In this document: positions 1-64,000 of the stretch, one piece after another
Position numbering within the stretch: the first letter of the stretch is position 1
How the letters are laid out: the number at the start of each line of letters is the position of its first letter
NCBI GenBank assembly: GCA_035455205.1
Contig: DATIFM010000008.1
Span: forward strand, 13,146-77,145
Source: Candidatus Bilamarchaeum sp.
GTDB lineage: Archaea > Micrarchaeota > Micrarchaeia > Anstonellales > Bilamarchaeaceae
Reading direction: 5' to 3'
Length of the DNA stretch: 64,000 nt
Made by a program: the position numbers and the translations under genes
Notes under the pieces: generated by a model
What the model saw: only the letters and a program-made list of their open reading frames with translations
Databases searched by the model: none
Told to the model about the DNA's origin: nothing

Positions 1-653
1 GAGAGCACGAGCGCCTTCGGGAGTATGTTGCGGCTGTCCTTCACCTCCTCGGCGAGGTTCGCTATGTTCTCGAAGCCGATATAAGCGAAGAAGATGACCG
101 AAACTGCGGCTATGATGCCGGAGATTCCCGCGGGCGGAAGCTCGAGCAGGTTTACCTCGGCCTGCGGGGCGATGAGGAAAGCCGCGCCTATCACGATTAG
201 CAGGCCGAGCATCTCTATGAGCGTCGAAACGATGTTGAAAGTCGCGGATTCCCTGATTCCGGCATAGTTGAGGAGCGTCATGAGGCCTATCAGGCCGAGG
301 GCGGCCGCTTTCGGCTCGATGCCGGTAAGGGCCGAGAAATATCCGCCGAATCCGAGTGCCACGGTGGACGCGGCTATAAGCGTGCCGACAGAGAGCACCC
401 ATCCGACGAGGAACGAGAGCGGCTCGCGGCCGAATGCTTTCCGGGTGTAATTGTATTCGGCGGCCTCCTTGGGGAACATGCCTGAAAGCTCGGCGTAGCT
501 GAGGCCGGAAAACACCGCGATGACCGCGGAAACAAGGAACGCCAGCCAGAGCATGTTGCCCGCGAGGCCTGCCCCTACGGCTATCAGGGCGTATATTCCC
601 GCCCCGAGTATGACGCCTATCCCGTAAAGTGTGGTGCTGAACAAATCCAGCTC
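1..653 (-). CDS. APC-family amino acid/polyamine permease (partial, 3' end beyond window start)
   Basis: Minus-strand translation from GTG near 651-653 gives KVKLKRELDLFSTTLYGIGVILGAGIY..., a multi-TM hydrophobic protein with the typical N-terminal APC permease signature; RBS-like GGAGCGGG lies upstream. Not in the ORF track because it runs off the window. Confidence 0.55.
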
Positions 654-664
654 GCGCTTCAGTT

Positions 665-1468
665 TCACCTTTGATACCCGCTCCGGATATCCTTGCGAAT
701 CTTATAAACTTTAGCGGCCCGGGCGAGCGCGTTTTTGGGAAGCTCCGCGACGAGGAGGCTCTCCCTGCTGTGCGCGGCCAGCTTCACAGCACCGCGCACC
801 GGGACAGTGAGCTGGGAGTGCCCGATGAGCCGGTCGCCCGGCTCGTATACGCCGGCCGCGTTGGCGTATGCAATCGCGCACTCGTTCTCGAATGCGCGCA
901 CGAAGCAGAGTGCGTCGATGTTTTTCGACTCGGAAGGGTAATTGCTTATCCTGGCATCAGACCAGAAGCTCGGGACGTATATGATTCCCGCGCCCCCCTG
1001 CGCCATTTTCCTGAATATCGCGGGGTTCACGAGGTCCCAGCAGATTGCGAGGCCGGCCTTCCCGAAGCGCGTATTGAAGACGGAGATTTCCGCGCCCGGG
1101 CAGAGCCGTTCGCGCTCGCTGTGCCAGAGGTTCATCTTGCGGTAGCAGCCGAGAAGCCGCCCGCCCCGCTCGAAATAGCACGCGGTGTTGTATGCCTTCC
1201 CTTTTTCGGATTCGACGAAGGAGCCGCTCACGATGTCAATCCTGCTCTTTTTGGCGAGGTTCGAAAACAGCCTCCTGTAAGCGCCCTTCGAATCGATGAG
1301 TTCCGGCCTGCCCTTGACCGAGCCCGTGAGGCAGTATTCGGGAAGGACAAGGACGTCTGCGCGCCCGGCCCGGGCTTTCCGGATGAATTTCCGTATTTTC
1401 GCGATGTTCGCCTCGACATCGCCCTGCGCTATCTCCATCTGCGCTATCGCGATTCTCATAATGACCAA
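665..1468 (-). CDS. carbon-nitrogen hydrolase (nitrilase/amidase superfamily)
   Basis: 267 aa; Glu-Lys-Cys catalytic triad context is visible (LPEY, YRKMNLW, LAICWD). Confidence 0.8.
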   Translation of the reverse strand: MVIMRIAIAQMEIAQGDVEANIAKIRKFIRKARAGRADVLVLPEYCLTGSVKGRPELIDSKGAYRRLFSNLAKKSRIDIVSGSFVESEKGKAYNTACYFERGGRLLGCYRKMNLWHSERERLCPGAEISVFNTRFGKAGLAICWDLVNPAIFRKMAQGGAGIIYVPSFWSDARISNYPSESKNIDALCFVRAFENECAIAYANAAGVYEPGDRLIGHSQLTVPVRGAVKLAAHSRESLLVAELPKNALARAAKVYKIRKDIRSGYQR

Positions 1469-2244
1469 ACGTACAGGTTCGTGTAGGTTTTATTGCCTAT
1501 CGTCATCGAGTAGTGCTCGCGCAGGACTCCGTGCGGCATCATTCCCAAATCGTGGCAGGAGCGCATCACCGGCGCGGCTATGGTTTCGGCCAGAGTTATC
1601 GAGGAGCCGTCCCTTTCAAGGGCCTCGGCCCGGATTTTCGCGGCGAGCGCGGTGGTCATGCCTATCCCCCGGATTGATGGGATGGAGGCGCTCAAAGTGA
1701 ATTCAACGACCGGAATCCCCCCGTAATGGCAGGTCTGCCCGAAAAGGGCGGATACCATGCGCCCTTTGCTGAAGACGCCATATGCGATCGAATCCCGGAG
1801 GCGGGAGAGCAGAACCCCCGAATTGAGCGGCACAGGATAATCGGAATAGGTCTGCGAGTAGAGGAATTCGAGGTCCAACGCCGTCCGCTGGTCCGCCTGG
1901 AGGCGGACGATATCAAGGTTTTCTGGCAGGGGCCGCCTTGCCGAGCACAGGACTTTCGCGAGGTAGAGCGTCTCATCATGGAGCGTCTGCTCCGAGGGGA
2001 GACGCGAGGGCAGGTTGAACCCTAAAAAAACCAGCTCGCCGCGCCCTGCCGGGAATTTCGCCTCGACCCTGAATTCATCCTCTTTCACGGGGCCCTCGGT
2101 GAGGACGCGCAATACTCCGCGGCTGGAGCCGCTCCGCATCATCTCATAGCGGACGACCCCTTTGAGCCTCTCTATATCAGAGCACGAAGCGAATTCGGGG
2201 TGCGCAAGCTCGATGCGCCTGAGCCTCGGGTTGTGTGCCAGCAT
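1456..2244 (-). CDS. putative GNAT-fold N-acetyltransferase with N-terminal extension
   Basis: C-terminal segment VVEFTLSASIPSIRGIGMTTALAAKI matches the GNAT motif A (R-x-x-G-x-G/A); remainder has no recognisable motif. Confidence 0.4.
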   Translation of the reverse strand: MLAHNPRLRRIELAHPEFASCSDIERLKGVVRYEMMRSGSSRGVLRVLTEGPVKEDEFRVEAKFPAGRGELVFLGFNLPSRLPSEQTLHDETLYLAKVLCSARRPLPENLDIVRLQADQRTALDLEFLYSQTYSDYPVPLNSGVLLSRLRDSIAYGVFSKGRMVSALFGQTCHYGGIPVVEFTLSASIPSIRGIGMTTALAAKIRAEALERDGSSITLAETIAAPVMRSCHDLGMMPHGVLREHYSMTIGNKTYTNLYVWSL

Positions 2245-2250
2245 GCATAC

Positions 2251-4368
2251 CTACTCCTGCGCCGGCTCGTTGCTTACTACCGTCCAGAGGGACTTGTGGA
2301 GGACAATCCGGAGGCCGGTTGCCGGGAGCGAGAATGCCGCCCAGTATTCTTCGAGGGCAGGGGTGAAAAAGGCGATTTCCTGCGGATTGAGGCCCCGGCG
2401 CTCGACGCGGAGCGACGCGTCGAAGAGCGGCTGGAGGCGCCGCATGGCTTTAGTAACCGAGTCGGGGTCCGAAGCCCTCAGCCGCGAGCCTTCGAGGATT
2501 TTTTTGATTCTCGGGAGGCTGAGGGGGTTGAGGCGTATCTCCTTGAGCGCGGATTCCGTTATCAGGCCCTCCTCCTTTAGCTGGGCGCAGGCGGCAATCA
2601 CGTCGCGCCCCTGCGGCGGCCTCTTTATGAGCGAGTCCTTCACGTCGCTCCGGACGTAAATCCTTCCGCCAACCATCCCCGTCCCGAGGAAATCCCCGGC
2701 GATTGGCGTGTCCACGTCCTCCCGGCCGAGGTGGCCGAGGCCGAGGACAAGGCCGGTACCGCCGCTTGCCATCTTCATGAAATACTGGCCCACGGTCTCG
2801 CCTATCACGACGAATGGCTCGTGGCCGTCCTTCGGGCGCAGCTGCTGGCACCCCCTGGAGTCGAGGGAGCCGCGGTGGAAAAGATACTCGCCCTGGAACG
2901 CGTTCGCGTGCATCATGCCCGCGTTAGCATGGCAGACGACCTTGCGGACGCTCGAGGCTTCGAGGCAGTTGTCCTGCATCGGACCGACGATTTCAAGGGT
3001 CCCGTCGCCGTCGGTGTAGCTCGCGCCGTGGCTTCCGAGGGTGCCCGCGTATATGCGGTGGCCGGTTATGCGCTCGCCCGCAAACTGGTTGGGCTCACCG
3101 CGGAGGCGGCCTTCGGCCGTCTTCCGGTCCATCGAAGGGGCGGAGATGAAAGGGCGCCTGCTCCGCCCGGACTCGATTATCCCGGAGCGCGAGGACGCCC
3201 AGAGGAACTTTCCGGGCTCCGGCGAATACGCCTCGACCTTGGGCGAGAATATGTCGAGGCCGGTCGCGGCCTCGATCTGGCGGAGCTCGCTTGCCACGAA
3301 AACCCTGCCGTCCTCGTGGTCTATGACTATCTGGAGTGGGCGGAATGTGTTCCGGTCCCTGAACGCAAGGAGCTGGACCTCGTCCTCGTAGGTAATCAGG
3401 GCGATGCTCGAGACCGGACCGTCCAGGCCGAAGCCGCGGTAGCTTTTGGCGATGGCATCGAGTCTCGCGCGCTCCGCGCTCCCCCGGAGGAGCTGGGTGA
3501 TGTGGTTGTCGAAGGCCGGGACGAGCGCGGAAAGTATTCCGGAAATCGAAAGCCCCGGCTCGGACATCAGCCCGGTCTTGAGCATGGTGTAAATCATTCC
3601 GGCGATGACCTCGCTGTCCGTTCCCACCCAGCTTTTCCTGAGCTTCGCGATGAACGAGTCCACGCCGTTCTTGGTGGAGTTGTGGTACAGCTCGGCAAGC
3701 CTCGACTCGCAGGCCGCGAGGTTCGCGCGGTAGCTCGTCACATCGCCGTTGTGCACGATTCCGACGTTCCCGAACCCGAAGGGATGGGCGCGGGCGACCT
3801 TGGGCTCTGAGCCCGTGGGATAGCGCGTGTGGGCTATCATGCCGGTAGCCGGCATCTCCCCAAATCCGTAGATGCGCTCCTGCTCCGAGAGCGATTCGAG
3901 GCCCTTGTAGAGCGTGAGGCCGTGGCCGAACGAGATTATCCGGCCGTCATCCACTCCGACCTGCGAATTCGCGCGTATCACGGCCGAAAGCAGGTGGATG
4001 TATTCTGCCTCGGTCTTGGCCTGGTAAATCTGCCCCTGTCCCTTGTTTATTTCCCCGACGCGGACGCCTTCCTCTTCGAGGATGCCGCGGATGCGCTCCG
4101 CGAAGACGTCGGTGCGCGCCCATATGCACAGGTTCTTGCCCCTCTGGCCGCGCTCGGCGTGGGCGAGCATAACTCCGTTGCCGTAGGTGCCCCCGCGCGC
4201 GGACTCGGCCTCGCAAATCCCGCGGACCGCGCAGTTTCCCGTGAGGGGCTTCTCGCCGAATGAGAGAGCGCCGAAGATGGCGCAGTTCGAGGAATCCTTC
4301 TGCGCCTTGCGCACCGGCTCAAGCGCCAATGTAATCAACTCCGAGAAGGGACGCCGTCCGGGCATCAA
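2251..4368 (-). CDS. glutamate synthase subunit: class-II glutamine amidotransferase domain fused to the GXGXG (GltS C-terminal) domain
   Basis: N-terminal Ntn-type amidotransferase motifs (CAIFGAL, IAHTRYPTGS, IVHNGDVTSYRANL) and C-terminal glycine-rich beta-helix motif (GGTGLVLGLGHLG...GDFLGTGMVGGRIYV). Overlaps the upstream gene by about 50 nt. Confidence 0.75.
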   Translation of the reverse strand: MMPGRRPFSELITLALEPVRKAQKDSSNCAIFGALSFGEKPLTGNCAVRGICEAESARGGTYGNGVMLAHAERGQRGKNLCIWARTDVFAERIRGILEEEGVRVGEINKGQGQIYQAKTEAEYIHLLSAVIRANSQVGVDDGRIISFGHGLTLYKGLESLSEQERIYGFGEMPATGMIAHTRYPTGSEPKVARAHPFGFGNVGIVHNGDVTSYRANLAACESRLAELYHNSTKNGVDSFIAKLRKSWVGTDSEVIAGMIYTMLKTGLMSEPGLSISGILSALVPAFDNHITQLLRGSAERARLDAIAKSYRGFGLDGPVSSIALITYEDEVQLLAFRDRNTFRPLQIVIDHEDGRVFVASELRQIEAATGLDIFSPKVEAYSPEPGKFLWASSRSGIIESGRSRRPFISAPSMDRKTAEGRLRGEPNQFAGERITGHRIYAGTLGSHGASYTDGDGTLEIVGPMQDNCLEASSVRKVVCHANAGMMHANAFQGEYLFHRGSLDSRGCQQLRPKDGHEPFVVIGETVGQYFMKMASGGTGLVLGLGHLGREDVDTPIAGDFLGTGMVGGRIYVRSDVKDSLIKRPPQGRDVIAACAQLKEEGLITESALKEIRLNPLSLPRIKKILEGSRLRASDPDSVTKAMRRLQPLFDASLRVERRGLNPQEIAFFTPALEEYWAAFSLPATGLRIVLHKSLWTVVSNEPAQE

Positions 4369-6616
4369 GGTAGTGGCTCGCGCGCAGTATGTTCCGGTTG
4401 CCGGTCACAGAGCTTATCATCGAAAGCCCGGACGCGCCCATGTGCTGCCTGAGCTCGGCCGCGAGGCCCGATAGGAGGTTGAGCTGGCGCTGGTATGTCG
4501 GCTCGGTTATCAGCTTCGACGGGTCGCAGACGACCGCGTCCGCACCGAGGCACGCGAGGGCATAGATGTCCCTGGAGCTCCGGATGGCGGCGCGGGCGAT
4601 GAGCACGGTTTTCCTGCGCAGTATCATGCCGTCATGTATCGCGAGGCTGAGCGCATCGTCTGCCTGGCTCACGGCCACATCGAGCGGGATTTTTCCGGCC
4701 ATCCCCATAGCGCCTGCGATTATGAGCCCGTCCACGCCGGCGCGGGCGAGCGAGACCGAATCCTCGCGGATGCTTTCCGAGGCTTCGATTGACGCGTAGA
4801 CGGGCGTGGATGGGGATAGCATCTTAATCTCCCGGATGTTCTCCCTCGTCGCGTCCGCGACCGAAAGCAGAACGCCCGACGATTCGCGGATGTGGTAAAT
4901 CTTGGCCGGGATTTCCGCCGCGCCCACGGGGATTATCCTCCGCTTGGGGTCCTCGGCCGTGCTGCTGCAAAGTATTATCGTGTTCTTCTCGCGCGCGAGC
5001 TTCGTCGTCTCCTCCCCGTTCCCGTCCTCGAGTATGAGGGGCATGCTGATGTTGACGCTCCCGGGCAGCCTCACCATCGTCTCTATCACCTCTCGGTGGG
5101 AGTCGTATGCCGGACCCACGACGGTCCTCCCCTCGTGGTCGAGGAGGTCGAGGTTCGAGTACGGCGCGTCGAGGTCGGTCGTGCGCCCCATGCTCGAAAC
5201 CGATGGCTTGCCGGTCTTTGCGAGGCTCTCAAGCAGGTCTGAATAGTATTTCTGGGGGGATTTTGCCGGAGCCGGATAGGCCGGGGCGCTGGAAGGGACG
5301 CCGAGCATCGACGCGAGCTCGCGCGGCATCTTTTCCGCATGCAAAAGCTCGCTGTGGCCGACCGCATCGGATGCGGTTGCGAACCCGAAAGTGCGCAGGC
5401 AGTCCCCGAGCTCCATGCGGTATGCCCTGAAGAAGCGGTCGAGGGCGTCAGTTGCCCAGGCGAGGTCGAGCTCGCGCTTGCGCCAGCCGCCTTCCATGGT
5501 CGGTATCGCGGTCAGCGCGGTCGGGCAGTCCTTGTGGCACATGTTAACGACCTTGCACCCGAGGCCCACGAGCGACGCGGTGCCGAGGAGCACGCCGTCT
5601 GCGCCAAGGAGCATGAGCTTGAACGCCTTTGATGGAAGGTCGACGCGGCCTGCGGCGATTATCCTGAATTTCTCGCGCATGCCGATGCGTTCTATCTGCC
5701 TGTGCGCCAGCCTGACGGCGAGCTCGATTTCCATGCCGATGTGGTCGCGGTGGACATTGGGCGCGGCGCCGGTCCCTCCGCCCCTTCCGTCTATTATTAT
5801 GCCGTCCGCGCCTGCCCTCGCGGCCCCGGCCGCGACGTGCTCGATGGAGTGCGACGCCCCGGCCTTCACGAGGACGGGTTTCCCGGTCACGTGCTTCACG
5901 GCCTGCACGAGTGCGCGCATCTCCTCGATTGAGAACACCCTGCTCGCGTCGGAAAGTATGTCCACGCCTCCCGGCATTCCCCTTATTCGCCGTATCGTTT
6001 CCGTGACTTTGGCCTTGGGAAGGTGGCCGCCCATCCCGATTTTGGCCGACTGGCTCATCTTTATCGAGACGACGCAGGCCTGCCTGAGCATGTCCGGGTT
6101 CACGCCGAAGAGCCCGGTCGCGACCTGCACCATGATGTTCGGGTTGCCGATTATCGGGGGAGCGACTCCGCCCTCGCCAACGCCGAAGATGAAGTCGTTC
6201 ATTTTCGCCGCCTCTGCGACGGCCTGGTGCACTTCCTGCTGCGTCGCGCCGAATGAGTATTCCCCGAAAAGGATTGGAGCCGAGTAAGTGCGGCCCCCGA
6301 GCGGGAAGCCGAGGTCAGATGAGGCGAGCGCCGGGGCAGAGGGGGGCTCAAGGACCAGCATGTCCGAGACAGGGTAAGGAGGCGAATCGAAGCGGGGGTT
6401 GAAGCTCACGAGCTCGTCGAGCGAGAACTGGGACTGCCCGGTCGCGCCCATCCGCTGGAGCCGGTCGATTATCCCCTCGGTGAAATATTTCCTTCCGCCC
6501 GTCTCCCGGTTCCGCGGCGGCGTCTTGGCAAGGTAGGCTCCCATCAGCCTCGGGCCCCTCGAAGTAGGGTTACCCCTGTCCGGAGAGACTTCATCCACCT
6601 GCCTAGACAAAAACAA
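4319..6616 (-). CDS. glutamate synthase FMN-binding (GltB domain 2-like) subunit with an extra C-terminal TIM-barrel-like domain
   Basis: FMN-domain hallmarks GVGEGGVAPP and IDGRGGGTGAAP; C-terminal about 330 aa is glycine-rich and barrel-like but unassigned. Confidence 0.7.
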   Translation of the reverse strand: MFLSRQVDEVSPDRGNPTSRGPRLMGAYLAKTPPRNRETGGRKYFTEGIIDRLQRMGATGQSQFSLDELVSFNPRFDSPPYPVSDMLVLEPPSAPALASSDLGFPLGGRTYSAPILFGEYSFGATQQEVHQAVAEAAKMNDFIFGVGEGGVAPPIIGNPNIMVQVATGLFGVNPDMLRQACVVSIKMSQSAKIGMGGHLPKAKVTETIRRIRGMPGGVDILSDASRVFSIEEMRALVQAVKHVTGKPVLVKAGASHSIEHVAAGAARAGADGIIIDGRGGGTGAAPNVHRDHIGMEIELAVRLAHRQIERIGMREKFRIIAAGRVDLPSKAFKLMLLGADGVLLGTASLVGLGCKVVNMCHKDCPTALTAIPTMEGGWRKRELDLAWATDALDRFFRAYRMELGDCLRTFGFATASDAVGHSELLHAEKMPRELASMLGVPSSAPAYPAPAKSPQKYYSDLLESLAKTGKPSVSSMGRTTDLDAPYSNLDLLDHEGRTVVGPAYDSHREVIETMVRLPGSVNISMPLILEDGNGEETTKLAREKNTIILCSSTAEDPKRRIIPVGAAEIPAKIYHIRESSGVLLSVADATRENIREIKMLSPSTPVYASIEASESIREDSVSLARAGVDGLIIAGAMGMAGKIPLDVAVSQADDALSLAIHDGMILRRKTVLIARAAIRSSRDIYALACLGADAVVCDPSKLITEPTYQRQLNLLSGLAAELRQHMGASGLSMISSVTGNRNILRASHYLDARTASLLGVDYIGA

Positions 6617-6635
6617 ACACCGCAGGCTAGTTTGT

Positions 6636-6655
6636 GAAAATGGATTTATAAGACT
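6636..6655 (-). promoter_or_regulatory. putative archaeal TATA box (TTATAAAT on minus strand) about 27 nt upstream of the glutamate synthase start; leaderless transcript likely
   Basis: AT-rich hexamer in an otherwise GC-rich intergenic region; spacing consistent with archaeal BRE/TATA to start codon. Confidence 0.25.
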
Positions 6656-6689
6656 TTAGATGGGTGATAATTGGATTTCGTTATCCGTA

Positions 6690-7526
6690 CTATTGTTTTT
6701 TGCGCGATGCCCTGAGCATCGCGGTGTGTTCATCAGCATAGGCGGCCGCGGTCTTTGCATCCGGGAGCCTCGCAGCCATCGCGAGAATGTCCGGAAAGTT
6801 GCCGGGGTCGGCTTCCTCGAGTGCTTTCAGTGCCTTCACGAGAGTGTCGAATTCGGCGCCCTTCCAGTCCGGGCGGATGCGCCGGAGGCTGTCCTCCCAG
6901 CCCGGGGGCTTTTCCCCTGAAAGGGAGAATATCAGGCCGCTCGTAGCGGCGTTCGCATTCGGGTCGGGAGCGTCGGCAACGAGGGCGGAGACGAAAGCCG
7001 CAGCCTCGATGTCGCTCTTTTTCGCTGCGAGGGCGGCTAGCGGGTTGTCAGGCTCGTCGGGGTCGAACTCGGTCATTATGTGGCGTATCCTGAAGCGCAC
7101 CGAGCGCGCGACCGCATCCCGGGACTCGCGGTCGAGCTTGTCCCTGTGCATCCTTTTTTCGAGCCGCTCGAGGAACAGGGCCGCGTAGTGCCCGAGCATC
7201 GCCGCTCCGAGCCCCTCCACCGTAGCGAGGGAGCGAAGGCCGCTCACGTGGGCAAGGAGAAGCGCGGAAACAGTGCGCGCGTCGTATTCGGCGCCGAGCG
7301 CTGAGCGGCACTCCGATAGCGCAGGCTCGGGAAGCTCCCGCGCGGATGCAAATCCCTGAATCTCGTCTGCGGCGCTCCTGAGCCTCTCAGGCACCGTCCC
7401 CTTTGCCGAAGCCCCGCGCACGTGGGCCGAAAGCGAGGGGGAGATTTTTGCGAGCGCGGAGAGCGCATCCTCGAGCCGCCTCCCCGCGAAAGAAAGCGCA
7501 AAGTCCGAGACTTCAGCCTTATCCAT
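6690..7526 (-). CDS. hypothetical protein (278 aa, Ala/Leu-rich, no recognisable motif)
   Basis: Intact ORF with coherent composition; likely co-transcribed with the small basic protein upstream on the same strand. Confidence 0.35.
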   Translation of the reverse strand: MDKAEVSDFALSFAGRRLEDALSALAKISPSLSAHVRGASAKGTVPERLRSAADEIQGFASARELPEPALSECRSALGAEYDARTVSALLLAHVSGLRSLATVEGLGAAMLGHYAALFLERLEKRMHRDKLDRESRDAVARSVRFRIRHIMTEFDPDEPDNPLAALAAKKSDIEAAAFVSALVADAPDPNANAATSGLIFSLSGEKPPGWEDSLRRIRPDWKGAEFDTLVKALKALEEADPGNFPDILAMAARLPDAKTAAAYADEHTAMLRASRKKQ

Positions 7527-7530
7527 GGAG

Positions 7531-7722
7531 TTACTCTTTGTTGAGCTCCTTTTCGGCGAGGTCGATCGCGAGCTTGGAGGTATCGATGAGCAGCTTGCTC
7601 ACACCGTTTTTCTTTATCGGGGGCTTGGTGGAGTACATGTAGCTTGCCGTGCCTGTGAGCTTCCTCTTCTTTGCGTCAGCGGCGTTGGCATATTTCAGGT
7701 TGGCCTTGGATATCACGACCAT
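7531..7722 (-). CDS. small basic protein (63 aa, Lys-rich), unassigned
   Basis: MVVISKANLKYANAADAKKRKL...; small basic archaeal protein, possibly nucleic-acid binding; no confident family call. Confidence 0.3.
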   Translation of the reverse strand: MVVISKANLKYANAADAKKRKLTGTASYMYSTKPPIKKNGVSKLLIDTSKLAIDLAEKELNKE

Positions 7723-7868
7723 GTACGGCCGGTTGCCGCACTTTTCCTCGATTATCTTCGCGCACGCCTCTATGGCTTCCTTAAGGTCCTTGTCAGCTTC
7801 CAGAATATCACCTGTCAGGGGTTCCTTTGCCGGACAACAATTAAAAACAATGCAAGCGTTCGGTCTTC

Positions 7869-9527
7869 ATGCTCAGGCACGACATAGTGATAGTCGGGGC
7901 GGGCCTTGCCGGGCTCCGGGCGGCGATAGAGCTCAACAGGAAGGCCGACTGCGCCATAATATGCAAGACCTACCCCAACCTCGCGCATTCGACTGAGGCG
8001 CAGGGCGGCATAAATGCAGCCATCGACCCCGACGACAGCTGGCAGGACCACGCCTACGACACCTGCTACGGGGGAGATTACCTGAACGACCAGGACGCGG
8101 TCGAGGCGCTCTGCTCGGACGCGCCCCGCGTGATAGAGGAGCTCGTCGGCTATGGCGTGAATTTCAACCGCACCAAAAGCGGCATGATAGCCCAGAGGGC
8201 GTTCGGCGCGCAGAAGTTCAACCGCACGTGCTTCGCGGCCGACCGGACCGGCCATGCCCTGCTCCATTCCCTCTACAGGCAGGCCATCTCCCTCGGCGTC
8301 ACGATATACAACGAGTGGCAGGCGGTTTCCCTGGTGAAGAAGGGGGGGCGCGTCAGCGGAATCGTCGCCCTCGACATGGCAGACGGGGAGTTCAAGGCCG
8401 TTGCGGCAAAGGCGGTGATACTCGCGTCCGGGGGGGCCGGGAGAGTGTACGGGAAGACCACGAACCCCGAGAACACGGGCGACGGGATTGCGATCGCGTA
8501 CAATGCGGGCGCGCCCATCATGGACATGGAGATGGTCCAGTTCCACCCGACGACATTGCGCGGCTCGAACAAGCTGCTCTCCGAGGCAGCCCGCGGCGAG
8601 GGGGCATACCTAATCAACGCCAAGGGCGAGCGGTTCATGAAAAGGTACGCGCCGGACAAGATGGAGCTCGCTTCGCGCGACGTCGTATCGCGCGCAGAGG
8701 CGACCGAGATAATGGAGGGGCGGGGGGTCCTCGGGGACTCGGTGTACCTGGATTTCCGGCACCTCGAGCCGGAATTGATTAACACCCGCCTGCCGGACAT
8801 CAGGAAGAACGCGCTCGAACTCGTCGGCATAGACATAACGAAGGAGCCCGTGCCTGTCCAGCCGGGCCAGCACTACACGATGGCAGGAATTTCGACCGAC
8901 ACCGAATGCAAGACCCAGATACAGGGCCTCTTTGCCGCCGGGGAGTGCGCCTGCATCAGCGTCCACGGGGCGAACAGGCTGGGAGGAAACTCCCTCATGG
9001 AAACGTTCGTGTTCGGGCGGAGGGCCGCAGCCAGCGCTCTCAGATTTATCAAGGGCAAGGCGTTCGAGCCGATAGGCGAGACGGTGACAAAAATCGAGGA
9101 GGAGCGCGCCGCGAGATGGATGAAGAACGAGGGCAGGCTGGTCCGCCATTTGAGATTTGAGCTCGGGAAAGCCATGGACGACTTTGCCGGCCCGTTCCGC
9201 GACGGGGCCATGCTCGGAAAGGCGAGGGAGGCGGTTGCGAGGCTGAAGAAGGAGCCGATAGCCGTGAGCGAGCACAGCCACGTCTTCAACGCGGAACTGC
9301 AGGCCGCATACGAGCTGTGGTTCATGCTCGACCTAGCGCAGTGCACGGTCGCAAGCGCGATGGACAGGAAGGAGAGCCGGGGCGCGCACAGCAGGACCGA
9401 CTTCCCGAAAAGGGACGACAGGAACTGGCTGAAGCACATCCTCTGCACGAAGGCCGAGGACGGCCCGGCGCTGTCCTACAGGCCGGTGAGCATAACGAGG
9501 TGGAAGCCGGTCGAAAGGCACTATTAG
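7869..9527 (+). CDS. succinate dehydrogenase/fumarate reductase flavoprotein-family FAD oxidoreductase (SdhA/FrdA/TfrA/NadB-like)
   Basis: N-terminal FAD dinucleotide motif IVIVGAGLAGLRAA, the HSTEAQGG segment with a His at the covalent-FAD position, and the HYTMAGI active-site motif. No Fe-S partner subunit gene is adjacent. Confidence 0.8.
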   Translation: MLRHDIVIVGAGLAGLRAAIELNRKADCAIICKTYPNLAHSTEAQGGINAAIDPDDSWQDHAYDTCYGGDYLNDQDAVEALCSDAPRVIEELVGYGVNFNRTKSGMIAQRAFGAQKFNRTCFAADRTGHALLHSLYRQAISLGVTIYNEWQAVSLVKKGGRVSGIVALDMADGEFKAVAAKAVILASGGAGRVYGKTTNPENTGDGIAIAYNAGAPIMDMEMVQFHPTTLRGSNKLLSEAARGEGAYLINAKGERFMKRYAPDKMELASRDVVSRAEATEIMEGRGVLGDSVYLDFRHLEPELINTRLPDIRKNALELVGIDITKEPVPVQPGQHYTMAGISTDTECKTQIQGLFAAGECACISVHGANRLGGNSLMETFVFGRRAAASALRFIKGKAFEPIGETVTKIEEERAARWMKNEGRLVRHLRFELGKAMDDFAGPFRDGAMLGKAREAVARLKKEPIAVSEHSHVFNAELQAAYELWFMLDLAQCTVASAMDRKESRGAHSRTDFPKRDDRNWLKHILCTKAEDGPALSYRPVSITRWKPVERHY

Positions 9528-9604
9528 CTTGCTCGCCCCCCAGGGCTCGCCACGGATTTGGCACTATTCATCATTTTTAAGCACTAATATACCAATTGAT
9601 AGCC

Positions 9605-10489
9605 ATGCACGCCCGCAGGCTCCCCTCTCCGGAAGAAAGGCTCAGGGCCAATTTCGCAAGGGCAGCGGTCCTGCTGTCATATATATCATGCAGGGAGGAG
9701 AAGGCGAAGTTTTCCGGGACGGAGCTTGCCAAAGATGATATTGCATTGCCGCCGAAGCCGGATTCCGCCCTGCCCGCGATAGGGAGGCTGGACCGGAGCC
9801 CCCGGAGCCTGCCGGGTGCGTGCCCGGATGGGATGGCCGAGCACAGCAATTTCTGCATGGACCGGTTCGAGGGCCGCCTAGTATATATAGAGGACGGCAG
9901 GCCCCACCCGCATTTTTTGAGGCCGGTGGATTTCACGAAAGTCAGGGCCCGGTCCGATTTCGGTGCCTTCCCTCAGGGATACCTGAGCCAGCTGGAATCC
10001 GCAACCGTCTGCTCCAACGCCGGAAAGCGCCTTTGCACCCTCAGGGAGTGGATGGAGGCCTGCACTGCGGGGGGAAAGAGGAGGTTCCCGTATGGCGAGG
10101 GCGCAAGAGGCAACATATGCAACTCGGGAAAGGGCCCGCACGTGATGAGCCTCTACCATGGCGGCAATCATCCGGGCCACTACTGGGACAACAATCAGTT
10201 CAACGACCCGATTCTGAACGTGACGCACGGCTACCTTGCAAGGACGGGGATGCACCCGGAGTGCGTGAGCGAGAGGGGCGAATCCGACCTCACAGGAAAT
10301 TTGCACGAGTGGGTGAGCGATGTAGGGGAAAACGGGATGGGGACTTTTGCAGGGAGCTGCTACTCGGACAACGACATGCCGTGCTCGTATTACGCGCAGG
10401 TGCATGCGAGGCAGTATCATGATTATTCGACTGGAGTCCGCTGCTGCAGCGGCAAGGAGGGAAAAAATGAGAAGAATCGCGTTCACTAG
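9605..10489 (+). CDS. FGE-sulfatase (formylglycine-generating enzyme-like) domain protein, probable lipoprotein, paralog 1
   Basis: GNLHEWVSD matches the GNxWEW hallmark of the FGE-sulfatase fold; Cys-rich; N-terminal hydrophobic segment ends in LSYISC (lipobox-like). ATG at 9605 preferred over the track's TTG at 9596. Confidence 0.6.
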   Translation: MHARRLPSPEERLRANFARAAVLLSYISCREEKAKFSGTELAKDDIALPPKPDSALPAIGRLDRSPRSLPGACPDGMAEHSNFCMDRFEGRLVYIEDGRPHPHFLRPVDFTKVRARSDFGAFPQGYLSQLESATVCSNAGKRLCTLREWMEACTAGGKRRFPYGEGARGNICNSGKGPHVMSLYHGGNHPGHYWDNNQFNDPILNVTHGYLARTGMHPECVSERGESDLTGNLHEWVSDVGENGMGTFAGSCYSDNDMPCSYYAQVHARQYHDYSTGVRCCSGKEGKNEKNRVH

Positions 10490-11402
10490 CATGGTTTTGC
10501 TCTCGTGCAACCGGGAGAAGGCTTACGAGGCGCCGCAGGGCACGCTGCCCGAGCCCTCGCGCACTTACGCGCCGATGGCGGAAGCGCCTATTGCGAGGCC
10601 GCCTGCGTCCCCGGCGCCGAAAAGGACTGCATCCGGAGCTTCCGCGGAGAAGCCGGAGGCCGGCACAAGCGCGGCAGCGGGTTCATCCTCGGATGCAGGG
10701 CCTGCCCTGGCCCTGAAACTGGGGACGGGTGCAGGATGCCCCGAAGGCATGGCGCGTACCGGGAGCTTCTGCATCGACCGGTTCGAGATAGCGCTGGAGG
10801 GGAAGGATGGCACGAGGTTCCGCCACAACGTTCATCCGCCAGAAGGCATGGACGGCCTCTCAGCCATATCCATCCCTGAAGTCAGCCCGCAGGGCCACCT
10901 CTCCCAGCCGCAGGCCATGAAGGCGTGCCAGAACGCCGGCAAGAGGCTCTGCACCTCGGACGAATGGGAGGCGGCATGCAAAGGGAAAGCGGGAAATCCG
11001 TTCCCCTACGGCGCGGCCATGGACGCGTCGGCCTGCAACGTCGACAAGAGGTCGCCCCACATCCTCGACTATTATTTCCCCGGCACGCCGCACCTCAAGA
11101 GGACAGGGAAGGAATTCAACGACCCGATGCTCCTCCTCGACCCGGCATACCAGACGAAAGCCGGCCGCATGCCTCTCTGCGTCACTCCCGAAGGCGTGTA
11201 CGACATGGACGGAAACATGAGCGAATGGGTGAGCGACTCCGAATCGAGGGGCGGGGTCACTTACGGCACCTTCCGCGGGGCGCCATTCTCGGGATACGCG
11301 AAGGAGGGGTGCGCGAGGAAAACCACAGCCCACGATGCAAGATATTACGATTACTCCACGGGGGCAAGGTGCTGCGCGGACATGCGGGGACGGGGTTTAT
11401 AA
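10467..11402 (+). CDS. FGE-sulfatase domain lipoprotein, paralog 2
   Basis: Start ATG at 10467 preceded by AGGAGGG; signal peptide MRRIAFTSMVLLSC (lipobox LLSC); GNMSEWVSD motif; clearly paralogous to the upstream gene (shared CxDRFE, QxxACxNAGKRLCT, EWxxAC blocks). Overlaps the upstream gene by about 23 nt. Confidence 0.65.
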   Translation: MRRIAFTSMVLLSCNREKAYEAPQGTLPEPSRTYAPMAEAPIARPPASPAPKRTASGASAEKPEAGTSAAAGSSSDAGPALALKLGTGAGCPEGMARTGSFCIDRFEIALEGKDGTRFRHNVHPPEGMDGLSAISIPEVSPQGHLSQPQAMKACQNAGKRLCTSDEWEAACKGKAGNPFPYGAAMDASACNVDKRSPHILDYYFPGTPHLKRTGKEFNDPMLLLDPAYQTKAGRMPLCVTPEGVYDMDGNMSEWVSDSESRGGVTYGTFRGAPFSGYAKEGCARKTTAHDARYYDYSTGARCCADMRGRGL

Positions 11403-11426
11403 ATACGAATATACACTTATTATAAC

Positions 11427-12254
11427 ATGCTTGAATTGAACAGGCCCCCCGGCAGGCGCGAGGAGAGGAACCTCATCGCCGGCCGCTACTGCCTCATCGA
11501 GGAGGTGGGGAGGGGGAGGCTCGGCTCCGTGCACAAGGCCCTCGACTGCGAGAGCGGGGGCACGGTCGCATTGAAGTTCGGCCTTGGGGACATGGGCTTT
11601 GCCCGCACTTCCCTCATGAACGAGGCAAGCGCGCTCGCCAGGGTGTCCCACGAAGGGGTGGCCGGCCTAAGGGGCGCCGGCGAGTCGGAAATGGGCCCTT
11701 TCATAGTCATGGATTATGTGCACGGACTGAACCTGAGGCAGCTCCTCAAAAGCGGGGGCATGCCTTCGGGGATGGCCATGAGGGCCATGGGCACGGTTTT
11801 GGGCGCCCTCGAATCCAGCCACCAGAGCGGCGTCGTCCACCGGGACATAAAGCCGAAGAACGTAATGATAGGGACGGACGGGAAGGCGAGGCTCGTGGAT
11901 TTCGGATTCGCCCGGGTGAGCGGGGAGAGCGATTACACCGAGAAGTTCACCCACGCCTTCGGCAACCCGATTTACAGCCCGCCCGAGGACCTCCGGGGAA
12001 ACGCGGACCCGAGGGTGGACATCTACTCGGCAGGCGTGATGCTTTACGAGCTCATGATAAACAGGAACAGGTTCTACTTCGTCAGCGCAATGAAGCTTCT
12101 CGAGCTCCGGACGAGCATCGGGAGGGCTTTCGGAGGGCGGAACGTGCCCGCAGACGCCCTCGAGATAGCGCACAAGGCGACGGAAAGGGACCCGGAAATG
12201 CGGTTCCAGAGCGCAAGGGCGATGAGGGAGGCCCTCGAGAACATCATCGTGTAG
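11427..12254 (+). CDS. Hanks-type serine/threonine protein kinase (kinase domain only, cytoplasmic)
   Basis: GRGRLGSV glycine loop, VALK lysine, HRDIKPKN catalytic loop, DFGFA and SPPE motifs. TATA-like TTTATAAA about 25 nt upstream. Confidence 0.85.
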   Translation: MLELNRPPGRREERNLIAGRYCLIEEVGRGRLGSVHKALDCESGGTVALKFGLGDMGFARTSLMNEASALARVSHEGVAGLRGAGESEMGPFIVMDYVHGLNLRQLLKSGGMPSGMAMRAMGTVLGALESSHQSGVVHRDIKPKNVMIGTDGKARLVDFGFARVSGESDYTEKFTHAFGNPIYSPPEDLRGNADPRVDIYSAGVMLYELMINRNRFYFVSAMKLLELRTSIGRAFGGRNVPADALEIAHKATERDPEMRFQSARAMREALENIIV

Positions 12255-12260
12255 GGTTTG

Positions 12261-12770
12261 TCATTGGGTGAGCCGCTTCATGCAGGAGGCGGCAAGGGAA
12301 ACCAGCGAAGAGTCGGCCATATCCTTCATGCCGGAAACCGTCTCGGCTATCCCCATCAGGACGATTTTTGAAAGGTCGCTGAATTCCGCGTCATGCGAGG
12401 CCCTGCGCAATATGTGCCCCAGCATCATCCGCGAAAGGGCAGGGTCGGCGCCGTCAACCGTGATTATGGCCATCGACACGAACATGCACGCGGCTATCTT
12501 CTCCTCCGCGGTCCTTTCCACGAAAGCCCCGAGCGCGGCCGCGGCGGAGCGGCGGTCGAGGGCGAGCGTCTGCGCGAAACCCTCTATGTCGAAATCGGTG
12601 TAGACGCTGTTCGGGTCCGAGCCGCCCTCGAAATGGGACATCGCCAGGGACACCAGGCGCTCGAGGGCGCCGGCGGGCGAGGAGCCGAGGGACTCGAGGA
12701 GAGCCTCGTGCCTGGAGCGCGCCTTCCTGCCGCGCATGTCTATTTCGAGGACCTTGCGCCCGTAAGCCAT
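12261..12770 (-). CDS. hypothetical protein (169 aa)
   Basis: ORF only; no motif recognised. Its antisense strand generates the spurious N-terminal extension of track ORF 12393..14543. Confidence 0.35.
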   Translation of the reverse strand: MAYGRKVLEIDMRGRKARSRHEALLESLGSSPAGALERLVSLAMSHFEGGSDPNSVYTDFDIEGFAQTLALDRRSAAAALGAFVERTAEEKIAACMFVSMAIITVDGADPALSRMMLGHILRRASHDAEFSDLSKIVLMGIAETVSGMKDMADSSLVSLAASCMKRLTQ

Positions 12771-12905
12771 GGATTGAAGGGGAAGCGCCGGTTTTTAGAT
12801 TCGAGCAGGAAAAAAGCGAAAATTTTCCGTGTACCGCACGCGGATTGCGGGAAAAATTGCAAAATTTCCAAACTCTTAAAAATCTTAAACGCGTGTGTGG
12901 TGCTC

Positions 12906-14543
12906 ATGAGAAACTTGATTATTTTGCTGGTTGCTTCGGTGATACTGATAAGCGGGTGCACGCAGGAGTGCCCCCAGGATGCCAAGCCGGTCTGCGGCTC
13001 TAACGGCGTCACTTACAAGAACGCCTGCCTCGCCCAGAAGGCCAACGCCACTGTCGTGAGCCAGGGCGCGTGCCCGGCAACGGCAGCGTGCACGGACTCC
13101 GACGGCGGAAAGGACATATTCACCGCAGGAAGCGTCACCGAGGGGGGTGCAGCGTCCGACGACATGTGCGCCAGCCCCGACAGCGTGCTCGAGAGGTTCT
13201 GCAAGGACTCCTCCGCGCTGTCTGAGAACCTGCCCTGCCCGTCAGGCTACCAGTGCGACGGCGGCAAATGCGTCGAAGTCGCCTGCTCTGACAGCGACGG
13301 CGGGATAAAGGAGGACGTGAAGGGGAGCGTAACCGCGGGAGGCAAGACCTCCGGCGACGAATGCGCCGACTCCGGCTCGGTCAAGGAATTCTACTGCGAC
13401 GGAGGAAAGGCGAACTCCAAGGAAATAGTGTGCGCCTCGGGAATGTCCTGCGTTAACGGCGCGTGCGTCAAGACGCTGTGCACCGACTCCGACGGCGGGA
13501 AGGACCCGGCGATAAAGGGCACCGCGAAGGCCGGAAGCGTCTCGCAGACGGACTCCTGCGACGGCAACGCCCTCACGGAATACTTCTGCGACGGCGACTC
13601 GGTTAAATCCGAGAAGGCCAACTGCCCGAGCGGCTACAGCTGCACGGACGGCAAGTGCGCAAAGAGCGTGTGCACGGACTCCGACGGCGGAAAGACCGCG
13701 GACGTGAAGGGCACCGTATCTTACGGGACCGCATCCCAGACGGACAGCTGCTACAGCAACACGCAGGTGCTCGAGTATTTCTGCGCCTCGGACGACAGCT
13801 ATACATCCGAGAAGATGAGCTGCGGGACGAACAGGGAATGCTTCGACGGCAAGTGCAGGAACGTCGAGTGCGCAGTCGACCTCCAGATAGTCGACGTGAG
13901 CGACAAGAGGGTCGAGCTCAAGGCCTTCGACGACTCGGACGAGCTGAAGCTCTACGAGAACGAAGTCGTTGAGATAAACGACGGCATGTTCCTCATGCTG
14001 GACACGATAAGCGGCAACCAGACGAGCCTGAAGCTGTTCAGGACGTTCGCGAAGCTGCAGGACAATGACGACGAGTGCAGCACGGACATCAGCGCAGGGG
14101 ACACCGAGAACGACCTCTGCGGAAGGAACACGGGCGACGTCGAGATAGGCAGCGTCAATGACAGCGGCGGATACGCGTTCCTCACCCTGCAGGAATACTT
14201 CGCAACGCAGTATTACTCGCAGGAGGGGAGCATAAAGAACTGGACCGACAACGTCCAGTGCCAGGACGACGAGGAGTCGTTCGACACGTATACGGCAGAC
14301 TTCTACCCGCGCCTCGACACGGCCTCATCGGGCCTCAACCTCGACGGAAGGAAGCTGAAGCTGTTCAGCCTCGACTCCAGGATAATCGAGGTCACCGGGG
14401 ACAGTGTCACACTCGACATTGACGGCGACGACGTCGAGCTGCAGGAGAGCGACACCTTCGAGTACCGCAACGAGCGGTACAGGGTGACGTCGCTCGAATT
14501 CGACGACGGCGGCCTCACGAGGATGGAAATCGAGCTCGACTGA
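12906..14543 (+). CDS. secreted lipoprotein with N-terminal Kazal-like domain, four tandem 6-Cys repeat modules and an acidic C-terminal domain
   Basis: Signal peptide MRNLIILLVASVILISGC (lipobox); Kazal hallmark PVCGSNGVTYKNAC; repeats beginning CTDSDGGKD / CSDSDGGIK at about 65-aa spacing; C-terminal about 230 aa rich in Asp/Glu. True start is ATG 12906, not the track's 12393. Confidence 0.7.
   Translation: MRNLIILLVASVILISGCTQECPQDAKPVCGSNGVTYKNACLAQKANATVVSQGACPATAACTDSDGGKDIFTAGSVTEGGAASDDMCASPDSVLERFCKDSSALSENLPCPSGYQCDGGKCVEVACSDSDGGIKEDVKGSVTAGGKTSGDECADSGSVKEFYCDGGKANSKEIVCASGMSCVNGACVKTLCTDSDGGKDPAIKGTAKAGSVSQTDSCDGNALTEYFCDGDSVKSEKANCPSGYSCTDGKCAKSVCTDSDGGKTADVKGTVSYGTASQTDSCYSNTQVLEYFCASDDSYTSEKMSCGTNRECFDGKCRNVECAVDLQIVDVSDKRVELKAFDDSDELKLYENEVVEINDGMFLMLDTISGNQTSLKLFRTFAKLQDNDDECSTDISAGDTENDLCGRNTGDVEIGSVNDSGGYAFLTLQEYFATQYYSQEGSIKNWTDNVQCQDDEESFDTYTADFYPRLDTASSGLNLDGRKLKLFSLDSRIIEVTGDSVTLDIDGDDVELQESDTFEYRNERYRVTSLEFDDGGLTRMEIELD
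13089..13875 (+). repeat. four tandem about 195-nt coding repeats (units start near 13089, 13284, 13479, 13671)
   Basis: DNA-level recurrence of tgcacggactccgacggcgg(a/g)aagga / tgctctgacagcgacggcggg; each unit encodes C-x-DSDGG-...-C-...-(F/Y)C-...-C-(P/A)SG(Y/M)xCxxGxC. Confidence 0.7.
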
Positions 14544-14576
14544 TTTTTTTTATTTTTATCATTTTCGGGGTCAATA

Positions 14577-14828
14577 ATGGACAGGCCGGCGATATACACC
14601 GAGAACAAGACGGTCATAGACCTCGGCGGCAGCCTGAGCTGGTTCGCCTGCATAATCCTTGCGATTCTGATTATCCATTTCAGCTGCGGCGCGGGCACGG
14701 CCACAGGCTACGTGGGCGAAATCTGCGCAAGGGGCTTCGGGATACAGGACTATCTCGGCCTCATATGCTGCGCACCGCTCTACCTGCTTGCCGTAATACT
14801 CGCAAGCGGCGGCCTCAGGATCTGGTAA
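14577..14828 (+). CDS. small membrane protein (83 aa, 2 TM), hypothetical
   Basis: Hydrophobic segments FACIILAILIIHF and LICCAPLYLLAVILASGG. Confidence 0.3.
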   Translation: MDRPAIYTENKTVIDLGGSLSWFACIILAILIIHFSCGAGTATGYVGEICARGFGIQDYLGLICCAPLYLLAVILASGGLRIW

Positions 14829-16053
14829 ACTTTTCGAGTTCTCTGAGGAGGAACGGGTCCAGCCTCGCAATCAAATGCTCCCGGACCTTGGCATCCTTGA
14901 AGCGGTAAGAGAGCACGGGCTCTCCCGTGTCCGTGACGAAGCGCGCCTTCCACTTGTTCTTGTATACGGTGAGCCCGGTCGTCCTGAAGGGGCCGCCGAG
15001 GCCGAAATCGAGCATCGCCACCCCTTTTTCGCACGCGTGCGATACGGAGAAATAATAGAGGGCCGAGCCGACGCCTGAGCGCATCAGCGCCCTGCTCCCT
15101 TCGAGCACGCCGATTGCCTTGAGCGCCAGAACCCGGCCGGGGCATTCTTGAACGAGGACTCCGCCGAGGGTGGCGTCGCCCCGGCAGGCAAAGAGAAGGT
15201 AACCGGCCCGGAACAGGGACTCCAGCTCGGAGAAAGTCGGCCTGACGGCGTTGCTCTCATGCATGGCCTCGAGCGTCGGCAGGTGCATGGATTTGTAGAA
15301 AAGGACGAAGTCATCCCGGTCCCGCGATATCCGGGGCATGAACCCTGCCTTCCGTATCTTGTTGATGTCGCTCCGGGCAGAGTGCGGGAGGCCCTTTTCG
15401 TATTCTGCGAGCGTGGCGGGTATGTCGATGATGGCGCGCACCGAGGACGGGGTGGCAAAATCGCCCCCTCCTGCGCCGGACTCCGGGACGGAGAGGATTT
15501 CGAGGTCCGCATCCCGGGCATCTTCGCGGCCTGCAGGCACGGCTCGCGCGGGGACGTCGAAGAGGGTTTCCGAAAGCAGGGCCGCCTTGTGCCCGGGAGT
15601 CCTGAGGAGCACAGTAAGGGGCAGGCCGCCGCACCGCCCCTTCGCGACATATGAGCGCGGGAAAAGCCGCGACTTGAGGCGGTACGCGGCCCCTGCAAGC
15701 ACAGGGAAGGAATTCCTCAGGGCAGAAAGGAGCGGCTCGGAGATTCCGGATCGGGGCCGCCCGAGGGCGTGAAGCCGGAGCCGGGCGGCGGCAGGCGCGG
15801 GGATGCCGCAGGAGACGGCGAGTCGCCCGGCCCTGTGCTCGCCGGCGAGTGAGGCAAGGGCGCATGCAAGTGCGTCCTCGTCGAAGCCGTCCGGAAATTC
15901 AAGGTTGGAGAGGGTGCCTCCTGCGAAGTCGAAAGTGAGCGCGTCGCGCTCGTCCCTTTTCACGGAAAAACGCCGGGCGCCCGGACCGCCGGTGCGGATC
16001 AGCTCCCGCCCCGGAGGCCCGCGCTCGTCGCCGACGAATCTGGCATATTGCAT
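14815..16053 (-). CDS. hypothetical protein with C-terminal FemAB/BioF2-like GNAT-fold acyltransferase domain
   Basis: Start placed at MQYARFVG (ATG 16053..16051); C-terminal pattern ALYYFSVSHACEKGVAMLDFGLGG...GLTVYKNKWKAR resembles the FemAB/CelD-type acyltransferase fold. The track's longer ORF (to 16482) is an antisense overlap with the leuA-like gene. Confidence 0.4.
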   Translation of the reverse strand: MQYARFVGDERGPPGRELIRTGGPGARRFSVKRDERDALTFDFAGGTLSNLEFPDGFDEDALACALASLAGEHRAGRLAVSCGIPAPAAARLRLHALGRPRSGISEPLLSALRNSFPVLAGAAYRLKSRLFPRSYVAKGRCGGLPLTVLLRTPGHKAALLSETLFDVPARAVPAGREDARDADLEILSVPESGAGGGDFATPSSVRAIIDIPATLAEYEKGLPHSARSDINKIRKAGFMPRISRDRDDFVLFYKSMHLPTLEAMHESNAVRPTFSELESLFRAGYLLFACRGDATLGGVLVQECPGRVLALKAIGVLEGSRALMRSGVGSALYYFSVSHACEKGVAMLDFGLGGPFRTTGLTVYKNKWKARFVTDTGEPVLSYRFKDAKVREHLIARLDPFLLRELEKFTRS

Positions 16054-16147
16054 AGTCGCATCCCGCGTGATAGTATCCCGTGAGAAGCTTAAAAGGCGCG
16101 CAGATATGTTTTTATTGCTCGGATGATATGTGAGAGCGGCGGGAACA

Positions 16148-17221
16148 ATGGCTTTGATGATACAGGACACGACGCTGAGGGAGGGACAGCAGACTGCGTT
16201 CGTGAGCTTCACCAGGGAGCAGAAGCTGGAGCTTGCCGCCATGCTCTCGGATTTCGGGGTGGACTTCATCGACATCATGCCCGCGGCCTCGCCGAGGGAG
16301 CAGGCGATGAACAAGGAGCTTAACGGCATGGGCCTGCGGCCGAATGTCGTCTCGCTCTGCCGCACCATGAAGGAAGACATAGACAAGGCAATCGAGGCCG
16401 ACGCGAAATGGGTCGGAGTGTTCCAGGGGACTTCCCAGATACACCTCGAGTCCAAGCTCAGGATGGACGAGGATGCCAGCATAAGGAAGATAGAGGAGGC
16501 GGTGTCCTACGCCGCATCGCGCGGCCTGAAGGCCCGATTCGGCCTCGAGGACGCCTCGAGGACATCATACGATTATTTGATAAGGACGTGCCGGGCCGCG
16601 AGGGACGCGGGCGCGTGCCGGATAACGCTCGCGGACACGCTCGGGGCGATGCGCCCGGACAGGATGAAGGAGCTTGTCGCGAAAGTGAAGGCCGAGGCCG
16701 GCCTCCCGATAGACGTCCATTGCCACAATGATTTGGGCCTCGCGCTCGCGAACTCGCTTGCCGCCTACGAGGCAGGGGCCTCCTGCGTGCACACGACGAT
16801 AAACGGCTGCGGCGAGAGGGTCGGGATAGTGAAGCTCGCCGAGCTCGTGATGGCGATGGAAATCCTCTATGGGGAGAGGCTGAACGTGAAAAAGGAGATG
16901 CTGTATGCGCTCTCCGAGAAGTTCTCGGAGTTCAGCGGCATCCCCACGTGCCCGCTCATGCCTGTCGTCGGCAAAAACGCGTTCAGGCACAAGAGCGGCA
17001 TCCATACCGCCGCGCTCCTGCGCGACAAGAGGACGTACGAGCTTTTCGAGCCGCAAAGCGTAGGCAACAGGCGAAGGTACATACTCGGCGAATACACCGG
17101 AAAGGCGCTCATGAAGCACCTCTCGGACAGCCTCCACATGAACCTGAGCGACGAGCAGATACAGAGGGAGCTGCGCAAGATAAAGGGAAAGGGCGGAGAC
17201 ATATTCGACTTCCGTGATTGA
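16148..17221 (+). CDS. 2-isopropylmalate / (R)-citramalate / homocitrate synthase family (short form without regulatory domain)
   Basis: LREGQQ motif (QDTTLREGQQTAFV), HMGL-like TIM barrel, HxH metal site (VHCHNDLG). 358 aa, so the LeuA C-terminal regulatory domain is absent. Confidence 0.85.
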   Translation: MALMIQDTTLREGQQTAFVSFTREQKLELAAMLSDFGVDFIDIMPAASPREQAMNKELNGMGLRPNVVSLCRTMKEDIDKAIEADAKWVGVFQGTSQIHLESKLRMDEDASIRKIEEAVSYAASRGLKARFGLEDASRTSYDYLIRTCRAARDAGACRITLADTLGAMRPDRMKELVAKVKAEAGLPIDVHCHNDLGLALANSLAAYEAGASCVHTTINGCGERVGIVKLAELVMAMEILYGERLNVKKEMLYALSEKFSEFSGIPTCPLMPVVGKNAFRHKSGIHTAALLRDKRTYELFEPQSVGNRRRYILGEYTGKALMKHLSDSLHMNLSDEQIQRELRKIKGKGGDIFDFRD

Positions 17222-17459
17222 CATGAAGGCGTTTGTAGGGATAACTGGAACGGACGAGAAGCAGGTTTCTGCGGTTGCAGGGCGCCTAGCCTCGATAGAG
17301 GGGGTGGACGAAGCCATCGAGCTTGCCGGCCCGCTCGACCTGATGCTCAGGGTGAGCTCGGACTCGGCAAGCGGGATGAGCCGCATCATGGAGCGCATCA
17401 AGGCGACAGAGGGAGTGATGTCCGCGACGAGCTACCTCGTAATCGGTGAGAGTAAATGA
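17214..17459 (+). CDS. stand-alone Lrp/AsnC C-terminal (RAM) ligand-binding domain protein
   Basis: 81 aa; pattern G...DEAIELAGPLDLMLRVSSD...GVMSATSYLVI fits the RAM fold. Overlaps the neighbouring genes by a few nt (operonic). Confidence 0.45.
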   Translation: MIDMKAFVGITGTDEKQVSAVAGRLASIEGVDEAIELAGPLDLMLRVSSDSASGMSRIMERIKATEGVMSATSYLVIGESK

Positions 17460-18691
17460 GCAGCCTAGTCGAGAAGATTCTTTCGTGCCACGCGCACCGC
17501 GAGGTGCATGCGGGCGAGACGATAATAGCGGACGTGGACCTCCTGATGGCTCACGACGTGACATGCGCATGGTCCATCGAGCCGTTCAAGAAAATCGCGC
17601 AGCGGGTCTTCGACCCGAAGAAGATAGTCGTCCCGTTCGACCACATATTCCCGAGCTCGCACATGGGCGCGTCCGTGATGCAGAAGAAGGTGATGGAATT
17701 CTGCAGGGAGCAGGGGATTGCGACGCTCTATGACGGCGTCGGGCACCAGGTGCTCGCCGAGAAATACCAGGTGCCGAACAGCCTCATGGTCGGCGCGGAC
17801 AGCCACACGCCCACGGGGGGCGGCGTGAGCGCCCTGACCCTCGGCGTCGGGAGCACGGACATGGCCATACTTTTCGCGACCGGGAAGACGTGGCTGAGCG
17901 TGCCCGAGACAATACACATCAGGATGAAGGGGAGGTTCAAGAAAGGCGTTTATGCGAAGGACGCGGGGCTCAGGCTGATGGCCGAGCTCGACCCGAAGGA
18001 GACCGGATACCGCGTCATCGAGTTCGAGGGACCAGAACTGGACGTCCCGGAAAGGATGACGCTCTGCAACCTCTGCTCCGAGATGGGCGCGAAGACCGCG
18101 ATATTCCCGGCAGACAGGCAGACGGAAAAATACCTGAGGGAGAACAATCGCTACGCGCCTTTCGAGGAGATACGCACGGACTCGGAATCCGACTACTGCA
18201 AGAGCGTTGAAATCGACCTCGACTCCCTCGAGCCCATCGTCGCAAGGCCGCCGCACATCACTGGCGGCGTCCCGGTTGGGGAGACCGAGGGCATAGAGCT
18301 GAACCAGATATTCCTCGGCTCCTGCACGAACGGAAGGGTGGAGGACCTAGAAATAGCCGCGAAAATCCTCAAGGGGAAGAAAGTGAAGGAGGGCGTGCGC
18401 TTCATAGTGACTCCAGCTTCCCGGCAGGCATACCAGCAGGCGCTCGAGCGGGGGCACCTTTCGGTGCTGAACGAGGCCGGCGCGATACTGTGCAACCCCG
18501 GCTGCGGCCCGTGCCTCGGGCGGCAGCAGGGAGTCCTTGCCGACGGCGAAGTATGCCTCTCGACGAGCAACCGGAACTTCCCCGGGCGCATGGGAAGCCC
18601 CAAGGCAGAGATATACCTCTGCTCGCCGGCGACCGCCGCCGCGAGCGCGATAAGCGGGAGGATAACAGACCCGAGGAAGGTGCTCATATGA
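17456..18691 (+). CDS. leuC: 3-isopropylmalate dehydratase / homoaconitase large subunit (aconitase family)
   Basis: Aconitase signatures MVGADSHTPTGGG and NPGCGPCLGRQQGVL...STSNRNFPGRMGS. Could equally be hacA/aksD; assignment within the family is ambiguous. Confidence 0.85.
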   Translation: MSSLVEKILSCHAHREVHAGETIIADVDLLMAHDVTCAWSIEPFKKIAQRVFDPKKIVVPFDHIFPSSHMGASVMQKKVMEFCREQGIATLYDGVGHQVLAEKYQVPNSLMVGADSHTPTGGGVSALTLGVGSTDMAILFATGKTWLSVPETIHIRMKGRFKKGVYAKDAGLRLMAELDPKETGYRVIEFEGPELDVPERMTLCNLCSEMGAKTAIFPADRQTEKYLRENNRYAPFEEIRTDSESDYCKSVEIDLDSLEPIVARPPHITGGVPVGETEGIELNQIFLGSCTNGRVEDLEIAAKILKGKKVKEGVRFIVTPASRQAYQQALERGHLSVLNEAGAILCNPGCGPCLGRQQGVLADGEVCLSTSNRNFPGRMGSPKAEIYLCSPATAAASAISGRITDPRKVLI

Positions 18692-19188
18692 TTTGGAAAT
18701 TCCCGGACAACATAAACACGGACTTCATAAGCCCGGCACGGTACAACCTCGCATCCAGCCTCGACGCCAACGCGAAGGAGCTTGCGAAGATTGCGTTCGT
18801 CGAGTACAGGCCGGAGTTCCCCAAGAACGTGAAGGAGGGCGACATCATCGTCGCGGGGGAGAACTTCGGGTGCGGCTCGTCCCGCGAAAGCGCCGTGGTC
18901 GCGCTCCAGGCCTGCGGCATCAAGGCGATACTCGCCAAATCGTTCGCGAGGATATTCTTCAGGAACGCGATAAACATCGGCATGCGCTGCATCGCGATAG
19001 ACACGAGCGGCTTCGAGGAAGGCGACGAAATCGAGATAGACAGCAAAAAGAACGTCGTGCGCAACAGGACGAGGGGCATCGAGCGCGGATACAAGGAAGA
19101 TGAATTGACAAAAAAGATACTCGCAGAAGGCGGGATAATCTCTTTCATTCAGAAGAACGGCACTGGCTCGCTGGAAAGGCTTCTATGA
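18688..19188 (+). CDS. leuD: 3-isopropylmalate dehydratase / homoaconitase small subunit
   Basis: Start overlaps the leuC stop (ATGA); the protein has the small-subunit GDNIDTD-equivalent region (NINTDFISP) and GENFGCGSSRE. Confidence 0.8.
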   Translation: MIWKFPDNINTDFISPARYNLASSLDANAKELAKIAFVEYRPEFPKNVKEGDIIVAGENFGCGSSRESAVVALQACGIKAILAKSFARIFFRNAINIGMRCIAIDTSGFEEGDEIEIDSKKNVVRNRTRGIERGYKEDELTKKILAEGGIISFIQKNGTGSLERLL

Positions 19189-20177
19189 AAATCTGCTACA
19201 TTCCCGGGGACGGAATAGGCCCGGAACTGATGAAGCATGCGCTCAGGGCGCTGGATGCGCTGGGCAGCTTCAGCCTCGTGGAGGCGAAGGCGGGCTATGA
19301 CTGCTTCAGGGAAAGCGGGAAGTCGCTCCCGGACGAGTCGCTCGCAAGCGCGAAAGCCGCGGACGCGGTACTTTTTTCCGCGCTCACATCGCCGCCCGAG
19401 AGCGTCGCGGACTACCGCAGCCCGGTGCTCCAGCTCCGCAAGGGCCTCGACCTTTACGCGAACGTCAGGCCGTGCAGGTCGTACCCGAACGTGAAAACGC
19501 TCTTTGATGGGATAGACCTCACGATAGTCCGCGAGAACACTGAAGGCATGTATTCCGGGATTGAATGGGTCGAGGGCGAGAGCGCTTTCCTGAAAAGGGT
19601 CGTCACGAAAAAAGGCTCGGAGAGGGTAGTGCGGTTCGCCTTCGAGTGGGCAAAATGCCACGGGAAGGGCAAGGTCACGGTAGTGCACAAGGCAAACGTC
19701 CTGCGGAAGACATGCGGGCTGTTCCTGCAGACCGCGAAGGAAGTCGCGCGCGACTATCCGGAGATAGAGATGGAGGACGTCATTGTGGATGCGATGGCGA
19801 TGAGGCTCATCAAGCACCCGCAGGATTTCCAGGTCATCGTGACCACGAACCTTTTCGGGGACATACTTTCGGACGAGGCGGCCCAGCTCGTCGGGGGGCT
19901 CGGGATGACGCCTTCGATGAACAAAGGCGATTCGCACGCGCTCTTCGAACCGACGCACGGCAGCGCGCCGAAATACGCGGGAAAAGACGTCGTGAACCCT
20001 TGCGCCATGATGCTATCCACCGCGATGATGCTCGACCACCTTGGCCAGAAAGGGATGGGCGAGCGGCTCCGGTCGGCGGTAGTCAAGACGCTTTCGGAAG
20101 GAAAAAAGCTCACGAAGGACTTGGGCGGCACGGCAAAGACGAGCGAGATGGTCGAGGAGATAGTCAGGAACCTATGA
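19185..20177 (+). CDS. leuB: 3-isopropylmalate / homoisocitrate / isocitrate dehydrogenase family
   Basis: MKICYIPGDGIGPEL N-terminus and the NLFGDILSDEAAQLVGGLGM decarboxylating dehydrogenase signature. Confidence 0.85.
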   Translation: MKICYIPGDGIGPELMKHALRALDALGSFSLVEAKAGYDCFRESGKSLPDESLASAKAADAVLFSALTSPPESVADYRSPVLQLRKGLDLYANVRPCRSYPNVKTLFDGIDLTIVRENTEGMYSGIEWVEGESAFLKRVVTKKGSERVVRFAFEWAKCHGKGKVTVVHKANVLRKTCGLFLQTAKEVARDYPEIEMEDVIVDAMAMRLIKHPQDFQVIVTTNLFGDILSDEAAQLVGGLGMTPSMNKGDSHALFEPTHGSAPKYAGKDVVNPCAMMLSTAMMLDHLGQKGMGERLRSAVVKTLSEGKKLTKDLGGTAKTSEMVEEIVRNL

Positions 20178-20864
20178 GCGGTGGCGCCTTATTCTCTCGA
20201 GTAGGTTCCCTGAGGCGAAAGCGGTGTCGTCGCTGGAGATATAAGTAAGATAGTCCTTGCCGTGAAGTATCTTCCCCCGCTCGCGAAGCTCCTTTCCGGC
20301 GATTATCTCCTTTTCAAGGACGCAGAACTTGTTCCCGCCGTAATGGAGCGGGATTGGCGTCCCGGAGCGGTATTTTTTGCTTTCCATGTCGTAATAGTCG
20401 GAATTCACGAAGCAGGCGACGGGCTCGAGGACCATGACAGGCCTGTCGGTTCCCGAGGTGTCGGATGGCTTCAGGATCTCGAGGACCCGCATCTCCACGG
20501 AGGCGATGCACTTTTTCAGCCGCGGCGGCTTCACGATTGAGGAAGGGGCTGTCTCGATTCCCAGGATGGAGAACTTGTCCTCCCCCTCGCGGAACCCGCC
20601 CCAGGCGCTGTCCCACAGGGTGTCGAGCGTCTCCTCGTCGCCGAACGGGATGCTCGCGACGAGCTCCGGGTTCTTTTCTATGTTCTTGAACGTCTTGCGC
20701 CTCGGGTTGATGGCGATTATCAGCCGGACGGGGATGTGCGTTAGCCCGGTCAAAGTCACCATGGGGGCGATGTTGGGGCCCGAGCCGGACTGGGTAGTTA
20801 TCCAGAACAGGGGGAACGGCCGCATCACGCCGGAAAAGCTTTTCGGGTCGAGTTCCTGCATCAT
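20172..20864 (-). CDS. flavin reductase-like (FMN-binding split-barrel) protein
   Basis: ITTQSGSGPNIAPM segment typical of the flavin reductase domain; 4-nt overlap with the upstream adenylate-forming enzyme gene. Confidence 0.55.
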   Translation of the reverse strand: MMQELDPKSFSGVMRPFPLFWITTQSGSGPNIAPMVTLTGLTHIPVRLIIAINPRRKTFKNIEKNPELVASIPFGDEETLDTLWDSAWGGFREGEDKFSILGIETAPSSIVKPPRLKKCIASVEMRVLEILKPSDTSGTDRPVMVLEPVACFVNSDYYDMESKKYRSGTPIPLHYGGNKFCVLEKEIIAGKELRERGKILHGKDYLTYISSDDTAFASGNLLERIRRHRS

Positions 20865-22120
20865 GAGCCCACCTTCGAGAACACCACCCTGAGCTTTCCT
20901 GTCCTGCCTTTCTTAATCCCGCTGGTCCGCTCGAACTCGACCCGCACGCTTTCCCCGAAGCACTGCCGCCGGATACCCTGGGCTATCTCAACCTTGGCCG
21001 CATCAGGGATGTCGCTTGCTACGGGCACGTAGCGGAAAATAAAAAGGCCGCGCTCGGCCTGCTCAATCTGGTATTCGTAGAAATGCGAGAGAAGCGCGTA
21101 TTTCACGTAGAAGCTTTTTCCCGGAACGGTACGCCCGCCCGGCAGAATTATCTGGTCGTCCTTCCGCCCCGTGAGGTCTGTGATGACCGGCGTCTCCTTC
21201 CCGCAATCGCATTCCCTGCCCCAACTGGCCTCGTCCCCTATCCTGAACCTGAAGAGGGGCATCGCCCGGTTGAAGAGGGGGCTTACCACGAGCTCGCCCT
21301 GGCCGCTCTTTTTCGGCCTGCCTTTTTCGTCCACAATCTCCACGATGCAGGATTTGGATTCAACATGGAGGCTCCTTCCCTTCACGCATTCGCGCGCTAT
21401 CGAGGAGCACTCCATGGAGCCGTAGTGCGTGTAGACAGGGCAGGAGAACGAGTCGGAAAGCTCCTTCCGGACGTCCTCGGAGAGAAGCTCGCCGACGCAC
21501 ACAATGTTCTTCAAGCGCAGCGGGTTCGGGACGCGCGAGTTCATCTTCGCGATGAGCGAGAGGGCCGATGGATATCCGCGGATTGTCTTGGGCCGGTGCT
21601 TCATCAGCATCGCGAAGTTCTTCTCGGGCGGGTCGTAGACGGGAAGGAACATCTTCGGGAACAGCGGAAGCATCCTGTCGAGGTTCCTGTCGAAATCCAC
21701 CGAATGCAGCCGGCAGTAGAGCTGGAAGGGGGCGCGGCCGTACGATATGTCGGTAGCGTATCGCACTGCCTGCCGCAGGCACGCCGTGTCGATGTCCTGG
21801 TAGATGCGCGTAGGCGTGCCGGATGAGCCGGAGGTCTGGGCAAATCCGAGCGCCTTTACGTCGAAATAGTCCGGAACGAACGCCTCAGGGTGGTCGCGGA
21901 TGTCGGGTTTCCCGGTGAGGGGAATGCTCTCGGGGCTTTCGAAGAAGTCGGCAGGAGTAACGCCCTTCAGCTTATCCCCGTAGAACTTCGTCCGCATCGC
22001 CGCCTTCAGCTGGCGGCCGAGCTTTTTTTCCTGCAGTTTCCGCAGGGCATCGGCATCCAGCGACTCCTCGCGCCACCAGTTCGCAAAATGCGTGAGGAAT
22101 GAGACGGTCTTTCCGAGCAT
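20861..22120 (-). CDS. phenylacetate-CoA ligase / coenzyme F390 synthetase-like adenylate-forming enzyme
   Basis: AMP-binding P-loop-like TSGSSGTPTRIY, overall PaaK-like length and organisation. Confidence 0.7.
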   Translation of the reverse strand: MLGKTVSFLTHFANWWREESLDADALRKLQEKKLGRQLKAAMRTKFYGDKLKGVTPADFFESPESIPLTGKPDIRDHPEAFVPDYFDVKALGFAQTSGSSGTPTRIYQDIDTACLRQAVRYATDISYGRAPFQLYCRLHSVDFDRNLDRMLPLFPKMFLPVYDPPEKNFAMLMKHRPKTIRGYPSALSLIAKMNSRVPNPLRLKNIVCVGELLSEDVRKELSDSFSCPVYTHYGSMECSSIARECVKGRSLHVESKSCIVEIVDEKGRPKKSGQGELVVSPLFNRAMPLFRFRIGDEASWGRECDCGKETPVITDLTGRKDDQIILPGGRTVPGKSFYVKYALLSHFYEYQIEQAERGLFIFRYVPVASDIPDAAKVEIAQGIRRQCFGESVRVEFERTSGIKKGRTGKLRVVFSKVGS

Positions 22121-22194
22121 CGGTGCACCAGAATAGCTTTCCCGGGGAACGTTTTTTATTGGACATGCAAAAGCTATAAAAGATTAATAAGAGT

Positions 22195-22962
22195 GTGGAT
22201 TCCATGTCCCCTGCACGGTATCTTCTCTTGGTTCTGGTCCTGTCGGCGGCCGCCTTTTCCACGGCGCCCGCCTGGGTCGTGAAAGACACGGTAGTCGAGT
22301 ATTCCGTAGGGAGCGACAAGATAACTTTCACTGTGCTCTCGAACAACGGCACCGACGTCAAGATGCAGATAAAGCCTTCCACCGCCCCGAACTCTTACAC
22401 CGCAACCGAGAACGCGAGCGCCATGTACGGGCAGATTTGGTTCGACAGCGAGCTGCTCTCGGGCGCCTCGTATGGCAGGACTTACGGGGACTTGACTGTC
22501 ACCGACGAAGGCACCGAGACCTATGCCGGCAAGGAATACCACACGATAACCCTGAATGGGGAAATCAGCGGCTCCGACACGACAAGGGTATATGACAAGG
22601 AAACCGGACTCATGCTGAAGCAGACCGTGACAGCAGCCGGAGCGCCTCAGGTGGTTCTCGCCAAGTTCACTCCGCCCGCGGCCCCTGCGCCGCCTCCGCC
22701 GCCCCCGCCCCAGCAGCCCGCGAACCAGACGAACACGAGCCAGCCCTCGCAGCCCCAGCAGCCTCCGGCCAACCAGACCTCGCAGCCAAGCCAGCCATCC
22801 CAGCCATACCAGCCGCCGACAGTAACCCCCAACCCTCCCGCGGAGGAACCGGCCGAAGAAACGCCCGAGGCGCCGGCGAAGCGGTCGATAACCTCGGCCT
22901 GCTGCGGAAGCGCGGTCATACTCCTCGCGCTGCTTGCGGCGTTCGCGAAAAGGGAGGCCTGA
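22195..22962 (+). CDS. secreted surface protein with Pro/Gln/Ser-rich linker and C-terminal TM anchor
   Basis: Signal peptide LLLVLVLSAAAFSTAPA; low-complexity PPPPPPPQQPANQTNTSQPSQPQQPP...; C-terminal hydrophobic SAVILLALLAAFAKREA. Confidence 0.5.
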   Translation: MDSMSPARYLLLVLVLSAAAFSTAPAWVVKDTVVEYSVGSDKITFTVLSNNGTDVKMQIKPSTAPNSYTATENASAMYGQIWFDSELLSGASYGRTYGDLTVTDEGTETYAGKEYHTITLNGEISGSDTTRVYDKETGLMLKQTVTAAGAPQVVLAKFTPPAAPAPPPPPPPQQPANQTNTSQPSQPQQPPANQTSQPSQPSQPYQPPTVTPNPPAEEPAEETPEAPAKRSITSACCGSAVILLALLAAFAKREA

Positions 22963-22968
22963 GGGCGC

Positions 22969-25482
22969 TCAGGATTTCGAGTCCTTCCTGACCATCTTCC
23001 TGAATATCTCGAGGAATATCGGATCTATCGGCTCAAGATACCTGGAGAGCTGGGGAAGGAACCGGTTCAGGATGCCCAGGCTCTCGAAGTGCCTTCCGAA
23101 CTGGTCGGCGTAGAGCGCCATCCGAGTATAACCCTGCAGCCCCCCGTGCAGCGCAGCCTGGTCCACATAGGGGATGAGCGGCGCGATTGACGGAGCGCTT
23201 ACATGCGCGTCTGTTATTGTCTTGCCGAAGGCCAGGTCGTGGTGGTGGCCCTGCACCATTAGGAATGCGCCATCCCTCCGCTGAAGCGTCTTGTGCTCCA
23301 TGAGGCCGGTGACGTGGTCGCGCGACGAGCGGGCCTTGTGGATTCCGAAAATCGGGATTCCCTTCGCGGTCACCTGCCCGCTCCCGATCCACCCGCCATA
23401 GAAAACGTGGATGCGCGGGTCGTTCTCGCGGAACCCGCCCGTCATTTTCACCGCGCTCGCGATGCGCACGGCCTCGTCCAGCCTCTCGTCGCGGTGAGAC
23501 TGGTTGTAGTGGTTGCCCGAAATGAATATCGCTTCCCCGCCCCGGGAAATCACTTCCGCCGCGTGCTCGATGAGCGGTATCAGGAGATGTATCTGCCGGT
23601 CGAGGTTCGGGACGGTGTAGGCGCAGGACGCCCTCCGGTAGAATTCGCGCATCGCCCTCTCGAAATCGAGCGGGCCGAGCGACGGGTCGCCGTTTATCCT
23701 TTCCCCGAGCAGGCGCCGGAACTCGTGCTCGTCGAGGAAATTCCTGGCCACGACCTCGTTGGCCTTCGAGCCGAGCGTCCCTTCTACCATGTCACCGCCG
23801 AAGATTATCAAATCGGGGATGCCCAAGGCCCTGCTGTCTGCGATTGCGGCCCGCATTATCTCCTGGTTCGAGTGGGAGTCCCACGGATTTCCGATGCCGA
23901 TATGGTAGTCGCTGTGAATCTCGGCTATCACCCGCTTTATCCTCCGTATCGGAGGGGGCTGGAAAATGTCCTCGAGGGGGGCCTTGTTCTGCACGAGCAT
24001 CCGAAGCTGCTCGTCCGAAAGGCGGGATGGGAGCTCGAGTGCGAACCGCGATGCCGCCTTCGCCCCCGGCTCCCCGGATTGCCCGTCTTCGAGGGTCGCA
24101 AGCCTGCGCCGGAGCTTTTCGCGCTCTGAGTAGAGAATCGGCCTCGCAAGCTGCTCCAGGTGGGCCAGGCCGAGCATTTCGAAAGAGAGGGCGCCGTCCC
24201 TCGCCGCGGTTATTATCGTCAGGCCGGAATCCAGCTGCGATTTGTCCAGTGCTTCGGTCTGGGGGGTCTTTATCTTCCGGTTGTAGGCGTCGAAGAGCCC
24301 AGCCGGGTCCGAGAATCCCCCCTGCTGGAAAACATACATCGGATGGGCGTCGGCATAGGACTGCGGGAGCGCCCAGCCTTTTGTTCCGGGGTGGTGGGAG
24401 AACAGGAACAGGTCCACCTTGGGAAGGAGCCCGTAGGACTGCAACTTCGACTGGACCTCCTCCCGGCCGGCGAGCGCGGCCTTCTTTGCCGTTTTTGAGG
24501 TGTTCTCGAGGTTGTGCCCTACCGCGACCCGCAGCCCGCCGACGTCGATGAGGGAGATGTTGTCCTGGAGTATCCGGACATCCGTTCCCTCGAACAGGCG
24601 GTGGAGGACGTCAAGGTATTCCCTCGTTGCCCTTTCCTTCAGCTCCTTGGTTTCGGAGGGCGTCATGTATTCGGTGTTCGTCCTCCTCACGGCCCCGAGG
24701 TTGGCAAGGTCATCCTCGAAGAGAGCGATGCGCTCATCCAGCTTCTTGCGCCGGCCGATGAGCTGCTCCCTCTTTGCAGAGATTGCCTTTACCTCCCGGG
24801 ACAGCTTCCGTATCCGGTTCTCTTCCCCTTCGTGGCGGCCTTCGTCGTGCATCCTCCGCTTCCGTCTCCTTCCCAAAGCCTTCATCTCGCGGAGCAGGGA
24901 GTCCGACTCCTCTTCCATGCTTGCGAGGCGGGCGTCAATGGTGCCTTCCTCGTCCCTCAGCGTGCCAATGCGCGCCTGGAGGCTCTCTGCTTTCCTCGAT
25001 TCTGCGATCATCCGGTCGGTAATCGTCTCTATGTTCGCATGGTCCTCCTCGCCCATTACGTACACTAGCGGTGTCTTGCCGGCCTTTTCCGAGAGGAGCT
25101 TCATCGCCCTTCGCATAACCTCGCAGGAGTCGTTGATGTCGTCGATGCCGTCCATGAGGAACTCCATTTTCTGGCGGTTGCCCCTCGAGCCCCGGGTGGG
25201 CACCTCGGGGAGTGCACCCCCGTTGATGACGATAAGGTCGAACTTGCCGCCCTTTTCACCAAGCAGGCCGCACAGCCCGAGGAAGGCGTTGAAGTTGAAT
25301 GCCGCCGTCCCCCCGAAGAGCTCGCCCATGGAAAGTATCCGGACATCCCGCGCGAGCCGGTCGGCAAGCGGCCTGAAGAGGGAAAACCGGCTGCGGCCCT
25401 CGCCCAAATCATCCATCACTTTCAGGGGCCTGCGCATTTCCAGGTACTCGGCATTTTCAAAAAGGGCATGTGGGGAAGCCAA
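22969..25482 (-). CDS. large protein with two calcineurin-like metallophosphoesterase domains separated by a charged coiled-coil
   Basis: C-terminal domain has a complete motif set (IHSDYHIG, FGGDMVEG, ISGNHYNQ, VQGHHHD); N-terminal domain is degenerate (DLIVINGG, VMGEEDHAN, VAVGHN, LFSHHPG); the middle is RK/E-rich heptad-like. Confidence 0.55.
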   Translation of the reverse strand: MASPHALFENAEYLEMRRPLKVMDDLGEGRSRFSLFRPLADRLARDVRILSMGELFGGTAAFNFNAFLGLCGLLGEKGGKFDLIVINGGALPEVPTRGSRGNRQKMEFLMDGIDDINDSCEVMRRAMKLLSEKAGKTPLVYVMGEEDHANIETITDRMIAESRKAESLQARIGTLRDEEGTIDARLASMEEESDSLLREMKALGRRRKRRMHDEGRHEGEENRIRKLSREVKAISAKREQLIGRRKKLDERIALFEDDLANLGAVRRTNTEYMTPSETKELKERATREYLDVLHRLFEGTDVRILQDNISLIDVGGLRVAVGHNLENTSKTAKKAALAGREEVQSKLQSYGLLPKVDLFLFSHHPGTKGWALPQSYADAHPMYVFQQGGFSDPAGLFDAYNRKIKTPQTEALDKSQLDSGLTIITAARDGALSFEMLGLAHLEQLARPILYSEREKLRRRLATLEDGQSGEPGAKAASRFALELPSRLSDEQLRMLVQNKAPLEDIFQPPPIRRIKRVIAEIHSDYHIGIGNPWDSHSNQEIMRAAIADSRALGIPDLIIFGGDMVEGTLGSKANEVVARNFLDEHEFRRLLGERINGDPSLGPLDFERAMREFYRRASCAYTVPNLDRQIHLLIPLIEHAAEVISRGGEAIFISGNHYNQSHRDERLDEAVRIASAVKMTGGFRENDPRIHVFYGGWIGSGQVTAKGIPIFGIHKARSSRDHVTGLMEHKTLQRRDGAFLMVQGHHHDLAFGKTITDAHVSAPSIAPLIPYVDQAALHGGLQGYTRMALYADQFGRHFESLGILNRFLPQLSRYLEPIDPIFLEIFRKMVRKDSKS

Positions 25483-25571
25483 ACCATCACCTCTCGTATC
25501 GGACGGGCCGGCGCGCTATAAAAGGGTATTCCGGAAAATCCGGAAATTATTGCAAAGTATTTCCGCCCGCG

Positions 25572-26480
25572 CTACCGTTTCATGGAAATATTCCAAGAGC
25601 CCGGGGCAAGGGACGACAAAACGCCCTGGAGGTCGGGCGCCACGATTCCTCTTTCGTATCCCGACACCGCATCGATTTCATATATGCCCGTCGCACCTTT
25701 CATGACTAGGCACACAGGGACGCCCATGAACAGCGGGAGGCTGAGGTCGAGCTCGAAAATGTCCCCGGCAACAAGGGCTTCGCCCCTTGAAACGCCCGCC
25801 GACGCGAGTATTCCTTCGATAATTTCCCAGTATTTTTTCCGGCGAAGCAAAACAGGGCGCCCGAGCCCGCCCACTTCCATGCCCTCCGGCACCGCGGCCC
25901 ATGAGTCGTCGATGGCATATTTCTGCGCGCTCCCGAAAACGGGCGGGGCACGGCCGGGCCCGAGTTGCGCAAGCTTCCGCTCCACATTCCCCGCTTCCGA
26001 GCTCGTGACAATGAAGACGGGGAATTTGTCCATCAGCTCACGCAGGAATTCCCCGGCCCCGTCCCTGAAAACCGTCGGGTTCAGGGGATAATTCCGGTGG
26101 AAGATGGAATCTGAGAGTTTCAGCCTCTCCGCCTTGTCCATGAACAGGCCGAGCGAGTCGAGGACAGCCCCCGCCGTTGCAGTCGCCAGGATGTGGGGGT
26201 CCGCATAAGCCGGGGCGACTATCTTTCCGCCCACGCTCCACCCGAAGTCCGGGCTTTCGTCCAGCTTCCTTCGCTCGGCTTCCCAGAGGCGGCCGAGCTC
26301 CGCTTCGGCGATGCCAAGGACGCTGCACAGGTCGAGCAGGTAGCGCTCGCCGAATCCCGCGGCCTCCTTCTCGACGTCGGTGAGGGTGCCGTCAAAGTCC
26401 AGGATGACGCACCTTACAGGGAACCGGCCGCGCTTTTTTCCGGCTTCCGCGGTCCGCAGTTTCATCGCATCAGGCGGCAT
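25572..26480 (-). CDS. HAD-superfamily hydrolase
   Basis: Motif I VILDFDGTLTD; start placed at an internal Met (MPPDAMKLR...) because the 5' part of the track ORF has no coding character. Confidence 0.6.
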   Translation of the reverse strand: MPPDAMKLRTAEAGKKRGRFPVRCVILDFDGTLTDVEKEAAGFGERYLLDLCSVLGIAEAELGRLWEAERRKLDESPDFGWSVGGKIVAPAYADPHILATATAGAVLDSLGLFMDKAERLKLSDSIFHRNYPLNPTVFRDGAGEFLRELMDKFPVFIVTSSEAGNVERKLAQLGPGRAPPVFGSAQKYAIDDSWAAVPEGMEVGGLGRPVLLRRKKYWEIIEGILASAGVSRGEALVAGDIFELDLSLPLFMGVPVCLVMKGATGIYEIDAVSGYERGIVAPDLQGVLSSLAPGSWNISMKR

Positions 26481-26607
26481 TTTCCGGGTATTTAGGGCTT
26501 TATGCGGAAAACGCGGAAATTTTGCCGCGCTAAGGCCCCCAATGAGGCTCACGGCCGGAAATTTTCCAAGCTGTAACGTTATTAAACGCACAGTGATTAG
26601 GCTCAGC

Positions 26608-27990
26608 ATGAGACTAACTTTCTATGGCGCTGCCGGAATCGTGACAGGCTCATGCCACCTGCTCGAGGCCGCGGGGCAAAGGATTCTCGTCGATTGCGGC
26701 ATGTTCCAGGGGGCCAAGGAGGTAACGAGGCTGAACTACGAGCACTTCGGCTTCGACCCGAAGAAGGTCTCGTGCCTGCTCCTCACCCACGCCCACATCG
26801 ACCACTGCGGGCTGATTCCGAAGCTCGTGAAGGCCGGGTTCCGCGGCTCGATAATCGCGACTCCCCCGACAGTGCAGCTAGCCAAGATAATGCTCGAGGA
26901 CTCCGCGACCGTCAACAAGGAGGAGACCGAGCAGGAGAACCGGAGGCGCCTCCGTGAAGGGCTGCCGCCCCGCAAGCCGCTCTACACGCTGGACGACGTG
27001 AGGCATTCCCTGCATTTTTTCCGCCCGCTCCGCTATAACACGCCGCTCCAGATCGGGAAGGGGCTGAAGGTCACGCTCAGGGACGCCGGGCACATACTCG
27101 GCTCGGCAATGGTGGACTTGTCGGTGAACGAGAGCGGGAAAAACACCCGCATAGTCTTTTCGGGCGACATGGGCCAGGGAGGGACGCCCCTCGTAGAGGA
27201 CCCAAAGATAATAGACGAGGCGGATTTTGTTCTCATCGAATCGACATACGGTAGCCGCGCGCACGGAAGCGTGTCGACCAGGCAGGAGCTCCTTTCGCGC
27301 GAAGTGAAGGACACGTTCAGGAGGGGCGGCATGCTCATGATTCCCTCGTTCGCCGTCGAGAGGACGCAGGAGATAATCTACTACCTCCACAGGATGGAGA
27401 AGGAAGGGAGCCTGCCGAACGAGTCCGTTTTCCTCGACAGCCCGCTCGCCATCGAAGCGACGAAAGTGTTCAACGCGAACCTCGACTACTTCTCCCCGGC
27501 GCTCCGGAGGGAGTTCAAGGAGCCGTTCACGTTCAAGAAGCTGAAATTCCTCAAGACGATTGAGGACTCGTCGTCCCTGAACGACTACCGGAAGCCGTGC
27601 ATCGTGATAGCCGGGAACGGGATGTGCACCGCCGGCAGGATAAAGTTCCACCTGAAGCACCACCTCTGGGACCCGAGGAGCACGGTCTGCTTCGTTGGAT
27701 ACCAGGCAGAAGGCACCCTCGGCAGGCTGATACTCGAGGGAGCAAGGAAAGTGCACATGATGGGCTTCGACGTCGCTGTGAAGGCGAAAGTCCGGCACCT
27801 AGACAATTTCTCGTCGCACATAGACGCGGCCGGAATGATAAGGTGGCTCGGCGCGATGCGCAGGAAGCCCCGGCGCATCTTCATCGTGCACGGCGAGGAA
27901 TCGTCCTCGAAGGAGCTCGAGTCGAGGCTGAAATCGAGAGGGTATAAGACCCACGTCCCGATATTGGGCGAGAGCGTCGAGCTTTACTGA
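26608..27990 (+). CDS. metallo-beta-lactamase fold beta-CASP ribonuclease (aCPSF2 / RNase J-like)
   Basis: Start at MRLTFYGAAGIVTGSC; HxHxDH motif LLTHAHIDHCG; beta-CASP region with conserved D/H residues (IESTYG, VHGEE). Upstream part of the track ORF is non-coding. Confidence 0.75.
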   Translation: MRLTFYGAAGIVTGSCHLLEAAGQRILVDCGMFQGAKEVTRLNYEHFGFDPKKVSCLLLTHAHIDHCGLIPKLVKAGFRGSIIATPPTVQLAKIMLEDSATVNKEETEQENRRRLREGLPPRKPLYTLDDVRHSLHFFRPLRYNTPLQIGKGLKVTLRDAGHILGSAMVDLSVNESGKNTRIVFSGDMGQGGTPLVEDPKIIDEADFVLIESTYGSRAHGSVSTRQELLSREVKDTFRRGGMLMIPSFAVERTQEIIYYLHRMEKEGSLPNESVFLDSPLAIEATKVFNANLDYFSPALRREFKEPFTFKKLKFLKTIEDSSSLNDYRKPCIVIAGNGMCTAGRIKFHLKHHLWDPRSTVCFVGYQAEGTLGRLILEGARKVHMMGFDVAVKAKVRHLDNFSSHIDAAGMIRWLGAMRRKPRRIFIVHGEESSSKELESRLKSRGYKTHVPILGESVELY

Positions 27991-28001
27991 ATGCGGGCTA
28001 C

Positions 28002-28199
28002 TTATTCCCGCGCATGAGGCATCCGGTAGGACTTGCGGATGCCTTCGGCGCACGGGCTGCACATTCCGTGGCTTTCTATCTCGCTCTTGAGCCGGCTCTG
28101 AAGAGGCTCGGCTATCGGCTCGTGGGTGTCGCGGCGCTTGACCGTGTTGCACCAGCTGCAGTTCACGAGTTCCTTGTGGCGAAGTTCTACCAAACGCAT
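28002..28199 (-). CDS. small zinc-ribbon protein (about 65 aa), hypothetical
   Basis: CxxC...CxxC pairs (NCSWCN and HGMCSPCAEG). Confidence 0.25.
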   Translation of the reverse strand: MRLVELRHKELVNCSWCNTVKRRDTHEPIAEPLQSRLKSEIESHGMCSPCAEGIRKSYRMPHARE

Positions 28200-28318
28200 C
28201 ACCTCTTGGCCGGGAGATGGGATCTCCCCGCGCTTGTGTGACACGCGGCTGAATGGTTTATTTAAAATTCCATGAAATACCATGAACAAACAGGAAAAGG
28301 GACGAACAAGCAACAGGT

Positions 28319-29266
28319 TCAGGAATCAGACTCGAGGCGGTGCAGTGTCGCCATCACTGCCGTAAAATCGTCTTCCACGGGGGATAACGCCCACCCGGAA
28401 GGGTCGATTTCATAGGGAGACTGCCATGACTCGATAACTGCAGAGTCTATAGCCCGGACAATTGCGGCCGTGCTTTGCCTGCCCCTGACGATTCCTGAAA
28501 GGTGCACGTTCCCGCTGCAGTCGGTGACGGCGTTGGTTGCCGGGTCGAGCAAGACCTTCAGGTTTTTCGTGAGGCCGTCCGTCGCGACGAGGACGCTTTC
28601 GCCGGGGGCGTTCATGATGCCCCCGTAGCCCATGACTTTGGACGCGTTGAACCGGAACAGGTCTACCGGGTTTGATACGAGGTTCCGGGTAGCGAGGTAT
28701 TCTTCGACGCTCATCTGGCTGACCGGCCTTTTCTTCGGGCCGTAGCGGTATTCGAGCACTCGCTCGGCAAATCCGTCCCGGATGCGGTATGCCGGCGAAT
28801 CCCCGGCTCCGGTAACATAAATTCCGCCGTCAGGGTATAGGATTGCAAGCGTTGCGGTTGTTCCCCCGGCCGCCCTCGCTTCACGGGGGAGGTCCATTGA
28901 CGAGAGGAGGTCAAAGCCCGGATAGAACAGGTTCCCCCGCATCCCGGACTTCAGGAGGCTGAGGAAAATATCCGCCATCTTCTCCGAGAGTATCGTTCCG
29001 GCATCCTTGTAGCCGTCGAAGGCGCCTATGGCGGCTATCCGCTCGCTTATGAAGACTATCGCCGCGTCCTGGCAGATGGGGGCATCATCCTTCTTCCTGA
29101 CTATTGCGGATATGGAAAGGCGCTCGGAAGAGTAGTCGAAGGTGGAGTCCTCGCTCCTGTCGGCTGCGAGCCTTGCACAGAGGATCGGGCCCTCTTCCCT
29201 GACTACCGCATTCTCGAAACGCATCTTCGGCCGGCCTTTTATATCAGGCCGGTGGATTAGCGTCAT
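28319..29266 (-). CDS. putative PP2C-type Ser/Thr protein phosphatase
   Basis: Degenerate PP2C motifs AIGAFDGYKDAG, ATDGLTKN, DDFTAV; weak assignment. Confidence 0.4.
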   Translation of the reverse strand: MTLIHRPDIKGRPKMRFENAVVREEGPILCARLAADRSEDSTFDYSSERLSISAIVRKKDDAPICQDAAIVFISERIAAIGAFDGYKDAGTILSEKMADIFLSLLKSGMRGNLFYPGFDLLSSMDLPREARAAGGTTATLAILYPDGGIYVTGAGDSPAYRIRDGFAERVLEYRYGPKKRPVSQMSVEEYLATRNLVSNPVDLFRFNASKVMGYGGIMNAPGESVLVATDGLTKNLKVLLDPATNAVTDCSGNVHLSGIVRGRQSTAAIVRAIDSAVIESWQSPYEIDPSGWALSPVEDDFTAVMATLHRLESDS

Positions 29267-29289
29267 AAAAATATACTAATTAGGACAGA

Positions 29290-30114
29290 TTATAAATGGC
29301 CTTCATCCGCGAGCGCGGCCATCTTGGCACGGGTTTCCTCGTCCGGAAGGGGTTCCTTTCCCGCCCCGGCGTTGTCGAGCATGTTTTTCCGGACTGAAGT
29401 GCCCGGAATCACGCAGGTCACTGCTGGATTGGATAGGATGTATTTGAGGAAGAACTGCGCCCAGCTCCTTATCCCGTAATCCCCGGCCCACCCAGGCAGG
29501 GGTTTGCCCCTCACTTTGCTGAAAAGCGCGCCCTGCCCGAAGGGCTGGTTGATAATGACTGCGACGTTGTTTTCCATGGCCGCGGGAAGGAGGGTTTTTT
29601 CGGCGTTTCTGCCCGTTATGGAGAGGTTGACCTGCAGGAAGTCGATTTTCTCCGAGCGGACTATCTTTTCGAGGGCCGGGTGAGCCGAGTCCACGTAATG
29701 GGTGATGCCGATATAGCGGATTTTCCCTTCCTTTTTCCATTGCCTGAGGGTTCCGAGGTGGGTTTCCCAGTCCAAAAGGTTGTGGATTTGCATCAGGTCC
29801 ATTGTTTTCCTGCGCATTTTGCGCAGAGATTCCTCCATCTGCCGGATTCCGCCCTGTTTTCCTGATGTCCAGACTTTCGTAGCGTAGAAGAATTTGTCGG
29901 AGAGGCCTGTTTCAGCAGTAAGCTCGCCCAGGACTTCCTCGGATTTCCCGTACATCGGCGAGGAGTCGATTACTTTCCCGCCGGTTTCCGCGAGCGTCCT
30001 TAGGACGTTTTTGAGAGGCTCCTTTTCCTTGCCCGTTACGTCGAACTGGAGCCACGAGCCGAGGCCGACTACCGGGATTTGCTCGCCGGACGAGGGGATT
30101 GGGCGCAAAAGCAT
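29290..30114 (-). CDS. aldo/keto reductase
   Basis: IPVVGLGSW, YGKSEEVLG, HYVDSAHP and C-terminal AKR segments. Confidence 0.85.
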   Translation of the reverse strand: MLLRPIPSSGEQIPVVGLGSWLQFDVTGKEKEPLKNVLRTLAETGGKVIDSSPMYGKSEEVLGELTAETGLSDKFFYATKVWTSGKQGGIRQMEESLRKMRRKTMDLMQIHNLLDWETHLGTLRQWKKEGKIRYIGITHYVDSAHPALEKIVRSEKIDFLQVNLSITGRNAEKTLLPAAMENNVAVIINQPFGQGALFSKVRGKPLPGWAGDYGIRSWAQFFLKYILSNPAVTCVIPGTSVRKNMLDNAGAGKEPLPDEETRAKMAALADEGHL

Positions 30115-30137
30115 GGATGGCTTTCGCGGGATTTCTT

Positions 30138-31052
30138 TTATAGCCTGCCCTCGGACTTCAGCCGTTTCAGCTCATCCGGAGGGACGCCGTAGTCGGCAGT
30201 ATCGACCGAATCCGGGATAGGGCCCCGCTTGTACCGCCAAAGCGGCGCGGTGTCCAGGCGGTAGAGGAATTTCCAGCCGGAATACGTCGGGGCGTAGTCT
30301 ATCCTCGTGCAGCCGCGGCTTTTGGCAAGCTTTATTTCCTCGGCCAGCACGACCTTCCGCGTATCCTTGTATCTTGAGTCCACGCCCCAGAGGCAGACGG
30401 ACATCGTTCGCCCGTAGAAGAAATACTGCAGTATCGATGCCGTTTCCCCGTCCTTTATGAGCGACCAGTATTCGGTGCGCGGGTCCCTGTCCAGGATGTC
30501 GTAGCAGGCCGAATCCCCCGGGTCCCCTGTAGCGAAGTCGGACTTCTCCCCGAAAACCAGTATGTTCAGCGCCGCCATCTCCTTCAGCGTCCCTTTTCTC
30601 ATGAACTCATAGCTTCCGAACTGCCTGCACGAGTTCCTGAAGTTCTTCTGGTGCTTGCCGGAGAACCGCTTGAGGTAGTCGTCTATGCCGTTTATGTTAG
30701 TGAGGTCTATGAAGAATTGAGGGCAAAGCCCTTCGAGGCAGCCGTCAAATCTTTCATCCAGGAAATCGAAATAGATGTTTTCCGGTATTTGTTTTGTTGT
30801 CTTCATGAATTCGGGGTCGAATGTGAGGTAGTTCTTCTCCGCGGTAGCCCCGCCCATTATGGAATAGTAGCCGCCCTCGGGCTCGAACTGGAGCGGGAAG
30901 AAGTTTTTCCCGTCATAAAGTATTAGGGGCTTGTAGCCGAATTCCCTGCACAGGGCCACCCTGATGTCCCAGTCGTCGGTCCAGACCTGTTTTTCCGGAA
31001 CGAACCTGTCCCAGACTGGCTTGGCTTCGTCTAATGAGATTTCACGCATCAA
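30138..31052 (-). CDS. hypothetical protein, possible FemAB/GNAT-fold acyltransferase
   Basis: C-terminal pattern ILQYFFYGRTMSVCLWGVDSRYKD...GCTRIDYAPTYSGWKFLYRL resembles the FemAB/CelD-like fold; low confidence. Confidence 0.35.
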   Translation of the reverse strand: MMREISLDEAKPVWDRFVPEKQVWTDDWDIRVALCREFGYKPLILYDGKNFFPLQFEPEGGYYSIMGGATAEKNYLTFDPEFMKTTKQIPENIYFDFLDERFDGCLEGLCPQFFIDLTNINGIDDYLKRFSGKHQKNFRNSCRQFGSYEFMRKGTLKEMAALNILVFGEKSDFATGDPGDSACYDILDRDPRTEYWSLIKDGETASILQYFFYGRTMSVCLWGVDSRYKDTRKVVLAEEIKLAKSRGCTRIDYAPTYSGWKFLYRLDTAPLWRYKRGPIPDSVDTADYGVPPDELKRLKSEGRL

Positions 31053-31118
31053 TTTTCCTTCCTCATCCGGGGTTTAAAGAATGCGCCCTGAGGGAAGAGA
31101 TTTAAAACAAAAGCGGGA

Positions 31119-31337
31119 ATGGATGTCAAAACCGAGGGTTTGACTATGGCAAAAAAAATCGTATGCGAGCTGTGTCAGAAGGAAATCACCGGCAAGCGCA
31201 ATTCCATCCTGATTGAGAGGGAGGGCGACCCGCAGAACGTGATAGAGGATTTGGATACCGTCTGCCAGGGCTGCAGCGAAAAGATACTCTTTTCCATCGA
31301 GAACCTGAGAAAGCCTGAGAAGAAATACCGGCGCTAG
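31119..31337 (+). CDS. small zinc-ribbon protein (72 aa)
   Basis: CELCQKE ... CQGCSEK. Confidence 0.4.
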   Translation: MDVKTEGLTMAKKIVCELCQKEITGKRNSILIEREGDPQNVIEDLDTVCQGCSEKILFSIENLRKPEKKYRR

Positions 31338-31846
31338 CGTTTCCGGTCCATTATGCCTTCGGTTTTCGGCATCTGCTTTTTGTCCGGGCGCTTCAGCGCG
31401 AGAACCCGGGCCAGCCCCTCAGGGAGCTTGGGCTCGGTGAGAATCTCCTCCTCTATCCATTTCAGGTGGAACAGCGCGAGGAATTCGGAGATGAGCGAGT
31501 CCATGCGGGAGGCCCGCCTTTCCGCCTTCACGGGCTCCAATGAGACGCGCTGGGGGGCGGCAGTGGGGCTTCCGGTAATAAGCACCCAGGAGTCCTGCGC
31601 CGATTCCATGCATTTCTTGCAAAGCCTTTTGCCGTTCAATACGTACACATGCCGGAGTTCCCTGCCGCACCGCTCGCATGTTTCGGAGTACGAGACTGGT
31701 CTGAGCCGCTCTCTTGGAGTTTTGTGGATGATGCGGCTCTCTTCGTCGCGCCTGTTCTGCTGGACGACATGCTCGAAGTAATCATAAGGGAGAGCCACGG
31801 AATGCTCCGTCTCCTGGCCATTTGTAAAATCAGAATTGTTGGCCAT
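31334..31846 (-). CDS. hypothetical protein with central zinc ribbon
   Basis: CERCGRE ... CKKCMES; 4-nt overlap with the convergent small gene. Confidence 0.4.
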   Translation of the reverse strand: MANNSDFTNGQETEHSVALPYDYFEHVVQQNRRDEESRIIHKTPRERLRPVSYSETCERCGRELRHVYVLNGKRLCKKCMESAQDSWVLITGSPTAAPQRVSLEPVKAERRASRMDSLISEFLALFHLKWIEEEILTEPKLPEGLARVLALKRPDKKQMPKTEGIMDRKR

Positions 31847-32001
31847 GCTCTCCCTCCCCTGTTGGTAATATGCAGGTTTGGGCTCTTAATAGGGAGCATT
31901 TCGGCGATGCGAAAGTTATCGAGGCAGCAAAGGGTTATTAACAGGGATTCGGTAGCTTTTTAGGGTGCGGTGCTCGAACACCTCACCTTCGAGGTGTCAA
32001 T

Positions 32002-32121
32002 ATGGCAAAAGCAAGCAGAGGCGGAAGGATGACCGCGGCTAAAAGGCGCGCGGCAAAGGGCAAGGGTGGAAAAGGCATGGTCAAAAACCGCCCGGCAGGA
32101 AAAAGAATCATGAGGACATAG
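32002..32121 (+). CDS. very small basic protein (39 aa; MAKASRGGRMTAAKRRAAKGKGGKGMVKNRPAGKRIMRT), possibly ribosomal-like
   Basis: Below the ORF-track length cut-off; strongly basic, typical of unannotated archaeal small ribosomal or nucleic-acid-binding proteins. Confidence 0.3.
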   Translation: MAKASRGGRMTAAKRRAAKGKGGKGMVKNRPAGKRIMRT

Positions 32122-32253
32122 TCTCATTGTAACCTTATTTTTTCTTTGATATTTTCAGTTTTGGCGCCCGCAACGAGGGAGCCGCAAGTAATACGGAAAG
32201 TAACCTTCAAAAAGGAAAGAAGCGCATTTAAACCTTTGCTGGGGGGTCTATCC

Positions 32254-32508
32254 ATGTCAAGGTACGTCGAAGTCGGAAGTCTGCTAGTCGCTTTGATCGT
32301 CCTCTTGCTGCTGATCATGTTCATCCAGAATCCGATCGCGCTGATAATCAACTCGATCATAGCGATCTTAATCATGTTCCTCCTCAACGCCATCTTCGGC
32401 CTGGGAATCCCAATCAACATAATCACCATCCTGATTGTGGCGATAGGCGGCATCGTAGGCCTCCTGCTGATAATCATATTGAGATTGATGAAGATAGCAT
32501 TCGTCTGA
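32254..32508 (+). CDS. BofA-like small membrane protein, paralog 1
   Basis: ALIINSIIAILIMFLLNAIFGLGIPINIITILIVAIGGIVGLLLII resembles the BofA (pro-sigma-K processing inhibitor) family signature GIPIN...GGIPG. Confidence 0.5.
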   Translation: MSRYVEVGSLLVALIVLLLLIMFIQNPIALIINSIIAILIMFLLNAIFGLGIPINIITILIVAIGGIVGLLLIIILRLMKIAFV

Positions 32509-32509
32509 G

Positions 32510-32761
32510 GTGAGCGTTGTGGCGTTTGGATTGTTCGGGTTGTTGATTGCGCTTCTGATAGTCTACCTGATATTCAGGTTCCTGAAGAACCCCATGTACA
32601 TTATAGTGAACTCGATAATGGGCATCGTGGTTTTCCTTATCCTGAACGTCTTCGGGATTGGCATACCGATAAACATCTTTTCAATCGGGATTGTTGCGCT
32701 AGGCGGCATCCCCGGTGTCCTGCTTGTCCTGCTCATCCATTTCCTCGGGCTCGGATTCTAG
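32510..32761 (+). CDS. BofA-like small membrane protein, paralog 2
   Basis: GTG start; IIVNSIMGIVVFLILNVFGIGIPINIFSIGIVALGGIPGVLLVLL. Confidence 0.5.
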   Translation: MSVVAFGLFGLLIALLIVYLIFRFLKNPMYIIVNSIMGIVVFLILNVFGIGIPINIFSIGIVALGGIPGVLLVLLIHFLGLGF

Positions 32762-32829
32762 CGCCAACCCGGAGGGGTTGGCCAAATAGAGGTCAGTGTC
32801 AACCCCAGCGGGGTTGACAAACTGACAGA

Positions 32830-33006
32830 TGCTCCTGCCGGGATTTGAACCCGGGTCCTCAGAGTTCTTCCGCCTTTTGGGAAAAGGCGGCCCAAAACTG
32901 ATTATTGGCGAACCCTCCGAGGGTTCGCAAACAGATAGTTTTTGGGCGCTTTTTCCAAAAAAGCGCTGAGAGTCTGATATCCTTGACCGGGCTAGACTAC
33001 AGGAGC
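32830..33006 (-). tRNA. tRNA-Glu (anticodon CUC, tentative) with a 102-nt intron in the anticodon loop (exons about 32967..33006 and 32830..32864)
   Basis: Sense strand GCTCCTGTAGTCTAGCCCGGTCAAGGATATCAGACTCTCA [intron] CTCTGAGGACCCGGGTTCAAATCCCGGCAGGAGCA. Acceptor stem 7 bp, T-arm CCGGG-TTCAAAT-CCCGG, anticodon stem TCAGA/TCTGA. The D-arm is irregular, so isotype and exact intron borders are tentative. TATA-like TTTAAAAA about 35 nt upstream. Confidence 0.65.
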
Positions 33007-33224
33007 TAATTAGCCGAGCTAATCTTGGGAATAAACGTTTTTAAACAAAGGTTATCCGCGCCCAAGGAGCTTCTTTATGCTCTCGGGCATCTTCCTGCAG
33101 GAGCAATTCTTCGCATGCCCCCGGTGCCACTTGATCCTCTGCTCCAATGTGGGGTTCTTCGGCATCTTGTTCTTCAAATGCCATTCGGCGTTCATGAGTA
33201 TAAGAGCGGGACAAAGAATAAATA

Positions 33225-34049
33225 TCAGACCCCGAACTTCCGGATGAAAGACAGCACGTCATCGCCCCATATGGACGGATTCATGCAAAACCCGCCATGG
33301 CCTTCCTCGGGGGTAGTCCCGTAAGGCGGGTATATCTTGGCCTCGGCCGGTTCATGCCCGCCCGAGAGCATCTCCGCCGAAAACACCTCCGTCGGTTCTG
33401 TGTGATAGTCGTTTTCTGCTTGCAGGAAGAAAACAGGCACAGTGGAATTAACCACAGCCTGTTTCAGGCGCTCCCGCAGGATTGTATTGCCCCAGGATTC
33501 CGAGTCGCCGGCAAAGTCCACTGCCGCCTTCAGCCCCAGATCGCGCTCGGCCGTGAAAAGGGTCTCGATGCCCCCGTAAGAGCATCCCATGACCGCTACC
33601 CGGTCAGGATAGACGAAGCTCAGGTTCTTCACATAGTATGCGGCAGCCTCAACGTCATCGGCCTGAGCGGCAAGCAGTTCAGTCTGGAGGGCGCTCCTTT
33701 CGCTTTGGCCCGCGGCAGCGGTCAGGTCGCCGATATAAGGGCCTTCGGATAATCCCTGTCCCCGGCGGTGGGGGACGAATGTGACATAGCCTCTCTGGGC
33801 GAAAAATGCCGCGACAGGCTCCTTCGGGCCCGGCATCTCTTCGCTCCCGTGATTATAGATGATGGCGGGGAAGGGGCCGGGGCCGGAGGGCACGAAAAGA
33901 TAGCCCTTGAGCTCGTATGGGCTTGCCGAGTAGGTGACTACCTGGACGGAATAATTCGCTTCTCCAGTCTGGTTTACGGACTGATTGGCCGGAGAAGTGA
34001 TTACGCAGCCGGCCATCAGGAGAACCGCGAATATTGCCAGGTACCTCAT
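33225..34049 (-). CDS. dienelactone hydrolase-family alpha/beta hydrolase, lipoprotein
   Basis: Signal peptide MRYLAIFAVLLMAGC (lipobox); nucleophile elbow GCSYGG; DLH-like layout. Confidence 0.6.
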   Translation of the reverse strand: MRYLAIFAVLLMAGCVITSPANQSVNQTGEANYSVQVVTYSASPYELKGYLFVPSGPGPFPAIIYNHGSEEMPGPKEPVAAFFAQRGYVTFVPHRRGQGLSEGPYIGDLTAAAGQSERSALQTELLAAQADDVEAAAYYVKNLSFVYPDRVAVMGCSYGGIETLFTAERDLGLKAAVDFAGDSESWGNTILRERLKQAVVNSTVPVFFLQAENDYHTEPTEVFSAEMLSGGHEPAEAKIYPPYGTTPEEGHGGFCMNPSIWGDDVLSFIRKFGV

Positions 34050-34071
34050 ATTTTCACCTGAATAAAAAAAA

Positions 34072-34371
34072 TTAATTAGGCCCGACAATCAGCTCGTCCG
34101 AAATCATGTCCGAATCGTCGTAGTTCTCGACCGAGAGGTCGTCCAAATCCACGAGAATCGAGCTGTTTCCGGATGACGGCTCATCCGGAGGAGGGATTAT
34201 CTCCTCGGGCATGACATCATCCTCCTTCTCCGAGCCGGTAGTCAGGTCCCTGTCGCCGATTTCGCCGGCTGGCTGGGCGGGGGAGGGAGTGGGGGACTTG
34301 TAGGTTCTCCCTCCCACGCAACCCAGCAGCAGCAGAAAGGCCAGGCCGGCAACGAACAAAGCCTTGTTCAT
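34072..34371 (-). CDS. small acidic lipoprotein (99 aa)
   Basis: MNKALFVAGLAFLLLLGC lipobox signal peptide; Asp/Glu/Pro-rich mature part. Confidence 0.45.
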   Translation of the reverse strand: MNKALFVAGLAFLLLLGCVGGRTYKSPTPSPAQPAGEIGDRDLTTGSEKEDDVMPEEIIPPPDEPSSGNSSILVDLDDLSVENYDDSDMISDELIVGPN

Positions 34372-35291
34372 TGGCCCGACCTCAGCGAAGTGACTATCTC
34401 GCGGAGCTTTGCCGCCGCATCCTTCAGGTCGTTCCAGAGGTTTTCGCCCTGGCTTGCCGAGTATTGCTCGTCCCCGACGGAGCCGAGGATGGAGTTCGCG
34501 TCGTCAAGGCTGTCCTGGGCCTCATCAACCTTGTCTCCAAGGCCTGCGGCCCTTGCACCGTCCGAAACGTAGTCGAGGATGCTTTGGAGCTTCTCGCCTC
34601 CGAATTTGGCGGCAAAGTGGAAGTTCTTTCCTCCGGGGCAGCCATCGAACAGGCAGTAGTTCAGGAGCGCGCTCCGGACTTCTGCCGGAGTGTCAGCCGA
34701 ATCTATCGCGGAGTGGAGCGGGTCGACAATCTCGTCTTTGGCATCGGATATAAGGGAACTGAGCCCCTCTGTGGAAACACCCTTGCCCGAAAGGTCGGAT
34801 GCCTGCTCCCCGGCAAGTTCAAGCGCCTTGTCGTATGCGTCGGCCTTCGCGTTCGCGAACCGCTTCATGCTCTCGAAGTTGCACGTGTCGTATTCAGAGC
34901 GCATCGAGTCGTATTCGGACTTAAGCTCGAGCCTCGTCTCGAGGGTGACATTGTGCCTCCCCCTTTCGGAAAGGATGGCCTGGACGCCCTCCCTCATGTC
35001 GGGCATATACGTCCCGATGATGAACGCCCTGAAGCCGGCGGCGTCGCCCGCGTCGGCGAGGTCCTGGAGCGAATCCAAATCGCCGTTCAGCTTGTCCACA
35101 GAATCCTGCAGATTCGTATTATCCGCATGGTCCATTATCGACCCCATGACGCCGGTCATGAAGTCCGTCTTGCATATAACATTGTCCATTGCAGCATCGA
35201 GCCCATCCCCCTTGATGTCATAGAAAGGGCCTTGCGAGAATGCAAACGGAACAAGCAGCAGTAGCATCACGTACTTGGTTTCCATATACAT
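34368..35291 (-). CDS. secreted hypothetical protein (about 307 aa)
   Basis: Signal peptide METKYVMLLLLVPFAFSQG; Asp/Ala-rich, predicted helical; no family motif. Confidence 0.4.
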   Translation of the reverse strand: MYMETKYVMLLLLVPFAFSQGPFYDIKGDGLDAAMDNVICKTDFMTGVMGSIMDHADNTNLQDSVDKLNGDLDSLQDLADAGDAAGFRAFIIGTYMPDMREGVQAILSERGRHNVTLETRLELKSEYDSMRSEYDTCNFESMKRFANAKADAYDKALELAGEQASDLSGKGVSTEGLSSLISDAKDEIVDPLHSAIDSADTPAEVRSALLNYCLFDGCPGGKNFHFAAKFGGEKLQSILDYVSDGARAAGLGDKVDEAQDSLDDANSILGSVGDEQYSASQGENLWNDLKDAAAKLREIVTSLRSGQ

Positions 35292-35399
35292 ACCTCCGCG
35301 CAAAGCGCGAACGATATGCACTTTTCGGAACGCAATATATACCTAGCGTGGAACGAGTGGAACAGGCCACCCCGATAGGGCAAAATGAGTGGGAAACAA

Positions 35400-36287
35400 T
35401 CACTGGCTGAGCATGTCAGTGAGTGTAATCAGGTTCCGGTTGCCTTTCTGCGACTTCTGGATGATTCCGCGGCTTTCGAGGGAGGCGAGGCGGCGGGACA
35501 GCGTCGCTTTCGCGATGTGGGTGTTCAGGTAGAGCGTCGCCTGCGTGGTCTTGCCCTTGTTCCGGTGGATTTCCCTAATTATCTCCTTGTCCACCTCGTC
35601 GAGGGTGAGGAAAACCTTGCTGGATTCGATTTCAGGCGGCGCCTGAGCGGGCGGAGCCGCAGGGGGAATCGGTTTTTTACGGACGAAATAGAATAGAGCG
35701 AGGATTGCGATTATTCCGCCGGCCACGAACAGGAGAGTGTAGTCGCCCCCGGTTCCAGCCAGTTCATAGCCCGCCTTCAGCCGGACGTTATGTTTGTTGT
35801 CCACCGAAGGGGCGCTCCAGCTCACGAGGAGGGAGCTCCCGGAATCCGAAACGTCGCCGTTCGTGCTCTTCAGGACCGCCCCGCGCGGGAGCGCGAGCGA
35901 TGCCGAGAAGGATGACAGGTTGACCGAGGAGCCCATCACGAGCTCGAAATTCCAGTCCGGGCCCTCCTTCTTGGTGTACGAATCCGAAACGACCTCGAAT
36001 TGCAGGTAGTCCAGGGGGACATTTGCGTGAATCAGGGTGTAGTTGCCGAAGCTCTCGGCTTCATGGTCGATAATGAGGCCGGTCTTGTCCTTCACGGTCA
36101 CGGATGAGGGTATCCCCGAAACGTTAAGGTAGACGTCTTTTCCTTCCATGCCCGGATATTCAGCGGAAACAGTAAGGGTTGCCGAGCCGGCCGAATCGAG
36201 CGTTGCGTCGGCAGTCATGCTGGCGCAAAACACGAGCTGGGATAGGAGAAGGATAAGGAATGAATAGCGGAAAGTGGAAATGGTCAT
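35400..36287 (-). CDS. membrane-anchored protein: extracytoplasmic N-terminal domain, single TM, cytoplasmic winged-helix DNA-binding domain
   Basis: N-terminal signal/TM LILLLSQLVFCAS; TM LLFVAGGIIAILALFYF; C-terminal KGKTTQATLYLNTHIAKATLSRRLASLESRGIIQKSQKGNRNLITL (MarR/TrmB-like wHTH). Confidence 0.5.
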   Translation of the reverse strand: MTISTFRYSFLILLLSQLVFCASMTADATLDSAGSATLTVSAEYPGMEGKDVYLNVSGIPSSVTVKDKTGLIIDHEAESFGNYTLIHANVPLDYLQFEVVSDSYTKKEGPDWNFELVMGSSVNLSSFSASLALPRGAVLKSTNGDVSDSGSSLLVSWSAPSVDNKHNVRLKAGYELAGTGGDYTLLFVAGGIIAILALFYFVRKKPIPPAAPPAQAPPEIESSKVFLTLDEVDKEIIREIHRNKGKTTQATLYLNTHIAKATLSRRLASLESRGIIQKSQKGNRNLITLTDMLSQ

Positions 36288-36964
36288 CTCCTGCGCTTCT
36301 TGGATTTCCGGGTTTTCGCCTTGGCTTTTCTTACGGTTTTTTTCGCTTTGACGGCGTGTTTTTTTACGGCCGTCTTTTTCTTCCGGACAGGCTTTTTCGC
36401 CTTTCGCTCAGGCGCTTTCGGGGATGACTCGGGCCTCGGCGAAAGGTGCGCCACTGCGTCGGAAGCGTGCGAGCGCACGCGGTGTATAAGCGAACTTACT
36501 ATGTTGTGGCCCTTGCTCGCCGAAAGGACGTAGGTGTCCGGGCTTTTGGATGAGTCGAAATGTGCCGGCTCGCCCATTACGGGCCTTTTCGGCATTTCCA
36601 GCGCGGTCTTTATCTGAATCTGGTCTATGGGCGCCTTTGCGGTGAACTTCGGCTCGAAGTTCAGGGCCGGCCGGGCGGCCTTCAGTTCGGGCTTCAATGG
36701 CGCCCGGAAGTCGAAGACGGACTGCCGGTGGGGAAGCGGGGAGAAGCCGGAGGAGCTGCGCATCACCTCGGGCATGAGGAGCTGGGCCTCGGGGTTCCTG
36801 CCATAGACTGAAATGAATTCCATCGCCGCGCTCCGGAGGGCCACCGGACCCTTGTCGGACGCCCATGACTTCAGTTCGCCCCATGCGGCGCGGGCCGGCA
36901 TCCCGCTCCTTGCTATCTGCCTTGCCTGCAGAGCCAAATCCCCCGGAGTATCTTTGGAAAGCAT
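36284..36964 (-). CDS. hypothetical protein with histone-H1-like Lys-rich C-terminal tail
   Basis: C-terminus KKPVRKKKTAVKKHAVKAKKTVRKAKAKTRKSKKRRR; 4-nt overlap with the downstream membrane wHTH gene. Confidence 0.45.
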   Translation of the reverse strand: MLSKDTPGDLALQARQIARSGMPARAAWGELKSWASDKGPVALRSAAMEFISVYGRNPEAQLLMPEVMRSSSGFSPLPHRQSVFDFRAPLKPELKAARPALNFEPKFTAKAPIDQIQIKTALEMPKRPVMGEPAHFDSSKSPDTYVLSASKGHNIVSSLIHRVRSHASDAVAHLSPRPESSPKAPERKAKKPVRKKKTAVKKHAVKAKKTVRKAKAKTRKSKKRRR

Positions 36965-37025
36965 GAAGAGTATAACTCCAAAAACCTTAATTTATCTATC
37001 TGTCTAGAGCTAATCAGGTGCGCTT

Positions 37026-38483
37026 ATGGATTTCAAGAGGCCTAATTTCACGAAAGTTTCGGATTACATCTGGGAAATAGGGACGGACTACAAGGAAGGG
37101 ATGAGGGTCCCGGCTAGGATTTACGCGAGCGAGTCAATCCTGAAGCAGATGGATTCGCACGTATACGACCAGATAACGAACGTCGCCACTTTGCCGGGCA
37201 TAGTGAAGCACGCATTGTGCATGCCGGACGGGCACAGCGGCTACGGCTTCCCCATCGGGGGCGTTGCAGCCATGGACGCGACCGAGGGCGTGATCAGCCC
37301 GGGAGGGATAGGCTTCGACATCAACTGCGGCATGAGGCTCATACTCACGAACCTGACACTGAAGGACGTCCAGCCGCATCTGAAGCAGCTTGTGAACAGG
37401 CTTTTCGAGCGCGTGCCAGCCGGCGTCGGGAGCAAGGGGTTCGTGAAGCTGGACGCCAACACGTTCCGCAGGGCGATAGAGGAAGGCGCCGAGTGGTGCG
37501 TGAAAGAGGGGTACGGCTGGAGCGACGACCTGGAAGTCACCGAGCTCAAGGGCCGCTTCGAGGGCGCGGACGAGAAGAAGGTCACGAACAGGGCTGTCGA
37601 AAGGGGGAAGGACCAGATAGGAACGCTCGGCTCGGGGAACCACTACCTCGAGATTCAGCATGTGCGGCCGGAGAACCTGATTGACAGGGCGCTCGCGAAG
37701 AAATGGGGCCTTTTCGAGGACCAGATAGTGATAATGTTCCACTGCGGCTCGCGGGGCTTCGGCCACCAGGTCGCGACAGACTACCTCAACGTTTTCCTGA
37801 ACGTCATGGAAAGCAAATACAAGATTAAGATACTCGACAGGGAGCTTGCATGCGCGCCGTTCAACTCGCCGGAGGGCCAGGACTATTTCTCGGCGATGAA
37901 GTGCGGCGTGAACATGAGCTTTGCCAACAGGCAGACCATCGTCCACCGCCTGCGGGAGGTGTTCTCGGAAGTCTTCAGGACCGACGCGGAAAAACTGGGC
38001 ATGAGGCAGGTCTACGATGTCGCCCACAACCGGGCGTCGCTGGAAAAGCACCTCGTGGATGGAGCATGGCGCGAAGTGATAGTCCACAGGAAGGGAGCCA
38101 CGGCGGCATACGGCCCCGGGAGCGAATACCTGATGGAGAGATACCGGGAGGACGGCCAGCCGGTCATAATCGGCGGGAGCATGGAAACGGGCTCCTATTT
38201 GCTTGCCGGGACGAAGGAAGGCGCCGCCACATGGTACACCACCGCGCACGGGAGCGGCAGGACGATGTCCCGTACGGAGGCCAAGAGGAGATGGAAGGGC
38301 GAGACGCTCCAGAAGGACATGGAGAAGAAGGGCATACTTGTCAAGAGCGTATCCTATGCCGGCCTCGCCGAGGAGGCCGGAGGGGCGTACAAGGACATAG
38401 ACGAAGTCATAAACGCCACGCACGAGGCGGGCATCTCGAGAAAAGTCGCCAAGCTGATTCCGATAGGGAACGTCAAGGGCTAG
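37026..38483 (+). CDS. rtcB: RNA-splicing ligase RtcB (tRNA exon ligase)
   Basis: RtcB hallmark segments GGIGFDINCGMRL, GSGNHYLEIQ, HCGSRGFGHQ, AHNRA, AHGSGR. Confidence 0.92.
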   Translation: MDFKRPNFTKVSDYIWEIGTDYKEGMRVPARIYASESILKQMDSHVYDQITNVATLPGIVKHALCMPDGHSGYGFPIGGVAAMDATEGVISPGGIGFDINCGMRLILTNLTLKDVQPHLKQLVNRLFERVPAGVGSKGFVKLDANTFRRAIEEGAEWCVKEGYGWSDDLEVTELKGRFEGADEKKVTNRAVERGKDQIGTLGSGNHYLEIQHVRPENLIDRALAKKWGLFEDQIVIMFHCGSRGFGHQVATDYLNVFLNVMESKYKIKILDRELACAPFNSPEGQDYFSAMKCGVNMSFANRQTIVHRLREVFSEVFRTDAEKLGMRQVYDVAHNRASLEKHLVDGAWREVIVHRKGATAAYGPGSEYLMERYREDGQPVIIGGSMETGSYLLAGTKEGAATWYTTAHGSGRTMSRTEAKRRWKGETLQKDMEKKGILVKSVSYAGLAEEAGGAYKDIDEVINATHEAGISRKVAKLIPIGNVKG

Positions 38484-38932
38484 TTACCCTTCAATGCGGC
38501 CGCGAAGTCCCTTTCCTTTTTCGGGTCGTCCATGGAGGCGAAATCCTGAATCAGGACGCCTGCCATCACGACGGCATGGTTCGAGTCGGGCTGGAACTTA
38601 GTCACGTTGTCCGCAATCGCATCGATTACGAAGAGCGGGTCGTGGAGATTACCCACTTTAAGCATGACGATGTCGAGGAAGCGGCAGAGGTCGGTGACGT
38701 CGAAGCGCTCGAGCGACACGAGTTTTCTTGCAAGGCCCTCGATATGCTCCCCGGAGCAGCCCATATAGGCAAGCTGGAGGGCGAAAACCTCGAGCTTTCT
38801 CGAAACAACTGCCTTGGCCATCAGCTGGAGCTGGTCCTCGGGGTCATAGAGCTTGTCGAGGAGGACTTCCCGCTCCCGGACCCTGAACCGGATGGAAACG
38901 CTCTCCTTCCTGAGGGGCCCGACTAGCTTCAT
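38480..38932 (-). CDS. hypothetical protein, paralog A of a tandem pair
   Basis: Shares blocks with the adjacent gene (RKLVS..R.D...(I/L)C.FLD). Confidence 0.4.
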   Translation of the reverse strand: MKLVGPLRKESVSIRFRVREREVLLDKLYDPEDQLQLMAKAVVSRKLEVFALQLAYMGCSGEHIEGLARKLVSLERFDVTDLCRFLDIVMLKVGNLHDPLFVIDAIADNVTKFQPDSNHAVVMAGVLIQDFASMDDPKKERDFAAALKGN

Positions 38933-39388
38933 TCAGATACCAGACTCCAGGCTCTTAATGAGAATCTGCTCGCGGGGCGTTCCCTGCGACGTGCGCGCTT
39001 CCTCGAAAAGCTGGAACGAGCGCATGGAGCGCTGGGAATGCGTGGTCTCCATTGCGGTGCGCGATGAAATCAGCTCTATCCACTGGACGGGCTTATCCAG
39101 CCGGTCCGCGAACATCAGAGCGGTGTCGAGAAAGTCGCATATAGAGGAGAGGTCTAGCCGGTCGCTCGAAACGAGCTTCCTGATGACCCGCTCGATTTCG
39201 CGGCTGTCCTCGCCCTTGCGCTGGAGCGCGTGCGTAAGCGACCGGATGCACCGCTCGGTCTCGATTTTCGCGACTATCCCGTGCGCGAAGTCGAAAGATT
39301 CGATACGGTCCACGAGGACGGTCTGTCCGTTCAGGCTGAAAGAAAGTGTCATGCTGGGCGGCTGCGCCCGGGCCTTGCTTGCCCTCAT
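38933..39388 (-). CDS. hypothetical protein, paralog B of a tandem pair
   Basis: REIERVIRKLVSSDRLDLSSICDFLDTALMF aligns with EHIEGLARKLVSLERFDVTDLCRFLDIVML of paralog A. Confidence 0.4.
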   Translation of the reverse strand: MRASKARAQPPSMTLSFSLNGQTVLVDRIESFDFAHGIVAKIETERCIRSLTHALQRKGEDSREIERVIRKLVSSDRLDLSSICDFLDTALMFADRLDKPVQWIELISSRTAMETTHSQRSMRSFQLFEEARTSQGTPREQILIKSLESGI

Positions 39389-39450
39389 ACTCCCACCAGG
39401 GAGGAGTTTGCCTCTATGCGCTTTTAAACCATAGCATTTCCATTAGCACC

Positions 39451-40326
39451 ATGAAGGTCCCGCTAACGATAATCACTGGCTACCTCGGAGCAGGGAAGAC
39501 CACACTGCTCAGGAGGATAGTCGAGGAGAGCGGGAGGAAAATCGCCATCCTGATGAACGAGTTCGGCGACATCGCCATAGACAGCAGGGTCGTCCAAGGG
39601 AGGAACATCATGATGGCCGAGCTCGCCGGCGGGTGCGTCTGCTGCTCGCTCTCGGGCGAGTTCGAGCATGCGATAAAGGAGATTCTTGAAACCGTGAAGC
39701 CGGAGTGGATAATAGTCGAGACCACCGGGGTAGCCGAGCCTGCGGCCCTGGCCGAGGACGTCGTGGAGAACATTGCCGGAGTCAGGCTGGATGCCATCGT
39801 CACGATTGCCGACTGCGACTCCCTTACGAGGTTCCCGAGCCTCGGGCACACCGGGCGCGAGCAGATTGAACTGGCCGACACGATAATACTGAACAAGATA
39901 GACCTCGTCGATGACATGGGCCTCGGCAAGTGCAGGGAGAAAGTCATCGGCATAAACAACAGGGCGCTCATCATCGAGGCGGTCATGTGCGAGTTCGACA
40001 CGGAAATCCTTTTCGGGGTGGGGCGGACCGCGCCCGTGAAGGGGCACAGGACGCACAAAATCGAGTTCGAGTACTTCGAGTTCGTCTCGCCAGCGAGGCT
40101 GGACAGGGAGAAAGTTATCGCCGTCATCGAATCGCTCCCCCCGGAGATATACAGGTGCAAGGGGTTCTTCGCGACGAGCGAGCGGGGGTATTTCGTCAAT
40201 TATGTGGCGGGCCGGCATTCGATAGAGGAATACGACTGCTACAGGACGGAGCTTGTTTTCATAGGAAAGGGCATCGCGAAGCTGAGGGAGCAGGTCTGGA
40301 AGTCGCTCTGGCAGTGCATTATATAG
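39451..40326 (+). CDS. COG0523-family (CobW/YjiA/ZigA-like) metallochaperone GTPase
   Basis: Walker A GYLGAGKTTLL, metal-binding GGCVCCS motif, NKIDL G4 motif, CobW C-terminal domain. Confidence 0.8.
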   Translation: MKVPLTIITGYLGAGKTTLLRRIVEESGRKIAILMNEFGDIAIDSRVVQGRNIMMAELAGGCVCCSLSGEFEHAIKEILETVKPEWIIVETTGVAEPAALAEDVVENIAGVRLDAIVTIADCDSLTRFPSLGHTGREQIELADTIILNKIDLVDDMGLGKCREKVIGINNRALIIEAVMCEFDTEILFGVGRTAPVKGHRTHKIEFEYFEFVSPARLDREKVIAVIESLPPEIYRCKGFFATSERGYFVNYVAGRHSIEEYDCYRTELVFIGKGIAKLREQVWKSLWQCII

Positions 40327-40464
40327 TTTCGCGCGAAAGAAAATGCGGATGAACCGGAGCCCCGATGATTTGGATAATACCCAAGCTTATGAGGGGCCGA
40401 GGGGACTGGTTTTTGTCCACTGAAAAACCCATTCCGGGTTTTTGTGGACATCAGGGAGATACTG

Positions 40465-40896
40465 ATGCCTTTCAAATTCATAGACGGGGTTGCCATCGCG
40501 GACGTCGCCTTCGAAGCGAGGGGAAAGACCATCGAGGCGATGTTCATAAGCGCGGGGGAAGCCCTCATGAACACGCAGGTGAAGGACCTCAGGTCCATCG
40601 GGGCGAAAGTGGAGAAAAGGTTCTCGCTCGAGAACAAGGACGAGGAGAGGCTCCTTCACGACTTTCTTCAGGAGCTGATTTTCCTCAAGGATGCGGAACT
40701 GCTACTTTTCAGGGAATACGAGGTTGAGATAGCAAAAAAAGAGGGCGGCTTCAGGCTCAGTGCGAGCCTCAGGGGCGAGCAAATCGACCAGAAAAAGCAC
40801 GAGCTCCTCGTGGACGTGAAAGCGGTCAGCTGGCACATGTTCAAGATTGAAAAGACGAAAACAGGCTGGAAGTGCTTCGTCATCCTCGACGTATAA
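40465..40896 (+). CDS. archease (RtcB activator)
   Basis: MPFKFIDGVAIADVAFEARG N-terminus and overall about 140-aa archease layout. Confidence 0.85.
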   Translation: MPFKFIDGVAIADVAFEARGKTIEAMFISAGEALMNTQVKDLRSIGAKVEKRFSLENKDEERLLHDFLQELIFLKDAELLLFREYEVEIAKKEGGFRLSASLRGEQIDQKKHELLVDVKAVSWHMFKIEKTKTGWKCFVILDV

Positions 40897-41215
40897 GAAT
40901 CTCACCGGCGAGCCCCTTTACGATTGGAGAGGACGGATCTGCCGAAAGCTGCCTCAGGATGGGCGCGGAAAACGACGAGAGCCTGAATTCGAGCGCCCTG
41001 AGCGCCTCTTCCTTCGTCTCCGGATAAGGCGTATTTCCGGCCACGAAAGAGAGCGAGTCGATGTCATGCAGGCCGCAAAGGGCAAGGTGGCGCTCGTCCT
41101 TTCCGGCCGAGAAAGCCGCGCTCTCCCGCGCCTGTGAGAACCGCTCGGCCGAAGGGGACTTCGAGCGGAACCCGTCAGCAGCCTCATGAACCGGGATCCT
41201 CATCGCTAGTGCCAT
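40880..41215 (-). CDS. hypothetical protein (111 aa)
   Basis: ORF only. Confidence 0.25.
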   Translation of the reverse strand: MALAMRIPVHEAADGFRSKSPSAERFSQARESAAFSAGKDERHLALCGLHDIDSLSFVAGNTPYPETKEEALRALEFRLSSFSAPILRQLSADPSSPIVKGLAGEILIRRG

Positions 41216-41219
41216 GATT

Positions 41220-42080
41220 TCACCTGCTTATCGCCGTGCCGGCTTTTCCGGCAAGGGCTTCGCGAATATTGCCTATCGAGCAGATTACGGCTTTTCCGCC
41301 ATGCCTGGCGAACCGGACTGCTGCCTCAACTTTCGGCTTCATGCTCCCCTCGGCGAATTCGCCGGAGCGCAGAAGCCTTTCCATCTCAGCGGCCCGCGCC
41401 CTGCGTATGGGGATTTTCGCGCCTGAAAAGTCGCGGTATGCGCAGTCGACGGAAGTGATGAAGACCAGGAGGTCTGCTTTCACCGTCGATGCAAGGAGCG
41501 ACGAGAAATCGTCCTTGTCAATGACCGCCTCGAGCCCCCGGCCGCCTTTTGCGACGGGTATACCCCCGCCTCCCCCGCAAACCACTGCAAAGCCCGCGCG
41601 CATGAGCGTGATTATCGCGTCCTTTTCAAGTATCCCGAGCGCCTTGGGCGAGGGGACGACGAGCCGGTAGCCCCGGCCGGAGTCCATGACATACTTTCCT
41701 TTGGGCTTCTTCGCGTAGAACGGCCCGACGGGCTTCGTGGGGTGCCTGAAGGCGGGGTCTTTCTCGCTGACGACTACGCGCGTGAGGACGGCTGCCGATT
41801 TGCGCGGAAGAGCGCCCTGCATGAAATAGCCTATCTCGCCCTGCGTCATGGCATCGAGGACATCAAGCGGCATCTCGGGGACTTTCCGCGTCGCGTGCTG
41901 CTGGAGGAGGAGCGAGCCGACCTGCGGCCCGTTCCCGTGCGTGAGGGCGACCTCGTGGGAGCGGAGCAGCCCGGAAAGCCTGCGCAGCGCGCTTTTCGCG
42001 GCTTTCCTCTGCTCCGCCGCGGTCCCGGCGGCACCTTTTGGGAGTAGGGCATTCCCGCCAAGTGCGATGACGACGCGCAT
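41220..42080 (-). CDS. arcC: carbamate kinase
   Basis: MRVVIALGGNALL N-terminus, HGNGPQVG, and the carbamate kinase C-terminal glycine-rich region VVCGGGGGIPV. The upstream part of track ORF 41220..43589 is antisense to the next gene. Confidence 0.8.
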   Translation of the reverse strand: MRVVIALGGNALLPKGAAGTAAEQRKAAKSALRRLSGLLRSHEVALTHGNGPQVGSLLLQQHATRKVPEMPLDVLDAMTQGEIGYFMQGALPRKSAAVLTRVVVSEKDPAFRHPTKPVGPFYAKKPKGKYVMDSGRGYRLVVPSPKALGILEKDAIITLMRAGFAVVCGGGGGIPVAKGGRGLEAVIDKDDFSSLLASTVKADLLVFITSVDCAYRDFSGAKIPIRRARAAEMERLLRSGEFAEGSMKPKVEAAVRFARHGGKAVICSIGNIREALAGKAGTAISR

Positions 42081-42131
42081 GGACTTGAATTCCAGGGATA
42101 GAATAAAAAACGGGTAGGGCGATATTGCTCC

Positions 42132-43436
42132 ATGAGAAGAAAAGTGCTCATTCTCGGCGCTGCCGGACGGGATTTCCATAATTTCAACATGTTCTTCAGG
42201 GACAACGAGAACTACGAAGTGGTGGGCTTCACCGCGACTCAGATACCGAACATCTCCAACCGGAGGTATCCGCCTGAGCTTGCCGGGAAGCTTTACCCGA
42301 AGGGAATACCGATTTACGAGGAGAAGGAAATGGAGTCGCTCCTCGAGAAGCACTCGATAGACTGGGTATATTTCTCGTACTCGGACGTCTCGCACGAGTA
42401 CGTTATGCACCTTGCATCGCGGGCGCAGGCCAAGGGCGCGAGCTTCGTCCTTTTGGGGCCCCACCTGACTCAGCTGAAAAGCACGAAGAAGGTCATTTCG
42501 GTGACCGCGGTCAGGACGGGGGCGGGAAAGAGCACGCTCAGCAGGGCGATATCGGACATTCTCACAAGGAAGAAGGTGCGCTTCGCGATTGTCAGGCACC
42601 CGATGCCCTACGGGGACCTCGTGAGGCAGAGGTGCCAGAGGTTCGCGAGCTTCAAGGACCTCGACGATGCCAAGTGCACGATCGAGGAGAGGGAGGAATA
42701 CGAGCCTCACATCAAGAACGGCCATGTCGTTTTCGCGGGCGTGGACTATGCCGAGATACTGAAGGCGGCTGAGAAGGAGGCGGACGTCATACTCTGGGAC
42801 GGCGGGAACAACGACCTGCCGTTCATCGCGCCAGACCTCAACATAGTCATCGCGGACGCCCTGAGGCCCGGCCACGAGACCCTTTATTACCCGGGCGAAT
42901 CCAACTTCCGCTCGGCCCAGATCATCGTGATAAACAAGACGAGCGAGAATCCGATGGACGTAAAGCGCATAATGAAGAACGTCGAGAAATTGAACCCTAA
43001 GGCGCGGGTCATCGAGGCGGACATGGATCTGATTCCGGACAAGGAAGTCAATGTCTGGGGCAAGAAGGCGATAGTCATCGAGGACGGCCCCACCGTGACC
43101 CATGGGGGGATGAAGTTCGGTGCGGGCTTCGAGTACGCCGCAAGGAGCGGCGCCGTCGTGATTGACCCGCACGAGTTCGCGGTCGGCAGCATAAAGAAAC
43201 TGTATTCCGATTTCGACCACCTGCGGGAGGTCCTCCCGGCGATGGGCTATTACGACGAGCAGCTTAAGGAGCTCGCTGAAACGATCGAGAGGAGCGGGGC
43301 CGAGGTCGTGATTTCCGGCACCCCCGTCGACCTGGGCAACCTGCTGAAAGTGAAGATACCGATAATCCACGTGAACTACTCGCTCGTGGAGAGGTCGGGA
43401 AGCCTCGAGAAGGAGATTGCGGCGTTCCTGAAATAG
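42132..43436 (+). CDS. P-loop protein of the cyclic 2,3-diphosphoglycerate synthetase-like (COG2403-type) family
   Basis: Rossmann-like N-terminus KVLILGAAGRDFHNFN, central Walker A VRTGAGKSTLSRAI; length 434 aa. Family call is from memory of the architecture, not from a search. Confidence 0.4.
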   Translation: MRRKVLILGAAGRDFHNFNMFFRDNENYEVVGFTATQIPNISNRRYPPELAGKLYPKGIPIYEEKEMESLLEKHSIDWVYFSYSDVSHEYVMHLASRAQAKGASFVLLGPHLTQLKSTKKVISVTAVRTGAGKSTLSRAISDILTRKKVRFAIVRHPMPYGDLVRQRCQRFASFKDLDDAKCTIEEREEYEPHIKNGHVVFAGVDYAEILKAAEKEADVILWDGGNNDLPFIAPDLNIVIADALRPGHETLYYPGESNFRSAQIIVINKTSENPMDVKRIMKNVEKLNPKARVIEADMDLIPDKEVNVWGKKAIVIEDGPTVTHGGMKFGAGFEYAARSGAVVIDPHEFAVGSIKKLYSDFDHLREVLPAMGYYDEQLKELAETIERSGAEVVISGTPVDLGNLLKVKIPIIHVNYSLVERSGSLEKEIAAFLK

Positions 43437-43437
43437 G

Positions 43438-43944
43438 CTACTTGTTCTCGCCCTTGTATTTTCCCTCGTAGAGCGAGCTTGCGCCCTCGGCAAGGCGCAT
43501 GAAGACCATCTGCCCGATTTTCGCGTTCCGCTTGAAAGTGACTCCGTGCTCGTTCCTGACGACGAGGAGCGCCTCGCTCCTCCCTTCATATCCCGGGTCC
43601 CAGACCGCGCATTCTAGGGTGACGCCGCAGCGCAGGAGCGAAGAGCGGGGGAGGCAGAGCCCCGCGACGTCCTTCGGAATCCGGACGTACTCGTTGAATA
43701 CGACCTTGTATGCCCCGGGCTTCAGGGTCACGCGGTCGCCGCCTGCGGCCCCCGCCCCGCCATCGAACGGTATCGGGTCGACGTCGCTTATCTTCCGCTC
43801 CTTGTTGTCGAAGTCTATGACGCCTGCGTTCCTGAACAGGTAAACTTCCTTCAGCGTGATGTCGATTCCGCAGGGCTGGTACTGGCTGCTGTGCAGGTTC
43901 TCGAAAATCTTCGCCTCCTCAAGGTGCTGTTTGGGCAGAATCAT
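43438..43944 (-). CDS. dcd: dCTP deaminase / dUTPase-family protein
   Basis: 168 aa beta-barrel dUTPase-like protein; GIDITL...LCLPRSSL...G.VDPGY-type segments (CGIDITL, GLCLPRSSLLRCG, VWDPGYEG). Confidence 0.7.
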   Translation of the reverse strand: MILPKQHLEEAKIFENLHSSQYQPCGIDITLKEVYLFRNAGVIDFDNKERKISDVDPIPFDGGAGAAGGDRVTLKPGAYKVVFNEYVRIPKDVAGLCLPRSSLLRCGVTLECAVWDPGYEGRSEALLVVRNEHGVTFKRNAKIGQMVFMRLAEGASSLYEGKYKGENK

Positions 43945-43991
43945 GATGTGGATTCCTCGGCAACGTTTTTATTAGTTAGACAAGTTTCCCA

Positions 43992-45467
43992 ATGGTGAGG
44001 GAAATGGCAAGGAAGTACAGGATGCTTATAGGCGGCGAGTGGGTAACCGGGGAAAGCTGGTTCGACAGCATAAACCCGGCAAGCGAGGAGCACCTCGCGA
44101 GCTTCCCGAGCGCGACGAAGGATGACCTGAACAGGGCGGTCGACGCGGCGGAGGATGCCTTCCCGAAGTGGGCCATGACGCCCCCTCCGGCCCGGGGAAG
44201 GATTCTTTTGAAGGCGGCCACGCTCCTGCGGGAAAGGAAGGAGAAGCTGGGGCGGCTCGTCGCGACCGAAATGGGGAAGGTGATGAGCGAGGCGCTCGGG
44301 GACGTCCAGGAGGCGATAGACTGCTTCGAGTATTTCGCCGGGGAGGGAAGAAGGCTTTTCGGGAACACGACTACGAGCGAGCTCAGGAGAAAATTCTGCA
44401 TGACGGTACGGAGGCCGGTCGGGGTCGTCGGCCTCATCACCCCGTGGAACTTCCCGACGGCAATACCGGCATGGAAGCTCGGACCCGCCCTCGTGTGCGG
44501 GAACACGGTCGTATTCAAGCCCAGCTCGGACACCCCGCTTTGCGCGTATGAGATTGTCAGGATACTCGGGGAGGCAGGAGTCCCGCCGGGGGTCGTGAAT
44601 TTCGTCACCGGGAGCGCAAGCACCGTGGGCGAGGGGATGGTGAAGCACCACAAGATACAGGGAATCTCGTTCACGGGCTCGAGGGCAACGGGGGAGTGGA
44701 TAACCAAAAACGCCGGCCTCAAGAAGGTCGGGCTCGAACTCGGCGGCAAGAACCCGATAATAGTGATGGACGATGCGGACCTCGCGCTCGCCGTCGACGG
44801 AATCATCTGGGGCGCGTTCGGCACCACGGGGCAGAGGTGCACTGCGGCAAGCCGCGTCATAGCAGAGGAGAGCATCAAGGACAGGCTCCTCGAGATGCTC
44901 GTCGCGAGGGCGCAAAAGCTCAGGCTCGGCCCGGGAACCGAGAAGACTACGGACGTCGGCCCGCTGATAAACGCCGCGGCGCTCGAGAAGACCGCGAGAT
45001 ATGTCGAGATAGGGCAGGACGAAGGCGCGAAGCTCGCCTGCGGCGGGAAGAAAAGGGGCGGCAAGGGGTTCTTCTACGTGCCGACGATATTCGACGAAGC
45101 CGAGAAGGACATGAGGATTGCCAAGGAGGAGATTTTCGGTCCGGTCCTTTCCGTCCTGGAGGCGGACGGCCTCGAAGAGGCGGTGGAGATCGCGAACTCG
45201 GTCGAGTACGGCCTCAGCTCGGCGATATACACGAGGGACATCTCGAACGCGTTCCGGGCAATCGAGGGGATAGAGGCCGGGATTACATACGTGAATGCGA
45301 GCACTATCGGCGCGGAGGTCCATCTTCCGTTCGGGGGGGTTAAGGGGACCGGCCACACGAGGGAAGCCGGCATAATGGGCATAGACGAGTTCTCGAACGT
45401 GAAGAGCGTGTATGTCGACTATTCCGGCAGGCTGCAGAAGGCGCAGATTGACGTTAAGGAGGATTAG
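43992..45467 (+). CDS. NAD(P)-dependent aldehyde dehydrogenase
   Basis: ELGGKNP glutamate motif and catalytic Cys motif FGTTGQRCTAASR; GSxxxG cofactor region FTGSRATG. Confidence 0.9.
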   Translation: MVREMARKYRMLIGGEWVTGESWFDSINPASEEHLASFPSATKDDLNRAVDAAEDAFPKWAMTPPPARGRILLKAATLLRERKEKLGRLVATEMGKVMSEALGDVQEAIDCFEYFAGEGRRLFGNTTTSELRRKFCMTVRRPVGVVGLITPWNFPTAIPAWKLGPALVCGNTVVFKPSSDTPLCAYEIVRILGEAGVPPGVVNFVTGSASTVGEGMVKHHKIQGISFTGSRATGEWITKNAGLKKVGLELGGKNPIIVMDDADLALAVDGIIWGAFGTTGQRCTAASRVIAEESIKDRLLEMLVARAQKLRLGPGTEKTTDVGPLINAAALEKTARYVEIGQDEGAKLACGGKKRGGKGFFYVPTIFDEAEKDMRIAKEEIFGPVLSVLEADGLEEAVEIANSVEYGLSSAIYTRDISNAFRAIEGIEAGITYVNASTIGAEVHLPFGGVKGTGHTREAGIMGIDEFSNVKSVYVDYSGRLQKAQIDVKED

Positions 45468-45468
45468 C

Positions 45469-45996
45469 ATGGTTGCAAAAAAGCTCTACCTGCTCCAGAT
45501 CGAGCAGGACGGGATTCCGGACGACGTTTACCATTTCCTGCCCGAAGGCGAGCAGAAGATGCTCGTCGAGAAAGGCGGCAGGTTCTATTTGAGGGATGAG
45601 CACCGCAAAAAGCTCAAGGTCGTGCTGACCGGAGGGGCCTTCGACGTCCTGCACATCGGGCACCTCTTCACGCTCAGCGAAGCGAAGAAGTACGGGGACG
45701 TGCTCGTCGTCGCCGTAGCCAAGGACGAGCACATAAAGAAGAAGGGCAGGGAGCCCATACACAGCCTTGAATACAGGAAGATGATGGTCGGGGCGATGAA
45801 GATGGTCGACATGGCCATCGGCGGCTTCGAGGACCCGAAAAAGATGCTGAAGCTCGTCCAGCCGCAGGTAATTGTCTATGGCTACGACCAGAAGGAGTTC
45901 CTGAAGCCCGAAGGCGTGCAGGTCGTGAAGCTCGAGCGCAAGATAGACGACTCGAAGTTCAAGAGCGGGAAGATACTGGAAAGCCTCGGCCTCTAG
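45469..45996 (+). CDS. cytidylyltransferase-family nucleotidyltransferase (RibL/FAD synthetase-like) with N-terminal extension
   Basis: AGGAGGA RBS before ATG 45469; (H/T)xGH motif VLTGGAFDVLHIGH. Confidence 0.55.
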   Translation: MVAKKLYLLQIEQDGIPDDVYHFLPEGEQKMLVEKGGRFYLRDEHRKKLKVVLTGGAFDVLHIGHLFTLSEAKKYGDVLVVAVAKDEHIKKKGREPIHSLEYRKMMVGAMKMVDMAIGGFEDPKKMLKLVQPQVIVYGYDQKEFLKPEGVQVVKLERKIDDSKFKSGKILESLGL

Positions 45997-46015
45997 GCAA
46001 ATTTATAAAGATTGT

Positions 46016-46417
46016 TTGAGGGGGTATTCCATGTTCATAGGTCAGTTCAAGCCGATGCAGATGAAAGAGCCCGGCGAGGGGGAGAAGGAGCCGGAAACGA
46101 AGCAGGAGAAGGCTCCGGAGGCTGCGAGGTCGAATTCTTCGGAGGAATTCCTCAAGACGCCCGAGGCCAAGGAGTTCGTGAATAAATGGTCCGGAAAGAT
46201 GAAGGACGGCAAGCCGGTAGTGACCAAGCGGGGCGTCACCGAGATGCTCGGCACGCTCCACAGGAATTCGGCGCTCTCGGACAAGGACGTCATGAAGGAG
46301 ACCGACAGGGTCCTCATGAGGCTCACGGGGCTAGACGGGTTCAGCAGCACCATTAACAGCCTGAAGGCGAAAGCCGAGGGCATATTCAAGGGCCTTAAGC
46401 AGGCATTGGGTGGCTAA
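46016..46417 (+). CDS. hypothetical protein (133 aa, Lys/Glu-rich)
   Basis: ORF only. Confidence 0.35.
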   Translation: MRGYSMFIGQFKPMQMKEPGEGEKEPETKQEKAPEAARSNSSEEFLKTPEAKEFVNKWSGKMKDGKPVVTKRGVTEMLGTLHRNSALSDKDVMKETDRVLMRLTGLDGFSSTINSLKAKAEGIFKGLKQALGG

Positions 46418-46542
46418 TGGCAGAGAACTATGCGCACTATGTGAAACAGGGCATATGCCCCAGCTGCAAAAACAAGCTCGCGCACAAGGAAGGGTGCGTC
46501 GAGTGCGAGTTCTGCGGGTGGAGCATATGCGAAGAATCATAG
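46417..46542 (+). CDS. mini zinc-ribbon protein (41 aa; MAENYAHYVKQGICPSCKNKLAHKEGCVECEFCGWSICEES)
   Basis: Start overlaps the upstream stop (TAATG); two CxxC-like pairs; below the ORF-track size cut-off. Confidence 0.3.
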   Translation: MAENYAHYVKQGICPSCKNKLAHKEGCVECEFCGWSICEES

Positions 46543-46550
46543 TTTTTAAA
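46538..46550 (+). promoter_or_regulatory. putative archaeal TATA box (TTTTAAATGA) about 30 nt upstream of tRNA-Asn
   Basis: AT-rich element at canonical spacing from the tRNA 5' end. Confidence 0.3.
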
Positions 46551-46579
46551 TGATTGTCAATGAATAAGCTCTACTATTT

Positions 46580-46704
46580 GCCTCGGTAGCTCAGTCGGTA
46601 GAGCGGCTGACTGTTATCTTTTGGGAATGAACAGCCCGTTTTGGGGCGCCTTTTCCCAAAAGGCGCACATCAGCAGGCCGGAAGTTCAAATCTTCCCCGG
46701 GGCG
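46580..46704 (+). tRNA. tRNA-Asn (anticodon GUU) with a 52-nt canonical-position intron (46617..46668)
   Basis: GCCTCGGTAGCTCAGTCGGTAGAGCGGCTGACTGTTA [intron] ATCAGCAGGCCGGAAGTTCAAATCTTCCCCGGGGCG. Clean cloverleaf: 7-bp acceptor, D-arm GCTC/GAGC, anticodon stem GCTGA/TCAGC, T-arm GGAAG-TTCAAAT-CTTCC; intron between positions 37 and 38. Confidence 0.8.
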
Positions 46705-46753
46705 TTTTGGTTTACTGGCCAACCCCGCAGGTTGGCAGAATTTGATTACTGGG

Positions 46754-47203
46754 TCAGCCATCCGGAATTACTGGCTCGACTAATTTTGCCAGTTTTTCCA
46801 ATGACTCCTGCCATCCAAGATAGCACATTTCAGCCGGTATGACAGCCGGAATGCCTTCCTGGACAACTTTAAGCTCCGTCCCGCAGGAAACCTTCTTCAG
46901 CCAGACCGAAGTGACCATTTCCCCGGGCAAATCTGGGTTATCGAATTTGTCGGTGTATTTCAAGAACTCGTTTGGCTTCAGTTCGAGATATTTTCCGCCG
47001 AAGGAATGCCCGTTGCCGGTAGAAAAATTGATGAATGACATTTTGTAATTTCCGTCCACTTTAACTTCCATGCTGTGGACAACGCACACGAAACCGTAGG
47101 GCGGAATCCAGGATGCGAGCGCATTGGCCTCGGTAAAGGCGCGATAGACCTTTTCAGGTGGTGCTTTGAGTACTCTATGCAAGGTAACGCTGTTGCCTGT
47201 CAT
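46754..47203 (-). CDS. SRPBCC-superfamily (AHSA1/polyketide cyclase-like) protein
   Basis: 149 aa with typical SRPBCC beta-grip pattern (LHRVLKAPPEKVYRAFTE...). Confidence 0.6.
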   Translation of the reverse strand: MTGNSVTLHRVLKAPPEKVYRAFTEANALASWIPPYGFVCVVHSMEVKVDGNYKMSFINFSTGNGHSFGGKYLELKPNEFLKYTDKFDNPDLPGEMVTSVWLKKVSCGTELKVVQEGIPAVIPAEMCYLGWQESLEKLAKLVEPVIPDG

Positions 47204-47319
47204 GTCCGGTTTTTACAAATAAAATTTATATACACGCCGCATTGAGAGCGGTTAAGTTAACCTCGGTAAATTAGCAGATTTAAAATTATGGAGGAAAATT
47301 GAAAACGGGCTGATGAAGT

Positions 47320-47634
47320 ATGATAGAAGGAAAAATCGCTACGGGCGTTGTGCACAGCGTGCCACCGGATTTGCGAAAAGAACTCTCTTCCGATCCGGAC
47401 GCACTTGCAAAATGGAACAGCTTAACGCCGCTTGCGCGCAATGAATGGATATGCTGGGTGACCTCGGTTAAAAAGCCGGAAACCAGAAGAGAGCATGTTG
47501 AAAGGGTGTGCCCGGAGCTTAAGGAGGGCATGCGCCGCCCTTGTTGCTGGATAGGCTGTATCCACCGCAAGGATAAGTCAGTTAGCCCTTCGGTGCGGCA
47601 TTTGCTGGATAGGCGAGCCAAGAAGAAAGACTAG
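47320..47634 (+). CDS. YdeI/OmpD-associated family protein
   Basis: LTPLARNEWICWVTSVKKPETRREHVER pattern. Confidence 0.55.
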   Translation: MIEGKIATGVVHSVPPDLRKELSSDPDALAKWNSLTPLARNEWICWVTSVKKPETRREHVERVCPELKEGMRRPCCWIGCIHRKDKSVSPSVRHLLDRRAKKKD

Positions 47635-47700
47635 AACCCCGGGTCTGACTAAACCCGGGGCGTTTTGATTGACCGGGCAAAAATGCCCGGCAGGAAAAGA

Positions 47701-48117
47701 CTACTTTTTCTTCTCCGGCTTACCCATCATCGGCTGGAGCAGGCTCAGGGTGTTCCCTTCGGTGTCCGTGAATGACACGTAGGCGCCGACGCCGGGGATG
47801 TCCATCGGCTTGCCGTGGATTTTCCCACCGGCCTTCTCCACTATCTTCATGTGCTCGTTTATGTCGTCAACCGCGATGACGACTGATGGGTGCGCCTCGC
47901 CCATATCCTTGGTCTTCTCGTAAAGCCCGCCGTTTATCGAGCCGGGGTTTTTCGGGCGGCCGTCCTTGCCGGATTCGCTCGTAGTCACGACCACGTAGTT
48001 GCCCATGTCTGGGCCCATCTGGTCCGCCTTCCAGCCGAAAACTTTCGTATAGAACTCCACCATCCGCTTCCTGTCCTCTGCCGGCAGTTCAAAATGCACA
48101 ACTGGGTTCATCTTCAT
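47701..48117 (-). CDS. VOC (glyoxalase/bleomycin-resistance) family protein
   Basis: PVVHFELPAEDRKRMVEFYTKVFGW N-terminal VOC module, second half GG.....P...GVGAYVSFTDTEGNTLSL. Confidence 0.7.
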   Translation of the reverse strand: MKMNPVVHFELPAEDRKRMVEFYTKVFGWKADQMGPDMGNYVVVTTSESGKDGRPKNPGSINGGLYEKTKDMGEAHPSVVIAVDDINEHMKIVEKAGGKIHGKPMDIPGVGAYVSFTDTEGNTLSLLQPMMGKPEKKK

Positions 48118-48176
48118 TCCATCACCTGATTTTATCAAAGTAAAGTAGATTTTAAATCCGTGCGGAGCCGCTCCGC

Positions 48177-48455
48177 TCAGTTACTGACTTTTTTGAAAGA
48201 GAGGCCCTTGTCCTTCAATGCCCGCCTCAGCTTCAGGACGGCATCAGGGCCCACGCCGTGGAGCGCCAGGACTTCCGCTTCGGTGCGCTTTGCAAGCTGT
48301 GCGAGGTTCCGGATTTTTGCCCCCGACAGGGCGCGAAGCGCGGGGGAGGCGAGCTTTGGAAAGTCGCTTTGCATCCTGAAGCCGGGCCAGCATTTGGGGC
48401 AGACGGGGCAATCGCTATTGAACACGTGACCGCGGCTGCAGGTCTTTTTCACCAT
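48177..48455 (-). CDS. small zinc-finger plus helix-hairpin-helix protein
   Basis: Start MVKKTCSRGH; CxxC pair DCPVCPKC; HhH-like LAQLAKRTEAEVLALHGVGPDAVLKL. Confidence 0.4.
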   Translation of the reverse strand: MVKKTCSRGHVFNSDCPVCPKCWPGFRMQSDFPKLASPALRALSGAKIRNLAQLAKRTEAEVLALHGVGPDAVLKLRRALKDKGLSFKKVSN

Positions 48456-48622
48456 TAAGATTCCTTCAGCAGGAAAAAATAAAAGCCGGTCCGGAACCAG
48501 GCGCAGTTTGCGGCTCGTGTGGGTTTCCCCGGAGCACTGATTCGGCAGGCAATTCGTTGATTGTGGAAACAGCTGGGGGCCGGGTTTAAATACGCCCGGC
48601 GCCATGCCAGTCTGTGATTAAG

Positions 48623-49021
48623 ATGAAAAAACGCATGGCGGCAGAAAAACCCGCAACGAACACTGCAAAGGCCGCCACCAGCAGGAGTGCCGAAGGCGCG
48701 GCGGTTTTCGGCTCCGCCCTGCCCCCTGACAAGGCCGCCGAACTCGTAAGCGACCTCGAATCGGACGAACTCTCGAGGAGCCTTGTGGCTGCGGCTGAAA
48801 TAATCGAGAACTACAGGGCAGTGGCAGGAGCGGCCGCGGTAAACCCAGAATTGAACATGACAAGAATCAACGTGATGCTCAATGATATTTTTGAGAAAAA
48901 TATCTCGAAGATCGTCGAGATTCTCTCCGAACAGGGGCTCAGGTTTTTGGCCGAATCGTCGGTAATCAGCTCCATGGCGGTAAAAGATGCCGCGAAAAAG
49001 CGGCTGATGTCGGCACAATAG
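48623..49021 (+). CDS. hypothetical protein (about 132 aa)
   Basis: ORF only. Confidence 0.3.
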   Translation: MKKRMAAEKPATNTAKAATSRSAEGAAVFGSALPPDKAAELVSDLESDELSRSLVAAAEIIENYRAVAGAAAVNPELNMTRINVMLNDIFEKNISKIVEILSEQGLRFLAESSVISSMAVKDAAKKRLMSAQ

Positions 49022-49192
49022 ACGCTTCGCCCGGTTTCCGGCCGGGCTATTCCGGAACTCACTGGAATTCCACGATTGTGGAAGCAGAAATCGTCGATTG
49101 TGGAACGTATTGGTTAATATATTTCAAAGAAGATTTTCTATAAGAGGCATGGGCGCAGGGAGAGCTACGGGGCTGAACCAGAGGAAGGTGGC

Positions 49193-49588
49193 ATGAAGGA
49201 AATCACTATAATAGAAAACGATAGGCTCGGGCTGGTTGCAGATGTTTTGGGGATTCTGGAAAAGGCGGGCATGGAGATTGTTTCCCTGAACATACAGATT
49301 GTGACTGACAAAGCAATAATAACGGCCGGCCTGAGCGATGCAGAAAAAGGCAAGGGATTGCTGGAAGCGGAAGGGTATGAAGTTGAAGACATAAATTCGT
49401 TCGTCGTGAGGCTGGGAAAAGGGGGAATCGGCCGGCTAATTTCAAAACTCCGAAAATGCGGGGCGGAAATCCTGAAGTCCAGGGAGATTTGTACTGATGC
49501 CGAGTTCGTTGTGTATTCTATCGTCGTTGACGATCCAGCCAGGGCGGCACAGACGCTTAAGGGACTCCTGCTCGCAAGCAGGTCGTAG
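49193..49588 (+). CDS. tandem ACT-domain protein
   Basis: Two beta-alpha-beta-beta-alpha-beta-like units (IIENDRLGLVADVLGILEKAGMEI; CTDAEFVVYSIVVDDPARAAQTL). Confidence 0.5.
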   Translation: MKEITIIENDRLGLVADVLGILEKAGMEIVSLNIQIVTDKAIITAGLSDAEKGKGLLEAEGYEVEDINSFVVRLGKGGIGRLISKLRKCGAEILKSREICTDAEFVVYSIVVDDPARAAQTLKGLLLASRS

Positions 49589-49647
49589 TAGGAAGTACGA
49601 CTCGGGAAGCGCAGGCAGGAGCGCATCAGATTGGGAGGAGTTGCCAA

Positions 49648-50622
49648 GTGGAAGGACCGATATCAAGATACATGGAAAGGAATTTCAGGCATTTCAATGC
49701 CGGGGAGCTTCTGGAGGCCGCGAAGGCATACAGGGCGCATATCGCAGCAGGGGGTAAAATGTTCCTGGCGATGGCCGGGGCGATGAGCACAGCCGAGCTC
49801 GGGATTAGCCTCGCCCAGATGATAAGAAGCGGGATGGTCCACGCGATATCCACAACGGGAGCGAACCTCGAGGAGGACATTTTCAACCTAGTCGCCCGCA
49901 ATGAATACGTGATGGTCAGAAATTATCGCGACCTGACTCCCGAGGACGAGCTTGGGCTCCTCAAAAGGGGGCTCAACAGGGTTACGGACACGTGCATCCC
50001 CGAGGAAGCTGCCATGCGAAAGATAGAGAGGCTCATCATAGAGATATGGAAGAAGCACGACAAGGAGGGGGCACCAGCCTTTCCCCACGAATATGTCTAC
50101 GAATTGATTCGCTCTGGAAGCCTGGAAAAGCTATACCAGGCCGACCCGATGGACAGCTGGGTCCTAGCTGCATGCGAGAAGGGAATCCCGATTTTCGTGC
50201 CGGGATGGGCAGATTCCACTCTCGGCAACGTATTTGTCGCCGAACACCTCAAGGGAGGCATTAGGAATACCGGCATAGTGAAGGAGAGCCTCGCATACAT
50301 GAAGGAGCTCGTAGGCTGGTACCAAAAGGAATCGGCGGACAGCAAAATCGGCTTTTTCCAGATTGGCGGGGGGATAGCTGGCGATTTCCCCATCTGCGCA
50401 GTTCCACTGATCAATCAGGACATTCACCTGAAGAACGTGCCCATATGGTCCTATTTCTGCCAGATAAGCGACTCAACTACCAGCTATGGCTCATATTCGG
50501 GCGCAGTCCCCAACGAGAAAATCACATGGGGCAAGCTGATGCCTGACTCCCCCCGCTTCATGATAGAGTCAGATGCCACCATCGTCGCCCCCCTCCTTTT
50601 CGCCTACGTTCTCGGGCAATGA
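49648..50622 (+). CDS. dys: deoxyhypusine synthase
   Basis: GTG start after GGGAGGAG; DHS hallmark segments ISTTGANLEEDI, VPGWADSTLGN, GGGIAGDFPI. Confidence 0.88.
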   Translation: MEGPISRYMERNFRHFNAGELLEAAKAYRAHIAAGGKMFLAMAGAMSTAELGISLAQMIRSGMVHAISTTGANLEEDIFNLVARNEYVMVRNYRDLTPEDELGLLKRGLNRVTDTCIPEEAAMRKIERLIIEIWKKHDKEGAPAFPHEYVYELIRSGSLEKLYQADPMDSWVLAACEKGIPIFVPGWADSTLGNVFVAEHLKGGIRNTGIVKESLAYMKELVGWYQKESADSKIGFFQIGGGIAGDFPICAVPLINQDIHLKNVPIWSYFCQISDSTTSYGSYSGAVPNEKITWGKLMPDSPRFMIESDATIVAPLLFAYVLGQ

Positions 50623-52026
50623 TGCGTCATTAGGCTCGCCGGTTTGGCCATCATCAGGAGAGGAATGCTCCGCGCCGCCCTTGGGGGGTTCGTCGGCTAC
50701 GGCGGCTTCCGACTCTTCGATTATTTCCTCCAGCTCATTTCCGGAGCCGGCCGCGGTTTTCCGGTCCGGCCGGTCGTAATGGAAAATCCCGAGAGTGGCG
50801 ACGATGTTCGACAGGAGTATGACCCCGAACACGACCTGCTGGAAATTGGGGATTGATATTCCGCTAGCAAGAGGCAGGGAGGCAAGTACTGCGGCCGCAA
50901 GACCGCGGGGGAGCATCGCAACGACGATTTTTCTGTCTTTCTCGGGAAAATCCCCTAGAGTGATTTTCTGAACAAGCCAGCGGGAAAACGCGAAAAGGAC
51001 GAGAAGCGACAGCGACAGGACAAGGACTTCCAAGTTGAAGTAGCTAGGCGAGAGCAGGAGGCCAAGATAGACGAAGAAGAAAGTGCGCACGAAAAACGTG
51101 ATTTCCTCCTGGAAAAGCCTTATCATCGGGCTTATCTTGAATTTGTGCCCAAGTCGCAGGAGCTGGCCGAGTTCCTTCGAGTTTCCCAGTATCATGCCGA
51201 ATACGAAGACCGCGAACCCGCCGTTCCCTTTCACTGCCTCGGTGACCGAGTAAAGGCCGAACACGAGCGCCAGGGTAAGCATGTATGAATATTTGGAGAC
51301 CGAGAAACGGGAGCTCACGGCTATCCACAGGATGGCTCCGACTGCCCCGAGGGCAATCGCGAATGAGAAGGAAGATAAGAGCAGGCCTGCAATCGTTCCC
51401 GCGCCGGGAGTCTCGCCAGCTAGAATGAGCTGGATTGTTAAGGCGGCGGCGATTATGCAGAGGGCGTCGGTTATCGTCGATTCGATCGTAAGGAGGGATT
51501 TCGATTCCTTGCCGATGTTAGTTTTTTCGACCATCGTTATGACTATGGCCGAACTCGTTCCGCCCGCTACGGCGCCAAGTAGTATGCCGTGGAGAAGGGG
51601 CCAGCCGAGCGCGGCGACGCTGAAGACCGCGACGAGGCCGACGCTGACGATGAAGACGAGGAACGTGAAAAGGGTGCTGCGTGGGATTGCGCGCGCTACA
51701 GAGAATATGTCGATCATCAGGCCAGCATCGAAAAGGAGCACGATGAGGGCGAGGGTGGCCACGAATGGCAATATCGACACGATAACCGAGTCAGGGCCGG
51801 CATCCACCAAGTGGAGGACTGGGCCGAGAAGGAACCCGAACAGCATCAGGATAAGCACCTGTGATATCCGGGTTTTCTCGAAAAAAATCAACGCGAAGAA
51901 ACCGATGAGGATGGTCAGCCCCATCTCGAAGAACAGCTCGAACATGTCTCTGATTAACCCCGTATCCCTTAAAAAGCGGCCGAGGGAAGGGGCAGGGATA
52001 AAAGGCAGGACGGGGAATCGGAGCAA
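50569..52026 (-). CDS. monovalent cation/proton antiporter (Na+/H+ exchanger family) with acidic C-terminal tail
   Basis: About 12 predicted TM segments, Na_H exchanger-like glycine/proline pattern; convergent 54-nt overlap with the DHS gene. Confidence 0.6.
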   Translation of the reverse strand: MLRFPVLPFIPAPSLGRFLRDTGLIRDMFELFFEMGLTILIGFFALIFFEKTRISQVLILMLFGFLLGPVLHLVDAGPDSVIVSILPFVATLALIVLLFDAGLMIDIFSVARAIPRSTLFTFLVFIVSVGLVAVFSVAALGWPLLHGILLGAVAGGTSSAIVITMVEKTNIGKESKSLLTIESTITDALCIIAAALTIQLILAGETPGAGTIAGLLLSSFSFAIALGAVGAILWIAVSSRFSVSKYSYMLTLALVFGLYSVTEAVKGNGGFAVFVFGMILGNSKELGQLLRLGHKFKISPMIRLFQEEITFFVRTFFFVYLGLLLSPSYFNLEVLVLSLSLLVLFAFSRWLVQKITLGDFPEKDRKIVVAMLPRGLAAAVLASLPLASGISIPNFQQVVFGVILLSNIVATLGIFHYDRPDRKTAAGSGNELEEIIEESEAAVADEPPKGGAEHSSPDDGQTGEPNDASLPENVGEKEGGDDGGI

Positions 52027-52037
52027 CAGGTGATGGA

Positions 52038-52970
52038 ATGAAAGCCGCTCAAATAAGCAAGTACGGAGAGAGCAGCGTGGAGATTAACGATGTAGGCAGG
52101 CCTGAGCCGGGCGAGGGCGAAATCCTCGTAGAGGTGCACGCTGCGGGCGTGAACCCGTTCGACTGGAAGATACGCGACGGAATGTACGAGAAGATGATGC
52201 CGCTCAAGCTTCCGGCGACGCTCGGCGGGGATTTTTCAGGGCTCGTCGCGGCCGTGGGAGCGAATGTTTCCGGATTCAAAAAAGGCGACGGCGTCTTCGG
52301 CTCGGCCAACGTGCTTTCGGGAGGCTCGGGCGCTTTCGCCGAATTCGCGATAGCGAAGACCAAAAATGCCGCCCTCAAGCCGAAAAAGGCAGGCCACACA
52401 GAAGCCGGGGCGATGCCCCTGACCGGCGCGAGCGCGCTGCAGGGGCTCGTCGACCACATGAAGCTCGGCAGGGGCCAGAAGGTCCTCATACATGGCGGCG
52501 CGGGAGGAATCGGCACCGCGGCCATACAGATAGCAAAGGACATCGGCGCCTATGTGGCTGCGACCGCCGGGGAAAAGGATTTGGAGTTCGTGAAGTCCCT
52601 GGGCGCGGATGAGGCGATAGACTACAGGGGCCAGCGGTTCGAGAAGCTGCTCGAAGGCTTCGACGCCGTATTCGACACGGTCGGCGGGGAAACATACGCG
52701 AAGTCGTTCATGGTCCTCAAAAAGGGCGGCGTCATAGTGTCGATGCTCGAGCAGCCGAGGCAGGAGCTGATGGAACAGTACGGGGTAAGCGCGATTGCGC
52801 AGGGGACGCATGTTACCGGCGAGCGCCTCGCGAAGCTGGCCTCCCTCATAGACAGGGGAGTCGTCAGGGCGCACATAGACAAGGCATTCCCCCTCGCCAA
52901 GGCGGCCGAGGCGCTCGACTACCAGAAGAAGGGGCACCCGAGGGGCAAGGTAGTGCTTGAGATGAAATAG
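52038..52970 (+). CDS. zinc-type alcohol dehydrogenase / NADPH:quinone oxidoreductase (MDR family)
   Basis: MKAAQISKYGES...GEGEILVEVHAAGVNPFD, Rossmann GGAGGIGTAAIQIA. Confidence 0.85.
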   Translation: MKAAQISKYGESSVEINDVGRPEPGEGEILVEVHAAGVNPFDWKIRDGMYEKMMPLKLPATLGGDFSGLVAAVGANVSGFKKGDGVFGSANVLSGGSGAFAEFAIAKTKNAALKPKKAGHTEAGAMPLTGASALQGLVDHMKLGRGQKVLIHGGAGGIGTAAIQIAKDIGAYVAATAGEKDLEFVKSLGADEAIDYRGQRFEKLLEGFDAVFDTVGGETYAKSFMVLKKGGVIVSMLEQPRQELMEQYGVSAIAQGTHVTGERLAKLASLIDRGVVRAHIDKAFPLAKAAEALDYQKKGHPRGKVVLEMK

Positions 52971-54032
52971 TCAGGTCTCGACGGCGAGGACTTCCCCGGT
53001 CGCCCTGTCGATAATCACGTCGGTTTCAGGCCCGGAGTCGGCGTCTATCTGGATGACATAGCAGAGCTTTCCGAACTTCTTTTCCATCTCGACGTCCGTA
53101 ACTTTCCCGGGAACCCTTTCGAGCGCAATCTGCCGCGCCTCCTGCTCGGTTATGTTCGCCTTCGTTTCGGGCGCGGGGGCAACCGAAGGGGACGGCGAGG
53201 CGCCGTACTCGACACTAACGAGCTCCTCCCTCTCTCCGTCCTCGACGACTATTTCCAGCGCGACTCCGCCGATATCCGCGCAATAGAACTTGTGCTCATC
53301 CGCCCCCGGCTCGAGGGGCGTCCAGTCCCGCGTCTTGATGCAGCCGGTGAAATTCCCGTAAGGAACCGAAACGGACTCGTTAAGGGAAAGGACATCCGCA
53401 GTGTCCTCGGCCTCACCCGCATAGTATTCCTGCAGGTAGGACCGGCCGATTTCCGGATTCGCCAGCATGATTATGCCCGGCTTTGCCCCGTCCACGCCGG
53501 CTTCCCATGAGCCGGAAGTCGTGGTAACAACGCCGCCCGAAAGCTCCTTGGTATCTTCTCCGAAATACCAGACGCTGCCTTCCCTGTCCTGCGCATAATA
53601 GTCGCGCGTGTCCTCAATCAGGTCGCCCTCGAGCCATACGCGGTCCCAGACGACGACGGTGCGCACGCCCATCACCATCCTCGTCTCGCTGGTGACAAAT
53701 AGCTCGGCCCGCTCGAGGCCGTCCTCGGTCTGAGACTCGAAAACCATCTTTTTGCCGGGCGTGAGCGAGAAATATTTGTTGGTTATGTTCGACGTGAAAT
53801 CCTGAGCGCGGATTTCGGGGTTGTAAGGCGGCGCACTCGTATTTGTCTGGTTTGACGGTGGTGGAGTAGCGGGGGGCGTAGCGTTCTGGGGCGGCACAGG
53901 AGGCGGGTTCGGGGCAGTTGGAGTGATGTTGGTAAGGTTTTCCTGAGGCTTTGGCGCCTGCGCGCAGCCGAAAACCGAGAATGCCAGAACCACCGCCAGA
54001 AGAATCCAGATAATTTTCACCATTCGCTTCAA
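52971..54032 (-). CDS. secreted lipoprotein with Pro/Thr-rich linker and C-terminal PepSY domain
   Basis: Signal peptide MKRMVKIIWILLAVVLAFSVFGC; linker PPVPPQNATPPATPPPSNQTNTSAPP; PepSY-like ITEQEARQIALERVPGKVTDVEMEKKFGKLCYVIQIDA. Confidence 0.5.
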   Translation of the reverse strand: MKRMVKIIWILLAVVLAFSVFGCAQAPKPQENLTNITPTAPNPPPVPPQNATPPATPPPSNQTNTSAPPYNPEIRAQDFTSNITNKYFSLTPGKKMVFESQTEDGLERAELFVTSETRMVMGVRTVVVWDRVWLEGDLIEDTRDYYAQDREGSVWYFGEDTKELSGGVVTTTSGSWEAGVDGAKPGIIMLANPEIGRSYLQEYYAGEAEDTADVLSLNESVSVPYGNFTGCIKTRDWTPLEPGADEHKFYCADIGGVALEIVVEDGEREELVSVEYGASPSPSVAPAPETKANITEQEARQIALERVPGKVTDVEMEKKFGKLCYVIQIDADSGPETDVIIDRATGEVLAVET

Positions 54033-54088
54033 CTCCGTGAGAAGTATTTTTTCCGGCAGTTTAAATATGCCTTAGTCCAACAATAGAA

Positions 54089-54625
54089 CTATCCCCACAT
54101 TTCGATGACATTGTTGACGAGCGAATCCAGGAAGCTCTCGCGGTAAGCGATGAGCAGGCCGATTATTGCATCCTTTTCCGGAACAAGCCGGTAAAACGTC
54201 TTTCTTCCCTCCCTCCTGGACTTGATTATGCCGCGCTCTTCGAGTTTTTTCATGTGCCATGTCGCTGTCGATGGGGAAATCCCGGCCTTTCGGGCCAGCA
54301 AATCGTTATTGCAGTTGTCGTGGATAAGCAGGGTCAGGATTATGGCTCTCAGGGTCTTCTGCCGGAGCAAGCCGATAAGCTTCTTTTTGCCCGGGTCGAA
54401 GGCACGCGGATAATACCTCACGTTGTTGCCATCCTTCTGCTCGGAAATGAGCCCGTGCTTCGCAAGGTACGAGAGATGGTGCCGGACTGTCCCCGTGGGC
54501 AGTCCTGACCTCCGTTCAATTTCCCGGAAATGGCTTCCGGCGTGCTTCTCTACGGCTTCGAAAATCTTCCTTCGGGATTTCAACTGGAGGATTTTTTCGA
54601 TATCGCCGGAAAACGCATCCATCAT
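54089..54625 (-). CDS. transcriptional regulator with two ArsR/TrmB-type winged-helix domains
   Basis: HFREIERRSGLPTGTVRHHLSYLAKHGLISE and PSTATWHMKKLEERGIIKSRREGRKTFYRL. Confidence 0.65.
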   Translation of the reverse strand: MMDAFSGDIEKILQLKSRRKIFEAVEKHAGSHFREIERRSGLPTGTVRHHLSYLAKHGLISEQKDGNNVRYYPRAFDPGKKKLIGLLRQKTLRAIILTLLIHDNCNNDLLARKAGISPSTATWHMKKLEERGIIKSRREGRKTFYRLVPEKDAIIGLLIAYRESFLDSLVNNVIEMWG

Positions 54626-54628
54626 GCT

Positions 54629-55165
54629 TCACTTCCTCAGTATACCCAGGAAGAAACTCAGGAGTATCGCAAAGTCCAGGAAGCTTGCAGCCGGATCGAT
54701 AAAGGCCCAGTCCTCCATGAAAAGCGCGGAAGCGAGCATGAAGCTTTTGACCGAGTAGAGGAAGAATGCCGCGCTCACGAAAACGAGCCTTTCGTTGCCG
54801 GAACGCCTGAATGCCATGAGGGTCAACGCGAGGAGGGCAGCGGAAAGGATGCCGCTGAGGAGATTCAGCAGCTTGTCCAGCTCAAGCCCCATGATGGAAA
54901 TATCGCCCTCGTCAAGCGCGAAGGCGCATTGGAAAAAGATGAGGGAGATCAGAAGAAAAAGAGCCGGCCGGTTCATCGCGGAACGTCCTGGTAAGTCCAT
55001 GATCTGCCTTGTGCACCCAGCCTTATATTGGTTGCCTGCCAAAGCCGGCACATGGGAATGAGCAAGAAGGACCTTTCGAGGAAGAAGGCTAACATAAAGG
55101 CAAAGCTCGAAGAGCTTGAGAAAAAAGCGAGGATGGACCCCCTCAAGAAGAACAAGGCGCTCCAC
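54629..55165 (-). CDS. membrane protein (about 5 TM), hypothetical
   Basis: Hydrophobic profile only. Confidence 0.3.
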   Translation of the reverse strand: MERLVLLEGVHPRFFLKLFELCLYVSLLPRKVLLAHSHVPALAGNQYKAGCTRQIMDLPGRSAMNRPALFLLISLIFFQCAFALDEGDISIMGLELDKLLNLLSGILSAALLALTLMAFRRSGNERLVFVSAAFFLYSVKSFMLASALFMEDWAFIDPAASFLDFAILLSFFLGILRK

Positions 55166-55212
55166 GACGAAGTCGAGCAGCTGAAGAAGAAGCTCGCCGA
55201 GGCAGACTGAAC

Positions 55213-55581
55213 TCAGAACATGGTATTGTCGTTTGCCGACTTTTCGGGAATCTTCTGTATCACGTCCCAGTGCTCTTCGGCCTTCCCGTCCTTTATCCGG
55301 AAAATGTCAACGACCGCGCTCCCGCGGTCGTCCTTGGTGTACCGGTAGAGGGAGTGGACTATCACGAAGTCGCCGTCCGAGAAGATGCGCTTCAGCTCCC
55401 ATTTCAGGTCCGGGAACATCTTGTAGAATCCCGGAATCGCCTTCACGAACCCTGCGCGCCCCGTCGGGACGTCAGGATTGTGCTGGATGTACCTTTCGCT
55501 CAGCATCGCAGCCGCGGCATTCACGTCCTTCTTGTTGAAAGCCGTATCCAAAAGCTTCTTCACGAGTTCCTTGTTTTCCAT
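55213..55581 (-). CDS. SnoaL-like / NTF2-fold protein (about 122 aa)
   Basis: Start MENKELVKKLLDTAFNKKDVNAAAAMLSERYIQHNP...GDFVIVH...EHWDVIQ typical of SnoaL-like cyclase fold; the track's longer ORF is antisense to the next gene. Confidence 0.5.
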   Translation of the reverse strand: MENKELVKKLLDTAFNKKDVNAAAAMLSERYIQHNPDVPTGRAGFVKAIPGFYKMFPDLKWELKRIFSDGDFVIVHSLYRYTKDDRGSAVVDIFRIKDGKAEEHWDVIQKIPEKSANDNTMF

Positions 55582-55650
55582 AACATCCCTCACGGGCCTT
55601 ACTGCGCGAAGATTATAAACCCATTTTCCGAAAGTATCTGCGGTGAGAGT

Positions 55651-56028
55651 ATGGATGAAAGGAGGATAGCGCAGATTTCCGACGATGCGACGAGCGGCAG
55701 GATAACGTTCAATGAGGCGCTGAGGCTGCTGCGCGAGCAGGGCGTCCAGGGCTACAGGGTGGATGTGAACACGCACTCCAAGATATTCTTCGACGCAAAG
55801 AACACGTTCCTCAAGAAGGAGGAGGCTGACACGGCGCTGAGCCCGGCCTTCGACTGGAACCGCGTAAACGACGCCCTGCGGCAGATGCGCGAAGGAAGCC
55901 TGACCTTTGACGAATTCCTCGCGCGCCTCGGCGCGGCGGGGGTGTGCGAGCTTCTCGTGGACATCATCGGCAGGAGGGTCTTCTACCTCGGCCTGTACGA
56001 GAATTACGTCGAGCCCATACCCGCCTGA
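55651..56028 (+). CDS. hypothetical protein (about 125 aa)
   Basis: Start MDERRIAQI; no firm family call. Confidence 0.3.
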   Translation: MDERRIAQISDDATSGRITFNEALRLLREQGVQGYRVDVNTHSKIFFDAKNTFLKKEEADTALSPAFDWNRVNDALRQMREGSLTFDEFLARLGAAGVCELLVDIIGRRVFYLGLYENYVEPIPA

Positions 56029-56070
56029 GCGACCATCCGCTCTTAAAATTTTGCCGGCGAAAACCGTGCA

Positions 56071-57246
56071 ATGGCAAAATGGATGAATCCGACGGTCATA
56101 GGGGCATCGCTCACGAGCTTCCTGTCGGATTTCGGCCACGAATCAGTAACCGTCATGCTCCCCTCGTTCCTCGCGAGCCTCGGCGCGCCGGCGTATGCGC
56201 TCGGGCTTATAGAAGGCGTGAGCGACGGGCTTTCCAGTTTTGCCAAGCTAATCTCAGGATACTACTCGGACAAGCTAGGACGGCGCAGGGAGATAGCGAT
56301 ACTCGGCTACCTCGCAACCGGCATATTCCCGGCGTTCGTCGCAATCGCGACGTCCTGGCCGATGATACTTTTCGCGAGGGCGCTCGCGTGGTTCGGGAGG
56401 GGCGCAAGGGGCCCGCCCAAGGACGCGATTATTTCCAGCGCCGTCGAGGAAAAGGACCTCGGCAAGGCCTTCGGGTTCCACAGGACGGCTGACACCCTCG
56501 GGGCCATCATAGGCCCGCTGATGGCTTTCATGCTGGTTTCCGTCATGAGCCTGAATAACATATTCTGGCTCGCGGTCATACCCGGGACGCTTGCGGCGTT
56601 CGTCTTCTTTGCATTTGTCAGGGAGAAGCGCCCGGTTCCGGCCAAAAGCAGGGACGGGATAGTCGTTTCCCTTGCCGGCCTCCCGGGCAGGTTCAGGAAG
56701 TTCCTGCTCTCGGTGGGGATTTTCGGGATGGCCGACTTCTCGCACACGCTTCTCATATTCTTCGCGGTGAGCGAGCTCACTCCATCGATGGGATTCACGC
56801 AGGCGACTGCGATGGGGATACTGCTCTTCGGCCTCAGGAACGTTGCATATGCCCTGATGTGCTACCCTTTCGGCGCGCTAGGGGACAGGTTCGGGAGGAA
56901 ACGGGTTCTCGCCGCAGGGTATGCAGTCGCGGTCCTGACGTTCATCGGGTTCATGGTCGCTCCCCCGGACCTTGCGGCCTACGCCGTGCTGTTCGCGCTC
57001 GCGGGTGCGTTCATAGCTGCAGAGGACACGCTCGAGAACGCGGTGGCGGGGGAACTCGTGGAAAAGGAGAGGCGCGCGCTCGGGTATGGCGCGCTCGCGA
57101 CGGTCAACGGGGCCGGGGATTTCGTATCGAGCCTTGTAGTGGGCGCCCTCTGGACGGCTGCCGGCTTCGGGGCCGGATTCGCATTTTCTGCAGTCGTGGG
57201 GGCTGCAGGGGTTGCCGCGCTCGTCATAAGCAACGGCCGTGAATAA
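56071..57246 (+). CDS. MFS transporter
   Basis: 12-TM profile; MFS motif A-like GYYSDKLGRRREIAILG and second-half repeat GALGDRFGRKRVL. Confidence 0.85.
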   Translation: MAKWMNPTVIGASLTSFLSDFGHESVTVMLPSFLASLGAPAYALGLIEGVSDGLSSFAKLISGYYSDKLGRRREIAILGYLATGIFPAFVAIATSWPMILFARALAWFGRGARGPPKDAIISSAVEEKDLGKAFGFHRTADTLGAIIGPLMAFMLVSVMSLNNIFWLAVIPGTLAAFVFFAFVREKRPVPAKSRDGIVVSLAGLPGRFRKFLLSVGIFGMADFSHTLLIFFAVSELTPSMGFTQATAMGILLFGLRNVAYALMCYPFGALGDRFGRKRVLAAGYAVAVLTFIGFMVAPPDLAAYAVLFALAGAFIAAEDTLENAVAGELVEKERRALGYGALATVNGAGDFVSSLVVGALWTAAGFGAGFAFSAVVGAAGVAALVISNGRE

Positions 57247-57441
57247 AAAAATCAGGGCGGGGTTTTTCCGCCCTCGAGGATGCTCTTTATCCTGTGCAGG
57301 ATTATCAGCTTCAGGAGCTCAGCCTCGTCCTCTGAAAGCCCGAATTCCATACATTCACCCCGCGATTCACGCGCAGCCGGGGAAAAAGAGCCTTGAGGAG
57401 GTATGCTGATTTCCCGGGCAATTTAAAAGCCGGAGCGGCAA

Positions 57442-57933
57442 TTGAAGGCCATGGACAAGGAGTTCCCGAAATACGTTCTTGTTTCGGTCCTGCTTTTCTT
57501 CGCAATCTTCCTCGCGGCACAGATGCTCCTGCCGCAGACGGTCCCGGAAGGGACGGATCTCCTGAATTACAGGTACACCGAGGACACGAGGCTCCAGCTC
57601 CATATCCATCCGTGGCTGGAAATCTGGATTGACGGGAAGAACGAGAGCATACCGGCGAACATCGGGATAGACGGGGGGGGCATCCGGGTAATCCACACCC
57701 ACGACGAGACAGGTAAAATACACGTGGAGTCTCCATGGCCCCACGAATTCTACCTGAAGGACTTTTTCTACATATGGGGCAAAAGGTTCGACAGCGAATG
57801 CATCTTCGAATTCTGCACTGACGCGAACCACACGCTCGATGTTTACGTGGACGGCGCGCGGAGCGGCCTCTACGGGGACATACCCCTCGAGGACGGGCAG
57901 AAGATAAAAATAGTGTATTCCGGGAGAAAATAA
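57442..57933 (+). CDS. membrane-anchored extracytoplasmic HxH-motif protein, family member 1
   Basis: N-terminal TM VLVSVLLFFAIFLAA; conserved blocks LHIHPWLEIWIDG, IHTHDETGKIHVE, FYLKDFFYIWG; C-terminal CxxxC. Confidence 0.45.
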   Translation: MKAMDKEFPKYVLVSVLLFFAIFLAAQMLLPQTVPEGTDLLNYRYTEDTRLQLHIHPWLEIWIDGKNESIPANIGIDGGGIRVIHTHDETGKIHVESPWPHEFYLKDFFYIWGKRFDSECIFEFCTDANHTLDVYVDGARSGLYGDIPLEDGQKIKIVYSGRK

Positions 57934-57970
57934 CCCGGTGCGAGCCCTCAAGGGCGAGCAAACCGGAAAA

Positions 57971-58741
57971 CTAGACGTTGCAGACGGTGCCGGCGCAGGT
58001 CGATTCGTCCGAGGGCATGCCGCGCTCGGGGCATTTCTCGGACTGTATGCAGGCGCGGTCGCCGACCATTGAAAGCTGGTCTGCTATAGGCGCGGCCGGG
58101 TCGCCATAGGTTATAAGTATCCTGTCGAGGTCCTCGAAAACGTATTTTTCCATTGCAGGCTCGTCCTTCCACTCCCTTCCGTAGTGCTGGACGAACATGC
58201 GGAGAGCATTTTTTCCGTCATTGCAGAATGCCGCTTTCGCGTCGGTGACGAAGCAGGTCGAGTTGAACGTCATGTTGAGCGAGCCGAAGAACTCGGCCAG
58301 GGTCACGTTCCTTGCGTGGTGGTGGATGATTCCCCCGTCCATGTCGTGGAGGTGGACACGGCTGTTTACGACGTTGTCCTTCACGGACATGTACCTGGCC
58401 TGCGAGAAGTTGAAGGCAGTGCCGTTGAGGTAGACCATGAAATCCGCGTGCGTGTGGTACGGCACCGGGCCCGTGGGCTCCCGGGTGAGCGAGAGGATGA
58501 GGAATATCACGAAAACCGCGGCCACAGCGCCGGTGAGCAGCAGGAAGTTCCTCCTGAGCGGGGCCTTCAGGGGGAACATCGTGTAGAATACGTATGAGAG
58601 CGCGAGGAATATCAGCAGGGAGACCGTGAGCGCGGCCGGGTTGTCGAGGAGGATATCGAGCGGGGAGTGCTCCTCCGCAACCTCGCCGAGGTGCGCGAAA
58701 GCGGCGGAAATGAGCAATATGGAAAGGAGAAGGAGCCTCAT
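57971..58741 (-). CDS. polytopic membrane protein with C-terminal HxH-motif domain, family member 2
   Basis: Three TM segments, then YHTHADFMVYLNG, VHLHDMDGGIIHHH, LAEFFGSLN, Cys-rich C-terminus. Confidence 0.45.
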   Translation of the reverse strand: MRLLLLSILLISAAFAHLGEVAEEHSPLDILLDNPAALTVSLLIFLALSYVFYTMFPLKAPLRRNFLLLTGAVAAVFVIFLILSLTREPTGPVPYHTHADFMVYLNGTAFNFSQARYMSVKDNVVNSRVHLHDMDGGIIHHHARNVTLAEFFGSLNMTFNSTCFVTDAKAAFCNDGKNALRMFVQHYGREWKDEPAMEKYVFEDLDRILITYGDPAAPIADQLSMVGDRACIQSEKCPERGMPSDESTCAGTVCNV

Positions 58742-58751
58742 TGGAATCCCG

Positions 58752-59021
58752 TCAGGAAAGGTCGCGGTGAGTCTCGTACATGAACGCTGCCGGCTCGTGC
58801 TCCTTTGCGAGGCGCTGGATCACGAAGCCGAAAATCTCGGTAGAGTTGACCTCCTTGCGCCCCTTGAGGAATTTCTTCAAATCCGCGACTATCTTTGCGG
58901 CGATGTTCTCGCACAGCTTCTCGCCCACGCTGCAGTCCATGCAGGCGGCATAAACCGAGCCGTAAACCTTCTTTTCATCGAAAGTCTCCTTCTTTCCCCT
59001 TCGCTTCACCACCAGTGACAT
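58752..59021 (-). CDS. stand-alone ATP-cone domain protein (89 aa)
   Basis: VVKRRGKKETFDEKKVYGSVYAACMD matches the ATP-cone N-terminal signature (VIKRDG..E.FD..KI). Confidence 0.5.
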   Translation of the reverse strand: MSLVVKRRGKKETFDEKKVYGSVYAACMDCSVGEKLCENIAAKIVADLKKFLKGRKEVNSTEIFGFVIQRLAKEHEPAAFMYETHRDLS

Positions 59022-59025
59022 TCCA

Positions 59026-59736
59026 TCAACCCAGATTTATCGTTCCGTTCGCTATGAGCATGAGGAGCCAGCCGAGCAGCACGAGCAGGATGCCTATCGC
59101 GAGGCGCATGTTCGCGCGGTTCGCCTGCTTCCACATCTGCATGTCGCTCACCTTGACCCCGATGAGGGTCGCCCCGAGAATCGCAAGCAGGGGCGCCACG
59201 AATATGACGTTGTATATCAGGAGGAGCCCGAACGCCGCGAGGTTGAAGTTCTGCGACAGCACGAGCGTGATAGCCAGGTATGGACCTCCGGTGCAGGGAA
59301 GCTCGACCCCGGCAACGAACGCTCCGAGGATTATCATGCTGAGTGGGTTGATGTTCTGCATCATCCGCTTGATGTCCTTCGAGCGCTCGGCAGGTATCGA
59401 GAGCGAAATGCCTTCGCCATACCAGAAGAAGTCCTTTATCTCGACGAGCGCGCCGAGGACCACGATGACTCCCACAGCAACCGAGATGTACTGCGCGGTC
59501 CAGAGAGGAATGACCGAAAGGAACAGTATGAGGCCGAGGCCTGCCAGGAGGTAGGTGACGTACACCGCCGCGACATAAATGCCCCCGTAGAACAAAAGCC
59601 TCTTGCGCAGCTCGCTGTTCGAAGCCATGAGGGCCACGAGAAGTATCATGACGCCTATCGCGCAGGGGTTGATGGAGTCTATCGCCGCGGTAACGAGGAC
59701 CGTGCCGAGCTGGGGGAGAGATGCATCGACCGCCAT
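59026..59736 (-). CDS. ccdA: CcdA/DsbD-family transmembrane thiol-disulfide electron transporter
   Basis: Two conserved Cys in TM helices (DSINPCA and ELPCTGGP), about 6 TM. Confidence 0.7.
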   Translation of the reverse strand: MAVDASLPQLGTVLVTAAIDSINPCAIGVMILLVALMASNSELRKRLLFYGGIYVAAVYVTYLLAGLGLILFLSVIPLWTAQYISVAVGVIVVLGALVEIKDFFWYGEGISLSIPAERSKDIKRMMQNINPLSMIILGAFVAGVELPCTGGPYLAITLVLSQNFNLAAFGLLLIYNVIFVAPLLAILGATLIGVKVSDMQMWKQANRANMRLAIGILLVLLGWLLMLIANGTINLG

Positions 59737-60488
59737 CAGGGTGGGCCTCCGATGTCCGCGTTTATGAGCGCGGCGGGCTTCTCGGTGAAGACCAGCTTGA
59801 TTCGGTCGATTTTCACCGGGCCGTTGTCTACGGTGTAGGGGGATATGACATAGCCCGGGCCGTCATCCACGGGCTCGCCGTTCACGAACGTGAGCCACCG
59901 GGCGCTCCTGCCGTTGCACAGGTCGCCGTCGCTCCAGGTCATCACGCCGTCGTTCGTGGGAAGCGTGAGGCTGTTGTTGTCGAAGTTGCCTCCGGCCTGC
60001 ACGAAGAAATTCCTCAGGCTGGCTTCCTCCTTCTTGAGAAGGACCCCCTCGACGTGGATGCGGTTGTCGTTGTGCTCGTGGACTACGGGGGTCCCGATGC
60101 GGTTCTCGATTCCCGTCGGGTCGATGAGCTCGTATTCCCGGTCGCAGGCCCAGACTTCGTAATCCGCATGCCAGTGGACGGGCCCCTTGGTCTCGGATAC
60201 GAGGTTCAGGTAGAGCGTGGAGCCTGCAAGGTATGCGGTGGCCGCGATTATTGGCGCCGAAATGAACAGATAAACGGTCTTCTTCGCCTGCTCGGAAGTG
60301 CTCTTGACGAAAATCGCGTAGAATATCGCGAGCCCTGAGACGAGCGAGGCGGCATAAACGGCGAAAAGCGGGTTCGGCAGGCCCAGGTAGCCCCACGGGT
60401 CGGCGTGGATGTTTTCAATCGAGCCGCCTTCCGCGCAGAACGAGAGGGCACTGAACGCAATCATGAGGAGTGCCGCACGGAATCGCAT
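59736..60488 (-). CDS. secreted/membrane HxH-motif protein, family member 3
   Basis: Signal peptide MRFRAALLMIAFSALSFCAEG; blocks VHWHADYEVWACD, VHEHNDNRIHVEG, LRNFFVQAG; stop overlaps the ccdA start. Confidence 0.45.
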   Translation of the reverse strand: MRFRAALLMIAFSALSFCAEGGSIENIHADPWGYLGLPNPLFAVYAASLVSGLAIFYAIFVKSTSEQAKKTVYLFISAPIIAATAYLAGSTLYLNLVSETKGPVHWHADYEVWACDREYELIDPTGIENRIGTPVVHEHNDNRIHVEGVLLKKEEASLRNFFVQAGGNFDNNSLTLPTNDGVMTWSDGDLCNGRSARWLTFVNGEPVDDGPGYVISPYTVDNGPVKIDRIKLVFTEKPAALINADIGGPP

Positions 60489-60538
60489 GAAAACCTAATG
60501 CTCCGAATATTTATATAATTTCTCTCGGCGTGGATTTT

Positions 60539-60946
60539 ATGGACGCATCGGGGATATTGAAGGAAGCGAGGACGGTTGCGGTCGTCGGGCTCTCGGACAA
60601 GCCCGAGAGGCCGAGCTACGATGTCGCGCTCTACCTGCAGAATCACGGCTACCGGGTAATCCCGGTCAACCCGATGATAAAGGAGTGGCGGGGGCTGAAA
60701 TCATACGCATCGCTCTCGGACATCCCCAAGTCCGAGAAAATCGACGTCGTCGACATTTTCCGCAAATCCGAGGACGTCCCTCCGATAGTCGACGAGGCCA
60801 TCAGGATAGGCGCGAGGGCGGTCTGGATGCAGCTCGGAATCGTGAACGAGGGGGCGGCGGGAAAGGCGCGGGAGGCCGGGCTCGAAGTGGTCATGGACAA
60901 ATGCATGAAAATAGAGCACGGAAGGATGCATGCGCCGGATATTTAA
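60539..60946 (+). CDS. CoA-binding domain protein (YccU-like)
   Basis: TVAVVGLSDKPERPSYDVALYLQNHGYRVIPVNP and later ARAVWMQLG typical of the small CoA-binding fold. Confidence 0.65.
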   Translation: MDASGILKEARTVAVVGLSDKPERPSYDVALYLQNHGYRVIPVNPMIKEWRGLKSYASLSDIPKSEKIDVVDIFRKSEDVPPIVDEAIRIGARAVWMQLGIVNEGAAGKAREAGLEVVMDKCMKIEHGRMHAPDI

Positions 60947-60968
60947 TTGTTATATATGATATTAGAGC

Positions 60969-63281
60969 ATGGGTTTGCTTGATTTTGAGGCGGCCGGCCC
61001 CCAGCTGAAGAGAATCAAGATGAGCGAGCTCGACCCCGAGCTGCTCGACAAGGTGCTTGAACTCGCATGGGAGCACGGCGAAATTTCGATAACTTCTTCT
61101 ACGGACCTCGAATTCGTCTACCGGATTTACAAGGCCGAGAAGGCCAAGGACGAGAAGGGGCGAGAGCTGCTCAAGAAGGCCGAGGGCCTGATTGTGATGC
61201 TCGGCGCGCTCCACCACGACAGGGAGATGCAGGAGCGGAGGGAGCAGCGCACCCGCGACGAGAAGTCGAAGATGCCGCACCGCGCCCTCATGGAAGACGA
61301 AATAAACGTCGGGGCGAAGACGCGCGCGCTTTTCGGGTCCATCGGGATAGAGGACGAGAGGGAGATGCAGCTCGCTATCGGCCTACTCGGCGAGCGCAAG
61401 ATTGAGCAGCGCATCGCCCTGGCCAAGAAGTCTGCGCTCGGCGACAAGCTCCTTCGGAGCCTCTTTTCAGAGAACCCCGAGCTCATCAGGATAGCGAGGG
61501 ACGACGACTTCATCCAGGAACTGAGCGCCATAGAGAACAAGAGGGACATGATTGACCGGTGGAAGGAGACGAACAAGCTCCCGCTCCCGGTGTGGGCAGA
61601 CTACAACCAGTCGCCGAGCGTCCTCCTCGTGGAATATACGAACATGTACCGCGCCCTCGTGATAGGGATGGATGAGGGGCGCCTTGATGCCGGCCCCCGG
61701 AGCGCCGAGCAGGTTGTGAAGATGCTCAGGGAGATAGGCTTCACGATGCAGGAAAAGGACGGCGCGCTCATCATCAAGGGTCCGGACGGCAAGGCGATAA
61801 CGATACCCGAAGGCCCGTCCGAGATGCCGCACGCGATGGATGAGAGGAAGGCGTGGAACTGGCTCGTAGGAGGCGAGGAAGTGTCCCCGGGCGAGCAGGT
61901 CTCGACAGGCAAGATCCTGCGCACCGTCGAGTCGATAATCAGGAGCAAGGCTATGGCCGGGGACGAAGTCGATGTCATAGTTGTCACGGGCGACAAGAGG
62001 AAGCTGTCGCAGATAAACCAGCTCTTCGGCAGGAACTACGGCGACCACGCCCTCGATGCGTACAGGAAGATATTCGACATGGCAGTCACGGAGGCCGCGG
62101 GCAGGGGAACGCCGCACCTCATCAGGCCCTCCATGAGCGGGGACGAGACGATAGGCATAATCGTCGTCCAGAGGGGCGAGGGCGGGGAAGTGCGGGAGAA
62201 ACTAAGGCGGTGCCTGGAGGAGGCGACGTCGAGCGTGTTCAGGAAAATCAGCCAGCCGGGCACGGTGCTCGGGGGCGCGATGAAGTTGCTGCGCAACCCG
62301 AGGGATTCGGTGGAGGCGCTCATTGACATCAGCGAGCCGGTTTTCGTCAGGAATATAGAGGGTTCGGTGGTCGCGACGCGCCCGGACGGGAGCGACGCGA
62401 TGATAACGAGGCCCGACGGAATGCGCGAATTCCTCGCCGCGCAGGTAAGGACCACGGATGAGCAGGGCTCCGCGCGCCACGCACCGGCGCTGCGGAAGGC
62501 GCTCAATACGCCCACGAGCCCCCAGATAGAGAGCAGGACCGCGCTCATGGACGCGGACGAAAAGGCGAGCGGCGTCGCGTTCGAACTGAAGATGGCGGTC
62601 TCGGACCAGGCAATCCTCAATGAGATGCAGGCGCTCCTTCCGTTCACGGGCAAGGGTTTGTACGAGGTCGCCAGGAACTCGTTCGGCATCCGCGGGCTCA
62701 ACACGTTCCTCGGCCATTATGGCGCGAACGGCCTGATACAGGAGGTCGAGAACGCGGTCGGGGCATTCGGCGAGTCGGAAGGCCTGGATATCAGGCGCAC
62801 GGGGACGCTGAAATACGTAATCGAAAGCGGGACCGCGGAGCAGGCGGCCGCCCTCAAGTCGTTCGTGGACCGGAGGCTGGACGAATCCGGCATCGGCCTC
62901 AGGACCATCGTGAATCCCAAGGCCGTCCGCGACGCGACGCCTGCCGAAATCGAGGGGCAGATAGCGAACGGCCACCTCGGGCTCGAGTGGGCCAGCAATG
63001 ACTATGCGAACGCGAATGCCGCGATAAGCGCGATGGCCATCGGAAGCGACCTCGCGCTCGCCCAGATTCTCGGCCCGGGGAGCGGCCTCGATGGGGTAAC
63101 CGGCTTCATCAGGGGCCACCCCGAAGTCAGGAATTACCTCGACTTTTTCACGGCGGTCCGGAGCGAGGGGATTTCCGGTTCGGACGGGCAGGAGCTCGAG
63201 AGGCAGTTCTCGGCGTTCATACGCACGCGCGGGAACGAATTCGCCTCCCGCCTCGAATCAGTGCGCGCCCAGCCGGCCTGA
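60969..63281 (+). CDS. large hypothetical protein (770 aa), tandem paralog 1
   Basis: No recognisable catalytic motif; N-terminal about 230 aa is homologous to the next gene. Confidence 0.5.
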   Translation: MGLLDFEAAGPQLKRIKMSELDPELLDKVLELAWEHGEISITSSTDLEFVYRIYKAEKAKDEKGRELLKKAEGLIVMLGALHHDREMQERREQRTRDEKSKMPHRALMEDEINVGAKTRALFGSIGIEDEREMQLAIGLLGERKIEQRIALAKKSALGDKLLRSLFSENPELIRIARDDDFIQELSAIENKRDMIDRWKETNKLPLPVWADYNQSPSVLLVEYTNMYRALVIGMDEGRLDAGPRSAEQVVKMLREIGFTMQEKDGALIIKGPDGKAITIPEGPSEMPHAMDERKAWNWLVGGEEVSPGEQVSTGKILRTVESIIRSKAMAGDEVDVIVVTGDKRKLSQINQLFGRNYGDHALDAYRKIFDMAVTEAAGRGTPHLIRPSMSGDETIGIIVVQRGEGGEVREKLRRCLEEATSSVFRKISQPGTVLGGAMKLLRNPRDSVEALIDISEPVFVRNIEGSVVATRPDGSDAMITRPDGMREFLAAQVRTTDEQGSARHAPALRKALNTPTSPQIESRTALMDADEKASGVAFELKMAVSDQAILNEMQALLPFTGKGLYEVARNSFGIRGLNTFLGHYGANGLIQEVENAVGAFGESEGLDIRRTGTLKYVIESGTAEQAAALKSFVDRRLDESGIGLRTIVNPKAVRDATPAEIEGQIANGHLGLEWASNDYANANAAISAMAIGSDLALAQILGPGSGLDGVTGFIRGHPEVRNYLDFFTAVRSEGISGSDGQELERQFSAFIRTRGNEFASRLESVRAQPA

Positions 63282-63314
63282 AACAATTATATTCAGCGGC
63301 AGGGATACACATGC

Positions 63315-64000
63315 ATGGACATCGACCCGGATATCAGCGTCTTGCGGAAGATGAAGCTTTCCAGCATCGAGCCCGCCCTGGCCAATGAGATAATCGAATT
63401 CGCACAGAGCGTCGGCTATGAGGCCACAATCACGTCCGACACCAGCCTCGGGTTCCTCGTGAAGATATACAAGGCCGAACGCGCGAAAGAGAGGCGGGGG
63501 AGGAAGGCCCTCCAGAAAGCGGAGAATCTCATCCTGAAGCTTTCCTCACTCCATTTAGAGCAGCACCAGCGGGAGAATCAGAGGCGGAAAGCCGAGCGTG
63601 CGAAGAAGATTCCCTTGCACGAGCCGGAAATAGAGATTCCTGTGTCGAAGAAGACGAAGGAGCTCTTCGAATCCATAGGAATCAAAGACGAGAAGTTCAT
63701 GATGGCGGCAGTAGGCATGCTGGGCGAGAAGGAAGCCGGGGAGAGGGTTGCGCTGGTCCATGCCACGTCGCTGGGAAAGGAACTCGCGCAGAGGGTTTTC
63801 GGGGAGTATCCTGAGGTGCTCCTCGTGATGCCGGACTCGGAGTTCATTTCCGAGCTCGAAGCGATGGAGAACAAGAAGTACATTATTGACATCAGGAAGG
63901 CTGACACGGAGAGGCCGGTCCCAATATGGGCAGACTACGAGAACGCGCCGGGAATACTCCTTGACAGCTATGCGGACATCGAGCGCCTCCTCGAGTTGCA
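63315..64000 (+). CDS. large hypothetical protein, tandem paralog 2 (partial, runs off window)
   Basis: MDIDPDISVLRKMKLSSIEPALANEIIEFAQSVGYEATITSDTSLGFLVKIYKAERAKERRGRKALQKAENLI... aligns with MSELDPELLDKVLELAWEHGEISITSSTDLEFVYRIYKAEKAKDEKGRELLKKAEGLI... of the upstream gene; shared later blocks (ELFESIGI(K/E)DE, LPxPxWADY). Not in the ORF track because there is no stop inside the window. Confidence 0.5.
   Translation, partial: MDIDPDISVLRKMKLSSIEPALANEIIEFAQSVGYEATITSDTSLGFLVKIYKAERAKERRGRKALQKAENLILKLSSLHLEQHQRENQRRKAERAKKIPLHEPEIEIPVSKKTKELFESIGIKDEKFMMAAVGMLGEKEAGERVALVHATSLGKELAQRVFGEYPEVLLVMPDSEFISELEAMENKKYIIDIRKADTERPVPIWADYENAPGILLDSYADIERLLEL

Follow-up and report, generated by a model that had tools for sequence, protein, structure and literature searches.

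FGE-like surface lipoproteins, a soluble Hanks-type kinase and a Kazal-repeat lipoprotein encoded side by side in a Micrarchaeota genome

The window analysed here, a stretch of 64,000 nucleotides, stems from a Micrarchaeota MAG, that is, from a tiny symbiotic DPANN archaeon; an earlier interpretation made without database searches (the sequence-only reading) had correctly called it archaeal, as is borne out by an intron-containing tRNA within the window and by identical proteins deposited under Candidatus Bilamarchaeum sp. The locus of interest is flanked by genes of housekeeping metabolism (GltB-like, SdhA-like, homocitrate synthase, aconitase, and IDH) and encodes two FGE-like lipoproteins (FGE1 and FGE2), a Hanks-type Ser/Thr kinase, a 169-aa protein on the opposite strand, and a Kazal-domain lipoprotein. 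The four genes that the sequence-only reading had described all exist, at coordinates that agree to within 1 base, and the profile searches it had proposed recovered FGE-sulfatase in both FGE-like lipoproteins, Pkinase, and Kazal_1.

FGE1 (9605..10489, + strand, 294 aa, lipobox Cys29), the "type 1" paralog, has an FGE-sulfatase/C-type-lectin-like fold, and FGE2 (10467..11402, + strand, 311 aa, lipobox Cys14) combines a disordered linker of ~75 aa with an FGE-like domain at residues ~88-305. Both exceed the 23.3-bit cut-off of Pfam FGE-sulfatase PF03781 (27.8 bits for FGE1, 41.6 bits for FGE2), and their 38% identity across 220 aa (E=1e-44) identifies them as paralogs. FGE2 represents the "type 2" paralog, the type widespread in Micrarchaeota. 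FGE1 shares 51% identity with P0031, the FGE gene of the related genome L012, retains all 10 Cys that are invariant in the family, and groups with P0031 and P0035 in an NJ tree; the two paralogs, anciently diverged, probably differ in specificity. Their N-termini are lipobox-like (MHARR...AAVLLSYIS-C29 in FGE1; MRRIAFTSMVLLS-C14 in FGE2), so the proposal of two paralogous FGE-sulfatase lipobox genes stands, whereas their reported overlap depends on the start chosen for FGE2: it amounts to 23 nt if FGE2 begins at the ATG preceded by GGAGG and disappears in the public gene call, which places the start 8 codons further on. Reading of the sequence reveals a TATA-like element, TTTTTAAG (9574..9581, + strand), 24-31 nt before the ATG of FGE1, which is likely the promoter of a leaderless FGE1-FGE2 transcript, as well as the Shine-Dalgarno-like GGAGG (10456..10460, + strand) 6 nt before the ATG of FGE2. 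As a Shine-Dalgarno sequence precedes FGE2 only and TATA-like elements occur at -31..-24 of FGE1, the kinase gene, and the Kazal gene, FGE2 is, to judge by these signals, an internal operon gene. A sequence homologous to the FGE1 upstream region, CATT(T/C)TTAAACACT..., is conserved in the three close relatives L007, L009, and L012.

The kinase (11427..12254, + strand, 275 aa) is a stand-alone, soluble, catalytically intact protein of the Hanks type (Pkinase, 131 bits; PknB-type kinase domain, 185 bits), in whose translation all Hanks motifs are present (GRGRLGSV, VALK, HRDIKPKN, DFG, SPPE, and DIYSAG) and a search for hydrophobic or TM segments found none. A TATA-like element, TTTATAAATA (11396..11405, + strand), overlaps the FGE2 stop codon and provides the kinase with its own promoter, the TATA-like TTTATAAA lying 24-31 nt upstream of the kinase ATG; the 24-nt spacer between TATA and ATG differs by 1 base in L009, though the proteins are only ~50% identical. 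The sequence-only description of a minimal cytoplasmic kinase with its own TATA-like element is therefore well founded. Beyond the kinase lies a gene for a conserved protein of 169 aa (12261..12770, - strand), whose transcription diverges from that of the Kazal gene; the small opposite-strand ORF noticed at this position is a real, conserved gene.

The last gene (12906..14543, + strand) encodes an acidic lipoprotein of 545 aa with 33 Cys in all, which starts MRNLIILLVASVILISG-C18 (lipobox ISG-C18) and is preceded, 24-31 nt upstream of its ATG, by a TATA-like CTTAAAAA read from the sequence (12875..12882, + strand). Its Kazal-like domain (nt 12969-13073; Kazal_1, 28.2 bits) and four 6-Cys repeats of 64-66 aa each (nt 13089-13871) had been recognized beforehand and were located as described, and a C-terminal beta domain of 223 aa (nt 13872-14540), absent from the sequence-only description, completes the protein (AF2 pLDDT 88.5; all on the + strand). 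The family is Micrarchaeota-wide, with ~120 full-length orthologs of ~545 aa in which G17-C18 and nearly all Cys are invariant. Given this phylum-wide distribution and, in GCA_964647855.1, a distance of ~270 kb between the Kazal gene and the FGE-like gene, the protein, earlier proposed as a possible extracellular partner or protease regulator, cannot count as a dedicated partner of the FGE-like lipoproteins; it may instead be an independent, phylum-wide core surface lipoprotein, with a structural or adhesive role and/or as a protease shield, whose gene would merely be near the FGE-like genes in this clade.

The AF2 model of FGE2 (pLDDT 81 overall, >90 in the domain) and Foldseek matches to FGE, CalU17, ToxD, Mtd, EgtB, PvdO, and PorK confirm the FGE-like fold. 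A homolog search with FGE2 returned 969 homologs, those of Micrarchaeota being the closest. FGE1 and FGE2 belong to a lipoprotein family with 10 invariant Cys and an invariant D-x2-G-N-x2-E-W segment, whose members are mostly from Polyangia. Since, of 40 homologs, at least 90% likewise retain the lipobox Cys, these proteins are most readily understood as extracytoplasmic, disulfide-bonded lipoproteins; lipoproteins and the lipidation enzyme AliA have been reported for DPANN (PMC12462473). FGE1 and FGE2 would accordingly be exported and lipid-modified at the lipobox Cys, and a flexible linker of ~40 aa (FGE1) or ~75 aa (FGE2) would tether the domain, an FGE/C-type-lectin fold rich in disulfides that contains the 10 invariant Cys and is likely a ligand binder, to the outside of the membrane.

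With FGE itself (SUMF1; PDB 1Y1E, 5NXL, 6MUJ), the proteins share the overall fold, the central segment 'AGKRL(P/C)T..EWE', and the D-x2-G-N-x2-E-W segment; they differ in a shortened N-terminal beta-hairpin region (the Pfam match covers profile positions ~83-197 of 255), in the 10 family-specific Cys, in the lipid anchor, and above all in the active site. Whether the catalytic Cys pair and copper site of true FGE are retained had been raised as a question, and profile alignments show them to be lost: the Cys-x4-Cys copper site is missing, and FGE2 has a single Cys in the loop that holds Cys336/Cys341 of human FGE, opposite CalU17's own Cys in the CalU17 alignment. We take this single Cys to occupy the position of the structural Cys346 of human FGE. 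Identity of FGE1 and FGE2 as formylglycine-generating enzymes is thereby ruled out, and the loss makes the domain most likely a putative ligand-binding module; the label "non-catalytic" is nonetheless provisional, as FGE-fold proteins devoid of the Cys pair can be enzymes (PvdO, CalU17, and ToxD). CLec/FGE folds are established binding and sensor scaffolds (Mtd, TaqVP, STAND and DGR sensors), and PorK/GldK of the T9SS ring, itself a lipoprotein, Mtd/TaqVP of DGRs, and STAND sensors likewise use an FGE-like scaffold without FGE chemistry. These matches, structural and by PDB profile, hold at the fold level (E 1e-4 to 1e-6, 14-22% identity), and the settings differ: there are no T9SS genes here, no reverse transcriptase or template/variable repeat of a DGR, and no STAND NTPase.

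Conservation of the gene neighbourhood, which the sequence-only reading had made a test of its proposal, is genuine but narrow. A kinase gene adjoins an FGE-like gene in three of the four genomes of one narrow clade, namely in the window, in L009 (one FGE2-type gene and a kinase), and in L012, where an FGE1-type gene and two kinase genes are joined by 4-nt ATGA overlaps, an arrangement that by its sequence is one of translational coupling. L007, which has the closest relative of FGE2, possesses the FGE, 169-aa, and Kazal genes without a kinase, and the flanks examined in seven other DPANN genomes with an FGE-like gene contain no kinase, Kazal, or 169-aa gene. The make-up of the locus thus varies even within the clade (one or two FGE genes; zero, one, one, and two kinases; the Kazal gene in three of four genomes). 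All archaeal adjacencies trace to a single ancestral locus that immediately follows the same SdhA-like gene, which marks them as one evolutionary event. Even so, the adjacency spans three of four genomes and both types of FGE paralog and comes with the coupling in L012, which exceeds what would be expected of neutral neighbours.

On this evidence, we consider it about an even chance (probability roughly 0.5) that we are dealing with a lineage-specific cluster, whose genes have separate promoters and mostly encode cell-surface proteins, rather than with a demonstrable single system. A tie between the kinase and the neighbouring surface lipoproteins is plausible and unproven, the evidence for one system being thin, and a regulatory link between them is a tentative proposition at best. 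Within the lineage-specific cluster, the kinase may be envisaged as a cytoplasmic enzyme, active to judge from its motifs and equipped with its own promoter, whose gene was inserted or retained beside that of the FGE-like protein in some members of the clade.

The sequence-only reading had favoured a split receptor kinase, in which the FGE-like lipoproteins form the extracytoplasmic ligand-binding half and the Hanks kinase the cytoplasmic half, functionally equivalent to bacterial kinase-TM-FGE fusions. Its premise is documented: receptor-type Ser/Thr kinases that carry an FGE-sulfatase domain at the C-terminus occur in bacteria, for example in the "Proteo1" family of a bacterial STK atlas preprint (bioRxiv 10.1101/2025.01.12.632604), and in them, as here, a Hanks kinase meets an FGE/CLec domain presumed to sense or bind. 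Unlike these fusions, the archaeal locus has separate genes with separate promoters, a kinase without a TM helix, and, as its FGE-like part, a lipoprotein from a separate 10-Cys subfamily. A closer parallel is found in Polyangiaceae and Labilithrix, where the gene of a tail-anchored STK immediately precedes, on the same strand, that of a lipoprotein from the 10-Cys family of FGE1 and FGE2 (five loci: L027, L044, L074, L082, and L090; FGE parts 53-93% identical to one another and 37-44% identical to FGE2). We know of no description of this pair. Its gene order is the reverse of the archaeal one, and its kinase carries a C-terminal TM anchor with a ~200-aa linker and ~5 residues outside the membrane, all lacking in the archaeal kinase, to which it is only 26-27% identical; the association hence arose independently, and it keeps the idea of a kinase-FGE-like link alive. 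Kinase genes also occupy six of 150 slots next to FGE-like family genes, against ~1.6 expected from flank density, although this bacterial excess boils down to about two independent events.

Domains, lipoprotein topology, and recurrent adjacency of the split-receptor proposal therefore hold, but its signalling route does not. The archaeal kinases of the clade (275-294 aa, kinase domain only) have no TM segment, anchor, or docking domain, any link to the lipoproteins would require a membrane-spanning relay, and the gene cluster encodes no membrane protein. Outside the clade, the kinases most closely related are free-standing and bacterial (Nocardioides and others, 39-40% identity), one of them adjoining an ABC-2 transporter, and PF03781 occurs in none of the kinase's best 120 matches; hence a transmembrane signal has no physical route, and nothing points to a split fusion. 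With the conserved promoter of the kinase, its absence from L007 and the seven other DPANN loci, and the single ancestral origin of the archaeal cases, a split receptor is unlikely.

Those same free-standing relatives would suit a kinase acquired horizontally, possibly antiviral (PD-T4-6-like), that sits beside the FGE-like gene by chance and is functionally unlinked to it. Its kinase-only architecture, its patchy presence and varying copy number among close relatives (orthologs at ~50% identity in two relatives only), and the PD-T4-6 models as its best PADLOC matches, which reach 196 bits across the whole length of the model, are in keeping with such a history. These models are generic for Hanks kinases, however, and PADLOC likewise tags as PD-T4-6 a kinase found in every S. 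thermophilus genome (PMC11514479). PADLOC gave no specific defence signal in the region and no further defence genes near the kinase, the flanks are housekeeping genes, and three genomes preserve its position right behind an FGE-like gene, all of which renders a chance neighbour quite improbable. Least credible is that the FGE-like lipoproteins are extracytoplasmic SUMF1/EgtB/PvdO enzymes, i.e., oxidative maturases for secreted proteins or other substrates outside the cell, possibly among them the Kazal-repeat protein encoded nearby: relatives are publicly annotated as 'SUMF1/EgtB/PvdO family nonheme iron enzyme', the enzymes CalU17, FGE, ToxD, and PvdO rank among the top structural matches, polar residues D104, E107, N191, H289, and R301 are invariant, and the 33-Cys protein is encoded near FGE-like genes in three genomes, but the copper-binding Cys pair is missing, Pfam/NCBIfam searches found no EgtB/OvoA-type DinB or metal-binding partner domain, most invariant residues are Cys or motifs common to non-enzymatic CLec folds, and Kazal-family genes of many genomes lie in unrelated surroundings, far from FGE-like genes.

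The 169-aa protein, for which Pfam, NCBIfam, and PADLOC yielded no match and PDB no meaningful one, is Micrarchaeota-restricted (13 matches among 1.84 billion representatives); synteny of its gene extends to L007 and L009, and L009 and L012 have paralogs at other sites. Residues ~22-59 of the Kazal protein superpose on non-classical Kazal inhibitors (the leech-derived tryptase inhibitor LDTI, infestin, and silk protease inhibitor 2), with which they have the core CP...PVCGS(D/N)G.TY.N.C in common; the match to LDTI (PDB 1AN1/1LDT/2KMO) has a TM of 0.76-0.90 and 41-46% identity. Unlike those inhibitors, the domain has four of the six Kazal Cys, the C1-C5 pair being missing, and where LDTI-type proteins are small secreted inhibitors, it forms the N-terminal, lipid-anchored end of a large protein with several domains. 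Its P1 residue is Gln, a position at which family members vary (D, Q, S, K, E).

The cluster at 9605-14543 is best read as a group of surface-lipoprotein genes with a loosely associated kinase, a reading to which we assign a probability of about 0.5. The four genes described from sequence alone were all recovered, with their Pfam domains, motifs, lipoboxes and repeats in place. The genome is that of a Micrarchaeota (DPANN) archaeon; deposited proteins of Candidatus Bilamarchaeum sp., on a 239-kb contig, are identical to the kinase and to the Kazal protein. Downstream of an SdhA/NadB-like flavoprotein gene (7869-9527, + strand, 552 aa), FGE1 (9605-10489, +, 294 aa, lipobox Cys29) and FGE2 (10467-11402, +, 311 aa) encode paralogous lipoproteins with the FGE-sulfatase fold and overlap by 23 nt; they are followed by the Hanks-type kinase gene (11427-12254, +, 275 aa), by a gene of 169 aa on the strand opposite to its neighbors (12261-12770, -), and by the Kazal/Cys-repeat lipoprotein gene (12906-14543, +, 545 aa, lipobox Cys18). 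In the window, whose GC content is approximately 60%, a TATA-like A/T-rich octamer lies exactly 24-31 nt 5' of the ATG of FGE1, of the kinase gene and of the Kazal gene, and no Shine-Dalgarno sequence is read before any of these three, a combination that is usual for leaderless archaeal transcripts. FGE2 alone, with GGAGG 6 nt upstream, looks like an internal operon gene.

The kinase, as judged from its translation, is active-looking, soluble and separately promoted. It matches the Pfam Pkinase profile at 131 bits over positions 3-258 of 263, and the minimal cytoplasmic Hanks kinase with its own TATA-like element that had been proposed stands in full: the motifs GRGRLGSV, VALK, HRDIKPKN, DFG, SPPE and DIYSAG are complete, the octamer is 24-31 nt upstream, and neither the window protein nor its orthologs in two clade relatives (L009 and L012) contain a TM or other hydrophobic segment. 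The 24-nt spacer between FGE2 and the kinase gene, TTTATAAATACGA(A/T)TATACACTTATTATAAC (window 11403-11426; L009 3835-3858), contains the TATA-like element and is the same in both genomes bar one base, the flanking proteins being 50-56% identical; this conserved spacer is the predicted promoter of the kinase. As a non-coding element it is unusually conserved between the two genomes. A defense system was also considered and set aside. PADLOC models for PD-T4-6 match the kinase at up to 196 bits, yet they also label a housekeeping kinase of every S. thermophilus genome (PMC11514479), so the match is not specific evidence of a defense role; the PADLOC matches are to generic kinase models only, and no defense genes were found among the neighboring genes scanned.

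Conservation of the neighborhood was partial. Besides a contig of the same organism (L011, 100% identity to the window protein), the order SdhA, FGE-like, kinase, 169-aa gene (-), Kazal recurs in L009 (FGE2 56% identical), and L007 (FGE2 60%) has the same order with the kinase absent. In L012 (FGE1 51%) the order is SdhA, a 476-aa gene (-), FGE-like, two kinases, a lipoprotein gene (-) and an ABC transporter; here the FGE-like gene and both kinases are joined by 4-nt overlaps, and the Kazal gene is absent. The SdhA-like anchor gene, 72-84% identical, is common to all four clade genomes, and the archaeal FGE-like/kinase loci thus represent one ancestral locus. FGE2-type genes occur in other contexts in seven more DPANN genomes (L001/2, L003-5, L006=L013, L014, L015, L016 and L077), in some of them after ProRS and a 343-aa gene of unknown function, and the kinase, Kazal and 169-aa genes are all missing from the fetched flanks of these seven loci. 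The expected synteny of FGE-like and kinase genes therefore held in L009 and L012 but failed in L007 and the seven other DPANN loci; the adjacency is seen at a single locus of one clade, one member of which has lost it.

These observations bear directly on the split sensor-kinase proposed in the sequence-only reading, in which the FGE-like lipoproteins and the kinase would form one pathway. The recurrence of the adjacency in L009 and L012 and the overlapping genes of L012 are consistent with that model, and the narrow distribution of the adjacency, the kinase's own conserved promoter and the soluble kinase speak against it; we regard it as unlikely, and any coupling of the FGE-like proteins to the kinase is putative. 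A kinase, a TM helix and an FGE domain on one polypeptide are not encountered here, where the genes are separate, and PF03781 appears in none of the 120 best matches of the kinase, which gives no support to the splitting of a once-fused kinase-FGE gene.

Bacteria, where the paired kinase is predicted to be membrane-anchored, supply the best evidence that a kinase can act together with this lipoprotein family. Sixteen kinase genes were found in the flanks of 75 bacterial loci (1.05 Mb), and six of these directly adjoin the FGE-like gene, against approximately 1.6 expected from flank density, although the six represent only about two independent events. Five of the six form one orthologous pair in Polyangia (L027 4792-7025, L044 6400-8636, L074 4848-7089, L082 6193-8678 and L090 5604-8057), in which a kinase of 488-557 aa has its sole clear TM helix at the very C-terminal end (…AAGAAAWFTHLIPHQ, with approximately five residues outside). 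Behind it on the same strand comes an FGE-like lipoprotein of the 10-Cys family, whose gene overlaps that of the kinase or lies no more than about 120 nt away. Across the range from Polyangiaceae to Labilithrix, identity between the lipoprotein parts is 53-93%. A fusion of kinase and FGE domains, suspected in Polyangia from tblastn spacing, resolved upon ORF tracing into two adjacent genes. The pair has the appearance of a bipartite receptor kinase; we know of no description of a tail-anchored kinase paired with an FGE-like lipoprotein.

A broader proposal, which we hold to be doubtful, is that FGE-like lipoproteins and Hanks kinases constitute a recurrent bipartite means of sensing the outside with at least two origins: one in Polyangia, where a tail-anchored kinase is paired with a lipoprotein, and one in the Micrarchaeota clade, where the lipoprotein is paired with a soluble kinase. 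Ligands on the host surface or in the environment would be sensed in this episymbiotic archaeon by the two paralogous lipoproteins, and the signal would reach the kinase via a putative membrane partner. If true, no earlier description of an extracytoplasmic sensor-kinase pathway would exist for a DPANN archaeon; a genuine kinase link would also mean that the kinase-TM-FGE receptor design common in bacteria is workable as separate parts and would supply archaeal Hanks kinases with an extracellular input.

The kinase might instead be unlinked to its neighbors and horizontally acquired, an explanation that we consider improbable. Close orthologs (50% identity) are confined to two relatives, and beyond these identity falls to 39-40%, in bacterial kinases that stand alone and are approximately 280-330 aa long (Nocardioides and others), as such an origin would have it; against it stands the retention of the kinase directly behind the FGE-like gene in three genomes. 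Stand-alone minimal Hanks kinases related to the window kinase also adjoin ABC_tran and ABC2_membrane genes in L012 (5306-9462, Micrarchaeota) and in a bacterial locus (L095 5357-7843), the bacterial relative directly following an ABC-2 transporter gene, and this pattern may be a separate kinase-transporter association.

Turning to the preferred reading of a surface-lipoprotein cluster, the FGE-sulfatase fold predicted for both lipoproteins was confirmed by Pfam (PF03781, 27.8 bits for FGE1 and 41.6 for FGE2; cut-off 23.3). The two share 38% identity over 220 residues, and in a rough NJ tree the Micrarchaeota sequences group together, with an FGE2-type clade sister to a smaller FGE1-type clade (FGE1, P0031 from L012 and a further sequence, P0035); because they fall in separate clades, FGE1 and FGE2 are two old paralogs and not a recent duplication. 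A search with FGE2 returned 969 relatives, the nearest named ones from Micrarchaeota, and in one-genome-per-species data the family numbers more than 584 members, overwhelmingly from Polyangia/Myxococcota, plus a small archaeal clade. Polyangia are predatory or social, and the occurrence of this 10-Cys family in both Micrarchaeota and Polyangia likely reflects inter-domain transfer. An alignment of 40 sequences comprises a hydrophobic N-terminal stretch, a Cys (at least 90% conserved), a low-complexity linker and a domain with ten invariant Cys, marked by the motifs CPEGM, FC(I/M)DR(F/Y/W)E, PQG(Y/H), C.NAGKRLC(T/S)..EW..AC.G, FNDP, D..GN(L/M).EW and RCC.

The AF2 model of the FGE-like domain (pLDDT >90) matched FGE, CalU17, ToxD, Mtd, TaqVP, EgtB/OvsA, PvdO and PorK in Foldseek, the FGE structures at E about 1e-7 and probability 1.00. 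True FGE binds Cu(I) through its catalytic pair Cys336/Cys341 (human numbering, C-x4-C). That site is not retained: FGE1 has two Cys eight residues apart, and FGE2 has one Cys in the equivalent loop (profile alignments with human FGE and CalU17), which lines up with CalU17's own Cys in the CalU17 alignment and which we take to be the position of the structural Cys346 of human FGE. Neither protein is thus a true formylglycine-generating enzyme (FGE/SUMF1), the fold being present and C-x4-C missing, and the scanned ORFs of the 64-kb window include no sulfatase. That the FGE-like proteins are an extracytoplasmic enzyme of another kind, as their matches to EgtB/OvsA and PvdO might suggest, is very improbable given an active-site region unlike that of FGE. 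As the 10-Cys subfamily lacks the catalytic site, nothing here supports its public annotation as "SUMF1/EgtB/PvdO family nonheme iron enzyme", which is probably wrong; should the kinase link prove false, this misnaming would be the narrower lesson. Mtd and TaqVP are variable proteins of diversity-generating retroelements (DGRs). A C-type-lectin-like (CLec) DGR target was also considered, and it was rejected: only paralog and Cys-repeat similarity was found at 9000-15000, with no template/variable repeats, and no reverse transcriptase was found among the scanned neighboring genes. The FGE-like proteins are probably lipoproteins of the cell surface whose active-site region is not that of FGE; by analogy with CLec/FGE sensor domains, they may bind ligands. 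In more distant Micrarchaeota, large surface-type proteins follow the FGE-like gene (L003 8980-12957; L001/L002 9167-end), namely a 1325-aa NosD/beta-helix protein and a YadA_head-like fragment, which fits a cell-surface role for the family.

The Kazal protein, with the Kazal-like domain (Kazal_1 28.2 bits, Kazal_2 26.3 bits, Pfam) and four 6-Cys repeats foreseen for it, begins with a strong signal peptide ending ISG-C18, continues through the Kazal-like domain and repeats of 64-66 aa (C-[ST]-D-S-D-G-G-x19-C-x10-C-x11/12-C-x5-C-x4-C), and ends in a 223-aa acidic beta-rich domain. The repeats and C-terminal domain found no Pfam or PDB sequence match, even when searched alone against Pfam, and whole-chain Foldseek returned meaningless large-protein matches except for the Kazal domain. 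Residues 22-59 resemble the non-classical Kazal inhibitor LDTI (41-46% identity, TM 0.76-0.90), and the CP..PVCG..G.TY.N.C core and the fold of Kazal-type inhibitors are present, but only four of the six cysteines are (C22, C30, C41 and C56). Classical Kazal disulfides pair C1-C5, C2-C4 and C3-C6; here the C5 position is Lys45, and the sole upstream Cys is lipobox Cys18. The P1 residue (C2+2) is Gln, and 40 orthologs include D in 15, Q in 7, S in 6, K in 2 and E in 2; Kazal reactive sites are typically variable, an acidic P1 being unusual. Among the matches listed are approximately 120 full-length orthologs (about 545 aa, 35-74% identity), all named members of which belong to Micrarchaeota or other DPANN, with nearly all 33 cysteines invariant, as is G17-C18. 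A role as specific partner of the FGE-like genes was rejected on this wide distribution and on placement; the sequence-only reading had named the protein as a possible extracellular partner. In GCA_964647855.1 the Kazal and FGE-like genes share a contig but are approximately 270 kb apart, and in another genome the context of the Kazal gene is again unrelated. The Kazal protein is thus a core surface protein of the phylum in its own right.

Signal peptides ending in a lipobox ([LVI][ASTVI][GAS]C at the end of the N-terminal signal peptide) were indeed predicted for all three lipoproteins: LISG-C18 in the Kazal protein, its G17-C18 invariant in 40 orthologs, and the lipobox-like ends LLS-C14 in FGE2 and YIS-C29 in FGE1, whose Cys is at least 90% conserved after the hydrophobic stretch and whose h-regions are short (9-12 aa). 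Archaeal lipidation consists of an archaeol thioether on the Cys and is AliA-dependent in Haloferax. We infer that the cluster lipoproteins may be lipid-anchored, with reports of lipoproteins and AliA in DPANN as support (PMC12462473).

The arrangement as a whole combines known kinds, namely FGE-fold binding modules, Hanks kinases and Kazal domains, and is not demonstrably a new system. To our knowledge almost nothing is known of how DPANN archaea sense or bind the hosts to which they live attached; the locus provides concrete candidates for these functions in two CLec/FGE-fold lipoproteins and a phylum-wide, highly conserved Kazal/Cys-repeat surface lipoprotein.

The 169-aa gene is real, its family being confined to Micrarchaeota with 13 matches among 1.84 billion representatives, and searches of Pfam, PDB and PADLOC gave no relatives of known function. 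The family is alpha-helical, with the conserved core EEK..ACMFVS.AI..IN.TDP and an invariant C-terminal Cys, and paralogs are present in L009 and L012. A membrane relay was discarded, as the hydrophobic stretch (Kyte-Doolittle threshold) occurs in the window copy and not in orthologs, and so was an N-terminal ribbon-helix-helix, the N-terminus being non-conserved and matching nothing in PDB or Pfam. Downstream of the cluster, a long minus-strand ORF (14815-16482) overlaps the start of a homocitrate-synthase-like gene (16130-17221, +), so its true start probably lies downstream; its sole match is sub-threshold and FemAB/GNAT-like (Acetyltransf_6). ARAGORN in its bacterial setting reported zero tRNAs for the window, as against one by Rfam, at 46580-46704 (+, 125 nt, 59 bits), which presumably contains an intron.

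Follow-up and report, generated by a model that had tools for sequence, protein, structure and literature searches.

The locus holds a tRNA-Glu(CUC) gene that is interrupted in its anticodon loop by a long intron. We refer to the whole stretch of DNA analysed here, 64,000 nt of one contig of a Candidatus Bilamarchaeum species, as the window. Run with introns allowed, ARAGORN finds on the minus strand of the window (32830-33006; G000:C8 c[45975,46151]) a 75-nt cloverleaf broken by a 102-nt intron at 32865-32966, in agreement with an earlier, sequence-only reading of this DNA that had proposed both the gene and the intron at these coordinates. That reading had called the D-arm irregular; the arm does contain two G-U pairs, but it forms a normal 4-bp stem that is conserved in orthologues. 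Across the genus, the exons of Glu(CUC) orthologues are identical to those of the window gene at 66-74 of 75 positions. The host genome, G000, measures 1.39 Mb at about 60% G+C and is 82% complete. Table 1 lists the parts of the gene together with related features in the window. An A/T-rich, TATA-like box occupies window 33038-33045 on the minus strand. It lies 32-39 nt ahead of the mature 5' end, as would suit an archaeal promoter followed by a short leader.

Table 1. Features of the tRNA-Glu(CUC) locus and related elements, in window coordinates
Feature	Position	Strand	Details
Whole tRNA-Glu(CUC) gene	32830..33006	-	177 nt, 75 nt when spliced; ARAGORN with introns allowed
5' exon, tRNA positions 1-37	32967..33006	-	anticodon CUC at window 32970-32968
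Intron, 102 nt, site 37/38	32865..32966	-	ARAGORN fixed mode; BHB geometry; fold z = -6.86
3' exon, tRNA positions 38-73	32830..32864	-	CCA not encoded
Central-helix 3' strand GAAG	32867..32870	-	pairs with tRNA positions 32-35 (32972-32969)
Inverted cassette (in tRNA sense, hairpin 1 and the C-A-rich strand after it)	32938..32966	+	covariance model R1, C8:46083-46111 (+), 31.5 bits
Hairpin 2, trailer-hairpin copy	32908..32928	-	21/21 identical to the 3'-flanking hairpins of two further tRNA genes (C33:1345, C24:10612)
Forward cassette (U-G-rich leader and hairpin 3)	32870..32898	-	covariance model R1, C8:46015-46043 (-), 47.7 bits
Trailer hairpin	32798..32818	-	11 nt after the tRNA-Glu(CUC) 3' end; second hairpin at 32763-32782
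RtcB tRNA-splicing ligase	37026..38483	+	Pfam PF01139, E = 5.9e-168; 4 kb from tRNA-Glu(CUC)
tRNA-Asn(GUU), 52-nt intron at 37/38 ending in a forward cassette	46580..46704	+	Rfam tRNA, 59 bits

The isotype and the exact splice borders, which the sequence-only reading had left for computational confirmation, are settled by the geometry of the bulge-helix-bulge (BHB) motif, which we laid out at 37/38 for 13 orthologous or paralogous Glu genes of the genus, all with their intron at this site. The 4-bp central helix forms between tRNA positions 32-35 and four intron bases, the ones immediately before the final two, and is flanked by a 3-nt bulge on either side. This helix is perfect in 11 of the 13 related genes and carries a single C-A mismatch in the window gene and in its closest relative, from genome G051. 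The motif sits exactly at the 37/38 borders of the window gene, and its 3' strand, which has the one mismatch against the CUCU of its own anticodon loop, would pair in full with the CUUU of tRNA-Glu(UUC). Beyond the second bulge the inner helix of the window gene runs for 8 consecutive pairs. When the pairing of intron ends is anchored at the bulges and left free in register, it extends over a mean of 5.1 consecutive pairs within an intron as against 1.7 across introns (2/10000 permutations, a value that is inflated by the relatedness of the sequences).

Both enzymes expected of protein-based splicing are encoded in the host: the RtcB ligase near the tRNA gene, and a splicing endonuclease of 391 aa that matches PDB 4FZ2, the epsilon2 enzyme of ARMAN-2, end to end (E = 1.9e-130). 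Together with an exon cloverleaf and a BHB of the relaxed form, they mark the intron as one that is probably spliced by proteins. A group I intron finds no support, as an Rfam search gave no group I match at E up to 10, and the intron measures 102 nt against the roughly 200 nt or more that such an element requires. Based on the sequence and the known enzymology of these proteins, we propose that in the precursor the intron ends pair beside the splice sites through the 8-pair inner helix, which could be extended into a rod, and that this pairing would set the outer helix (the anticodon stem), the first 3-nt bulge, the 4-bp central helix, the second 3-nt bulge and the inner helix. The epsilon2-type endonuclease would then cut at both bulges, and RtcB would join the exons.

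The intron is strongly structured, with a folding energy of -48.7 kcal/mol compared to -27.4 +/- 3.1 kcal/mol for shuffled sequences, none of which (0/200) folds as well. Its core hairpin motif occurs five times in the window against 0.27 occurrences expected. The three hairpins described from the sequence are present as written, and the three-hairpin fold is the RNAalifold consensus of nine related introns, with compensatory changes in 11 of 35 pairs; it is not, however, the minimum-energy fold of the window sequence, which is instead a single long rod, formed by pairing between hairpins 1 and 3, that prolongs the BHB inner helix. Once cloverleaf and BHB are included, the rod reaches -70.8 kcal/mol and the three-hairpin form -61.6 kcal/mol. 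Both forms fit the nine introns, with 88.6% of cells paired in the rod and 93.0% in the three-hairpin form. When the variable arms of the cassettes are compared in a fixed register, they pair at 5.3 of 10 positions within the same intron and at 6.1 of 10 between unrelated introns, a result that leaves room for the rod because the test was filtered for hairpin pairing and held to a rigid register. In our view the intron can switch between the two forms, and we infer that the splicing-competent state is the rod or, at the minimum, the first few of its pairs.

Two of the three hairpins belong to one repeat. Hairpin 3 and its leader make up a 29-nt palindromic cassette, of which hairpin 1 and the strand that follows it are an inverted copy. 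In 21 cassette copies, chosen for a covariation test with no requirement that their stems pair, 98.4% of stem cells are paired, and the four variable stem pairs hold 38 cells in which both bases have changed. The covariance model R1 finds about 40 copies in the genome, and by inspection about 25 of the 30 best lie inside tRNA genes, including genes with two or three introns and genes with D-loop introns. Beyond this genome, the cassette has matches in 10 of the 12 genomes sampled from the genus and in one sister genus (18 copies), with single matches elsewhere in the order; the public genomes that contain it are mostly Candidatus Micrarchaeota MAGs. Two forward cassettes on another contig (G000:C9:52480-52900, minus strand; C9:52603 and C9:52746) are intergenic, upstream of the start of an ORF, and the second is flanked by 8-nt complementary arms that may mark a BHB-type intron in the 5' leader. 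In the tRNA-Asn(GUU) gene of the window, the 5' end of the intron can form 8 bp with the loop and 3' arm of the cassette, in competition with the cassette's own hairpin.

Hairpin 2 comes from a second family, whose members commonly follow tRNA genes. The two trailer hairpins that it matches at every position, each next to another tRNA gene, resemble it also in the bases that precede the stem, and the G051 counterpart of hairpin 2 differs by compensatory changes. The family counts about 105 hairpins in the genome: 16 lie within the spans of tRNA genes (14 of these in introns), and 23 lie no more than 80 nt from a tRNA gene, mostly just 3' of it. Most tRNA genes of the genome, the Glu(CUC) gene among them, are followed by such a hairpin at about 10-15 nt, and the family also occurs elsewhere; it may represent a terminator, a processing signal or a REP-like element. 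Further copies in the window lie at 40423-40443 and 46718-46736.

The designed look that the sequence-only reading had seen in these hairpins is real, yet it reflects copies of two repeat families of the lineage. Nine introns of 96-102 nt, which reside in the tRNA genes for Glu(CUC), Glu(UUC), Asp(GUC), Thr(CGU) and Ala(CGC), share over their full length the order of inverted cassette, trailer-type hairpin and forward cassette, with a mean column identity of 81%. This composite build occupies site 37/38 of Glu(UUC), Thr(CGU) and Ala(CGC), and that of Asp(GUC) in another species. The two matches to R1 and this full-length alignment with the composite introns of other tRNAs identify the window intron as a member of a cassette-bearing intron family. 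An intron of this length and structure is indeed unusual for archaea in general, as had been remarked from the sequence, but it is typical within its own genome, because 26 of the 34 tRNA genes there carry introns, of 34-187 nt according to ARAGORN. The window intron is thus an ordinary member of an unusual, lineage-specific family. On contig C20 (G000:C20:45100-45420, minus strand), a whole composite consisting of an inverted cassette, a trailer-type hairpin and a degraded forward cassette sits shortly downstream of a tRNA gene, which has an intron of its own in the T-arm.

At the Glu(CUC) site itself, the 102-nt build is common to the window gene and G051 only, and other orthologues carry introns of 28, 53-55, 135, 151 and 178 nt with other inner parts. 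The shortest, in genome G004 (L162:101-203, G004:C7), consists of one cassette hairpin that serves as the inner helix of a perfect BHB and represents the minimal form of the family; the exons of this gene are 95% identical to those of the window gene, and its match to the Rfam tRNA model RF00005 reaches 52.9 bits. This series from 28 to 178 nt at one site illustrates how a minimal hairpin intron gains modules and grows.

The window intron points to a further process, the copying of whole introns between tRNA genes. It is 87% identical (89/102) to the Glu(UUC) introns of the same genome (contig C30) and of G019, while the exons of those Glu(UUC) genes agree with the exons of the window gene at only 58-59 of 75 positions. 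Its strand facing tRNA positions 32-35 is the strand found in all four UUC introns, where it pairs perfectly. Since the intron is this close to the Glu(UUC) intron and its splice strand fits the UUC rather than the CUC loop, copying between the isoacceptors is indicated; by itself the strand would say little, because the UUC-type strand differs by a single base from the CUC-type strand of some orthologues. A second case comes from genome G044, where a tRNA-Asp(GUC) gene (L017:1494-1669, minus strand; G044:C13) carries at 37/38 a 103-nt composite whose central-helix strand, read by hand, complements the loop of Glu(CUC) and is mismatched with that of its tRNA-Asp host; the tRNA-Asp of G000 apparently has a D-loop intron only. 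Judging from these comparisons, the 102-nt intron of Glu(CUC) in G000 and G051 was most likely copied from tRNA-Glu(UUC) before the two genomes split, and whole introns seem to be copied between tRNA genes in this lineage. With the cassette in the introns and, in at least two cases, a splice strand suited to a foreign anticodon loop, the donor, recipient and timing of single transfers can be read from the genomes of one genus. Gene conversion is a possible route, because donor and recipient share short runs of identical sequence around the site. The 82%-complete genome yielded no reverse transcriptase, Y1 transposase or TnpB that could explain the copying.

Our preferred reading, to which we give a probability of about 0.85, is that the locus is a functional Micrarchaeota (DPANN) tRNA-Glu(CUC) gene with a protein-spliced BHB intron at 37/38 that is built from cassettes and a trailer hairpin and was most likely copied from tRNA-Glu(UUC). 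What is new here is the assignment of isotype and borders, the composition from two repeat families, the series of intron sizes at a single site, the rod as an alternative to three hairpins, and the footprint of the donor. The C-A mismatch in the central helix counts against this explanation of the locus, and so does the fact that runs of T can terminate archaeal transcription; the intron contains a run of six T (window 32957-32962, minus strand), and its relatives have runs of four to seven.

We also put forward, as a tentative and rather unlikely extension, that the composite intron behaves as a non-autonomous mobile unit, with the splicing machinery itself serving to copy it intact from one tRNA gene to another. 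Such a unit would move by reverse splicing, or by trans-ligation through the endonuclease and RtcB, and would afterwards be copied back into DNA. If this were the case, the anticodon-complementary strand that the intron carries would be a molecular footprint of each transfer, and two cases fit: the UUC-type strand in Glu(CUC) of G000 and G051, and the Glu-type strand in tRNA-Asp of G044.

An improbable alternative is that a MITE- or REPIN-type DNA transposon of 102 bases landed in the gene; its cassettes would have spread as DNA through a transposase that recognises hairpins, and its status as an intron would be secondary. The intron is indeed a near-perfect inverted repeat around a hairpin, and there are copies outside mature tRNAs, namely the intergenic pair on C9, the composite 3' of a tRNA gene at C20:45197, and C34:4240. 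Against this, the best copies are concentrated in tRNA genes, which by our estimate make up about 0.5% of the genome, they sit where the BHB is preserved, and the minimal 28-nt orthologous intron is nothing but a cassette hairpin acting as BHB inner helix; the failure to find a Y1 transposase or TnpB in the 82%-complete genome weighs in the same direction. Bacterial REP and REPIN elements are short palindromes that form inverted doublets around a spacer, occur in many copies per genome and are mobilised by RAYT transposases. The cassettes resemble them in being short palindromes present in many copies, here too as an inverted doublet around a spacer, but differ in being concentrated in tRNA introns instead of intergenic DNA, and PF01797 (RAYT, Y1) is absent from the 82%-complete genome.

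It is quite unlikely that the family is maintained for a role of the excised intron, be it as a stable or circular RNA, as a guide RNA like that in the tRNA-Trp intron of Euryarchaeota, or as a protein-binding site. In favour of such a role, the stems of the hairpins covary and their loops are conserved, and the central hairpin shares its exact sequence with trailer hairpins at other tRNA genes, which suggests a shared binding factor. However, no Rfam family matches the intron above noise, direct reading reveals neither a C nor a D box, and no fixed intron product is conserved, because orthologous introns at the same site span 28-178 nt with different inner parts. The Euryarchaeota tRNA-Trp intron, a C/D box guide RNA of about 105 nt, is likewise long, structured and placed at 37/38 of an archaeal tRNA; besides having the boxes that the window intron lacks, it differs in its host tRNA, and the window intron belongs to a repeat family.

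A pseudogene inactivated by insertion is very improbable. Two observations would favour it: the mismatch in the central helix of the BHB, and the failure of default tRNA finders to detect the gene, which is missed by ARAGORN with default settings and by an Rfam gathering scan, while a permissive Rfam scan gives noise matches only (tmRNA, mascRNA and rox1), due to the T-arm and the hairpins. Against it stand the conservation of the exons across the genus, the presence of an intron and BHB at this site in every orthologue, the broad specificity of the encoded endonuclease, and the fact that no other Glu(CUC) gene was found in the assembly. Least credible is an amber-suppressor or pyrrolysine-type tRNA with the anticodon CUA: with free intron placement ARAGORN reports tRNA-Pyl(CUA) and lets the intron begin at gene position 39, two bases to the 5' side, whereas fixed at 37/38 it returns Glu(CUC), but we reject the Pyl call because the shifted borders form no BHB when the geometry is laid out by hand, because the same shift would give a different anticodon in each orthologue while 37/38 alone, given that their last intron bases differ, gives CUC in all, and because a mode that alters the anticodon in 9 of the genome's 32 tRNA genes is untrustworthy here. 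For the annotation of DPANN genomes, this means that standard tRNA finders overlook the gene or misassign its anticodon as CUA.

Split tRNA genes offer another comparison. In work by Randau and colleagues from 2005, tRNA genes of Nanoarchaeum equitans were reportedly found to be split, with the BHB built by pairing between a sequence that follows the 5' half and a complementary one that precedes the 3' half. The inverted and forward cassettes of the window gene pair in a similar way, and its 5' part ends in a trailer-type hairpin, but the gene is continuous. Separate transcription of the 3' half is unlikely because the trailer hairpin is separated from the forward cassette by only 9 nt, which contain no TATA-like box. 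We considered and dropped the idea that tRNA-Glu(CUC) is expressed as two halves, since that interval leaves no room for a promoter.

The closest precedent for the copying of introns is the transposition of tRNA introns in Thermoproteales, where families of transposed introns have been described (Fujishima et al. 2010, Mol Biol Evol 27:2233, per PMC4090602) and where the mechanism of transposition is unknown (PMC4090602). Both there and here, the data imply that introns were copied after the tRNA bodies had diverged. The present case differs in its host, which belongs to the Micrarchaeota, and in its introns, which are long (about 100-180 nt) and modular, combining a 29-nt cassette in two orientations with a tRNA-trailer hairpin; a further difference is the splice-site strand of the copied intron, which still matches the donor's anticodon loop. 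In the literature that we searched, we found no paper that links Micrarchaeota tRNA introns with a shared cassette. This lineage bears on the question of how archaea acquire their tRNA introns.

Within the phylum, Candidatus Micrarchaeum acidiphilum ARMAN-2 provides the nearest reference. According to the portion of PMC3239211 drawn on here, interruptions affect 56% of its tRNA genes and also fall at non-canonical sites, and its epsilon2 endonuclease, whose three-unit form is the subject of PDB 4FZ2 (PMC3488258), cuts both strict and relaxed BHB motifs. The two organisms are alike in having the same three-unit endonuclease, a majority of interrupted tRNA genes and an acceptance of relaxed BHB motifs, as far as that portion of the source describes ARMAN-2. 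They differ in that the introns assayed there are short, at 25 and 13 nt, and in that neither a shared cassette nor long composite introns are among the features described in the same portion of PMC3239211. The genome of the window also encodes a second endonuclease-like protein, of 165 aa (G000:C16:9034-9276; L044:1291-1785), with a PF01974 match of 37.5 bits; in an alignment to EndA of M. jannaschii its catalytic Tyr and His are replaced by His and Lys, and it is therefore probably a non-catalytic paralogue.

Follow-up and report, generated by a model that had tools for sequence, protein, structure and literature searches.

Introns of similar sequence are found in different tRNA genes of the Thermoproteales, and they have been interpreted as the product of 'large-scale tRNA intron transposition' (Fujishima et al. 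2010, Mol Biol Evol 27:2233, as presented in PMC4090602). Micrarchaeum has a highly disrupted set of tRNA genes and an epsilon2 EndA able to cut relaxed bulge-helix-bulge (BHB) motifs (PMC3239211). We analysed a 64-kb stretch of DNA (64,000 nt, hereafter the window) from a member of Candidatus Bilamarchaeum, a genus placed in the Bilamarchaeaceae/Anstonellales (PMC8561730). The original prediction for this window was that the introns of two unrelated tRNA genes, tRNA-Asn and tRNA-Glu, carry the same hairpin module. We find that this motif is probably the terminal cassette of a family of protein-spliced BHB tRNA introns that is mobile between tRNA genes and positions and is widespread in the Micrarchaeota.

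The stretch singled out by the original prediction, 46617-46668, corresponds exactly to a 52-nt intron in a tRNA-Asn(GTT) gene. This is the sole choice of splice sites that gives back the 7-nt anticodon loop CTGTTAA, and removal of the insert leaves a canonical cloverleaf. The Rfam tRNA model scores the gene at 59 bits even with the insert present, and aragorn -i calls Asn(gtt) with a 52-nt intron. The gene is composed as follows.

46580..46704, + strand: tRNA-Asn(GTT) gene (Rfam RF00005, 59 bits; aragorn -i; acceptor/T-arm finder)
46580-46616 and 46669-46704, + strand: exons of tRNA-Asn(GTT) (hand parse, aragorn -i)
46617..46668, + strand: BHB intron of 52 nt at position 37/38, TCTTTTGGGAATGAACAGCCCGTTTTGGGGCGCCTTTTCCCAAAAGGCGCAC
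46618..46627, + strand: 5' strand of helix h', CTTTTGGGAA, pairing with TTCCCAAAAG at 46653-46662 (MFE folds, alignment, geometry table)
46638-46666, + strand: 29-nt cassette GTTTTGGGGCGCCTTTTCCCAAAAGGCGC, found by pattern search
46638..46645, + strand: cassette flank GTTTTGGG, near-invariant in the 13-member alignment
46646..46666, + strand: cassette hairpin GCGCC-TTTT-CCC-AAAA-GGCGC, 9 bp with a 3-nt loop (hairpin scan, covariance model, covariation)

The final 4 nt of the hairpin (46663-46666, GCGC) double as strand H of the BHB, and bulge B2 consists of 46667-46668 (AC) plus A46669. The cassette scores 52.9 bits with the covariance model (CM) described below.

The tRNA-Glu(CTC) gene was missed by default ARAGORN, which called no tRNA anywhere in the 64-kb window, and by the Rfam tRNA model; around this gene Rfam gave only chance-level matches at E up to 10. 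The aragorn -i run found both genes but labelled Glu(CTC) as Pyl(cta). A hand parse and an acceptor/T-arm finder show that removal of the insert gives a canonical cloverleaf with a 7-nt anticodon loop, and the gene was assigned the following parts.

32830..33006, - strand: tRNA-Glu(CTC) gene (hand parse and acceptor/T-arm finder)
33006-32967 and 32864-32830, - strand: exons of tRNA-Glu(CTC) (hand parse and acceptor/T-arm finder)
32865..32966, - strand: BHB intron of 102 nt at position 37/38 (MFE fold, geometry)
32870..32898, - strand: 3' arm cassette, GTTTTGGG-CCGCC-TTTT-CCC-AAAA-GGCGG (GTTTTGGGCCGCCTTTTCCCAAAAGGCGG) (pattern match, CM 52.8 bits)
32908..32928, - strand: central hairpin, GCGAACCCT-CGG-AGGGTTCGC (hairpin scan)
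32938..32966, - strand: 5' arm, an inverted and diverged cassette, GCGC-TTTTT-TGG-AAAAA-GCGC-CCAAAAAC as read on the tRNA strand

Both quoted motif sequences are therefore present, GTTTTGGGGCGCCTTTTCCCAAAAGGCGC at 46638-46666 (+) and GTTTTGGGCCGCCTTTTCCCAAAAGGCGG at 32870-32898 (-), and they share the form GTTTTGGG-SCGCC-TTTT-CCC-AAAA-GGCGS. As had been claimed, Asn has G-C and Glu has C-G as the outermost pair of the stem. A degenerate 29-mer, GTTTTGGGSCGCCTTTTCCCAAAAGGCGS, matches twice in the window against 0.00 expected from 100 dinucleotide-preserving shuffles.

The first 29 nt of the Glu intron (GCGCTTTTTTGGAAAAAGCGCCCAAAAAC, 32966-32938) are a diverged inverted copy of its last arm. When compared by hand, position by position, the 5' arm and the reverse complement of the 3' arm are identical at 23/29 positions. 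The 5' arm matches the pattern with 2-3 mismatches, forms a perfect 9-bp hairpin in the hairpin scan and is matched by the CM on the + strand (36.5 bits, E=1.7e-6). This third, inverted copy at the 5' end means that the Glu intron has inverted-repeat arms of ~29 nt, which lie around the central hairpin; the MFE fold of the intron is a long rod of -54 kcal/mol. The copy at 32938-32966 had not been picked up by the original prediction.

The cassette consists of a 21-nt palindromic hairpin and a flank of 8 nt, which reads GTTTTGGG or, in mirror copies, CCCAAAAC. Its hairpin has a variable outer stem of 4-6 bp, a T4-6 run, a 3-nt loop, an A4-6 run and the complementary stem. At the 3' end of an intron the order is flank-hairpin-|exon, and at the 5' end it is the mirror image, exon|-hairpin-CCCAAAAC, so that the exon is always faced by the hairpin at either intron end. 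The window Asn intron has its cassette at the 3' end; other introns have one at the 5' end, and some, such as the window Glu intron, have one at each end in inverted-repeat arrangement.

The genome search, which took a single genome from each prokaryotic species, put no constraint on the stem (TTTTGGG-N5-TTTTCCCAAAA). This search yielded at least 118 loci, mostly unrelated bacterial matches. Among the matches listed, fully complementary GC-rich stems occurred only in Micrarchaeota MAGs, at no fewer than 11 loci. These loci have stems of GCGCC, CCGCC or GCGC(T), all lie inside tRNA genes and come from genomes of 38-64% GC. A stricter pattern gave 12 further loci in metagenomes and 0 matches in the viral contigs searched. 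The 29-nt cassette is 97-100% identical among tRNA introns of many Micrarchaeota MAGs spanning 38-64% GC, most loci having been recruited through patterns that fix its inner part. Intron boundaries were throughout deduced from tRNA structure.

A CM was built from eight 29-nt cassette variants, and cassettes of other lengths were realigned to it by Infernal; only the 29-nt class was used for building because MAFFT was inconsistent on cassettes with unequal T- and A-run lengths. In 256 kb, comprising the window and the fetched loci (given L numbers here), the CM returned 42 matches at E<0.005. Three of the matches fall in the 64-kb window, all within the Asn and Glu introns. All of the inspected matches fall within a tRNA gene or 0-2 nt away from the end of a mature tRNA, and no cassette copies were seen away from tRNA genes among the matches inspected in these 256 kb. 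No Rfam family besides tRNA reaches its gathering threshold at the cassette or the introns. A separate hairpin at 48884-48904 is probably due to chance, since it falls under the CM threshold and lies inside an ORF.

The module was predicted to be shared by unrelated tRNAs, and in many Micrarchaeota MAGs it is in fact present in introns, with at least 12 isoacceptors involved. The motif is thus clearly neither confined to these two genes nor unconserved in relatives. Given the wide distribution and the covariation described below, the core claims of the original prediction hold, and more strongly than could be known from the window.

The similarity between these introns extends beyond the cassette. 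In an alignment of 13 members, the 3'-type introns at 37/38 are homologous over their whole length and have the form N-CTTTTTGGGAAA-TAGCAACCC-G-cassette. Segment 46618-46627 of the window Asn intron is kept across this family. The 5' half of the Asn intron, which the original prediction overlooked, thus likewise belongs to a conserved family. The 3'-type introns are hosted by Asn (in the window), Thr(CGT), Thr(TGT), Phe, Lys(TTT), Lys(CTT), Arg(TCT), Ser(GGA) and Gly(TCC). Hosts of 5'-type introns at 37/38 are Glu(TTC), Asp, Ser(TGA), Gly(CCC) and Cys; in Arg, Ala and Thr tRNAs such introns lie in the D-loop. Among the two-arm introns are that of window Glu, those of L133 and L134 Asn, which also have a homologue of the Glu central hairpin, and the D- and T-loop introns of L034. 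Cassette-bearing introns thus occupy D-, anticodon- and T-loops, and the tRNA-Ala of L034 has three of them in one gene. In L125 one hairpin is interrupted by ~60 nt containing two other palindromes, and in L136, L129 and L109 cassettes lie directly outside mature tRNA ends. The hairpin is better conserved than the remainder of the intron, as seen when the D-loop introns of L056 and L128 are compared.

The tRNA-Asn gene allowed introns to be compared at one orthologous site. Its neighbour in the window is the following gene.

45412-45996: FAD-synthase-like gene

Its product is 100% identical to an NCBI protein from a Candidatus Bilamarchaeum sp. MAG, and the closest relatives after that one carry the label Micrarchaeota. 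In seven relatives tRNA-Asn(GTT) is located downstream of a FAD-synthase-like gene, and the neighbour protein is 67-84% identical. The tRNA-Asn exons are identical at 69-73/73 positions in the five orthologues without a D-loop intron. The eight syntenic orthologues (window included) nevertheless differ in intron content, with several unrelated intron types at 37/38. The window, L132 and L137 have 3'-type introns, L133 and L134 have two-arm introns, L135 and L136 have 5'-type introns, and L131 has an unrelated 32-nt intron that forms a perfect strict BHB and carries no cassette. Among the Asn introns compared, four have counterparts of 80-88% identity in other tRNAs, which for two of them are D-loop introns. 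Identity is 83% between the L133 Asn and window Glu introns, 86% between the 37/38 intron of L135 Asn and the D-loop intron of L121 Ala, and 88% between the 37/38 intron of L136 Asn and the D-loop intron of L128 Thr. For the window Asn intron the values are 81% with the L127 Phe intron and 80% with the L126 Thr intron, as against 29% with that of its L131 orthologue. The last 6 nt of the intron match the site in which it lies, with GAGC+AA for the D-stem and GCGC, GCGG or ACGA plus 2 nt for the Asn loop.

The features by which transposed introns are recognised are all seen here: similarity across isoacceptors, different positions in the tRNA, and orthologues that differ in intron content. The cross-gene similarity, the turnover among orthologues and the adaptation to the site together argue that family introns have been exchanged between tRNA genes and positions. 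Sequence comparison of this kind indicates intron mobility, as in the Thermoproteales. It also bears out the suggestion that the module belongs to a mobile or selected element, as the introns of the tRNA-Asn orthologues are interchangeable. Machinery for mobility, such as a reverse transcriptase or transposase, was not identified.

The exon-proximal strand of the cassette has three mutually exclusive pairings: with its partner in the local hairpin, in the BHB fold, and with the flank. The local hairpin is strongly conserved. In the 13 related 37/38 introns, each of the 9 hairpin pairs is kept in 100% of the sequences, and both members have changed in 3 of these pairs. Among 20 distinct cassette variants pairing is again 100% and all 5 outer pairs covary; this alignment is model-fitted and so biased towards structure, although the stem was left unconstrained in the genome search. 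Orthologous Thr(CGT) introns, for example, have stems of GCGCC/GGCGC and CCGCC/GGCGG, and other variants are GTGCC/GGCAC (L126), GTCGC opposite GCGAC (L132) and TCCAGC/GCTGGA (L040). The loop is GGG or CCC in 5'- and 3'-end copies, respectively, and CCT, ACT and ATT are also seen. The compensatory change that had been noted in the outermost pair is accordingly one of several.

The same bases double as helix h' and strand H of a near-canonical BHB. Under strict 3-4-3 geometry the window Asn intron has h 5/5, H 3/4 and an h' of 10 contiguous bp (46618-46627/46653-46662). Its helix H pairs CTGT with GCGC through 1 Watson-Crick and 2 G-U pairs with 1 C-C mismatch, and the bulges are TA|T and AC|A. 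The window Glu intron has h 5/5, H 3/4 and h' 11/12. With H at only 3/4 in both window introns, the BHB is slightly relaxed rather than strict. H is 4/4 in the 5'-type introns of L090, L093 and L129, and only 1-2/4 pairs form under strict 3-4-3 geometry in the Thr, Phe and Ser family introns. The weak H of several members suggests that a strict BHB may not be the sole form of substrate. By analogy, an H of 1-2 pairs would be acceptable for a broad-specificity enzyme like the epsilon2 EndA of Micrarchaeum. In the 5'-type introns the distal partner of h' varies with the stem type (GGCGC, GGCGG, GTTT), and this tracking provides comparative support for h' as well.

RNAfold gives the extended BHB fold as the MFE structure in most members, 4-10 kcal/mol better than the hairpin in most pre-tRNA arms, and also favours it in the excised intron, linear or circular. 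The module folds as the local hairpin when isolated, at -11.4 kcal/mol. As a conserved pairing the predicted hairpin is therefore genuine, although the fold of lowest predicted energy is a different one. RNAalifold selects the local hairpin together with the flank GGG paired to C32 (C-G), U33 (U.G) and N34 (N.G); on this model the option would make a generic helix H, with the hairpin seated in bulge B2.

The third pairing involves the flank GTTTTGGG and CCCAAAA (the loop and the A-run), and it shows no base-for-base compensation. The length of the flank T-run equals that of the hairpin A-run in 24/28 variants, and the match holds in 5/5 variants whose own T- and A-runs differ. We dropped a base-paired flank-loop helix because compensation is absent, and keep the finding as a length correlation only. 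Other structures and affiliations were rejected by reasoning. In a U.A-U triple helix between flank and stem the third strand would reach GC pairs only, and an H-type pseudoknot of the 3-nt loop fails on geometry or sequence. A bacterial-type intrinsic terminator has its T-run after the hairpin, whereas here it comes before, and nothing supports GUUUUGGG as an Sm site. The hairpins of IS200/IS605-type ends share one orientation, whereas those of the cassette are mirror images.

These pairings suggest how a cassette-bearing intron could be spliced. Within the pre-tRNA, h' would form between the exon-proximal strand of the cassette and the far end of the intron. The last bases of the cassette would supply strand H and a bulge, and both splice sites would thereby be presented in a BHB. 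From what is established for archaeal tRNA splicing, EndA would be expected to cut at the BHB, and RtcB with archease would then join the exons. Both ligation genes are located within the window, in agreement with the original prediction.

37026..38483, + strand: RtcB tRNA-splicing ligase (Pfam PF01139, E=5.9e-168)
40444..40896, + strand: archease, RtcB activator (Pfam PF01951, E=3.5e-37)

An exact look-up of the RtcB sequence gave no recorded match, and the EndA gene was not located. A point against this BHB model is the perfectly conserved local hairpin, which h' does not need and with which h' has to compete. Neither the covariation of the hairpin nor the matching of the flank T-run to the hairpin A-run is accounted for by the model. 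The internal palindrome may be kept as a built-in competitor or insulator strand that controls folding; it could equally be kept as a requirement of the spreading mechanism, or as a protein site.

Conceivably, though this is a tentative proposal, the cassette is a portable, self-contained and bistable intron end, whose exon-proximal strand would have three alternative partners: its own complement in the closed hairpin, the flank, and the opposite end of the intron in the open, BHB-forming state. If this were true, a portable end would let a BHB intron leave any tRNA loop, and the mechanism of intron gain would recognise the cassette. The cassette would then be the first recognisable transposon-like terminus of archaeal protein-spliced introns.

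A somewhat more doubtful proposal is that the cassette is the terminal inverted repeat of a MITE-like or palindromic DNA element that enters tRNA genes and is tolerated there through BHB splicing. Single-arm introns would be decayed copies, and the proposal is compatible with the preferred reading of a mobile BHB intron family. It would account for the two-arm, inverted-repeat architecture of the window Glu, L133, L134 and L034 introns and for the occurrence of both orientations with the hairpin always outward. The split hairpin of L125, with two other palindromes in its ~60-nt interruption, the cassettes that adjoin mature tRNA ends in L136, L129 and L109, and the rapid turnover at one orthologous site are all consistent with such an element. 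Copies away from tRNA genes were, however, absent among the matches inspected in the 256 kb and matches were absent from the viral contigs, no transposase was identified, and inspection of the window Glu and L133 Asn introns revealed no target-site duplication beyond what the pairing of the anticodon stem dictates. Moreover, the last 6 nt are fitted to the local exon, which simple DNA insertion leaves unexplained.

It is unlikely that the local hairpin is itself the functional unit, whether as a putative sequence-specific site for protein binding or as the core of an intron RNA that is stable and perhaps circular, with the introns as its delivery only. Complete pairing with covarying outer pairs speaks for such a role, as do the 97-100% identity of the hairpin in genomes of 38-64% GC and its better conservation than the remaining intron (L056 against L128). 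RNAalifold selects it, and the isolated module adopts it at -11.4 kcal/mol. Against this, the extended fold is better by 4-10 kcal/mol, both in the pre-tRNA and in the intron once excised, whether linear or circular, and an Rfam match is absent. The loop is also variable (GGG/CCC, CCT, ACT, ATT), which makes recognition of the loop unlikely. We know of no candidate protein that binds the hairpin.

Chance, or convergence from the need for a helix beside the splice sites, is highly improbable: BHB introns do require an h' helix and T/A runs are of low complexity, but this is refuted by the 0.00 matches in shuffles, by CM E-values of ~1e-10 and by identical 29-mers in many genomes, the remaining intron is homologous too (80-88%), and L131 builds a perfect BHB without a cassette, so that splicing does not impose a cassette. 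Archaea have C/D guides encoded in introns, and an intron-encoded guide RNA (C/D-box or H/ACA) like that of the Haloferax tRNA-Trp intron could be suspected from the ACA that follows the hairpin in the window Asn intron, but this idea, which has next to no probability, is effectively refuted: ACA is not conserved (other members have GAT, AAG or CAG), C (RUGAUGA) and D (CUGA) boxes are absent with no conserved box motifs in the 13-member alignment, and Rfam gives no snoRNA/sRNA match at gathering score and only chance-level ones at E up to 10.

A mobile BHB intron family with a defined terminal cassette thus remains our preferred reading. To our knowledge, the similarity among Thermoproteales introns has so far been the sole clear case of protein-spliced intron gain. 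A second, phylogenetically distant lineage would now show something similar, here marked by a clear-cut signature at the intron end. The gain of archaeal tRNA introns can be approached through the natural series of replacements at a single orthologous site, and the cassette offers definite sequences for mutation in splicing assays. The CM is usable for a census of intron gain and loss across DPANN. Annotation of tRNA genes would benefit as well, standard tools having missed or miscalled tRNA-Glu. In the literature searched, to which much of the subscription literature does not belong, we found no conserved terminal intron module and none of these sequences. Intron transposition is already known from the Thermoproteales; the 29-nt terminal cassette in Micrarchaeota is apparently new, by absence of evidence only.

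As far as PMC4090602 presents them, the Thermoproteales intron families have in common with the present one that orthologues differ in intron content. Their hosts are described there as having a broad-specificity splicing endonuclease. The phylum here is Micrarchaeota/DPANN and not Crenarchaeota, and the family is defined by a 29-nt palindromic end-cassette that is mirrored at either or both ends in genomes of 38-64% GC. ARMAN-2 (Candidatus Micrarchaeum acidiphilum) belongs to the same phylum and has D-, anticodon- and T-loop introns, with several introns per gene and strict as well as relaxed BHB motifs, like the cassette family; the papers on ARMAN-2 cover intron positions and the enzyme, not a common intron sequence (PMC3239211, PMC3488258, PMC5829648).

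The canonical archaeal hBHBh' intron at 37/38 shares with the window introns the position, the 3-nt bulges, the h and h' helices and, presumably, RtcB/archease ligation. The window introns differ from it in that H is 3/4, two of the three Asn pairs being G-U, and in that their h'/H strand sits in a self-complementary, competing hairpin. MITEs, like the cassette, are short and non-coding, with terminal inverted repeats and many near-identical copies per genome, and both show nested insertions and presence/absence polymorphism. The cassette differs from MITEs in that neither a target-site duplication nor, among the matches inspected, a copy outside tRNA genes was found, and in having exon-adapted ends and arms that are each palindromic. 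In the split tRNA halves of Nanoarchaeum equitans, a complementary GC-rich leader and trailer pair and present a BHB to EndA. The Nanoarchaeum segments join two transcripts and are unique to each tRNA, whereas the cassette segments lie within one intron and have one conserved sequence.

The tRNA-Glu(CTC) gene of the window (32830-33006), which carries a 102-nt intron, is an annotation pitfall: neither default ARAGORN nor the Rfam tRNA model detects it, whereas aragorn -i labels it tRNA-Pyl(cta). In the MAG locus L046, a cassette (the 29-nt hairpin-bearing end-piece of these tRNA introns) at 1973-2003 was at first taken as intergenic; it sits in a minus-strand tRNA-Cys(GCA) gene that appears to hold several introns and that none of the tools run found. 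This case suggests that these MAGs hold more disrupted tRNA genes that have gone unnoticed. Two splicing genes, about 2 kb from each other, lie between both intron-bearing tRNA genes of the window:

37026-38483, RtcB ligase
40444-40896, archease

Cassettes also occurred outside introns, adjoining mature tRNA ends in three loci:

L136, 3766-3796
L129, 797-824 and 2358-2386
L109, 506-528

Among these cases, three 3' trailers contain a 5'-type cassette (the form found at intron 5' ends) that begins 1-2 nt past the discriminator base, and for one tRNA the last nucleotide of a 3'-type hairpin falls exactly at +1. Because cassettes adjoin them, these mature tRNA ends look like exon-intron junctions.

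The terminal ~12 nt of tRNA-Asn (ATCCCCGGGGCG) recur ~70 nt downstream, followed by TTTTTGTT, in two loci (L134, ~3837-3915; L135, ~2971-3050); this repeated end could be an acceptor-stem intron or the scar of an integration event. In Candidatus Bilamarchaeum dharawalense (L132) a Phage_integrase-family gene (5320-6492) directly follows the orthologous tRNA-Asn (5130-5254). In L125 (~1310-1400), a T-loop intron has a 5' cassette hairpin (GCACC-T5-AGG-A4 ... GGTGC-ACCAAAAAC) that is interrupted by ~60 nt holding two other perfect palindromes, an arrangement resembling a nested insertion.

Perfect hairpins with the pattern xxAACCC-N3-5-GGGTTxx follow both tRNA genes of the window:

32763-32782, perfect hairpin
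32797-32819, perfect hairpin
46718-46736, perfect hairpin

They are similar to the central hairpins of the Glu intron (32908-32928) and of the L133 and L134 Asn introns, and may represent a second small palindrome family tied to tRNA loci. One further hairpin resembles the cassette in its T-run/A-run style:

48884-48904, GATATTTTT-GAG-AAAAATATC, within an ORF

It scored under the covariance-model threshold and, given also its position inside an ORF, was rejected as a cassette; the likeness is probably due to chance.

Runs of 5-7 T lie within tRNA introns, including T6 at 32955-32960 (tRNA strand) in the window Glu intron and runs in the L133, L134 and L034 introns. In most studied archaea such runs act as transcription terminators; those in these introns must therefore be read through.
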